Assembly (NCBI GenBank): GCA_965153285.1
Contig: OZ229114.1
Length of the DNA: 64,000 nt
Source of the DNA: Podarcis tiliguerta
Taxonomy: Eukaryota
Strand: one strand, 5' to 3'
A model generated the notes under the pieces. That model saw nothing but the letters and a program-made list of their open reading frames with translations, did no database searches and was not told the origin of the DNA. A program made the position numbers and the translations under genes. Shown in pieces: positions 1 to 64,000 of this stretch. The stretch's first letter is position 1. Each line of letters begins with the position of its first letter.

Positions 1-620
1 ACATGTCCTCTATACTCTTCTCCATGGTTTTTAAAAAAGCTTCAACCCTGCTCTCCAAGTAGTGTGGAGGTTTTTCTGACTGGATGATAAATCGTAGTCC
101 TTGGATACCATTTGCCCGCCGTGGACCACTGAACACAATGTAACCTTGGAAAAAACCAAATAATTCATTCTGTTAGACTCACTAAATAAATAATTAAAAA
201 AGACAGAAGGGGTTTGTATTTCTGCCCTTGAATTCTGGCCAAATTCTAACATAACCATTAGTGCCTTAAATGGCCTTACATCGAGTGAATAGATGATATA
301 ACTATCGTAACTAATCTCAGGTTTTAGCTTTCGTGCAAGCTAATGGAGGGATCTCACATTATGCATTTTGACCATGAAGAAAACAGCATGTATATTAAAA
401 CTGTATAAATCACTTTCATGATTCTCCTGTATCTCTTTGAAACAGTGATTTCATTGATTTGTCACTGAGCATGAAGGGCCCCAAACCAGCAATAAGATTC
501 CACAGCCATCACATGGACAGCACATTACATTGAACTATAGTGGCTGAAGTATACAATCCAATTTCTGCTCACTATAACAATATTTAGGTGATCTATGGAG
601 AGAGGCAATCTATTATTTAC

Positions 621-788
621 CTAACTGTTCTTTAGTGCGCAGAGTATTGAAGCAAGGCTCCGAGATGATTTGACAGAAGAGCTCCAAAAACATATTCTCT
701 GAGGTGCTTTGCATATCTGTTTGATAATATATTTCAATGCCACAATTGTTATGAACCTCGTTCCTCTGTTGATAGACGAACCAACCTC
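621..788 (-). CDS. IDE: IDE exon 20 ([56 protein letters not shown])
   Basis: ttag| acceptor, |gtaaat donor, 168 bp. Confidence 0.96.
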
Positions 789-3700
789 CTAAAAAAACAT
801 GAAAATGATGTAAAGGGTCATTTTGAAAGATGGTCAAGCAGGGAACCATCCATCGTCAACAGAATTTGAATGGAAGGGGAAATATATTTTCTTCTCTAAA
901 CTAGTGTACATCACATAGAGAGTATAAGTACTCTATATAAATGCAATCTGGAGGCCCAGGACTGAAATGAATTACTTTTTCTAGTCATGGTTTCTTTGTT
1001 CCATGAGCAAAGAACTTCAGCTTATATTATTATCAGATGCATAATTACCCCAAACAATGCCAGTGACTGATTTGGTAAACAGTAGTTCCCGTTTCCACAT
1101 TAGCAACTAGCCCCAAAATGGCACAGGATCTGCCCATGATGCACCTCTACACATTGCTATCCATTTTCTGACTCTGCAGTGCTTAACTCTTTGCACTGTC
1201 AATAAATTCAGGATATATATTTGAAAGTTAAATACTGAGACTTGAGTGATTTCATTTGTATAGTAATTCTGTACTCTATTCAGTGAGGAAAACCTTTTCT
1301 TCCAAAACTAACACAGAGATTCACAACACAGACCTAGATTATTGTTGCCAAAAATATATATCATTTTGGCGTTGATTTTGAAATATTTGCCATGCAGTAC
1401 TGAAAGCAAGTCACTTTCTAAAAACAAATCAAGAAATTTCATCCTGACTTATTGCAAATGTAAGCACCATGAACCTCAGCTTTATATGTTTTATAGCTTA
1501 TGTCCAAATGGACAACTTACTGTCAGGCAGCTGTACTTCTCTATACCTTACAAGCTGGCTCGGAAGCAGAGGTTTTGTATGAGCATGCTCAATGAGAGTG
1601 TCTTCAATCATTTGCATAATTCCTAATGCAGCCTGGAAGAGAAGAAATTCATCAGAGAGTTTATTCATCTCCTGGCAATTGTCCATGTGGTAGCGCACAG
1701 AAGGATAACAGGTATTAGGGGAAATGGCGAAATTAGAAAGGAAAAGGAGATGACTAATTGCAGCAGATGCAAGCATTAGGAATGCAAAGCCGAGTTAGTA
1801 CGTGTGACAGCTATGAAGCACGCAAAACTGAAAGGCTGAATCTCTGTTTCTACATTATGTTTTAAATACTTTTAGAAAACAAGATCAACTTTTAAATAAA
1901 TAAATAAATACACACACATTTGATATGCAATGCCTGTGCCCTACATTTTAGCACACAAGGCTGAATTGTTTTTTCCTCCCTGCCACCCCTCTTCATTTAC
2001 AGAAAATATATCAACTCATTGCTACTTTGATGTCCACAGCCAGCATCTGCTGTATCATGGGTCCAAGGGCCCCATATTACTCTTGTCTCCTACTCTTCTG
2101 CATTTGGTTTCTGAAAGTTTAGTGAAACCACACAATTCCTTAGTTCCCCCTTCATTTCCTACTTTATGCATTGATTAAGTTCCAAGTCCATGGTCCTCTT
2201 AAGCCTGTAACTATGAGAGACGTGTATGCATCATGGGGCTAAAACAATACAGCTGCACAAACAGCAAAAATGCCTTTGACAAGCCAATGTTATAAAACCC
2301 TTTGACCATCTCCAGAGAGGAGTCTTACTTTCTGGAGTTGATATCAAAATCACTATGCATTAAAGTACCAAAGAAAACCTTACGATAATGAGAAACAAAT
2401 CTTTAAAAAAGCCTGAAGTCAATCTAGGGAAAGCCTTTATAGAGGAAACAAACCCATCAAGATGTATTGAAATTAAATCCAAAATAATAAAGGCTGTTAA
2501 AAGCTAACTGTGCTTATAGAGATGCAAAACTCCAAAGCCTTTTTGAAAGATAGAGTCATATTCAGATATGCAACTTCAAAATGAAAACTACAAGGCTGGG
2601 TCAACTGATCTGAACTCAAGAAAATCTCATTTAAAATGTGCTTTCAAATTCAGTAAGCCAAAACCTTTTGGATTCTTACCTCACAGAAAGTAACCTTGCA
2701 TAGAAAAGAAAACATTTTAAAACGCTAAACCAGGGTGTGGTTTGATTAAACAAATAGGAAAGCCACTTCCTCTTCCATGAAACCAAATATCCAGGTATGG
2801 TAGATGTAATTGTTCACTGCGCAGTTCACTATCTGGGGAGACTCAAATAGTTTTTACTAGTTCTTAATGGCTCATGCGGGAGGACTTTGAGACCTTGCCC
2901 TTTTGGTTTGCCTTAAGTCAAATTATTTTACCATTACTATGGCATTAAGGGTTATTTTAAGATGCTCAGAAATAAGTGAGCTGGACATGCTCATTCACTG
3001 TTGCCTCTTAACATAAAATATACACAGTTTCTACAGATACAGTACCTTAAAGTTTTTTCTACAAACATGGCTGTTGGTATCTTCCTCTTACTTATTTTAT
3101 CCAACCAATATACGCAATACAGAGCTGTCATACTTAGTGCAAATATGCAAGACCCTAGTCTCATTTTACAGGTAGGTATGGAAGCAAACTAGCTCTATAA
3201 TTTCATCAAAAGTACCATTAACATCGCTGCATTAAACTCCTTTGCTAAGATAATATTCAAACATCTCACAAAGCTGTACCACGCAATCTTATACTATAAC
3301 ATTAAAGTCACAATGTCTATTATTTCCAGCTCACAGACTGCCATTTAACATTAGCCACTGACTTCATTCTCAGCTATTTTAAATGCATGCTCTTGGTTCA
3401 AATTATATGCCTGTTTGAGAACTTAAGTGTGTGGATCTAGCATTCAATTTTACAGCCTTATTTTATCACTGAAGCAGACTGCACAGATACCATGAAGTAT
3501 AAACTGCCTGAAAGCTCATTCCAATACATGTTGGAATGCAAGTCCTTTGAACATTCAAGTAGTTTTGCTTGATTTTAAGAAATCACTTAACAGGGTCAGT
3601 TACTTATCTGGGACAAAAAGGAAGCATCACACAGCCAAACAGTTCAATCTTGAATGTGAAAAGTATGCTTAAAGAGACATCACAGATATGATTGTGCACC

Positions 3701-6700
3701 TGTACTGTCCCCAAGATATGTAATAAGAAACAGAAACTTAAGTCTGGGATACAGCATTGTGCAGATTTCATTTCAAATAGATGTCATAGCCTTTCTGTGT
3801 TATTTTATACTCTTTTCTCTAGTTAAAGACACCCACAGAACAATATTGGACAAGCAAACCTGTAAGAGAGACTCACTGACAGAAAAGCTTATGAAGATTT
3901 AAAAAGCAAGCATGGATCAAAAGATAGAGAAACTTAAGTAAACCCTTGATTTTACGTACAATTATCAGTATAAATCTGCTTCTGGTGAAAAACGTATCAA
4001 ACCAACCTGTTTTGTTATATTGCCATGGAGAAGTGCTTCAATGTGTAACCGTGACAACAGCTGAGAAATAAAGGCCTTGAGACGGGGAAGGGTGACATCT
4101 ACAATAGATATTTAGATGTTTAAAATCAATCACATTTTCCATTTCGAAAAACAAGGCCTATATCATCCTAAAATGCAATACATGTCTTAGAAGATGACAA
4201 AGAAATTTATAATAATCAACAAAAGTCAGTGGGAGTTTTCTTCACAAATATTCAGGTTTGGGAAAGTTTCCAGGACAAAATTGCAGTGCTCACTGCGTAG
4301 TTTGCCTTGCTTAGAATTCACATGTTATTTGACCCAGATTCCAACACAGAAAAGAAAAGAGAAAGGCAGACAGACAGACTATGCTGCACTGCAGTTAGGC
4401 TAAACAGACATCCAGCCTCAAAATAGTAACAGTCATTCAGGTGGTGGCTGAAGATAAAGCTTAAGCTGTTAACTACATAAAAGAACATGTAGTTTATCAT
4501 TCCCCATCATCTTGACAGCAATTATTTCTGAATGGCAGTTTCAGAGATTGGTGGTTATTTTGAAATTAATTAAACTTTTCATAGATATGTATGGTAGGAT
4601 TAATGCCTTTAGCTACAGGCACATCCAAACACCCACTGAAACACATGTGAGTGTAGATGAATGTAAATGGTGAATACAAGTTTAAGTGCCACCAGAGTGG
4701 ATTGTGGCAATCAACCTTAGAAACTAAACAATCAGCATAACCTAGATTTCACACCTCCACTCCCTTGTAGAAGTGTACAAAGGGAAAGATGGGACACATA
4801 CACAGGGGTCAGGGGGTGAGGAGAGAATGTGGGAAAGAAATTTCTTCCTCCTGCCTGTCTACAGCCAGGCATATGGATCACTAGTAAATAGATGCTGTGT
4901 GGATAAGATCTCTGATATCACTGATGGTAAGGTAGAGAACATAGGAATGCTGTATTTGGGGTTGTTCTTGAGGATGCAGCTACCGCAGAATGATTATGCT
5001 GGCTGTTACACAGGGAGGCAAGAAGCAATCATATTGCAACAAATTCTGCACTGACTGATGGTTATCTGCTTAGCCCAATTCAAGGTATTAGTACTGGTGT
5101 ACGAGACCTCTTCAACCTGGGATCCAAGTATTTAAAGGAGCGCCTCCCCTGATAACTCCCAGCCCAGCCTATGCTCCAAGACCTGTGGAGGAAGTCCTGC
5201 TTGGGTGCTGCTGGAGGGCGAGGCCCATGGGGTGGTGAAGTGGAGCAGGGCCTTCTCAGTGATGGACTTCCACTTATGGAACCCCCTCTCAACTGAGATT
5301 ATATTGACTAGACGGTGCTGATGTTTCAGTGTCGCTTAAAGACAGTGCCGCATGCAATGAAGTTGTCCCATTACAGCAAGGACAACAGGGGGGGGCAACA
5401 TAGGAGGGCTCTTGTCTTCATGTCCTGCCTGTAAGCATCTCCAATGGCATACAGATGACCACTGCTGCAAACAGAATGCTAAATTAGAAGGATGTTTGAT
5501 TTCATCCATAAGACCATTTAGCACATCTGGCCCTGAAGATGTGTATGGGGACTAGGTTGGATTGGATAGTGATTTCCCCTTTGCTTCATTCTCTGTTGCT
5601 GTCAATAGAATCACTCATGAGTTTGTGTTGGCCCAGTTCTTTTGTCTGATAACAGACATGGGCTTCTAAGTGGAGCAGCGTGAGCCCTGAGTGAGCTATG
5701 TGGCTGCAAACTGGAGTGGGTGAATTAAATATCTGCTGCTTTCTTCCCGAGACCTATATTCTGCCCTGCCCCATGCAATGTTCCTGAACAAAGTGGAGCA
5801 AATTGTACGAGTCTGGCTGAGAGTATAAAACAAATATTACTGTGCTTGCCTTTGTCTTGAAAGAGACTGAGTGTTTACAGAGTTCACAGACTTAATATGA
5901 CGGAGGTTCAGCTTGCCAAACTGGAAAAGCACCAACTCTGCTTGGTGAGCAGATGAGTGGCAGTGCCTGTACCTTTCTCCGATGTTCTGATTTTCCCTAG
6001 ACTCAAAGAAAATTGATGAGCTAGAACAGCTGCATCTCTGGACTTTTAAAAGGTAACAGGGAAACAGGACTTGAGAGTGGAAGAAAGGAATGGCATTCAG
6101 CATGCTGGGGTTCTGAAAAGTATTTGGAAATCTCATCTGAAAACAGGAATATTCAATGTACTGACATCTAGGTGTTTTGCACTACAATTCACATCATTCC
6201 TGAACTATATTGACTGACTATATACTGACTATATTGGCTGGGGTTAATGGGAGTTAAGAGTCAAACATGGGGGGGGGGGGCACAGTATTGGAGACCCCTC
6301 TCCTAGGACTATCAAACAGAATTTTAGAACTGCACAACTGCAACTGTAAAAAAAATAAGAGGCAAATTATATATCCATGGGTCATACTGCATAACCACTT
6401 CTTCCACAGGAATATGGAATTAATTTATTAAAGTGTTTTTATGCTGTCCAGATCCCAGAATTTAAAAGGCACTCTTTAAGGGCAGATTGTTTGAACTAAA
6501 TGAAGCCGCAGTTAGGGGGATTAAGTTCTTAAAATCTGTCTGCACCAAAACTGTGGGACTTTTCTGTGAGGGACTTCAAACTTCACATCTGAGCATACTT
6601 TTGGAAGCTTATGATCTTCTTGGATTGACTAGTTATTGCTGGTGGATAATTTTAAACTAGATATATTTTAGAGAAAGATATTTTGATGATTATGCTAAGC

Positions 6701-9700
6701 TTCTTCACAATGGACTTATTTTAAATGCTTAAAGCTTTGTTATTTTAATATTCCCTCTGTAACAAATGTGGTTTTGGTTATCATTAAGGATTATTTAAAT
6801 TCTAAATTTAGATCTTAAAAACCTAGAACATGACAATAAGGTTTTAAAAGGTTTTCTCACCACCACTAAGTCAATCTAGATTACTAAAAATCTCCATACC
6901 CTCCATAGAACAGTAGTATGAATGCAGATACTATTTAAGGCTGAGATGAAATTAAAATACTTTGCTCAAAGTTCAGTTGAGATAAAAAATGCTTGACTAA
7001 TAGACAATTATAAAATCAAAACAAGTAAAAATACACATTAGATAGAAAAGATGTAGTTAAAATGGGCAAAATATATAAACTGGCAGCAGCTCACCGTCTA
7101 AAGCTTCTTTTAATTCATCTTTGGTCCAGGCAACTTCTGTCATCAGTAGTCGGAGGTAATACATGGCATGCTGGTGTGGTTGTTCAGCTCGGAAGTTATT
7201 AAGCGACCGCATGTACTAACAAGGTTAAAATTAAATAATGGTTAAGAAATGAAGATTTGCAATGAACGTTGCCTGATGTTTTGATGTTCTATATTCAAAT
7301 TATATGGTCAGATAAAAGAAATAAAGATGGGCAGGGCTCCCTCTTAACTGAGATCATATCATAGTTTGAAGCTGGATCGCAAATCATTATTCATCCATGA
7401 TTAAAAGGTTCCCCTGACTAGCACTCATCAACCAATACTGGGGCCAATAAAACACATCAGGAATTTGCCTGTAATTGATGAGCAACTGGCAGGTGGAGGA
7501 GAAGAAGCATGGGATCTTGTGGTCTGTTCCTAATCTCTGAACCAGCACTAAGGGATGGGAACAGAATATATGTGCTGGCTAGAGGAAGAGAACTACAGAA
7601 AGACAGAGTCATAGCTGAAAAAGCCCTCACTAAATTTAATTGACTTAAATCTTATGGATGACTACTCTGAAGTCACATTATTTTCAAATGGAGCTTACTC
7701 TCAGGCAAGTGTGCAAATGACGACAGTCCAAGTGTGGCACCAATCATTGCCCCCAGCAGTTTTATACCTTTCTGCAGGCATATGTACATTCCCTACACAT
7801 TGTTCATAACTTGTTTGAACTTTTAGGCTCCTGTACACCCCCTCCTGCCTTCAAGGAATGAAATATTGCATGTATGGTGTCTTCCCCTGCTTGATATTCT
7901 GATTTATAAGGATCAAAGTCAAGTTCAAGATAGCTTACCGCCTCCTTGATAATTTCAAATCTTTTTTCATCAATCTCAAAGGTAGCCATTTTCTCAACAA
8001 TCTTCTTGAGCAGGATATGCTGCTTGTCATTGTAACCTTTTACGGAAAGCTATAGGAAAAGGATATATAAGCTGTTATGTGTTTGAAATATTCTGTTTTC
8101 TAGAATTCTAGATTGTCCATCAAAGCAGTAAACAGCAACTTCTTAACACTGGGAAGCATTCTCCCTTATTTCACCAGAAATACTAAGGTTTGCCCTTTAC
8201 TACATCGAAGTCTATGTGTGATATTATTACTGCTTTACTTTTTCCCAGGGCTTAACATCTTCTTTTACAATTACAAACCAAAATTATAGTGGAAAACCAA
8301 TATTGTTCCATGCTGCAAAGCAATGCTTCAAACGTCAGGGAACAGAAAACGGAATGAAATGTTGTTGCAATTTCCCAGGATTAAAATCAGAAAAGCAATA
8401 TGCTAATTGGAATGAAAAGAGTAGTTTATCATTCTTCTTCCAAACGAAGAATAAAAGTATCCTAGGAACCCAAATCTAGAAAAGAATATAGGAAAGAAAA
8501 ACTTCTGTTCCATAGTTAATAAAGCAGAAGAGTCCATTATATACTGATTTTTAAGAAGTAGGGACTTACAAATGTTTAAGACATCAAGATGACAGGCTCA
8601 TAAAATCATTGCATAACTCGGTTGACCACCATACACACAAGGCTGTATAGAACGCAGTGCCAACTGGGTGCTGCTTGTGCAATGTGACTTCAGTTTCCTC
8701 TCCCTTTCCTGCCCCACCCCAACATGCTGCACAGGCTTCTCCCCCCTTCTGGAGCTTACTCTGAAGGTGTATAGGGAGCTAGAGGGGACAGGAGAAGAAG
8801 AAAAAAGAGGATTTGCAGGTACTGATGACCAGCAGCATCTGCAAAGCTCCTTGCGCATATAAAGGATAAAACCTTTGTTTTAGCAACACCTTGCTGCCTG
8901 CAAGATGCACCTACTCACCTGTCATTTGTGATGTCTGGTGACTGGTATGTGGGAGGCTCTGCCAACCTTGCAAACTAAGCCACTGAGGCAGATCCTAATA
9001 AGGATCTGGCCTATGAAGTCAAAAGGGCTCCCCAACCCCTGTGCTACATGATGAAAGAAATTAGAACGGACTTGACTCATATTGACTAGATCCCAGGTTG
9101 CAGTCTGAAAACATAACACCTTGGCAACCTTGCTGATGCTAAATAGGTCTGATCAGGAGAGAGGCTGCTGAACAACACTTTGTAAACCACACCGAGTTCC
9201 ATGATGGAAAAAATGGCAAGCTACAAATGTAAATAAGCAAAAATACTATAAAACTGTGCTGTTTCCCCCCAGCCAATTTTAGCACTGAAACCAGTACATT
9301 AAAAAGCATGCTTTTTAGCAGCCCCATGTTTCGTCAGATAAAGAAAATATATGACCTACGCAGAGATTACTGGAGTCTTAAAAGTAAGTGCAATGTTTTG
9401 GGAAAGTTTAGGAAAGAAATAGTCATGTACTCATGTGTTATATAAGGAGCCTGTTTCACAAGTCATCTTGATCCTGAAATGCAGTCTTCTCTTACCAATG
9501 ATGCAGTTAGTAATATTTAGTGAATTGCATGTCTGATGAAGGTGGTTCTGGCACACAAAAGCTCATGCTGCAATAAATGTATTAGTCTTCCAGATGCCCT
9601 GCAGTACTTTGGTGGTGGCTGGGGGTTTTTATTTTTTTAAGTATACATTAGGATCTAAATGACTGAAAGCCAGCAGAACTCCATGTTTAACTAAAAACAT

Positions 9701-12700
9701 AGCAAGTCTTTCAAGGTTACTATACTATACAAATGAGTAAGAAATGCAGATCAGTAATGCATCAGCACACTTCTCAGTCATAAAAAAAACCATTCCAATC
9801 ATGGCCAAACCATTCAATAAATGGTTATAAAACTGCACAAGTCTCACGCCCTTATGATAGGGATGCAAAGGACAAAACCAGGAGCCATTTTTCCAAGCAG
9901 CACTCAACTCTCACGCCATCTACTTTTTGCTTGTTCACCNNNNNNNNNNNNNNNNNNNNNNNNNNNNNNNNNNNNNNNNNNNNNNNNNNNNNNNNNNNNN
10001 NNNNNNNNNNNNNNNNNNNNNNNNNNNNNNNNNNNNNNNNNNNNNNNNNNNNNNNNNNNNNNNNNNNNNNNNNNNNNNNNNNNNNNNNNNNNNNNNNNNN
10101 NNNACTAACAAAAAAGAAAAACAAAACAAAAGGATGCTTTGATACTTCAAGGAGCGACACGGTAATGGATGAAGAAACATGACTGAAGAGTATGTATATG
10201 CAGCCTCATAACCAATATTCTCGGGAGTGAAACACTGGGAATTTGATTTCTCTTTCGGAATTTGATTTCTCATTGCAAATATTCTGGGGAATGACGTAAA
10301 ATGAAGTGCAAAAATTGCTGAATGCGAATGGAAATGTTGAAGACTCCAGAAATTTCAAATTATGAGAAAGTATAGCTAGAAATCAAGGTTGAAAAAGAAA
10401 CTGAAAAAAACAGGTTCTCAATTGGAAAAGCCATTGAAAAATTGCTTCCAGCAAATCAATTTTTTTCCTTCTGATTAGTGGAAGTAAATTTAAGGCTTTT
10501 AAGATTNNNNNNNNNNNNNNNNNNNNNNNNNNNNNNNNNNNNNNNNNNNNNNNNNNNNNNNNNNNNNNNNNNNNNNNNNNNNNNNNNNNNNNNNNNNNNN
10601 NNNNNNNNNNNNNNNNNNNNNNNNNNNNNNNNNNNNNNNNNNNNNNNNNNNNNNCCACGTAAGCAAATGGGCTGGAAGAAAATGTTGAAAGTAAAATATC
10701 TGCTGCAATTACTTCCCAGTTCTGCTAGATCCTCCATACTGGATCTCAAGGACACAGTAAAAAAGAAAATCCTGCTTCCTGTTATGAGAATATTAAGACA
10801 GTATGTGAACACAAACACATGGCTAAAGGGGAAAAGATTGATTTAACAATTCCATACTGAGACAGACACACACAGATGTATTACATCTATGTTAAATCTA
10901 CTGCATAAGATTACACAAAACCGTTTTTAGCCCACATTATTCTGAATTTGTTACAAAGACAAATGCTTACAAACAAGTACAAAACATATGTAAAACACTT
11001 AAAATATACAATGAGTTAAAAATCGCCACAGTGGATAAATCTAAAAGCTTGCCAAGTAGGACAGTCTCACACTTAACTTGCTTGTCATCAGGATTAAACC
11101 TCACTGAACACAGCTGCTGGTTTCACAAAATCAGGAAATAGCGCAGTTATAGGTTTGCTACCAAACCACTGGCATTTTCTATATTAGGCACAAAAATATC
11201 AAAGTTTTGTATTTAGCTATAGCACATAACGCTACCCTGATATATTTTTGCAATATCCCAATGAGGAAGAGTACGCTGCACAGACTTCCAAAGGTAAAGA
11301 CAACTCAAAGACTCAAGTCATGTTTCAACAATACTGCTTTGCACCAACATATTAAGAGTGACAAACCAGATTAAGAGCAGAAGTAATTTGTGTACAGTAT
11401 GGTCTAATATCTATTATGGATATATACATATAGCAGTTAAAAATATGAAATCATCAACATCGCCCAAGTAAATTGTTCACAAAGCAACATTTCTTACTGA
11501 AGAATTCTATCATAAGTAAAATACAAAAGTACAACAATATTCAGCATGTTAAAGCAAAATAATAATTATGGGGCAGAATAATGATTCAAAGAACAAAACA
11601 TTTAATTAAAACCATGCATCTCGTTTTGAAGAAAAATCAGAATGTTCTTTTAATAATGTGAAACAAGTGACTCTTTGCACAATGATTTCTGACATGCAAA
11701 CCAATGCTATTTATTCAGAAGTTAAGTTTCACTGGGTTCAATCAGACTTACTCCCAGAAATGTATGCGGCCTCAATATATGTTAAAACTCACTGGACAAT
11801 GTTGCATTTTCATATACATCTTATCTCAAGGCTATTATTGTAGAGACCCATCACAAGCAGAAACAACATAATCATTTTTAAAACCTTTTCAATACAAAAC
11901 TCATCAGAAGATAAAGAAGTTTGGGGGGGGGTGACTGCATTTTACTTAATATAGGAATTATCATTTCAAGATACATAACCACCCAAGTTTCTATCTATAA
12001 ACTCTCTTACAAAACTAAGCAGTACTGCAGTTCACATGCTTTCTCAAAAATCAAAATGGGACCATGAAATTAGCTAGCAATTATATTAAGTGTAAAAACC
12101 TAACTTACTTGGTTTTATCTTAAATTTCATTTTCAGTGCTGTAAACTGTTAAGTATGCTTCAACTTTAACAGGTAATTTGACTTCAAAACCAAGCAATTT
12201 CACCAAAGTAAGTTTTTAACTGGTCTATACAAATATCCCCAGCTCATAATGCTCAGCCTTCCTTATGAATTGAGCAGCATTACACTGGGAAATTATCAGG
12301 CTTATGAGCATATTTAGCTCATAAGCAGCTCTGGAACATATATTTTCTGTCTGAACGTTCAGCTGCTTTGGGAAAACTACACACTACATTCCAGACACGA
12401 CAGAAAACGGAGGCTTTGCAGAAAGGCACCCTGGTTGTTGCTAACCTTACAAGTAAGTTTATACTATAGGGATGGTGAGTCGAGGCTCACAGATTAGAAA
12501 GGTGTGCTTGGGCCCTCTTGAGATCCCAGTGACATTGAATCAAGAGTGCAACAGAGTTTCCAAATTGGGGTATGTGAGAGCTATTACCTGAGGGGGGGGA
12601 ATATTATTAGCAATGTTAGCAAATCACAATTTCAAATTGAGTAATTCATCATCACTAGATACAAAGGGAGACCTCTGTGGGTGATCAGTTGTACTGCACT

Positions 12701-15700
12701 GGAAATGATTTAATGATTCAAGCACAGCCAATGCAGAGTTGCAACAGTAGTATCTGGCCTAGAGGTCTGGTGGGAAGGAGGCAAGACCTGAAGCGTAGTT
12801 TATGCAGAACCGCAATGGTGATTATGGGTTCACAGGAATGCTAAAGATATTTATTTTATTACTTGTTGCATATTAACTGTTCTCAAAGCTCCCAAGCTGA
12901 GACAGACCAAAACAAAGATGAATTATTTTGTGTGCTAAATAATGTGTTTTGTTTTTTTAAATCAAAAGCTTTAATGTGCAGTTCTAAAATTGTTTTGGAC
13001 ATTTGAAGGGAGAGGAGAATGAAGCCCTGTTCATTTATTTCCCTCCATATGACTGTATGTGGAGCTGGATCCACTGGCCTCATCGATATTGCCCAACATG
13101 CAGAGACAGCAGGGGATAAAACAACAGTGGGAGGCTAGAGCAGGGTTTCCCAAACTTGGGTCTGCAGCTGTTTTTGGACTACAATTCCCACCATTTCGGA
13201 TCACTTTTGCTTTTTTAGGATGCAGCTTGAAGTGCTGCAAAGGCTCAAGAAGTGATTCTTCCACAGAATATGGTGGGACACAAAATGCATGTGTACAGTA
13301 AGGGAATTATGGTTCTACAATACTAATTCCTGCTATCATACCAGTTTCTGTCAAATACAACAGTCCCACATTCTACTTCTTGGACAAATCTTATTAAAAA
13401 ATAAAAAACCTTCCTCCAAAATGAGATGCTCCTAGCACACACAAAAATAACTTTAGGGGTTAAATAAGGATAGTAGAGAGGGACGCGGGTGGCGCTGTGG
13501 GTTAAACCACAGAGACTAGGACTTGCCGATCAGAAGGTCAGCGGTTCGAATCCCTGCGACGGGGTGAGCTCCCGTTGCTCGGTCCCTGCTCCTGCCAACC
13601 TAGCAGTTCGAAAGCTCGTCAAAGTGCAAGTAGATAAGTAGGTACCGCTCCAGAGGGAAGGTAAACGGCGTTTCTGTGCGCTGCTCTGGTTCGCCAGAAG
13701 CAGCTTAGTCATGCTGGCCACATGACCCGGAAGCTGTACACCAGCTCCCTTGGCCAATAAAGCGAGATGAGCGCCACAACCCCAGAGTCGGTCACGACTG
13801 GACCTAATGGTCAGGGGTCCTTTACCTTTACCTAAGGATAGTAGAATGGTACCAAAGTTGTATAAAAGTGGACTTGTCCAGGTCAAACAAGGCACTCATC
13901 AGGATCATAAAGCTGAGGGACTGCTCCACTGAATAGACTGAAAGCTACTTCCCTTTGAGGAATGAATTAATCAAACAAACACCCATGTAGCCATACATGT
14001 GTGTAAGCATGTTTCAGTGCATATATTCCCTGTGCTGTGAAGCTCTATCACCAGAGATATGTTTGGTGTAGGAGTGTGGTGAAGGAGGAGAGTCATTAAC
14101 AGCTCTTGGATTATGTTTAAAACACTCTTGTGGCACTTTAACAGTAACAAATTAAGATGCTACAAGACTTTGTTGCTTGCGCTGCAACAGATTAACATGG
14201 TTGCTTCTCTGGAACGTGGACAATACTTTTCAGCCAGCAGAAAACCTGTGCACACTGTTGCACATCCATAATGCTGGATTGTAGCAATAAGTGGGAACCG
14301 ACAATCTCAGTTATTCCACTATAGCAGCCCCAAGCATGTCTAGAATGATAAAATGTTTTCTTGAATGACTCCGCTTAGAAAGATAAATTTTAAAGACAAA
14401 AATGCTTGCATACCTGAAAAATTCAAAGTTGAGACAAGCTTTGGGTAGGAAAAATTTGTCATCTTGCTTGAACCATAGCTTGCACATAGCAGTGTCCTGA
14501 GTTTAAGAAAACATACATTTTCTATTGTTATTATTAATTATTATTAAATTACAAACTGTATTTTTATCATTTAAATCTGTTTAAAGAATATAAACATACA
14601 GAGCCCAGGCCATCTGAGTTTGGGTGCAGTCCCACAGGGTTTAACAGAGCCCAAATTTCTCAACCCCACCCCAATTACACACAGTGATGCAGACCTATTC
14701 CCTACAATGTTCCCTCGTGCTGTCTAAACACATGCCTATATGCTAACATTTCTGAGATGAAGGGAGGACCTCTAAGCCCTGTGGGACTTTTGCAGGTATG
14801 AACACTAAATCCATACGCCATTTGTTTGCACCACTGCCAGGTAAGTCTGGAAAGAAGAGACAGCTATGGCAGGGTCTGGGCTTACCTGATACTGGGATGA
14901 GCCATTAGGAGTTCATCTCCAAACTCTGCAATTTGAACTCACTTCCACCACTATGTAAACTTAAAGGTTTATATATTTTGAATACGGGGCAAAAAGCCAA
15001 CTGGACAGGAGCTAGTCACCTCTTAAAATAAAGATCCAATTTTCATTCATTTTTACAATCTAGTCTTACAATACTGTTCATATTATAAGCAGCCTACTCA
15101 ATGACCTTAATCTTTTAAAAGCAATTCAGGAAATAATGGTACATATTCCCAAAATTCCACCCACAACTATTAAATACATATGCTTACCTTGATAAGAGTA
15201 GGGTACTGTGGTGCATCCTTCTCTAAAGGTACAATTTCAAAGTTAGTAGGGATAAATTCATTCTTCATTGGCAGCTTGAATTTCCCATTGAGGTCAGCAT
15301 TTTGCCATTTCTACATTCAATGTGCAAACAAGAGGATAGTTTTGTTATTATCCAGTAGGTGGGCTAAAAACAATTGTGCTGCAATTGTGCTGCTCTGTGA
15401 AGGATTATCGACCTCTGATGAATCATGCTTCTTCAAAATTAATGACAAAAAAACTAATTTTTCAAATTATTTAATCTGTATGATTCCTTGCAGTTCACAT
15501 AATACCATTTAAGTTTGCTTTTAACTATGTTCCATAAACACTTAGAACATAGTGCTGACTGAGAGCTAGAGTGCATGTTCTAACCACTGTGTAGAACTAC
15601 TAAGAAATGCTTTCTGCAATATGTATCCCCATGTGAGCAGCTGGTTTTCACTCTTAGCAATATGTGAAAATATTATACAAATCCTCCAAACACAGCTGCG

Positions 15701-16800
15701 TGTGTGATCATAGCTGTATGTTCAGCTAGGTGCTCTGCACATAGTTTCTCTCTCGCTAAAGCTTATCAATCAGGATTTTTTTGGGGGGTGCTTTAAGGGT
15801 CCAACATGTATAGTATTGGATGTACCACAAAGTGATGTTCAAGGATTTGGTTCACATTTTGAAGTGAAATTTTCCCCCCATAACACCAGTTGAAATTAAC
15901 TGACACCAATGTGACACACTTATACAAGCAACAGTATTAGTTGCTTTTGCAAACAACACAAAATAAACTTTATTGTAAGCAGTGGCGGAGCAAGCTGTTC
16001 GGGCGCCTGGGGCGGCGCGCGTGCCCTGTACCCAGGGCCACAGTCAGCCACCCGTTGGGGCGGGCCAGCCACCCACAGGGGTGGGGCAATTCAGGGCAGG
16101 ACGCTCCACGGGGCCTCTGAGGAGTCTGCCTGCCTCCTCCCACTCAGCCGCCCTACAGCTGAGGGGGAGGCGGACCATTTGGGGCAGTGTGGAGCCTGCG
16201 GGCGCTCAAGCCACTGCGTCACTGCCAGGAGAGACACATGCCTCGGGTGTGCTGCAGGCCCCGCAGTGAGTGCTGCCCAGCATTTTGTCACCCCCTTCGA
16301 TGGTGACACCCCGGGCTATCGCCCCCACTTCCTCCACCCCAATTGTTAGAAGTGTGAAAATACTGGTTACATATTCAGTTTACCACCAACTTTCTCACCA
16401 CACCTTAATGACTTCATCGGAAATTGCCTCTTGCTTGTACTGGGTTCCATACCATTTTTCTGTTCTATCAGTTTTTCCTTCAAAAGACTTAGAAACTATT
16501 GCAACCCTAAAAAATAAAACCAAAACATAGTAAGTAAGCAAGCATATTACCTCCCCTGCCCCCCAAAATGCTATTCAAATAATTCTGCTTGGTCACCAAG
16601 TTCAAAGATTCTGTTATTAATACTGTAAATTCTATATGTCCTATTCTATTTTTGCATTAAATCCTCCTGTCAGTAAAACAAAAAGCAACATTTATCCATA
16701 TCAAAATGGCTTTGTTAAACAACCCCTGGTTATTTTTAAAAATATATATGTATTATATTTTGCCAGAAAAGATATAATATATATATATATATACACACAC

Positions 16801-16833
<33 letters not shown>

Positions 16834-19800
16834 CGCTTATACACTGAACCTGCATATAAGAGGATATATTTTACAGGATTTAATATATTAAGCTCAGTTT
16901 GCTTTTTGCAGCTATGCAAAATTTCACTAAAAATTTCACTAAAATTTCACTAAAATAAAAGATTTCTAACTCTCATTTTAAAAAAGACATTAACAGAATA
17001 TTTGAAAAAATTCCCAGCAATTAAGGGCATATATAACACACCCAAGGTGCTCCTAAATTCATTTTCTACCATTTCTAAACAGAAATTTGAAGCAAAGGAA
17101 AAGACCATACAAATGTCATCCATGGGTAAAACTACAACATACTTTCGTGATCATGCTCTCTGCAACATTTTAACAACTGTTTCCAATTAGTTTTAACAGT
17201 TTTCTAGATTTCAAATGGTCTAGAATTTTAAAGAAATGCTTTGGGGGGGGGGTAAGTAAGGAGAAATAATGCAGAATAGCAAGAGTAATTAGCATCTCTT
17301 TGGCCAATTATATGCGAGAGAAAACATTTACTATCAACCCTGTTCTAGCACCTCAGAGCCAACTCGTAGTTAATTAGAAAACTATAGGATAGTTGGATAT
17401 ATGGAACACTTAATCAATCTGAACATTTAGTACAAACAAAACCTTAAAAACAAAGGATAGGGCTGAATCAGAGACAGAAATAACTAGCAATTTTTCATTT
17501 TAACCTTGTCCTTGGCTGCCAAATAATATCTCAAGATGGAAGATTCTGTGCTGTAAATGAAGCACCCCACTCAGCCTTCTTTCACACTATGTATGAATAC
17601 AAGGCACAATACAATAGTATGAGGGAAGCTTTATTTCCCTTTGAAATTAGTTACTATGGTAACAATTCTGTCACTGGCAATGAGCGAACACTGCTTATCT
17701 CAGTATTTCTAGGATACACTGGCAGAGAACCATGGCTTCAGCAAAAAAATAAAAGTCAATTATGTACACCAAGTATGAAAGTCTATCGTATTGAAAATAG
17801 CAGGAAGAGTTTACCTGCCACTAATAAAAACCTCTGTTGCCAGTGGACAACTGTGTTTCCACTCTGCTGCAACAACCTTGTTTTACAAATCATATGACAA
17901 ATACAGAGCAAGTCAATGCATTATTATGAATTAAGCAGCAGTCAGGGGTGTCTGCTAACATGGTCCCTGTATGTGGACCAAGTGCAAAATTGGGGTGAGC
18001 ATACAATCACAGGTAAAAACCATGATGAACCACTGTGATTCTCAAGAAGAGCTGCACAAAGAAGACTGTTTTCCTTAAGTAGAAGCATTGGGCTCAGTCC
18101 AGTTAATCCTACAAGCACAAGTTCCCCCTCAGTCCCTATTCTGCAGCAACCATCGTCTTTACAGTTTCCCAAATAATCAATTTGTGTCATCTACACCCCT
18201 CAGCCTGCCACAACTAGAATCAGATACCTAATTCAAATCACATTTTCAGATTCTGATTTCAAGGGCAAGCACTGACCAGTTTGCCAATGTGGCAAACTAT
18301 AGTTACAATAAATAGAAAACAGAAAGAAAAGCATCGCGCTAGAGGGGAAGAGCATGCCTGCTGTTCCTTTCGATGCTTCACCTACTGAGCCCTAGTGTGA
18401 AAGCATCCAGAATAGTCAGTGACATGGGTGTGAAGTTTCAATGAAGTCTAGCAACATCGTATGATAATTCAAAAGAACTGCACATTAGTTACGTAAATAT
18501 GACAAAGGGTTCTATCAGTTCTTAAAATTATTATGCAGTGTTCTTCCCTTCTTCCATGCTGTGCTAAATATTTTTCTTTGTATAGAATAGGAAAACTTAA
18601 ATATTTAATTCAAGGAGTTTTGCACGTGTAAAGTTATTTTGGATTTAAAAGTACAATCTACAATCCATTATCAGTTTTAACCTGCAAAATATTTCCAACT
18701 CAATCTGTACAAAATATTGGATGTGGCAATATAGCTTACCGGACATTTTCAGGTCTTAACTTATCCAATACCATTTCTATTAAATCAGGCCTAAATTCTT
18801 CAAGTAAATATTCTGCAGCAAGAACTTCTTCTATAGGATAGTACTACAATAAAAATGTGATATTTTTAGTTTAAACCGAAGACATTATGCATAAAACTAA
18901 AGTGATATAGTTACTAAGATAGTTGGCTATCACTCTAAGTAACACTTGGAGTAGACTCACTGAAATCAATAGATCTTCTCAGAGTTATGACTAATGTTAG
19001 ATGTCACCCATAGTACAGAAAGAATCACTGTCATTTAAGTGCACAGCTAATAAAAAAAAAGCTACCTGTACTAAATTGTTGATATTATAAGGGATAAAAA
19101 GAAGCAAATGCTGACCCCTGGAGGATGTTTTCAAAGTGAATGGAAGCAACATAAACATGTTCATGTAGCAGTATCTAAAAAAACCCCTACTTTCACAAAT
19201 TCTAACAGAAAGCTATCTTCTCTCCCCCCCCCCCCAGCAAAAAGCAAAGAATTCAGTACTTATGAATTCATTCTGGAAATAAAAAAAGAGTGTAGAAGCA
19301 AAGATGTCTCCAAGGTTGTTTTGCAAACTGGAACCTTTGGTGAGTCTGCCTTCGATCTAAGTCACCAAGGCTCTTTAGATGTGAAGACACTAAAACCTAA
19401 CAGGTCTACAGATAAATAAGACAATACCATATGTTTAGGACCAGGCCCTAAGAACACCTGGTACAGGAAAGATCATTTAACCAGTAAGCATGCTTTTGCA
19501 TTGTAAAAGTCATACTGATTAATCAATATACAGGTAATCAGTTCAGTTATGCTTGGAAGGAAACAGTGCAAATTATTCAGCTATATCCAGCACCAGTCAG
19601 GGTCCCAGTCCACACTTGGTAACTAGTCTTTCCATGGAGATATTAAGTGAGGAGACAACTAGCTGTCGCTACCACTTTATAGTGTAATTGTGTGCCATAT
19701 CAACATCTTTTGGCCTGCAATACTCATCTTAGACAAAGTAATTTATCACTATACATGCAAAAAAAATTGTGCTTTACCCCAACCTAATGACATTGATGCC

Positions 19801-22800
19801 CAACTTTTGACACATTTCAGAAATGTTAAGAAATATTTCAGCATTAAATTCAGTCCAATTTCGTAACTTACGTGAAGAATCCCTGCAACTTTTGATGTAT
19901 AACCCCGGGGTCTTTCCTTATCTTTAAACCTGAAGGCTACAGCATTTAAATCCTAAAACAAGAAATAAAATTAAGTTATTCTGCAATGCCACTCTTCATA
20001 TTGTAAACGATCGGTAAGAATGGTATTTTTAAACGATAATGGGAAATGAAGCTTGGACATAAATTTTATTTGTTTTTTGAAGTTAGCAATCAATTGAATA
20101 AATGCACTGTGGTTTAATGAATGCAGGCAAACATAAGAGAATAAGTGAAAACCGCTTTAAGTTATTACAAAGCATTTGGGGCAAAGTAAACAATGTATGT
20201 AATAAATTGCATTCAAAAGCATTAGAAACTAATTGATTGCATTCAAGAACATTAGGAACTTAACTAAGCAGATTTAAAGAAAATGGAAGTTATAATAATT
20301 TTAATCTTTTATAAAATGAATAAGATTATGGATTATTAGATATAATATTATTTTAGGTTGGGCATCTGTTTGTTCATAAGTTCATAAATTAATTTTAAAA
20401 ACAAGAAAATTTAACAGACACAGTCTATTTCTAATTAAGGTATCTAAAATAAGAGAAGATCTGGTGTGAATCTCTAAAACTACTTGAAAGAAAACCCCAA
20501 ATATGTTGCAATTATCATACCTTACATTCTTGGAAAACCCACTCTTGAGGTCCTTCTGTACGTAGTTTTTGTATATACTGAAACATGTGCAAGATAATAT
20601 CTTCCACGTGTACTTTTAAGAAAAAGATAAAATATTGCATGCATAAGCAATTTCTCAGGGAAACACAAAGTGAACATTTTTAGTTTTCTTGTGGCCAAGA
20701 CTAAACATGCGCAAAAGAGATCTGCGATTACAATCTCCTGTACGCATGCACAAGGCTTTTAAAAAACGAATCAGCAGCCCCATGCATACACTTTGAAGAC
20801 TGGGATGTTTGAAACTGTTTTCTCCGATGCCCTTCCCCAATCTATTTGCTCCAGTGGGTGAGCCATTTAGGGCTGCTATTCTTTCCCCACTTAACTGAGA
20901 TTAAGTCCCATTGCATTCAGCAGGACTTACTGCTGAGCAGATATGGTTGGGACTGCATTGCTGACCATCAATCTTCTAGTTCAGCCCTTATACTTAAAAC
21001 TAACAGCTCAGTCTGACAGAGGATAAACTAATACAAAGTTGTACAAACCGAATGTATGCAGTAATCACACATTATTTTACTAATGTAAAAGAATACAGAG
21101 TATCAAGCAAACAACATGCACATGATACCTTTAGATGTACAAATAATTTCCAGAGAGATAAACTTGCTGATCAGTTATGAACTTAACAGTGGCCCAATTT
21201 GCACGTAACACAAAACCAAACCAAGGCTCAGTGTGAGCAACTAAAGATAGAAGATTGTGGCCAATTTGCTCCTCCTCTGATCCTGCTGCTGTTATGCTGC
21301 TGTGACCTTAGCATTATGTCCAAACATAATGGCTTAGCTTTATGTCTGAACCCAGGTTCATGTTTTATTTTCCCTGCACAAACTACGAATGGCAAAACCA
21401 TAGAACAAACCTTGCCCACAGCTCATGGCTTGTTTTGAGCAAAATAAAGCATAAGCCCAGGTTCAGATGTAATGCTAAGGCAAACCATGTAGTAGAAGTA
21501 GCACTAGAGGAAAAGCAAAATAGCCACTATCTTATCTCTGAGAACCCACATTTGCTTCCTTGTGCCAAGCCATAATTTGGCTTAGTTTTATATGCAATTA
21601 GGAATCCTCCAACTAGCTTCCTGATAATTTCAACAGAATTAGATGGGATAAGAACTTTCCTCATATTTGGGCGAACACTAGCAGTGTTCAGATGCAGGAA
21701 AATAATTTTCAGATCTGTAGAATTAAGAATGAGCACATAGGTCATTTGTTCAACCCTCTAAAAAACCCCACCTACAATCTTAAAATTACAAATGTTTTGG
21801 CAGTGAGATTGTTCTTAACTCTACATTTTTGCATGTGATGGGGAAGTTAGTTTGAAGCCAGTTCATTTGTCCCTGACCTAGCTAATATAGTATGGATTTC
21901 CATCAGATTATTTCTCTGGGAGATGTAAAAAAAGTCTACTTAGAGTAGCTCACTTAGATCAATGTGCTCCAAATCCAAACTCAACAGAATAAAAGAAGGG
22001 ATCCACTTACAAAGTCCTTCTTCTGTGAGGTCAACATTAATGATGAAAAACATGAAACCTCTAGCACCTTCTTTTTGTCCTCCAACCAGGGTATTTACCC
22101 AGCCTGTGAAATAGAATATATTTAAAACTCTCACACAATAGTTTATTTTTTCTTAGTTATGTTGTTCATGTACACACACAAAATTAGGAGGTACAGTGGT
22201 ACATCTATGAAATTAAATAAAAACTATGAAAGAACCAAATGACAGAAAGACACAAAATCTAAGTGCATTGGGGGCAATCCTTTGTAAAGATCTTCTGCAA
22301 CGAGCATCTTAGAATTCAGCAGATTCCCAATGCAGCTAGGCTATGTCAGCCCAAGTCCCCATCCCCAGCTCAGTTGGCGATATGCCTGTGCCCCCTTGCC
22401 ACTCCTGGTGGAGCTGGAGCTGGTGCAGGCCCCTAAAAGGGGTATTTTGAGGGCAAGGGGGACATATGCTACACATTGGTAAACATGCCCTGAGCATCAC
22501 AAACAGTCATCCTGTTGATGGAATACTGGCGAGGGGGGATATACTGCATACAAATGAGATCCCTTATAATCTTTCATATAAGAAGTACTGAGCCATTGAT
22601 AGGAAAAACCACAAAGAGCATCAGTAATATAATGCGGGATTGTTTGAAATATTACAACTGCAACTTGGATTTTGTTTACTTCACTCCTACTTTTCAGGGG
22701 CTGAGCTGTAGGGAAGCAATTGCCCCAAGGCTTCAATTTCAACTCACTGCACACCTTACCTTTAGCTTTGAGTTCTGATAGAAGACTTCCTGGACCTTCA

Positions 22801-24071
22801 TGACCAATAAGATGGCCAAGATAATGGCCAGGGTTTGATTTATAGTACTTCTGAAGATCTGGTATTGGAAATGTGACGTAAAGATTTCTAATGTCTTTGA
22901 TAGGTACCACTTGGTAAAGTTGCTGTGAAACGAACAAAAAAGCAAAATAAATCTGATTTAAACTGAATCCAGTATTTTGCCTTTACAAGGCTACTGTTCT
23001 TCTCAAATCCACCACCCACAGTTCATTACACATATGACCATTTCATGCTTAGGCCATAACATAAAATTAATATTGCTCAACTGCATTTTCTAGCAGAACA
23101 ATTAGTGAAGTTTCAGGAAGGGGCCAATTACACCTACACCCACACCTGTTCCAGCCAACATACATTTGTCTTGCTGTACAAGTAATTCTGATGTGTTATC
23201 ACGCTACTCAACTTATCACAGTAGTTTTCTAGTCTTGCTTAAATACACAACATAAAACTTATTTTAAAAGAAGGCACAATGCAATAAACCCACCCTGAGA
23301 TGTTCTTCCTGGAAAGGATGTTCAGGGAATTCTGGTAATGGAACGTTTTTGTTCTCTACTTCAGAAAACAGCTTCACTACCAAACTTGTTAGCTCATCTA
23401 AAGATTCTGTATGCATATATTTGGGAGGAAAATAAAGTTACACATGGTCAAAAGTTTCAGACGTTTTCCTTGATTGCTCCTTTTAGAGAAATGCTTGATA
23501 AGCATCTTCTTGAGAAAAGTCAGTATCTAAAATCTGAATGCATTTTACACATTCTTCAATATAAAAATTCTGTGCCCAGAATAAAACCTGTCTATGTACT
23601 GTTGATGCAGAACAGTGTATTCTGTGTACAGTAAGTATCTTCCTAAGGAATTAAAACTATGGAGTCTAGACTGGGAGGCAGAAAGCAGTGAGAATAAGAA
23701 AGATATGGAGATTGGAGCATGCTAGGAAATGAAGGTCACTGAAGCCTGCCCTCCATGTTCTGAGTTCCGGAACATCACTGCATGTTTATATTTTAAAATT
23801 CATCTATAAGAAAATACTAGGTCTAGAAACATATACATTATATAAAAACAGACATTTTCAGAATGACAAATTCTACAGCAGACACACAATCTTTTTCTTC
23901 TAACTACAAATCTGCAGAGTACATACATCCCTTCCTATATATTTTTTTTAAATCAACCTACAAATTAATAAGTGTAGATATTAGAAATGCTACAGATTTA
24001 AGGTAGACCTGTGGTTTAGTATTTGGAGAGTGGTTGCCTTCTTTACACACACACACACACACTCTCTCTCC

Positions 24072-24114
<43 letters not shown>

Positions 24115-27100
24115 AGTTAAGTTCCAATGCTAATCCATTGTAAATTGATTATATATTAAAAGCAGCTCCCAAAAAGTTTGGCATTCTTACCTCGTCCTAG
24201 AACACAAACAGCCATTAAATTTGATGAATAATAAGTGGAGTGAAACTTCAATAACTCTTGTCTTACATCTATTCCTTCTTGGTTTGGTCTAGTTTCCAAA
24301 GTGAATTTGCTTCCTACAGTACATAAATAAAAAGAAGGATGTGTTACAATAAGAGCCATGACTGGGTAAATGTGCTCAGATCTGTAAAAACTGTTAATCC
24401 CTGCAATCACAAGAGGCGATACTGCACATATCCCTCAAACAGATTACAGCATCTGGATTGTTTTATTTTACTACTACGTTTACACTCTCCATTTCCTCCA
24501 ATGAGCTCAGGTGGCATACATGGTTCTCCGCACCCCCTAACTTTATTCTCACAAAAACAAATGATGGGCATTGTGCATGCAGATCCTATTTATATTTCTA
24601 TCACATGATGGTACTTCTATCGAGTGCAAGATGTTTATCAAATTTCCTGCTTTCATGATTTCAGCAAGACCATTTGTGGCTCAGCTTGAATAGCTTGGAG
24701 TTAGGAGAATTGAAATCTGGAATTGTGTTCTCAAAGGATTGCTTCTACAAATCCTTTTTCTAAACTTTGATTTATTTTAACAGCTTTTATACACACATCG
24801 TACAGTATCCATCACTTATCTCTTTTCCTAAGACTTCCCAATCCATCTCTCTGTGACATTCTAGGGAAATCTTGATCTACTGCATATCCTGATATTTCAC
24901 CCATTATTAGTTCAAGTCTTCCTGTTTTGATGTTATCTGCTGCTCATATGTCAACTCCTACTTGTAGGTTAAATTGTGTATTTTACCCTCTAAAATAATC
25001 TCCAAAACACTTATCTTTATCTCATCCTTATTCCTTAGTTTCACAGTCATGGTTACTAATGCTATGTATTCTATCAATCTGTTTTGCCAAATTTCCATCG
25101 TGGGTATTTCTTCTTCTTTCCGTTTTTCCGCATATACTGTTCTAGCTGCAGCGGTTGTGTACAGAAAAATACTGAGTGCCTTTTTTGGAACTGGAATATC
25201 ATCACCTATTATCCCTAATAGAAAGGCCCCCGGTTTTTTGAGAAACGTGAGTTTTAGAATCTTATTTAATTCTGTGTGGACCATTTCCCAATACTCTCCA
25301 GCATATTTACATGGATCAGGGTTCCCTCCATCTCGTGGCACCTCCAGAATAAATTAGACCCTTTTTTATACATTTTCACTAATTTGCAAATCCTATTCTG
25401 ATATTCATAATATAAAGGTTGTGTAGAGCAGAAATACAGGTATGTTAATCATACAATTAGTGTTGTGCCTAACAACAAATGCAGTGTATATCCTCATAGT
25501 TCATGGACATGTTCAGGCCACCGTCAGATATAGTGTTATTGAGTCAACAAAGCATGGTTTGTTGGAGTAGAAATGAGCAGTTAGCTCAAGCGCTTCCTCC
25601 TCCCACCCTTGGCCTTAGATAAGACTTTCGGGATAATTAAAACAGTTTCCCCACGATACCTGACTTAGGAAACTGGTTTAAGTCAGGGTGGATGTCACTC
25701 ACTTGACATCATGTGGCAACTTCAAATGGGCTGCCTGCCAGTGTCTATCTCCCAGTTCTTATTAATCAATAATAATTTTCTAAATTACTTCACTTTTTTC
25801 TGGCAGTAAAAAAGGAAAATCAAGACTAGAGTTTCTAATTTCCAGTAAGCTGACTCTAACATTGCTGCTATGCAAAATAAAGCTAAAACACAGCATTCTG
25901 GGTTGATGAAATGCAGTTATGAAAACAAGCATAATGCAAGAAATCGTAAAATAAGTGAGGTGAAGATAATGTTCTAAAAATAATGAGAACAGGGATTTAA
26001 AGAATGATCAGCTCAATTCACAAATAGTAGTAATGAATATAGACAAGCACGAATAAGAAAAACCATTCAAGATACATAAACAAATGGTCTTATTCAATTT
26101 ATGATGAAAGCACAGTAGTTCAGGTCTCCGTACACTTTCATTGTGAATTACCACCCTTACAGAATAATTCAACATTGCACTTTCCTGATTGCTTGCCAGA
26201 CAGAATGATCCCCCCTCTCTTCTCCTCCCCATGCCCTGTTATCCTGACCCTCCAGAGCAGATCTGGGGGTTGTGGAGGGGGAGGAAAGCCCTGTTGCACT
26301 AATTGGAGTCCTTGCACTGGCTTCCGCTAGCACACTAGGTTAGTGGAATCTGACTCAACGTCTGCATTTCACATGGCAGAGTATCTGATGCTGCTATACC
26401 TCTTTAAGCTTCTGTTTTCTTTTTTTATTTTAAAGACTGCAACTACATTTGAAAATAAGAGTTTTTGAAATCATGTTTAAGACAAAAAGTGACCATTATC
26501 AGAAAGGGTTCTTGCTACCACCATTTTAAACCTAATACGTTCACCAGAGGTAATAACACTGTAATAAAAACGGACGGAATAAAACCGTAGGAGTGAGAGC
26601 TTGCATGCTGCTCTCACTTAACCAGACTTAAACCCTTAAATTCTCAGGAATTGCTTTGTTTTCTGGTTTAAGAAGCAGTGCTGGGAGAGGTTTCTTCCAC
26701 CAGTACAGCTATATAATACTTTTTCCACACTTATAAAGAAATATTTCTTCTAGTGTGGCAGCACTCACACTTTGAAACTCTCTACCCAAGTACTCTTTTA
26801 TGATCTGCTTAAAACATTTTTGTTTACGCAAGCCCATCCATGTAGATGTTGACATGCTTTAATCTCTCTTCAGTCTACTGTTAATTTTAATTATCTTTTA
26901 AATGTTTTTAATTACAGTATTTATTCTTAAACTGCTTTTTATTGGTAATTTTAATACTTCTTGTAAACCACTTATAGGCTTTGTAATTATCAACTGGTAT
27001 ATAAATTCTGTTAAATAAATGTGACACATTCTCAGTTGCTTTTAAAGGTGAATCAAATGCAGTAAACCACCATGTGTAAAGGCTACATCATCAAATAATT

Positions 27101-30100
27101 TCCATACAACATGTTTTTATTTTAACACATTCTTAAAAAAATAATAATTAGATTTTCCATCATACAATTTAAGAGAAAAAGAGAAAAAAATACATAACAG
27201 AAAAGAAACATTAATTCATTATACATTAAATCATTATACAATATCCAAAAAAGAAGAAGAAAAAGAACATAAACAAAATAAAATGAACCCACCACCCTGT
27301 TTAACTTCCCTCCACCACTACTCGTCTTCTCTAGAATCAATTTTACCCTTATCATTGCGTTCTGGTTGTTTTTATTTTCTCTATATACATACATATGTCA
27401 CTGATAATTTATTGTTTTGATGCATTTACATTCTTAGTCTAAGCATATTAGCATGTCTTTTTTGGAGCAGTATTTTGCCATATCATAATCAAAGCATTGC
27501 CATTCATTTTTCAGTTTTTGATTCGACTGCTGTCGTATGGATGCAGTTAGTTTAGCCAATTTTAAATATTCATTTAATTTGAAAATCCATTCCTCCTTGG
27601 TAGGTAATTCTTTAGCTTTCCATTTAGGTGCTATTACTATTCTACCTGCGGTGGTTGCATATAAGAAAATTCTTTTTTTCGATTTCAGTATTTCTTTCCC
27701 TAATAGGCCCAGTAGGTAAGCCTCTGGTTTTTTCATTAGTGGGATTTTAAGCATTTTTTTCAAGTCCTCATGTATTTCTCCCCAGAAGTACTTAATTGGG
27801 GTGCAGCTCTGACTTTAATCTTCTCATATGTTGTTAAAGCCCTCCAGGTCTAATAAATCTGCTTTTTCCAAAGTGATCCATTCTTCCAGCCATACAAGGC
27901 ATTCTGCTTCATAATATATTTCTTCCAATATAAAATAATGCCTTGGAGCCTCACAGCACAGCACAGTTTAAAGGGACTCCCCAATCGAAAGCAGATCATG
28001 TGCAAATGTAATGGAAGATTAAATACCTGTTCCAAATTTACTGAAGGGGTGATTGGGATTTCCAGTAGCCTTTTCCAGCTGAAATAGTCTCCAAGCATCA
28101 TTCATTAAATTCTTCTCATGCTCAGAATCAACAGCATTCACTTCTCTGTCTTTGCAGCTTTCATCAAACAGAGGGCACAAGAAAAACTGAGCAAACCTGC
28201 AAGAAAAAAAGTCAGATTTCCCAAATCAATGTTTCGACAATTAAATTGTTGATAGTTTAACACATGAAATTCATGTTCAGTGTGGAGAAGCACACAATTT
28301 ATTATCAGTTCAGGATAGGATTTGCCCACCAGGTCTGAGCCTTTTGTCTTCAATGCTCTGGACAGATGCCCATAATTTAATTAAAAATTTTGTTCACCTG
28401 GAGCCACTCTGTTGCTAAGTAGTCTCATCACCAAGTGGATGTTCTAATCTAGTGCAATTTACTATAATGACCTTTTTAGCAGACAGGACACAATCTATGA
28501 GCAAGATACCATCAGCTGCCTTGTTTGCTACTTCAGATCTGCTTCTTCTTGCTGTTGTCTTATGAACTAGCCACTCAAAGTTTCCTTAGCAGAGGCCTGC
28601 TGTGTGTCTGTGAAAAAAGAGCTATTGGGACCTGCTCTACATAGACATACTGAGGACCCTTCCAAAATCACCAAAGCTAATGTTACTAAGCCTCTCCTTG
28701 GCCCTCAACATGAACCAAAGAACTTTTTTTAAAAAAGTAAAAGAACACAGACCATGAAATGAGTGAGGGCTGTGCAACCTGTTAATTACTTTGTCTTTGG
28801 AAAAAAAATCATGCTAAATTACCTGGGAGTAAGCCCCACCAAATTCAACTTACTTCTGAGTAGACATACCAGAGATTGCACTGTTATTTTGCTAACTCTG
28901 AAGTAAAATCAAATATACAGTATGCAGCAGTAGCTTGAATATCCCTATTTTCACCAAATATAAAATTCCACAGAGAGAAGAGCCTTTGAGAGTCAGCTGA
29001 TAAATATGCAACATATGCTGAGAGTGTAAGCAGAATATATTTATAGAACAAACATATGTGAGGTTCCTATGCAACACTTTCATGGTTATGTAAAGTAACA
29101 GCAAAATGATAAACCATATGAAGTTTTTAAGACACTCGCCATACTGTTGATGAGTCTCTCCTCACTTAGAACCTATTTTGATATACTACCGCAAGGGCTC
29201 ATTCCATATGTTTTCTTTTATCACTGTTATTCCCAAGATGTTAAAAGTATTTCAGTAATTTAGTCTTTACAATTGTATTAAAGTCATTATTATAAAAAAG
29301 CAGAAGTAATAAATACACTAAATAATGTTATCATCTGGTAGGACTCTCATGTTAATTGTGCTTGCTGGAAAGACAAAACCAAACCAATATATTTAATCAT
29401 TAATAGATATGCTCACCTGTCCAGGGCACCTTCCAAGTGTTCATGTGATACATCAAAATAAAAGTTGGTGTGTTCTCCACTGGTAAAAGCATTTGAACTT
29501 CCTGCGTGTTCACTGAGAAATTGGCTGTACTCATTTTCTTTTGGGTATTTCTCAGTTCCCAAAAAAAGCATATGTTCACAAAAATGGCTTAACCCAGCAA
29601 TGTTAGGGGGATCAGATAATGACCCTATGAATAGGAGAAATGGGCAGAAATAGAGTCTTACTTTAAAAGCTGATACACAAATTCAGTATAAAGCAATCAA
29701 ATCATCCAGAACAATCAACATTTTAACACTTTTCTCTGGGTCAGAGAAATCATCTTAGTGATTATGACTGCAAATATTTAGGAAATTATATAGCTCTATT
29801 TCCCTTTGCAGAAAAGCTAGGCTGGAATGCACCTGCTAGTATACAGCTGCTTCATACTAACTTTAGAGAAGCTATAGGAAAGGTGTTAGCTGGAAATCAG
29901 AGGCAAGTGGTTTATGTGAGCACCCCAAGCAGTTCAAACTACAAAGAAAAGATATTTGATAAAACAGGACATACATATGTAACCATTTTGGTTTTTGGTT
30001 TTTAATCAGAACATCTAGGTAACAACCATGTTCTAATTTCATGTTGGCTTAACATGCAAATACATCATTTTCAGGCCTACTATCTGACTTCTCAAACATA

Positions 30101-33100
30101 TTACACAAGGAATAATTTTCATATGACATGCCATATGCCATTAATTTATACCAGGAAATTAAACTATTTTCTTCCATGCATTCCCCGGCAAACACACTGG
30201 GAGCTTAAGCGCAGAAGGATATGGAGCATATAAATTGAGTTCGTCTATCATTCATCCTCGAAAAACTTAGACCTGCTTTAGAACAAGTAATTTATACAGT
30301 CAGTTTTATGACAAACCTAACTTCTGAGGCTAATCTGGCTAAGGCTACAATCCTACTTCCATTTAACTGGGAGAAAGCTGCACTGAATTCAACAGGACTT
30401 ACTTCTGACTAGAAAAGGATAGCCAGCACTGTAAGACTGCAAACCTATACCCATCTTCCTGGGAGTTCAATGAGGTTTTGTGCACTTCCAAATAATGTCA
30501 ACTTCCAAGTAAGCAAAACTAGGATTGCAGCCTCAGTGTAGTATGTAGAAGGTTGTAAACCATATTTTTTTTAAAGTTATCGCATTTGAATTAGATTACA
30601 GTGCAAAACCAAGTTACAATATATTATAGATGATCATATACCTATGTGTACATCAAGTGCAGCTGAAGACTTGTCTGTAGTGGGGTCACTGATAAGCATT
30701 GCCTTGATGCCATTTGCCAGTTCTAGCCCACGATACTCTCGTTTATCTTCAGGTGATTTGATAATTTCATTTGCTATTCTTTTAATAGCAAGATGACTCA
30801 TTTTGTTGTGTGTTGCTTGCTGAAGCCTAAAAAAAAAAGCAGTAAAAGTTAAAGCCATATCTCAGTTCAAATAGCCTAAGAAAAGGGGGAGACACATTTG
30901 CAACTCAAGAACAGTCAACTCCAGAAGGTCCAGATCAAAAACTTATTGTCCACAGTCCAACACTGTAAGGCATACTTAAGTTCACTGAAATCAATAGACT
31001 AAAGCTATATTACTTCCTTCAAATGTAGAACAGCTCTGAGTGCTTTCAATAACAAGTTGGCCTAATAATGGTCACAGTGAATCCAGTTTATTAATATCTA
31101 TTTTATAATATTAAAAGCCTGTAATTTATTTCCTTTTTATCTATAACAATATAGTTGCTGTCAGCCTTCACTAATTGATAATATTGGCTATATATTGAAA
31201 AAAGTGCAATGTAAAATCAACATATCTTGTCTAAATAAAAGCATTATTTCAGTTATGATGCAGTTTATAACATCATTTTCATCTGCCAAGAGTAGATTAC
31301 TATAGCTCTTTAAATTCATGATGAATTGCTTTACAATGAAAATAGAATGCTAGAGAGCCAAAATGAACTGACCAAGCAGGTTCAAAATGTCACAACCACA
31401 CACCCAATGACAAGCCAAAAACAATTTACTTCAATGTCTGTGATTCTGTGAATTAATTCAAGCCCACATGAAAGGTGAAGTCATTCATGCTGGGCTATTT
31501 ACCTGACTACACCCTTATTCGGAACTGAATAAATATAATTGCATTTCCTGTATTTGTTCATGCTACATACACCCTATTCCTGACCTGTCATTGATCTAGC
31601 TAGAAGATAGGAACAAAAGAAAAGAAGAAGCATAGAAAAATAAGAAAACCATCCCTGCACATATTCCAGGTACTAGGCATCATTGCAAGAGCTTCTTGTT
31701 CTGTCTTTGCATACAGTCTCTTGTTTCTTGGCTTTCATGTAAAGCATATAAATATATATTTAAAATATATGCCTAAAAGGAACAGCATGCCTTCTTCAAC
31801 CTGCCAAATAAAAATGCTTTTGTGCTGCAATTCTATCCACACTTACCCAAGAGCAAGCCAAACTGAAAACTATGAGACTTATTTCTGAGTAGAAAGACAC
31901 AACATCAGCCTGTTAACAAGGTCCCTTTTCAGTTCCTAGATCATTCTCGCCTCTTTCACCCAAGTATCTTGTACTCTGCAAACTAAAGTGCTGAATGATT
32001 TGTTCCCAGTGTCTCCTGGCAATTACACCACCAGGCTGAAACACTGAAGACAAATACAAAGTGTATTAGCTATTTGGAGCAGAACAGCATCACATTACGA
32101 TTGTTCTAAATAATTCATTTGATAAAACTACAAAGCTATTCCATCATTACTGTTACTGCCACAAAAGTAAAGAAACTTCAAAAGGAAAAAATAACAGCAT
32201 AGAATTTTGGGAACAGTGCTATTTACGTACTTTTTTTAAAAAAAAGGTAACAGAAGAATGTGAAAAATTAAGGCTTAGAGGAAGGCGAAATAAGTACTAG
32301 AGAATAGTGTGTTTAAGGACTATTATGTATCTAGGGACACGGGTGGTGCTGTGGGTTAAAGCCTCAGCGCTTAGGGCTTGCCGATCGAAAGGTCAGTGGT
32401 TCGAATCCCCACGGCGGGGTGCGCTCCCATTGTTCGGTCCCAGCGCCTGCCAACCTAGCAGTTCGAAAGCACTCTCGGGTGCAAGTAGATAAATAGGGGC
32501 CGCTTACTAGTGGGAAGGTAAACGGCGTTTCCGTGTGCGGCTCTGGCTCGCCAGAGCAGCGATGTCACGCTGGCCACGTGACCCGGAAGTGTCTCCGGAC
32601 AGCGCTGGCCCCCGGCCTCTTTGAGTGAGATGGGCGCACAACCCTAGAGTCTGTCAAGACTGGCCCATACGGGCAGGGGTACCTTTACCCTTTACCTTTA
32701 TGTATCTAGGCCAAAATCAGTCCACATATTTAAAGACACACACATCACAACTGCACACTCCAAGTAGTTAGCAAGGTCTACGAAAAGCATTTTGGGTTCC
32801 ACACAGTCAATTATCATGCAACTGTGCAGAGGACATCCATCCATATGGAACAGTGGATATTTTTAAACATTTTAATAGAGAAACGTAAATAAAAATAAAT
32901 AAACTTACTTGCATAAATATTTTTATGTTCTCCAATCAATCTCATACTGATCATGGGTTAAACTACAGAGTAAAATTCCACTGTCTACTGACACTATCAA
33001 AGTCCATAGCCCTCACTTATATACTAAACATTTTACATTGATGTTTTATGCAAACCAGTTTGATCTCAGCTACAGCACACTGCATTTCTAAAATCAAGGT

Positions 33101-36100
33101 GTTCATCTTGCTCTGTATAGACTTCCTCATCCCTCATTGAGAACTGTGCTAACCTATGAAACAGCAGATGTGAACAAGACAAGCAAAAGAAAAAATAGTC
33201 AAAAGATACCATGCCAAAGAGCAGAGGTTGCAGACAGGCACAATTAAGAATCAAACTGAGGGGTCAGGCAGCTGTAGAAGCGAAAGCCTGTAATAGCAAC
33301 AACTGCTCCAGTAACAGAGGATTAGGATAAATTAATAAGAAATAATAGTTAAAAAGTAGGGGTATAGTGGGGTTTAAAAGAACAGAAGGAAATAGAGCCA
33401 ATATGATACACAGATGTCATATTTGAGAGTTGCATAGGTATTCAGTGCAGACAGCAGTCGGACTCTGTGGAGCTTATGTTGGGATTCATGTTCCGGTTGG
33501 GAGTTCAACAGTGCGCCAGCTGCCCAGCTGATTTCCTAGCTTAGATTATGGACATGATCTGAGACCTAGTATTGGAGTGATCAGTGGAGCATAAAAGGAA
33601 CTGACTTGTGTACCACAAGCCTCACTCTGACACTAATGCTGTTTAACGTGTATATGAAACCGTTGGTAGATACCATCCAGGACTTTGAAGTGAGACATAA
33701 TTCATATATTGATACCACCCAGTCCAGGAATCACTTGGTTCTGAACCAGTGACTAGAATGCCACAGCCAAGTGCTGGAAGGAACCAATTGGGTAGCCACC
33801 AAGGGAAGAAGGCTCAGAGCCCAAAGAATGGTAGTGGGACAATGATGAGTAGTCAGAGGGAGAAGACTGGGAAGTTGAGATGTTGGAAGCTGAAGGGATA
33901 ACAGGGCTCAGTGAGTTGGGAGAGTGTGGCAGAAAGAAGTCAAGAATCAGAGGCTGAAGCGGCAGAGTAGAAGAAGGGAGGTCAAAAGGCAGAGGCAGTC
34001 AGGCTGGTGAAGAGTCATGGGTGTCTCCCTCTCCTGCTGCAACAAGTTCCCCCTCCCAACTCACAGAACCAAGAGAGGAATAAAATGGGCAAAGCAGACA
34101 GACTGCACACAGGCAAAGTCTCCAATCGCTTGCAAGAAGCCCTGGAGAGGAGGAGACTTAAGACAAGGAGTACTCAGCTAAATCTGTGAAGACTGATTCT
34201 CTAACCAAGAGTTAACCTCAGCTGTGTGATTTGCTGACCGGCTTGCTCTGTGACATAGAAGGTGTGGATGTGGTCAGCCAAACTAATTGTAACCAGACAA
34301 GTCAGAAGTGATGTGAGTAAATAACCCTAAAGCTTTGGAGGGAGGTTATGCACATAATCATCTAAGGCATAGTTTTGGACAGAATCTGCAATTATTTAAA
34401 TCAATGAGCTCTCGCCCCACTGACCCATGTTTTTATCACCTTGAAAATCAAGTAATGCAATGTGTACTACGTTCAGCTGCCCTCATAAATGACTCATGAG
34501 CTACAGCTAGTACAGAATATCACTGCTTACTTCCTGATGAACATGGGGAGGTGATTAACATATAATCAATTTTGCAGGAGCTGTACTAGTTTCCTGAGAA
34601 CTTCTGAGCCTAATTCAATATCATAGTACTTACCTTTAAACCAGAGAAAGCTAACCTGTGACCCTATAGTTGTTTCTGGACTACAACTTCCATCATCCCT
34701 GACTATGGGTCATGTTGACTAGGGGGTGATGGGAGTTGGGAGACCAACATCATCTGGAAGGCCACAAGCTCCCTATCTCTGCTTTAAATCATGCACAGCC
34801 TGGACCCAGCATTCATCAATAGGAACCACCTCTCTCTGTATTGAACCCTATTATGGTGTAAGATAAAAGATCAAGTCCTGCTCTGTATTTCCTCAGGAAG
34901 TGAAATCAGCAGCTAAAAGCCAGTCTTTCATTTGGTATCACTCCGAGATTCTGGAATAACTTTCTAAATGGATTTTTTTAAATAAAAAAAGTCTGTCTTG
35001 ATGGCATTCTGGAGGGATTTGCAAACTATTTTACATGAAGTAGACAGAAGATAAATAGGATGCTTTGGAGTGGTATGACTATTATTAGGTTGTGGTTTTT
35101 TGTGCTTTTATGTTCTATCAGATTTTAAGTATTGCTTTTCATTTTAATGCAAAGTGCACTGAGCTTAGTAAAAGTAGCATACAAATGTTTTGAGGCACAG
35201 ACACTGGACTGGAAGTAAGAGGAAAGGGTCCACAGAATGGGTCCAAGTTAAGTTTTTCACTTAGAAAGCAACCAGAAAAGTGCATTTTGCATTTAAGCTG
35301 TGGGCCTTTCCCAATTTATACTGGAGCTAAGAAGCTGTATATAAAGTACTGCTTTGGCTGAGTGGCCTCTGAAAGCTGACATTATGGAACAGTTAACAAC
35401 ATTTACCTTTCGATCCACAGTTAAGGATGAGTCCTAAATTAGAGTAATAAAGCCTGTAATGAACAGTATGTTGCAAAATATAGCACAAGGTAGAGCAGAA
35501 GGATTCAAATGGCTACAATGTCAGAAATTCCCGCAACTGACAAATTCAGGTATGACACCCACAGAAGCCAATGTTTCCATTAAATAAAATCCACCAGCTG
35601 CACAATTCCTGCCAAATGGCAATCAGGTTAATGTAACTTCTCACCTCTTCTATAACGAAGACAGCATTCAGAGCTTTGGAGGAATTCATTAAAACTCACT
35701 ACTATCATATACAAATAAAAAATAACCAAGTCCATTCCCTAACATAGCTTTTAGCCTAGTCCTCCTTATACACATTCCTTGTTGACCTTAAAAAACTCTT
35801 AAAGACAGGGAGTGAAGATGAGGGGGCTGATATTGTGACATATTTCCTAAAGTAATAGTGACATTTAAAGGCACATCAGCCAATAACAAGCTTTTTTTTG
35901 ATATATTACTCTCAGTAATGAAAAAGAGGCATTTTCATCAATGTACAGATCTATTTAAATACATTACTGTTCAGTAGTTTTAAGTCACACTTTTTATATT
36001 GTTCAGTGTGGTACAACACAAAAGTTCATTGTACTTAGAAAAGATCTAGCAGTGTCACCCCCCTATCTCCAGAGTCAGACTTCAATCACATCTGCATCAT

Positions 36101-39100
36101 CACTCATGTCCCAAGCAAGTGGTGTGGTAAAGTACCATCACTCACCTGACCTCTGGTCAGTTGTTGCTCTAACCAGGAGGTGAAGCCATGTTGGTACAGT
36201 GCTCTCACTGGTGTGTTTGTACCATGCTGCCCTTGCTGCTGCCTTTCCCCTCCCAATAGTCCTCCAGCTAAGCAGCAGCAACATGAGGGCAGGTAAGTGG
36301 CGACACCACACCACCTGCTACTTACCCCAAGTAATTTAAAAATCTTTGTAACTATTAAGTTCACTGTTTGAAAGTCACTGGCTATATCTAGTAATCAAGG
36401 AAGTGAGATAGATCATAGAACTATAAGCTTGGAAGGGACCTCAAGGATCATCTAGTCCAACTCCCCTGCTATGCAGAAATCACTAGTGACTCATGTTAAG
36501 TTTGTGGTCTACTAAGACCCCTAAAGCCTTTTCACATGTACTACTGGCAAGCCAGGTGTCCCCTATCTTATATTTGTGCAGCTGGTTATTGCTGTGCATG
36601 TGCAGAACCTTAGATTTGTCCCTATTGAAATTCATTTTGTTAGTTTGGCCCATTTCTCCAATCTGTTGAAGTCATCTTGAATCCCAATTCTGTCTTCTGC
36701 AGCATCACCTACCCCTCCCAGTTAGGTGTCATCTGCAAATTTGATGAGCATCCCGTCAATTCCCTCATCAAAGTCATTAAACTGACATTTAACAACAGGC
36801 CAGACTTGTCACTTTTTTCCAGGATTAAAAATGATTTTGCCATAAATGCTTTAAGAATTATGATGTTTTAAAGACTTTTACATATGAAGTGTTGACAAAC
36901 TCAGCTACAAATATCTCTACTCTACCTAATTCATAAATCTAAGTCAAAAGTACCTCCAGAAATGTATAAATGGCATCTCCCTGCATCCCGCTTTTGTCAT
37001 GACGTTTTTAAATTGATAACTGTCTGCTTTATTTTAGAATCCCGAGTTTAGTTCTTGTTCAAATGCTACATAGAAGCAGAAAAAGAAAATGAATCCTAGA
37101 GTTGATAGATCTCACTGTGTAGGTAAGAATCTGTTTCCTTCTGCATGTTACAGCAAAAGCATGACTCATCCCTACTTGTGCTTCCTATGCATCTAATTTA
37201 ACACACACCTTGGCTTTCACAGTTCCTACTTTTTTTGTCCTGGCAAGGGCTCTGTGTCTTTATTAGGCCTCTGACAGGCAAATAAAACATGTAACAAATT
37301 TGCCAAGCAATGGTACATAGTCTTCAGAAAGCTACATCTGTTGAAATTCTACCTGTTATGCAGCTGTTAGAGGCACAAAAAACTCATCATAATTATGAAG
37401 ATACTTTCAACAGAAGCTAAATGCACTTGCTAAGGTGGTACCTAATAATACTTCTGGGAACAAGTATTGAACTAGCATGTGACAGTCTGAGTAATCTATA
37501 TTTATAGCAGCTTAAACACTGACCTGGAATAACCCAGATAATGAGATCAATTAATTTCCAGTTCAATTAAAAACAGGACTTTTCCTATGGAGATACAGTT
37601 TGGATGTATAGTGGCTTATTCTTCCCTCTCTCTCTGCCTCCTGGATATTTTTATAGAGAAACACATTACTTACATGCTATATATTAGTGACACTTCTCAC
37701 AACCTCAACAGGGAAATGGCTTTCATCAAATTAGTTCCTAAGCTTGTGCAAGGCAAACCAGAGCTCATTAACAATAAGCATTCTTCTAAACAAGAATATG
37801 AACACTCCCCAATTCACCACTTGTATATCTTTTTGCTTTATATATCTAGATATATAAAGCGTATCTTTATACTTCCTGGGGATTCTCAATAATAGCCAGT
37901 TCTGAAATAGTTAATACTGTACCATTAAAGAGGAAATGTACGATGGCACATATCACGGATGCAAAGTTTGAGTTGCCTTCAACAGAACATTTTTATGATG
38001 AAAGTGGCTTGCAACTGAGATCTAAACAATTGCGTGGGAAGGAGTTACAGAAAGGATACACACAAAAACACATACATACTCCCAAGCTGTTTATAGAGGT
38101 TTTTACAGTGATTTAGAGGAATGCTTCAGTCATAAGCATTTATTTTCAGTAATGATAAACTATGTTTATCATTTCTAAAAATAAAGAGGACCCATAGTGG
38201 TATACAATATAATAAACTAAAATTAAATTATGAACATAATGACATTAATTGAAAGAAGAACCCTCACAAGTGGTGTACAAAGTTCTGGCATTTCAGGTGC
38301 TGTCATTAAAGGGTAGCCACACAGGAAGTGACTCAAATGGAATAACAGGAAGGATAAATGCTGTTATTCATGGATTGAGTAAGGGGTTGGGCTTAATGGC
38401 TTACAAGCCCCCCCCCCTTCAATCAAGACTATTTGGTGGCAATAACAAGCATTAACATGCTTAGAAGAGGAAACAGAGAAGTTTCACCGGAGTGAGAATA
38501 AGATAGAGGAAAAAATACACAACAGTTCATTTCGAAAAGATATTTTTTTATACCATGCACAGTGCAGCAACACAGAAGCGGGTGCTCACAAAGCCTGAAG
38601 TTCTCTGGCAATAACTTAATGGGAAAATATCAGTGAGGTGCACAGGTGTCTGCAAGAGCTGAAATGAAAGGTTAATTTACTGCAACACATAGGACTTTAT
38701 TCGCACAATGAAAAGAAAGATTACTATCTCATATCAAAACAAGTAGGAAGCCCAAAATGATTCAGCTACATCCCTAGCTGACTATCTTGCATCACTCAAA
38801 GGTCACTGTTTTTCTACAGTATTGTGAACTCCATCCAGCAGATATAATAACCAGATATATTCACCTGATACCTCTCTTTCCTCACAAAATAAAGGGTCAA
38901 GAGCTCCTGATCTTACTGATTATCTGTCAATGCCTTCAAGCTTTGATATACCTGAAGTATAATTTCTATCCCAGAAAACCAGAGAAGACTCACTGCCCTT
39001 GCTCTGGTCTGCACAATTATCTCTTATTTTTAGTCTCTGTAGAACTTATTTACTCATTTTATTATGATTATCCCCCACCTTAGGAAAATAATGAAACTAG

Positions 39101-42100
39101 CTTTTCATCTTGCTTCCCCTTTTCCTTCATTTCCCTTGTAGTTTAAGATCACATTTCTTTCGGCCTTCCAACAGTATTCCTCTCTAATTGGCTTGTTTCT
39201 TGCTGCCCCTTCCATTTTCACAAGGGCCCACACAATCTAATGTTTCAGTGACAAGGGATGGAGACAAGACTACTAATCATGGGAACACTACCTAGAATTG
39301 ATCCCAATGGTAGGTTAAGTGTGTGATGAGCTGGTTGCTGGGAGGGTTCTACTCACTTACTTCATAGGGTACTTATAAATAGGAACCATGTGACAAACTG
39401 GTATCTGTTTCTATCTGGGAAATATGTCAACCAATATTTTAAATATTAAGCCACCCTGTATACTACAAAAAAAACCTAGTTAAAAAACTGGACTGCACTC
39501 TCGCCAGCTGCTTTAACCAAAAAAAGTAACACAATTTTTTCCTAACCACTTTTGTTGTTTCCTGTAATCAATTCTTATCTAGTAGGTACCTTAGAAATAT
39601 AAAAGAAAACCAACCTATACCCTCTCTTTGTTATTTGCTGCTGTATGATCACCTTATAACAGGGATGGCTAATCTCAGTTCAGGTCTGATCTGACCCCTT
39701 AAGCAATTTTTTTCTGGCCCTCCCAGAACTCTGATTTTTGCTGCAGCAGCAAAAAAGAAAGAAAATGAAACAGGCACAGTGCTGGAGTGGGAAGAGCCCA
39801 GTGCCCCAAAGGGAATTCAAATCACTCTCCAGTGTCATGAGATTGATCATCTGAGCAGAGAGGGAATGATAATCACCCTCAGCGTGGATCAGCTGGGGTG
39901 GGGAGGCTGTCTGCCTGTGGATATTCTGTGTAAGAGTGTCTGCACGCATGCAACAGGCAAGTACATTAATGAGTGTGTGGCAGCCACACCTACTACTGGA
40001 ATGGGACCCCTAAGTGAACCCCTCAATTCAAAGAAAGCTACCCTGCCTTACAGAGAGAAGACTCAATTAACATGCCACACAAATTTTCTATCAAGATACT
40101 AACCTTTCATGAAATCAGCAACATAGGGCCTGATCTATCAAGAAAAATGGCTCTCTTGTTTTAAGCCTCTGTGAGAAACAGTTATATTTCAGTAATTGGG
40201 ATGAGTTCATCAGTTTGAAGCACCTGCGTTATCTCACCCTCCTGTGTCTCAAGGTCAGCGACTGGGCCTGCTAACTGAGAATCGACTTCAGCTGTGAGAA
40301 TGAACATATGCCCAAGTTCAGGAAGTTTCTAAGCATTGTCATTGGCTCAGGGGACTCACCCCAGTTGCTATACCTTTTTACTATAAAGTTAGTCATTGCC
40401 TTCACCCCTTTGTCTCTTCTTTCCTGTTGCTTGTACCTGTTTCTTTGTAATGCCTGCAAGATCCTATTTTCTGTGCTAGGGAAGCTTTCGGGTCACTGTT
40501 TTAGAAAGTTAGGGTAGTTTCATGATTCCATTCATAATTGTCAATTGTATTTAAGATCTGCACTTTTTATGGGACTTTCACATGCTTTTCTTTTGAATAA
40601 CTATCTCATTTAAGATGGGTATCTGTCTTTTGGGATAAAGCCTTGGTACTGAATCCAGTTCCTAAGTGCCCTGCTTTTAACTTCTCCTCTGATATCCTAG
40701 AAGGATTCAGTAAGGGTCTCTCAGCCCAGGCTGGTTGGACTTAAGGAGTGGTGGTAGTATACTATATTGCAGGGTTGGTTTTATACCCTGCTCAGTAGAC
40801 AAGATCTGAAACATCAAGAACTGTGCCCAGGGATTTGAGGTAAAAGTTCTTGACGTCAATGTAGCCCACAACTGTGACACACATTTCAGATTCAATGATA
40901 CACTGGTACTATAAATCTAATGGGATCAAGAGAAAGTAAAAGAGCATAATTTCATACTCTGACATTGAAATGGAGATATTCTGTTAGCAAACAGGAGCCA
41001 CAGCCCAAAAAAATTGGGGGGGGGGGAGAGAGAAGTTAAAAAACCTTTTGCTGGAGATGATAGAATTTCTTGTGAATAAGAAAAAATAACAAACAAAGTG
41101 AACAAAAGCCGTAACAGTGTAGGATGGGAGCCTGGATGGATGATCTCATTGTATTAGCATTGGCCATGTCCAAACATTCATAGGGTGGATAGAAAATCCA
41201 ACTACTGTCTATTGCTCCAGCAAAACGAAGCTATCTTCTGTTGTGCGATTCAGCAACTATTTGATCATTGTGCCCAACTGGAAAGGTATCCTCAATTTAC
41301 CTTTTTTTAAAAATCAGTATTGATAATGTATTAAAAAGTTCAAAGAACATTTTAGAAGTACCATTTCCTCCAGGAAGACACAGGAGGGCTGAGATATCAA
41401 ATCATCTGAAGAACTTTTAATGTGCAAATGTATGCAGAGCAACTAAAAATTAAGATTTCTTTAAATGGGAGATCGCCCTACTTCTGATGTTGTGTACAGT
41501 ACATGCATGTGGTGCACATACGGGCAAAAAATAGTAATTAAAGCATGAAATAATCTGAATTGTTGCCAACTCATTTTATGGATTGTGTTGTTGAAACCTT
41601 TGTCCCACTTCTTTAAAAAATTTACTGATGCAGTTATGTGGGCCTAATTCCAACAGAATCAAGGGGTGCATTTATTTCCAACATATATCAGAGTATTAAG
41701 TTACCTTTGGTGAAAGCTTCTCAGTCATCCTTTCTTAATATGTTAGCAACAGATTTATATTTAATAAATAGATCAAATAATTTTTTATAATAGTTCTTAA
41801 GTTCAAAAATCTTGCTACTAAATGACACATTCACTGGAAACCTGTACAACCTGATCTTATTTATGTATGTTTAGTGGTAGGCAACTCCCACCAAGTTCAA
41901 TGGAGCTTAATTCAAAGAGCACTTTGTTGCACCTCATCTTACTACATTAACCTAAGCCTATACATTTTTAAAGCTTTGCATGCTTTTGTTCAGCACTGTG
42001 GTTGTTCTTCCTCATACAGACCAATCTGTCAGAAAACAGATGCCCTATATACCTGCTGTATACTGTACTTAAACTACTGTATTTAAACTAACTGTTGCCT

Positions 42101-43672
42101 CATTTGTATTTAAGTAAGTTTTCTGAGTACAAGCCGAATCCTATTCTGTTCAATTATGGCATACCTTTTGAATTCAAAATTATTTATGGTGCAATTGTAC
42201 AGCTGTCTACTAAGAAGTTTTATTTAGTTCAGTGGGGGCTTACTCCCAAGTAAGTGTGTTTAGCATTGCTGCATGTGTTCTATAAAGTAAAACAGTTGTT
42301 AAACAGTGTCAAAACCACAGTTTTGAATGGGTGGGGAGAGAAGCTTCCTTCCTGCGGAACAACTTATAAAGGTGTCTAATGCATTCCTAACTTACATAAT
42401 GTTGGGCTAACATGGTTCCCGATTCTTGCTCTAAACAAAGTTGTCTGCACTGTGTTTTTAAGTCCACATGAAAGCCATGGAAGCATTAAAAGCTAATCCT
42501 CTTCAAAGACAACGGAGATCTGATAAACCTGTTACGTACACACTTGCAGGGAAGTACTTTCCATCAGCCCTGTAGGTAAACAACTAATATTGCCAACTCA
42601 TGCAAAACAGTCGCACTTAAAGAACAGCAGCACGATATTGCAAAACCCTCGCCTGCATGCATGTATTTTGTGCTCTCGTTTCTGACATCCACACACACTA
42701 AGAGAAAAGCATTCGTGTACCGACGGCGACACAGTATTTAAAGACGATCGCAGTTTGCGAAGAAAAAAACTCGATTTCCCAGATTTTTTTTTGCGAAAAA
42801 AAATTCTTTCGCTCGAATTTCAGCGATCGTTCGCCGCTTGCTAAGTTCTCCCCTTAGTAAACCGGTTACGACCAATGTGACGTTGAATTCCTCCCATTAA
42901 AAACATGACTCCCAGCAAAAAATACAAGGGGTGGGCGGAGGGGTAGGGAAAAGAAAACAACCACAGCCACCACTGAGCGTTATTTGCGCCAGCTGTTTAC
43001 GACTTGCTTACTCCTGCTTGCACCACTACACCCGACTCAATCGCTTGGGGGCTATTTCGCAGCCGCATACGACCCCCTTTCTTGCCTACCAGAGTCACTT
43101 CGCAGACTCGGAGAAAGAGGCCAATACACCGCCCCCTCCCCTCAAAGCCAAGCCTCCCTCCTTAAGCAGCTCAGTGCCAGAGTCCACCTTCCCTTCCCCC
43201 ACGGCCTCGCATTAGCACTGATTCACCCGCTCCCAGGTAGAGGTCCCCCTCCAGAAAAATCACACACATTTAACCGCCTGTTATACAACCAGGGCAGAAA
43301 CCCAGGTGGGGGGGGTGGAGAGAGACACCCCACCCCACCCTCCTCCTCGCGCCTCCTCAACGGCTTACACAACGGAAAGAGGGAGCTGGGGGGCGCGCGC
43401 GCACACACACACACACCCCTCTCCCCCCCCCGTTAATACTACTCCTGCTACTACTACTACTACTACACTGGCACACAACACCCCCATTTTGGGGCAACGG
43501 CGCGCCGCGTGGCGGAGGAGGTGGGGAAGGAGACACGATACCCGGAGACGAAGAGCCGCTGTCGCAGCGAAAGCAGGCGAGGCGGAGCGAGAGGCCGGGC
43601 GAAGGAGCAGCCCCAGGAGAGCAGCACAGTCCTGCTGAGGAGAGGAATAAGCCGGGGGAACCACTGCCGCAT
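621..43672 (-). CDS. IDE: Insulin-degrading enzyme (insulysin, M16A metallopeptidase), exons 1-20; 3' exons lie outside the window
   Basis: Spliced exons translate to IDE-like sequence including the inverted zinc motif HFCEH; GT-AG boundaries with consistent phases; exon sizes 185,208,170,123,113,163,93,92,81,104,103,123,83,(145),111,121,92,112,168. Confidence 0.98.
1521..1632 (-). CDS. IDE: IDE exon 19 ([37 protein letters not shown])
   Basis: ccag| acceptor, |gtaagt donor, 112 bp. Confidence 0.96.
2680..2694 (-). other. Candidate 15-nt in-frame IDE microexon (VTFCE) in intron 18
   Basis: Minus strand ttttcttttctatgcaag|GTTACTTTCTGTGAG|gtaaga in a phase-0 intron. Confidence 0.4.
4007..4098 (-). 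CDS. IDE: IDE exon 18 ([30 protein letters not shown])
   Basis: gtag| acceptor, |gttggt donor, 92 bp. Confidence 0.96.
4950..5345 (+). mobile_element. Degraded L2-like LINE ORF2 3' fragment
   Basis: Decayed [11 protein letters not shown]-type coding (ctgcactgactg...gcccaattcaaggtattagta); similar to 53535-53790; boundaries approximate. Confidence 0.55.
7095..7215 (-). CDS. IDE: IDE exon 17 ([40 protein letters not shown])
   Basis: ttag| acceptor, |gtgagc donor, 121 bp. Confidence 0.96.
7939..8049 (-). CDS. IDE: IDE exon 16 ([37 protein letters not shown])
   Basis: atag| acceptor, |gtaagc donor, 111 bp, starts in phase 0. Confidence 0.96.
9528..9605 (+). mobile_element. Penelope-like terminal remnant with degenerate minimal hammerhead motif
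   Basis: ctgatga-aggtgg..cacac-aaaagctcatgc..aataaa..ttagtctt; related remnants at about 14125-14215 and 61080-61160. Confidence 0.5.
9940..10103. other. Assembly gap or masked run (164 N) covering putative IDE exon 15b
   Basis: N run starts 1 nt after a strong minus-strand acceptor. Confidence 0.95.
9960..10104 (-). CDS. IDE: Putative IDE alternative exon 15b (almost entirely N; end inferred from 145-bp size)
   Basis: Acceptor ccttttgttttgtttttcttttttgttag|T; exon 14 AG + T gives Ser; mammalian IDE has a mutually exclusive 15a/15b pair. Confidence 0.6.
10507..10654. other. Assembly gap or masked run (148 N) covering most of IDE exon 15a
   Basis: N run begins after exon sequence encoding PFAYV. 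Confidence 0.95.
10527..10671 (-). CDS. IDE: IDE exon 15a (S-PFAYV...; remainder in N, end inferred from 145-bp size)
   Basis: ttcttccag|C CCA TTT GCT TAC GTG G matches canonical SPFAYVD. Confidence 0.88.
13478..13832 (+). mobile_element. Full-length Sauria SINE
   Basis: tRNA-like head with A box (gtggcgctgtgg) and B box (ggttcgaatccc), (ACCTTT)n tail, 13-bp TSD taaggatagtaga at 13465-13477 and 13833-13845. Confidence 0.92.
14414..14496 (-). CDS. IDE: IDE exon 14 ([28 protein letters not shown])
   Basis: tcag| acceptor, |gtatgc donor, 83 bp, ends in phase 2. Confidence 0.96.
15188..15310 (-). CDS. IDE: IDE exon 13 ([41 protein letters not shown])
   Basis: gtag| acceptor, |gtaagc donor, 123 bp. 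Confidence 0.96.
15980..16341. mobile_element. GC-rich non-autonomous hAT-like DNA transposon
   Basis: Starts cagtggcggag, degenerate right end ctccacccca, 8-bp near-TSD attgtaag/attgttag, abrupt GC/CpG shift. Confidence 0.55.
16404..16506 (-). CDS. IDE: IDE exon 12 ([34 protein letters not shown])
   Basis: ttag| acceptor, |gtgtgg donor, 103 bp. Confidence 0.95.
16778..16833. repeat. Compound (TA)n(CA)n(GA)n microsatellite
   Basis: Direct reading. Confidence 0.9.
16918..16955. repeat. Tandem repeat of aaaatttcact, about 3 copies
   Basis: Direct reading. Confidence 0.85.
18740..18843 (-). CDS. IDE: IDE exon 11 ([34 protein letters not shown])
   Basis: gtag| acceptor, |gtaagc donor, 104 bp. 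Confidence 0.96.
19872..19952 (-). CDS. IDE: IDE exon 10 ([27 protein letters not shown])
   Basis: ttag| acceptor, |gtaagt donor, 81 bp. Confidence 0.96.
20521..20612 (-). CDS. IDE: IDE exon 9 ([30 protein letters not shown])
   Basis: aaag| acceptor, |gtatga donor, 92 bp. Confidence 0.95.
22011..22103 (-). CDS. IDE: IDE exon 8 ([30 protein letters not shown])
   Basis: acag| acceptor, |gtaagt donor, 93 bp. Confidence 0.96.
22760..22922 (-). CDS. IDE: IDE exon 7 ([54 protein letters not shown])
   Basis: acag| acceptor, |gtaagg donor, 163 bp. Confidence 0.96.
23294..23406 (-). CDS. IDE: IDE exon 6 ([37 protein letters not shown])
   Basis: acag| acceptor, |gtgggt donor, 113 bp. Confidence 0.96.
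24045..24113. repeat. (CA)n(CT)n(CA)n microsatellite
   Basis: Direct reading. Confidence 0.9.
24191..24313 (-). CDS. IDE: IDE exon 5 ([40 protein letters not shown])
   Basis: gtag| acceptor, |gtaaga donor, 123 bp. Confidence 0.96.
24765..25345 (-). mobile_element. 5'-truncated L1-type LINE (ORF2 C-terminus plus 3'UTR)
   Basis: [39 protein letters not shown] resembles squamate L1 ORF2 C-terminus; paralogous to 27434-27763; boundaries approximate. Confidence 0.7.
27112..27808 (-). mobile_element. 5'-truncated L1-type LINE (ORF2 C-terminus plus 3'UTR)
   Basis: [47 protein letters not shown]; T-rich 3'UTR; boundaries approximate. Confidence 0.7.
28027..28196 (-). CDS. IDE: IDE exon 4 ([56 protein letters not shown])
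   Basis: gcag| acceptor, |gtattt donor, 170 bp; contains the third zinc ligand Glu (DSEHE). Confidence 0.96.
29417..29624 (-). CDS. IDE: IDE exon 3 containing the HFCEH zinc-binding motif
   Basis: [68 protein letters not shown]; 208 bp; GT-AG. Confidence 0.97.
30642..30826 (-). CDS. IDE: IDE exon 2 including the second in-frame Met (ATG at 30801-30799)
   Basis: [61 protein letters not shown]; 185 bp. Confidence 0.96.
32334..32697 (+). mobile_element. Full-length Sauria SINE (second subfamily)
   Basis: A/B boxes, (ACCTTT)n tail, TSD ttatgtatcta at 32323-32333 and 32698-32708. Confidence 0.92.
33759..34255. mobile_element. Solo LTR
   Basis: TG...CA ends with inverted termini tgccacag/ctgtgaca and a perfect 5-bp TSD tagaa (33754-33758, 34256-34260). 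Confidence 0.75.
34642..34781. mobile_element. Short hAT-type MITE
   Basis: cagag...ctctg ends, internal hairpin, 8-bp near-TSD ctttaaac/ctttaaat; relatives near 6160-6300, 13141-13195 and 52170-52470. Confidence 0.65.
36412..36778 (-). mobile_element. CR1 LINE fragments (3' end plus internal RT segment)
   Basis: atcatagaa..ggaagggacctcaaggatcatctagtccaac CR1 3'UTR and the reverse complement of an IKFADDT-type RT motif (gtgtcatctgcaaatttgat). Confidence 0.75.
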
Positions 43673-44650
43673 TATATCCCGGCCCTGCCTGTTGTCGCCG
43701 GTGCTCAAGCCCGGCCTACCTCTCCGCCGCTCCTCCCTCAGCTGAAGCCGCTTCTGGCCGGCGGAGGCGCCATTTTCTCTGCCCTCGTTTACCCGGCGGA
43801 GTGTCGCTGCTGCTGCTGCCCTCGCCCACCTCCTCCTCCCTTCAAGCCCCGCGCCGAGGCCTGGAAGCACTTCTGCTGCTCCTACCTGGGGCCGAGGGGA
43901 ACAAGTCGCCTTCCTGCGAAGGGACCGCTAAGAGAGAGACCGAGGGCGGCGGCGGCGGCGGCTGCAGAAGCGACGCGGCGGGAAAGCGCCTGTTGCTGCT
44001 GCTGCGGTATAAAAGGAGCAAAAGGCCGCCGAACTGTCTGCTGCTCTTCTCGATCGCGGGGTGGAGGGATTCCCGTTATGGAGAACGATGACAGCCTGGT
44101 TTCTAAGACACTCGCCCTTTGCACGCTTTGCTTCGATAGTCGACCCCGTTTTAACTTCCGAGTTAAAAGCATGCACGTGCGAAAGGAACTGGCACATGGG
44201 TGGAACGCCCCAGAGCGCGCGCTCTCATTCTGCTTCTCCGGGAGACCCTCCTAACTATACACTTACCTAGGGGGAGAACGAGTCTTGCCACCATCCACTG
44301 GATTTTGCTTCCAATTAAAATGGGTTAGGAGACATCACCGCTCGAGCCCGGCATCCTTCCGATTCCGGAAGAACAACGCGATCTGCGGCAGGGGCTGTTG
44401 CAGGCGAATGGCTTGCTCGGCACGAGCGTCGGCAGACAACAGCCTACTAGACGGTTGTACGTATGCGAAATCGGCTGACCCAGTAATGAAGCAGTTGGAA
44501 GGCAGCATCACCTGTCTCCTGTGTGGGATCCTTTTTTAAACAGCCAGATCCGATGCAGATAGGCGCGCCTATGCCTTTTGATTTCGATGGGGTATGCGCT
44601 AAGCTGCGTAGAATCGGTGTAAGGACAAAAAGGGCTTCAGAAATACCGGT
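42700..44650. promoter_or_regulatory. IDE CpG island and promoter
   Basis: High GC and CpG density around exon 1; YY1-like gccatttt at 43769-43776; E-box cacgtg near 44174. Confidence 0.85.
43542..43672 (-). CDS. IDE: IDE exon 1 coding part ([44 protein letters not shown]), presequence-like
   Basis: ATG in CpG island; GG|gtatcg phase-2 donor joins exon 2 in frame; Arg/Leu/Ser-rich with no acidic residues, like the IDE mitochondrial leader. Confidence 0.8.
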
Positions 44651-45493
44651 AATCTGTGAAATGGCAACGGTAAAATCAAGCTAAATGATCAAGGCACACG
44701 TATATTTGGCACAGAGGCAAAAACTAGCCTTGGGCACAAACTGAAGCATTCTAAGAGTTTCTGTTTATTATTAAAGGAAAGTTCTAGCCCTCTAGTCTGA
44801 AATATAGGTTCCTTCCTACATTCATGTTTGCCTCTCCCTGCGATTAAAAGCAAAACAAATTATGCAAATAAGTACAAATACTTTGTTTTTAATTTACATA
44901 TACATATAACTAGTTTTGTGTGGATGAGACCAAATGTCCATCTAGGAGTCTAGTGTTACATTTCCAGCTATGACTAGCAAGCTACTTGTTGAAAACTTAA
45001 AAGTGTAGCATGAAGACAACAGCCTCTTCCTGTTCTTTGTCTCCAGCACCTGGTCATAAAATTCATCCTTTTTTCACAGAATTTTATTGATCTTGGTGTA
45101 AAATTCTGGTGTTAGTGGGTTGCTGTTTTTCCCTTTTAAAGCACAATTTATATGCAGGCTGGTATTTAGTCAAACTTCATAAGAGGAACCTGCTGGATCA
45201 GGCCAATACCCCTTCCTAGTCCATCATCCTGGAGTATAATGGGGTAGATGGTGAAGAACTCAGGGTATTTCTGCAAGACAGGAATCTTTGGAAGAATTAT
45301 ACAGGCCTATAAAATCAGTACAAAAGTTCCCATTAACTTTAATTGCAGCTTTCAAGCTTGTTCTGTTTGGCTGATGATGTACAGTTTAAAAAAACACTGT
45401 TAATTTCTTCTTCCAAAGTTGTACAGACGACATTTGACATATTTTAATTAGAGTAACATAATTCATACTTCCAGGAATACTAAACACATGTGG

Positions 45494-45725
45494 AATCAGA
45501 GAGTTGTAGAAGGAAGGACCCCGAGGGTCATCTAGTCCAACCCCCTGAAATTCAGGAATCTCAACTAAAGCATTCATGACAGAGGGCCATCCAGCCTCTG
45601 CTTAAAAACCTCCAAGGAAGGAGAGTCTACAACTGCCTGAGGGAGTCTGCACACATTCCACCTCTGCACACATTCCAGTTTGCCAATATCCTCAAATTGT
45701 GGCACCCAGAACTGGACAGAGCATT
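45494..45725 (-). mobile_element. CR1 LINE 3' fragment
   Basis: Reverse strand encodes LPQAVVDSPSLEVFKQRLDG, the CR1 ORF2 end; gggtcatctagtccaaccc. Confidence 0.75.
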
Positions 45726-45739
45726 GGTGCCAAGGTCTG

Positions 45740-46628
45740 TGTGACATGGGGGGGGGTGCTTGTTGTGTGCGCATGTCACATGTTTGACATATGTATGACA
45801 TCACACAAATCAGGAGGAGGCCGCAAGGCCCAGGGAGGTCTGTTGCCACCACAGTTAGGCCTGATAAGGCCTTCCGCCATCATAGGGAGACAGCTCATTG
45901 CCTGACATACATTCTGGGTCTTATTAACCCTATAAACAATAATGGCTCCCAGTGGGTTTTTAATGATGGGCAACTAGGCCAGTTGGGCCTCCTGAAGCAA
46001 CAGCTGTGATGGAAAAGTTTGTTTTGCTTGGCAGTTGGGTCAACAAGTGATTTCTTTTTCTTTTTCCCTGCCAGCAAATGGTTAGCGAACGGCAGCTTAT
46101 GATTCCAGGAGGGGAAGTTGAGAAGGAGAGGATTTGGAGAGACAGTTTTTAGTTGGGGATAGAGTAGGTTGGGAGAATAGGTTGGGGCATAGGTAGGGAG
46201 ACAGGGAGTAAGAGGAGAGAGTTTGTTCTGGGTAGAAACACCCACTCTAAGGAATATATCATAAGCTAGAGAAAGGAGTCTCTGAGCTTATTGTGAAGGA
46301 CAGTGTGTGGTGTCCTGTAAGAGTAATTAGGCCAGGAATTAACTGGGAGGCTGAGCCAGGAGAAGTAGAAGTTGTGAGAATACAGTCTACTTAGGTCTCA
46401 TTCCAGTCAGGAGGGGAGAGATTCTTCTACGAAAAGAGAAGACTCCCAAACCAGTTAAGAGGGGTGTGGAGATCCCTTGAGTCTGTTACTTGGGAGTACC
46501 TCAGAAGTAGGGTTGTCTGAAAAACCAACATTCTTGCAAAGTCCTGCTGGCTTTGAGGTTGGGGTGCTTGCTTGTTCTTTTGACATCCACTTGCCAGTAG
46601 GAATAAGGGAACTATGGGGCTTGTCACA
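45740..46628. mobile_element. Possible LTR-like insertion
   Basis: Termini tgtgaca...tgtcaca; no TSD found. Confidence 0.35.
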
Positions 46629-47989
46629 GAAAGAGCTACAATCTATGGAGTACAAATCTTAGAACTTCCAGTACACAGATTTGTGCTCTCGGTCTCCCTT
46701 CTTTTAACAGGAGTGGCAGAAGGTGGAGTAGGTTCTGGTGGTAAACCTCTGAGGAAACTGAAGAAATTTGACAAGGAGCACTCAGTTTTAGCAGCAATAT
46801 AAAGACTCACCATCCACCACATGCTACTGAAATGAAGTTGAGAGATAGGGAGTGTAACCAGAATGGGTAACCAGAAGTAGCTTTTTGAGACAGCTCATTT
46901 AAGTTATGGTATTCAAAATGAACGAATGAACGAATTCCTATGCCCCAGAAATAACCCAGAGATGCATTTTAAATAAAAGGACACATTCTTCTCATGTAAA
47001 AACACACTGATTCCATTTAGAAGACGATTGGGCTGGATCCGGCCCCCGGGCCTTAGTTTGTCTACCCATGAAATAGATCTTGCAAGCCTGCAGGCTGCCT
47101 ATACCTGTTCTAGAGAGCCTACACCAACAGCCTAATGTTCAGCGTGTTCCCTGTTGTTGTACCAGACCTGCTCAGTGATTCCAACAAGTTTCACAACATA
47201 TTACAGGACTGGGACACCCCGAAAGAATACAACTTTTGTAAACATCCTCATCCGAGGCTAGTTCCTGCTTTGCTTGTTTAGAATCTGTAAACATTTCCCT
47301 CTTTCCTTGACCTCCCTAGTCCTTCAGCCGAAGGGGTGGGGGAACCTTTCCTGGCTAGTGATCCAGATTCTTATCTTTCCACCTCTGCTGAACCAAGTTT
47401 TACAGGTGGGTGGGACTGTCCTATCAGTCACCTGATGTCACTATGATGTGAGGTGATATGGGGTTTTGAAGCCCCACTTGTTGACCCTCCAGGACCAGGG
47501 TGAGTTGCCACCACTCATCAGCTGTAGGCAGGGGAGAAACTATGCTTTATTTAATCTGGGTCAAAAACACACTCCCATGCACATTTGCGTACACACACAC
47601 AGGCTGGGAGCCCCAATGGTAATCCTCTCTAGAAGCTTCACCTGGGGCAAAAAAACTGGCTACCCCTCCTGCCACTGCCACTATGGCTCTGCTATAAGGA
47701 TTCACTTTAAGCTCCTAGTCGAATGCCTTGGCCTCAACACCTAGTTGAAAAAAGGCTTCATACTCATCGTCAAGGTGAAAAGTAATTAGTAAGAATGTGA
47801 TTATTTGATGCCAATTATATACACACCCTCCTTTCATTAAGCCTTATACGTAATGACATATATGAGGAAATGCCTAATTGCAATCATGTCAATTACAGCA
47901 CGGCACACAAGCTACTTGTGCTGTAGTCTGCTGTTCTTTGACCAATGGATGAATTCCTCTTAAACTGAAGTGCTACTTATTAATTTAAT

Positions 47990-48185
47990 TCATATCTCAA
48001 TCTTTTCTTTGAGAAGCTCATGGTGGTGTACATGGTTCTCCCCCTTTCTCATTTAATACCCTCAACAACCCTGTGAAGTAGGCTAGGGTGAGAGGCAGTG
48101 ATCGGCCCAAGGTTACCCAGTGAGTTTCATGGCCAAGTGGGGAACAGAACCCTGGCTCCAGGTGCTAGCCTGACATGCTAGCCAG
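47990..48185 (-). mobile_element. MIR/CORE-SINE-like element
   Basis: caacaaccctgtgaagtagg..gcccaaggttacccagtgagt core; similar copy at about 56250-56350. Confidence 0.55.
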
Positions 48186-49126
48186 AGGTTTGGAAGGGAT
48201 ATCAAATTTGGGGGTTCATAGTTAATAACCCTCTACCCACTCATTTGAGAGAAAGCCTCACTAAAACGCAGTGAAGTCACCTGTGCAGAGATAGGCAATA
48301 ATTTTAAACCACACAATCTTACCTGTCTCCAGTTGTAGTTCAAGTAGGTGGAACTGTCTGTGACCTGGCAGATCCTTGCTGCAATATCTTTGTTCACTGG
48401 TTATTCCTGCCTGCTGCTGTCAGTCATCCACCCATGTCCAAACAAATCTAAGGCATTTGTATAAACCCAAGAAACCAAAGTAGGACAATGAATCTGCATT
48501 AACAGGCTGTTAAATATATTCAGAAGCCAGGGCAACAGCTAATTTAAATTTGACCCCGCCATAAAGTCTTGGAATGCCTCGTCTTCTGTGCTCTGCATCT
48601 TGAAGATGTTCAAGCAGGAACATGAGAATCCAAATAAGTTCTGATGAGAGCTACAGTATACACAAGACAGTGACGAAGCTCCATTCACAGCTAATATAAT
48701 ATTTTTGTTCCAGATTCTTGGGAGGGAGGGAGGGTGCCCTGCCAAAGGCAAGGGGGCTCTTTCTCTGGGATTCAGAAGCAAGACAAGGCACAATTGGGGA
48801 AGAAAGCCTTAAGATTTATTAAAAAGCAGGCAGATTATACATAAGAGTATACTACACCAAGTAAGCAACACCTCCGTTCAGTTGCTGGGAGCTCCACAGG
48901 GACAGCAACGGAGAGGACCCCATAGGTAGTCACCAAATGACACAGCATGGCAGGTCTGCACTGATGCTCTCCCTGTGTCTGAATCACAGGGGCCTTCCTA
49001 AATTGGGCTGCATGATTGGTGCGACAGCTGCCAATAATAAGCCTAATGCTGCTTCAAGGGATCTTCCCCCAATCACAGCTGTTCTCTCTTACAGGTATTT
49101 AGGCTGTGATCCTCCTAAGATGGTAT

Positions 49127-49189
49127 GTTGTTGTTTAGTCGTTCAGTCGTGTCCGACTCTTCGTGACCCCATGGACCAGAGCATCTATA
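49127..49189 (-). mobile_element. Very short 5'-truncated RTE-BovB-type insertion
   Basis: (GTT)n tail plus tcagtcgtgtccgactcttcgtgaccccatggac; 13-bp TSD cctaagatggtat at 49114-49126 and 49190-49202. Confidence 0.8.
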
Positions 49190-51360
49190 CCTAAGATGGT
49201 ATAGTTGTACGCTATCTCTTCTAAATGTTTAAGCTGGGAAGCAGACAAGTAACACATTTTAGCAAAATACTGTAAGGTTGTTTCTAGCCAAAATAAGGAT
49301 AACTGCTGCCTAGGAGAGTGAAGGTCACTGGCATGAAGGAGCAATTGTGACAGGCCACTACACCACATCGATGTACAATATATCTTCTGGTGCATTTCCC
49401 ATACAGGGTGTAGCTACATTTTTTACTTCTTGACTTCATGACACGCCCCCCCCCCCCCCAATCTAGGCTTCTCTTCATGCCCACAGACAGCATGGTAAAA
49501 TCATGGTCTTAACACCATCTGCTCCCGAAAAGCAAAAAAGTATAAGATGCAAGGAACAAGCCCTCATGATTTTACATGCAGGTATCACAGTTCCACCGTA
49601 CAATAACAGGCCACATCCATGCCACATAAATCCACAGTGGTGCTGCAAAGTTCTGGATCCATCGGTTTCACAGCACTCTAAAAGCCTTTAAAAATTTTGT
49701 TTAGTAAGGTTTAGATAGCACTAAGAACAACTAGGTGGTTTAGGTAAAATAGTACAAAATATTAATTTAAATAGTGACAAAACAGCCTTTAAAATTTCAT
49801 AATACAATTTTCAAAATTTAAATAAAAGCAAGTTTTAAAAAACAAATATGCATGATAAAATTACATGTCTGTGTAGTCTTTCATAAACAGAAAAGCTTAT
49901 AGCAGGCATGGAAAACAATATAATTATGGTGCTTGCCTAGTAATTATATTATTGCCCACTATTGCCTAACTTGGCTCATAATTTTGTTATGTTTTGATTG
50001 GTCCTAGTAAACTGTCATTAGGTTGTTAAAAATTCTTTGTGTCACTCCCAAGGATACTTAAGAAATGCCTTTTTATAGGCCCCAAAGGTGGTCCTTTCAC
50101 ACCACAGAGGACAAATGGTAGCTTCCAGCAAATGAATCGCCCTAGGTGAGTCTCCTCCCTCTGCAGTTTTCCTTTCCTCACAGCAAGGAGGCAGGGAATG
50201 GGAACAGTTCACCTGGTGACTGACTGGACACGTCATATGTAAATAAGTACGCTCTCTCTCCCTAGTTTCCACCATAAGGAATCCTGCATAGCAACCGTGT
50301 AACACCGGACTCAGGTTTCACAGCTTCAGAACTATGTGATAGGCAAGCCGAAAAGGGCAGTGGAAACTACAACTCCCAGCATGCCCTGTTGTCATTAAAC
50401 TGACGGTGCTTTTACAAATCCCTAAGCATAGAGATAAACGATTAGAGCAACAGCCAGTAGTTTCCCTATTTGGAAATTTCTATTTTACTCCGTGAGATGA
50501 CTAAAACAGAAGAGTGTCTGTCTGCAGAAGTAATGCTGCGCAGCTTCCGCACAGGACCACCGAATAACCGAGCATTTGCTTGGGATCAAGTGTTCACACG
50601 TGCCAGTCCTGGTGTTATACACGAATATTTCCAGCAGAGATGCGTCTCCCGATTCTTTTTTCCTCTGAAATGTGAGAAATGGTCTTCTTACCGCGGCTCA
50701 GGTCCAGAGGCTGGAATGCGCTTCCCATACATACATACATATTTTTTTCATACAACGTAAAGACCTGCGCACAAACTGTGCCTTTGCTCTAAACACTTTG
50801 CCACCAAATCTCAGCCTGACATTTTATTTTGTTTTAAATCTTGCCACAGGCTTTTGCGTCAGAAGTACCCCAGAAGTCCTTTCTACAAAACGGGAACGGA
50901 CTGCTTATACATTAGTGGTCTATGTTTCATTTTGATCCTTGCGTCGCCGGATCACGCAGTCAAAAACGTAAGTCCGCTTCCTGGGAGGAAATAATAAACG
51001 AAAAGAGGGAGAAAAAGTCCCGTGTTGCCCTGCGCGCCTCCTCCCTTCGCGCTGATTGGCCGAGGCGCGAAGGAGCGAGTCGTTCAAAGTAGGCGAGTGT
51101 GGAGGCGCTTTGGGCGCGCGTCTCGTTTGAGGCGGTTCTTCTTGACATTTGCCGGTCCGAAGCGTTTCTTTTTCCTCCGGGAGCCGGCGGCTCTTTTTCT
51201 CCATCTCCCGCGGGCGTTTCGGCCAGCCGGTGGAGCTCGCAAGTGCGGGGACCCCCCTCCCGCAGCCGTTAAAGACGAAACGGGACTCGAGCGGCCGCCT
51301 CCCTTCCCTTCCCTTCCTCCGCTCCGCCCGCGTCGGGGTCTTGCCTGCAGCGGCCTGAAC

Positions 51361-63738
<12,378 letters not shown>

Positions 63739-64000
63739 GTTAACAAAATTCACACTCCCAAGTTCCCCCCTCACTAGCACTTGAATGGGCAATACGGTTA
63801 TAACGTCATGATTATAACTTACGCTGTCAGCGCTGCATAGGTTTTCAGGCCGCTTTTCAAAATCTTGAAGTGCATCCCAAACCATAAGAATGATCTGTTA
63901 ATGATTTGGGATAAAAGGGGAAGAGAATAGTCTACTTCTCTCATGAAGGGCATCCAGAGGGGACTGAAGCTTCAACATCCCACCCCTTCCATCTCTCCTT

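What the first reader, a model, noticed from the sequence alone, without database searches (positions are those of the whole stretch)
10181..10207. Intronic element antisense to the core shared by both IDE exon-15 variants: candidate competing RNA-structure switch
Seen: between the two exon-15 copies, the plus strand (antisense to IDE) reads GAG TAT GTA TAT GCA GCC at 10188-10205, i.e. E-Y-V-Y-A-A, preceded by gactgaa. The pre-mRNA therefore carries GGCUGCAUAUACAUACUC about 83 nt upstream of the second acceptor. Recalled knowledge: IDE exon 15a encodes LNEYAYAA and 15b LKEYTYAA, so this element would be nearly complementary to the middle of either exon (expected at about 10595-10578 and 10028-10011, both hidden in N). 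Inference: pairing with 15a would loop out its 5' splice site, and pairing with 15b would loop out its 3' splice site. One element would thus silence one exon at a time, similar to docker/selector systems (Dscam1, Ate1) but with exonic targets. An ADAR editing-complementary sequence is an alternative role. I do not know of this being described for IDE.
Basis: partly seen in the sequence, partly recalled or inferred. Interest (0 to 1): 0.8.

Follow-up and report, generated by a model that had tools for sequence, protein, structure and literature searches.

The report
Antisense exon-like 18-mer in IDE intron
A short stretch in the intron between the two alternative copies of exon 15 of the insulin-degrading enzyme gene reads, on the opposite strand, like a piece of that exon. 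Every test that could be run puts it at the level of a chance resemblance, and its proposed role as an RNA switch could not be tested because the exon letters are masked.

Summary
The letters are there. GAGTATGTATATGCAGCC sits at 10188-10205 on the + strand, antisense to IDE, 83 nt upstream of the acceptor of the second exon-15 copy. The gene model is also right: exon 15a is under the N run 10507-10654 and exon 15b under 9940-10103.

The claimed pairing with the exon cores could not be checked. Those letters are masked, and I did not fill them.

- **Bound on the pairing:** There are 11-17 (15a) or 10-16 (15b) pairs of 18. With this gene's codon usage the expectation is 13.0 and 12.2.
- **Background:** 17 visible IDE exons reach 12-14 of 18 against their own flanking introns.
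- **Control:** an equally good antisense peptide look-alike lies beside another IDE exon (6926-6946), and its nucleotides match poorly there.
- **Chance rate:** about 0.03-0.07 for this intron.
- **Composition:** the core is an alternating purine/pyrimidine tract.

Most likely this is a chance resemblance (about 0.7). A real switch remains possible (about 0.1).

The parts
10188..10205 (-). The 18-mer. The + strand reads GAGTATGTATATGCAGCC (E-Y-V-Y-A-A) and the pre-mRNA reads GGCUGCAUAUACAUACUC. Its core, 10190-10202, is an alternating purine/pyrimidine tract.
10181..10207 (-). The span given in the finding: the 18-mer plus gactgaa on one side and tc on the other.
10507..10654 (-). N run over exon 15a. 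It was not filled. The exon starts at 10671, its first 17 letters (10655-10671) are visible, and the acceptor ag is at 10673-10672.
   Evidence: the Pfam profile gap between exons 14 and 16 equals one exon
9940..10103 (-). N run over exon 15b. It was not filled. The first exon base is 10104, the acceptor ag is at 10106-10105, and the pyrimidine tract is at 10107-10133.
9758..9781 (-). A visible partner arm of the element. The inverted repeat with 10179-10202 is 24 nt long and 75% complementary. The two arms flank exon 15b.
   Evidence: I3; duplex -23.6 kcal/mol, not above background (share 0.147)
6926..6946 (+). Control coincidence. The antisense strand reads R-Y-Y-L-R-L-R beside the exon (core 7096-7215) that encodes M-Y-Y-L-R-L-L. 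Only 8 of 15 nucleotides agree.
10160..10252 (.). The block covered by the only RNA read pair laid. The pair is 95-99% alike and both reads run on into sequence unlike the intron.

Best explanation
This is ordinary intron sequence. A short alternating purine/pyrimidine tract (GTATGTATATGC), with GA on one side and AGCC on the other, happens to read E-Y-V-Y-A-A on the strand antisense to IDE. The exon motif it resembles (GAR TAY GCN TAY GCN GCN) is itself an alternating tract, so tracts of this kind look like it in either orientation. The element has no dedicated role in choosing between exon 15a and 15b. Shown: the letters, the gene model, the background rates and the upper bound of the pairing. 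Inferred: that the hidden third codon positions do not happen to fit.
For: The same scan on 17 visible IDE exons and 34 flanks finds one antisense hexapeptide look-alike of equal quality, at 6926-6946. Its nucleotides match only 8/15 there. That gives about 0.03-0.07 for this intron by chance. The codon-usage expectation is 13.05 and 12.17, and the longest possible run is 10. Visible exons reach 12-14/18, with best 24-mer duplexes of -13.6 to -25.9 kcal/mol (mean -20.0) against their flanks. The hypothetical duplex has a median of -14.4 (15a) and -13.0 (15b). The window holds 33 alternating R/Y runs of 12 nt or more, one per 2 kb. The intron does not fold better than shuffles (z = -1.1). It matches no Rfam family and has no second copy in the window. 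It shows no enrichment of YCAY, UCUU or GCAUG.
Against: The specific codon pattern occurs only once in the window, and it lies in the one intron and on the one strand where the hypothesis needs it. A p of about 0.05 is not nothing. The true exon letters were not seen, so a good fit is not excluded. Pre-mRNAs with mutually exclusive exons have an increased capacity for competing structures (PMC6071210).
Confidence: 0.7

Rival explanations
1. The element acts as a docking site that pairs alternately with the duplicated cores of exon 15a and 15b, which serve as exonic selectors. Each pairing loops out a splice site and silences one exon at a time.
For: The antisense match to E-Y-x-Y-A-A is unique in the window and sits between the two copies. 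The best-case duplex is -32.7 (15a) and -28.7 (15b) kcal/mol, above the background range. The layout resembles ATE1, where R3 in the middle intron pairs with R1 and R4 (PMC7797038). It also fits the duplication model of PMC6071210.
Against: No codon choice gives more than 10 contiguous pairs. The probability of beating background is 0.015 (15a) and 0.003 (15b) under the gene's codon usage. There are no conservation or RNA data. The core is low-complexity. By inference, the 15a core is transcribed about 370 nt before the element and the 15b core only after it. Pairing would then preferentially silence 15a, yet 15a is the canonical isoform in mammals (PMC7956289). All proven selectors are intronic.
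Confidence: 0.1
2. The element pairs with the visible arm at 9758-9781 in the next intron. The stem brackets exon 15b and favours its skipping.
For: The inverted repeat I3 is 24 nt long and 75% complementary. Its duplex is -23.6 kcal/mol, and the 30-nt element's best partner in the 1.9-kb intron lies there at -26.0.
Against: 14.7% of random 30-nt intron pieces find a partner at least as good in the same intron. One search found 78 inverted pairs in 6.2 kb. No conservation data were obtained.
Confidence: 0.05
3. The region is a relic of the intron sequence that was duplicated together with the exon. It may now act as a binding platform for splicing proteins upstream of exon 15b.
For: There is a weak direct similarity between the 33 nt just upstream of exon 15a and the element region upstream of 15b (local score 13 against shuffles of 10.1 +/- 1.6). 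Three YCAY and three UCUU/CUCU motifs lie in the 76 nt around it.
Against: The similarity is not significant (share 0.083) and not collinear with the exon starts. The motif counts are within background (shares 0.13 and 0.09).
Confidence: 0.07
4. The element is an editing-complementary sequence that forms the ADAR substrate with exon 15a or 15b.
For: The geometry is possible: an intronic partner a few hundred nt downstream of exon 15a. This rests on my own knowledge of GRIA2-type sites.
Against: The papers searched report no recoding site in IDE. The duplex is short at best, and no RNA/DNA comparison was possible.
Confidence: 0.03

Closest known systems
ATE1 exons 7a/7b: competing R1-R3 and R3-R4 pairings (PMC7797038)
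   Same: There are two mutually exclusive homologous exons. One element in the intron between them would pair with either of two look-alike partners.
   Different: In ATE1 the partners are intronic, immediately upstream of each exon. All elements are conserved across vertebrates and were proven with disruptive and compensatory mutants. Here the partners would be exonic and hidden, and neither conservation nor function is shown.
Dscam1 exon 6 docking site and selector sequences, and the duplication model for their origin (PMC6071210)
   Same: One docking element and several mutually exclusive selector pairings. A tandem exon duplication automatically yields two copies of whatever pairs with the docking site.
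   Different: Dscam1 selectors are intronic, and pairing activates the adjacent exon. The IDE element has at best 7+10 bp with a mismatch.
Editing-complementary sequences of ADAR targets (for example GRIA2; own knowledge)
   Same: An intronic stretch complementary to coding sequence of the neighbouring exon.
   Different: No editing site is known in IDE exon 15, and no A-to-G evidence was obtainable here.
IDE 15a/15b isoforms (reviewed in PMC7956289)
   Same: The same pair of alternative exons, with 15a canonical and 15b less active on insulin.
   Different: The papers I searched describe the isoforms but no cis-acting RNA mechanism.

Membership tests
Docking/selector (competing RNA structure) control of mutually exclusive exons | A cluster of homologous, mutually exclusive exons | tested here: inconclusive
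   There are two exon-sized N runs, each preceded by a visible acceptor. Exon 14 ends at Peptidase_M16_M profile position 159 and exon 16 starts at 210, so only one exon's worth is missing. The letters and the usage of both copies in this animal were not seen.
Docking/selector (competing RNA structure) control of mutually exclusive exons | One element complementary to two or more selector sequences, with a duplex stronger than background | not testable with these tools
   The selector letters are masked and were not filled. The bound is 11-17/18 (15a) and 10-16/18 (15b), with an expectation of 13.0 and 12.2 against a background of 12-14/18. P(dG at or below the best background value) is 0.015 and 0.003.
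Docking/selector (competing RNA structure) control of mutually exclusive exons | Both arms conserved across species, with compensatory changes | not tested
Docking/selector (competing RNA structure) control of mutually exclusive exons | Disruptive and compensatory mutations change and restore the exon choice | not testable with these tools
   This is a bench experiment.
ADAR editing-complementary sequence | A-to-G differences between RNA and DNA in the paired exon | not testable with these tools
   The exons are masked, only one RNA read pair was laid on the intron, and the papers searched report no IDE recoding site.
Exon-bracketing inverted repeat (looping-out stem) | Complementary arms in the two flanking introns, stronger than chance | tested here: not met
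   The I3 arms 10179-10202 and 9758-9781 form a duplex of -23.6 kcal/mol. The element's best value of -26.0 is matched by 14.7% of random intron 30-mers.

The most novel reading that the evidence does not exclude
The 18-mer is a docking site whose selectors are the duplicated coding cores of IDE exons 15a and 15b. This would be an ATE1-like competing-structure switch with exonic rather than intronic partners, and it would give the first cis mechanism for the choice between the two IDE isoforms.
Probability: 0.1. Interest if true: 0.65.

Novelty: not a real feature. Interest (0 to 1): 0.2.

Why it matters
If the switch were real, it would explain how cells choose between the fully active 15a form and the less active 15b form of the enzyme that clears insulin and amyloid-beta. 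It would also add exonic selectors to the known competing-structure mechanisms. As things stand, the value of this check is cautionary. A hexapeptide look-alike on the antisense strand says little about base pairing, because a third of the positions are free. Such look-alikes turn up about once per 30-odd exon flanks in this very gene.

Tried and rejected
- **DNA of related organisms:** Read laying on the N-free stretch 10104-10506 with three DNA runs laid no contigs.
- **RNA:** one read pair only, so neither editing nor intron use can be read.
- **Big protein search:** not used. The protein is not in doubt, and without that tool it would not have led to DNA.
- **Repeat or transposon origin:** there is no second copy of the intron in the window.
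- **Known RNA family:** none.
- **Local hairpin:** the intron folds no better than shuffles.
- **ATE1-like layout in the visible sequence:**
  - The regions upstream of 15a and 15b are only weakly alike (share 0.083).
  - The stem I19 (10434-10452 with 10671-10689, over the 15a acceptor) is -12.7 kcal/mol and within background (share 0.63).
- **Splicing-factor motifs:** no enrichment.
- **Whole-exon RNAduplex energies:** discarded, because duplexfold on long sequences sums the whole length.
- **Literature:** no RNA-structure mechanism for IDE exon 15 was found.

Full report
**What is there.**
- The + strand reads gactgaa at 10181-10187 and GAG TAT GTA TAT GCA GCC at 10188-10205. The minus-strand RNA therefore reads GGCUGCAUAUACAUACUC.
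- The window carries IDE on the minus strand. At least 17 exon cores are readable as conserved peptides. Exon by exon, they match Peptidase_M16, M16_M and M16_C.
- KIF11-like exons lie on the + strand from about 56.6 kb.
- The only N runs are 9940-10103 and 10507-10654.
- Exon 15a starts at 10671 behind a pyrimidine tract and cag. Its first 17 letters encode (S)PFAYV.
- Exon 15b starts at 10104 behind a 27-nt pyrimidine tract and ag at 10106-10105.
- Exon 14 ends at position 159 of the M16_M profile and exon 16 begins at 210. One exon's worth of protein is therefore missing, while two exon-sized stretches are masked.
The element lies 83 nt upstream of the second acceptor, and the cores fall at 10595-10578 and 10028-10011.

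**What I did not do.**
- I did not fill the N stretches or look their letters up anywhere.
- Read laying was confined to the N-free stretch 10104-10506, and it returned no loose-end letters.
Exons were searched one at a time, by reference.
- Two hits (P0054, P0055) are spliced, mammal-type pieces that could be human. They were printed with the other hits. I did not save, compare or search them further. The bound below was computed before they appeared.
- The big protein search was not used.

**Is the resemblance more than chance?**
- The exact 18-mer is unique in the window at up to 3 mismatches.
- The codon pattern of E-Y-x-Y-A-A occurs once and in none of 100 shuffles.
- All 12 one-wildcard codon patterns of the two recalled hexapeptides give only this hit on both strands.
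- However, any of about 43 hexapeptide windows of two exons would have caught the eye.
- I ran the same scan on the 17 visible exons, each against 450 nt of intron on either side. It found one antisense look-alike of equal quality. R-Y-Y-L-R-L-R at 6926-6946 lies beside the exon that encodes M-Y-Y-L-R-L-L, and only 8 of 15 nucleotides agree there.
- Scaled to this intron and two exon copies, that is about 0.06. A count from information content gives 0.03-0.07.
- The core 10190-10202 is an alternating purine/pyrimidine tract. The window holds 33 such tracts of 12 nt or more. The exon motif is of the same alternating kind, which makes look-alikes in either orientation more likely.

**How well could it pair?**

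I used only the peptides given in the finding and enumerated every synonymous coding.

| | Exon 15a | Exon 15b |
|---|---|---|
| Forced mismatches | one C-A in the middle | two |
| Watson-Crick pairs of 18 | 11-17 | 10-16 |
| Longest possible contiguous run, with or without G-U | 10 | 10 |
| Expected pairs under this gene's codon usage | 13.05 | 12.17 |
| P(15 or more pairs) | 0.09 | 0.02 |
| Median duplex energy, 24-nt motif against the element | -14.4 kcal/mol | -13.0 kcal/mol |
| Best-case duplex energy | -32.7 kcal/mol | -28.7 kcal/mol |
| P(better than the best background value) | 0.015 | 0.003 |

- Ordinary IDE exons reach 12-14 of 18 against their own flanks, with perfect runs of 7-11. 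Their best 24-mer duplexes run from -13.6 to -25.9 kcal/mol, with a mean of -20.0.
- The element therefore stands out only if four or more of the six hidden third positions happen to fit.

**Other evidence.**
- The intron folds no better than shuffles (z = -1.1).
- It matches no Rfam family and has no other copy in the window.
- The element has a visible partner at 9758-9781, across exon 15b. The duplex is -23.6 kcal/mol, but 14.7% of random intron 30-mers do as well.
- A stem over the 15a acceptor (I19) and a weak likeness between the regions upstream of the two exons are both within noise.
- Splicing-factor motifs are not enriched.
- Four related organisms hold 71-83% of the intron's sampled words, but none of their contigs was laid.
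- A single RNA read pair from one of these organisms covers 10160-10252. It then runs on into unlike sequence, which I cannot explain.

**Mechanism and comparison.**
- The closest known system is ATE1. There, R3 in the middle intron pairs with look-alike elements upstream of each exon. This was proven by conservation and by compensatory mutants (PMC7797038).
- The duplication model of PMC6071210 would make exonic selectors conceivable.
- None of the defining features could be met here. The arms are hidden, conservation is untested and function is untested.
- One inference argues against the model as stated. The 15a core is transcribed before the element and the 15b core after it. Pairing would therefore tend to silence 15a, which is the canonical form.
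- The papers I searched hold no RNA-structure mechanism or recoding site for IDE exon 15.

**Verdict.**
- I put a chance resemblance at about 0.7 and the proposed switch at about 0.1.
- Interest is 0.2 as it stands, and about 0.65 if the pairing and its conservation were shown.

Noticed in passing
window 6926-6946 (+), beside exon core 7096-7215 (-): The antisense strand reads R-Y-Y-L-R-L-R next to the exon that encodes M-Y-Y-L-R-L-L. This is the same kind of coincidence as the finding. Only 8/15 nucleotides agree, so no pairing is implied.
   Followed up: yes
window 10160-10252: The only RNA read pair laid (organism D, 95-99% alike) covers this block, which includes the element. Both reads continue for 20 or more letters unlike the intron. 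It could be a copy elsewhere in that genome, a rearranged intron or a rare spliced piece. The flanking splice signals are poor.
   Followed up: partly
window 10205-10294: There are small local duplications directly beside the element. A 26-nt repeat sits at 10205-10230 and 10269-10294 (81% alike). A tandem pair GGAATTTGATTTCTC sits at 10238-10255 and 10257-10274.
   Followed up: no
window 9940-10103 and 10507-10654: Of about 19 IDE exons in the window, all highly conserved as protein, only the two exon-15 copies are masked. Each mask ends 20 nt past the presumed donor. If the masking followed nucleotide likeness to human, it would hint at unusual nucleotide conservation of the two alternative exons. 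I cannot tell which reason applies.
   Followed up: no
window 56659-63774 (+): Kinesin-motor exons lie on the + strand (for example a P-loop peptide [13 protein letters not shown] at about 56.8 kb). This is presumably KIF11, head to head with IDE. GC-rich stretches lie at 42-44 kb and 50-52 kb.
   Followed up: no
window 24961-25353 and 27437-27814 (-): Two long ORF pieces in an IDE intron have similar peptides to each other. They look like fragments of one retroelement family.
   Followed up: no
window 54700-55400: A GC-rich stretch has long overlapping ORFs on both strands and recurring peptide motifs, which suggests a tandem repeat between IDE and the kinesin gene.
   Followed up: no
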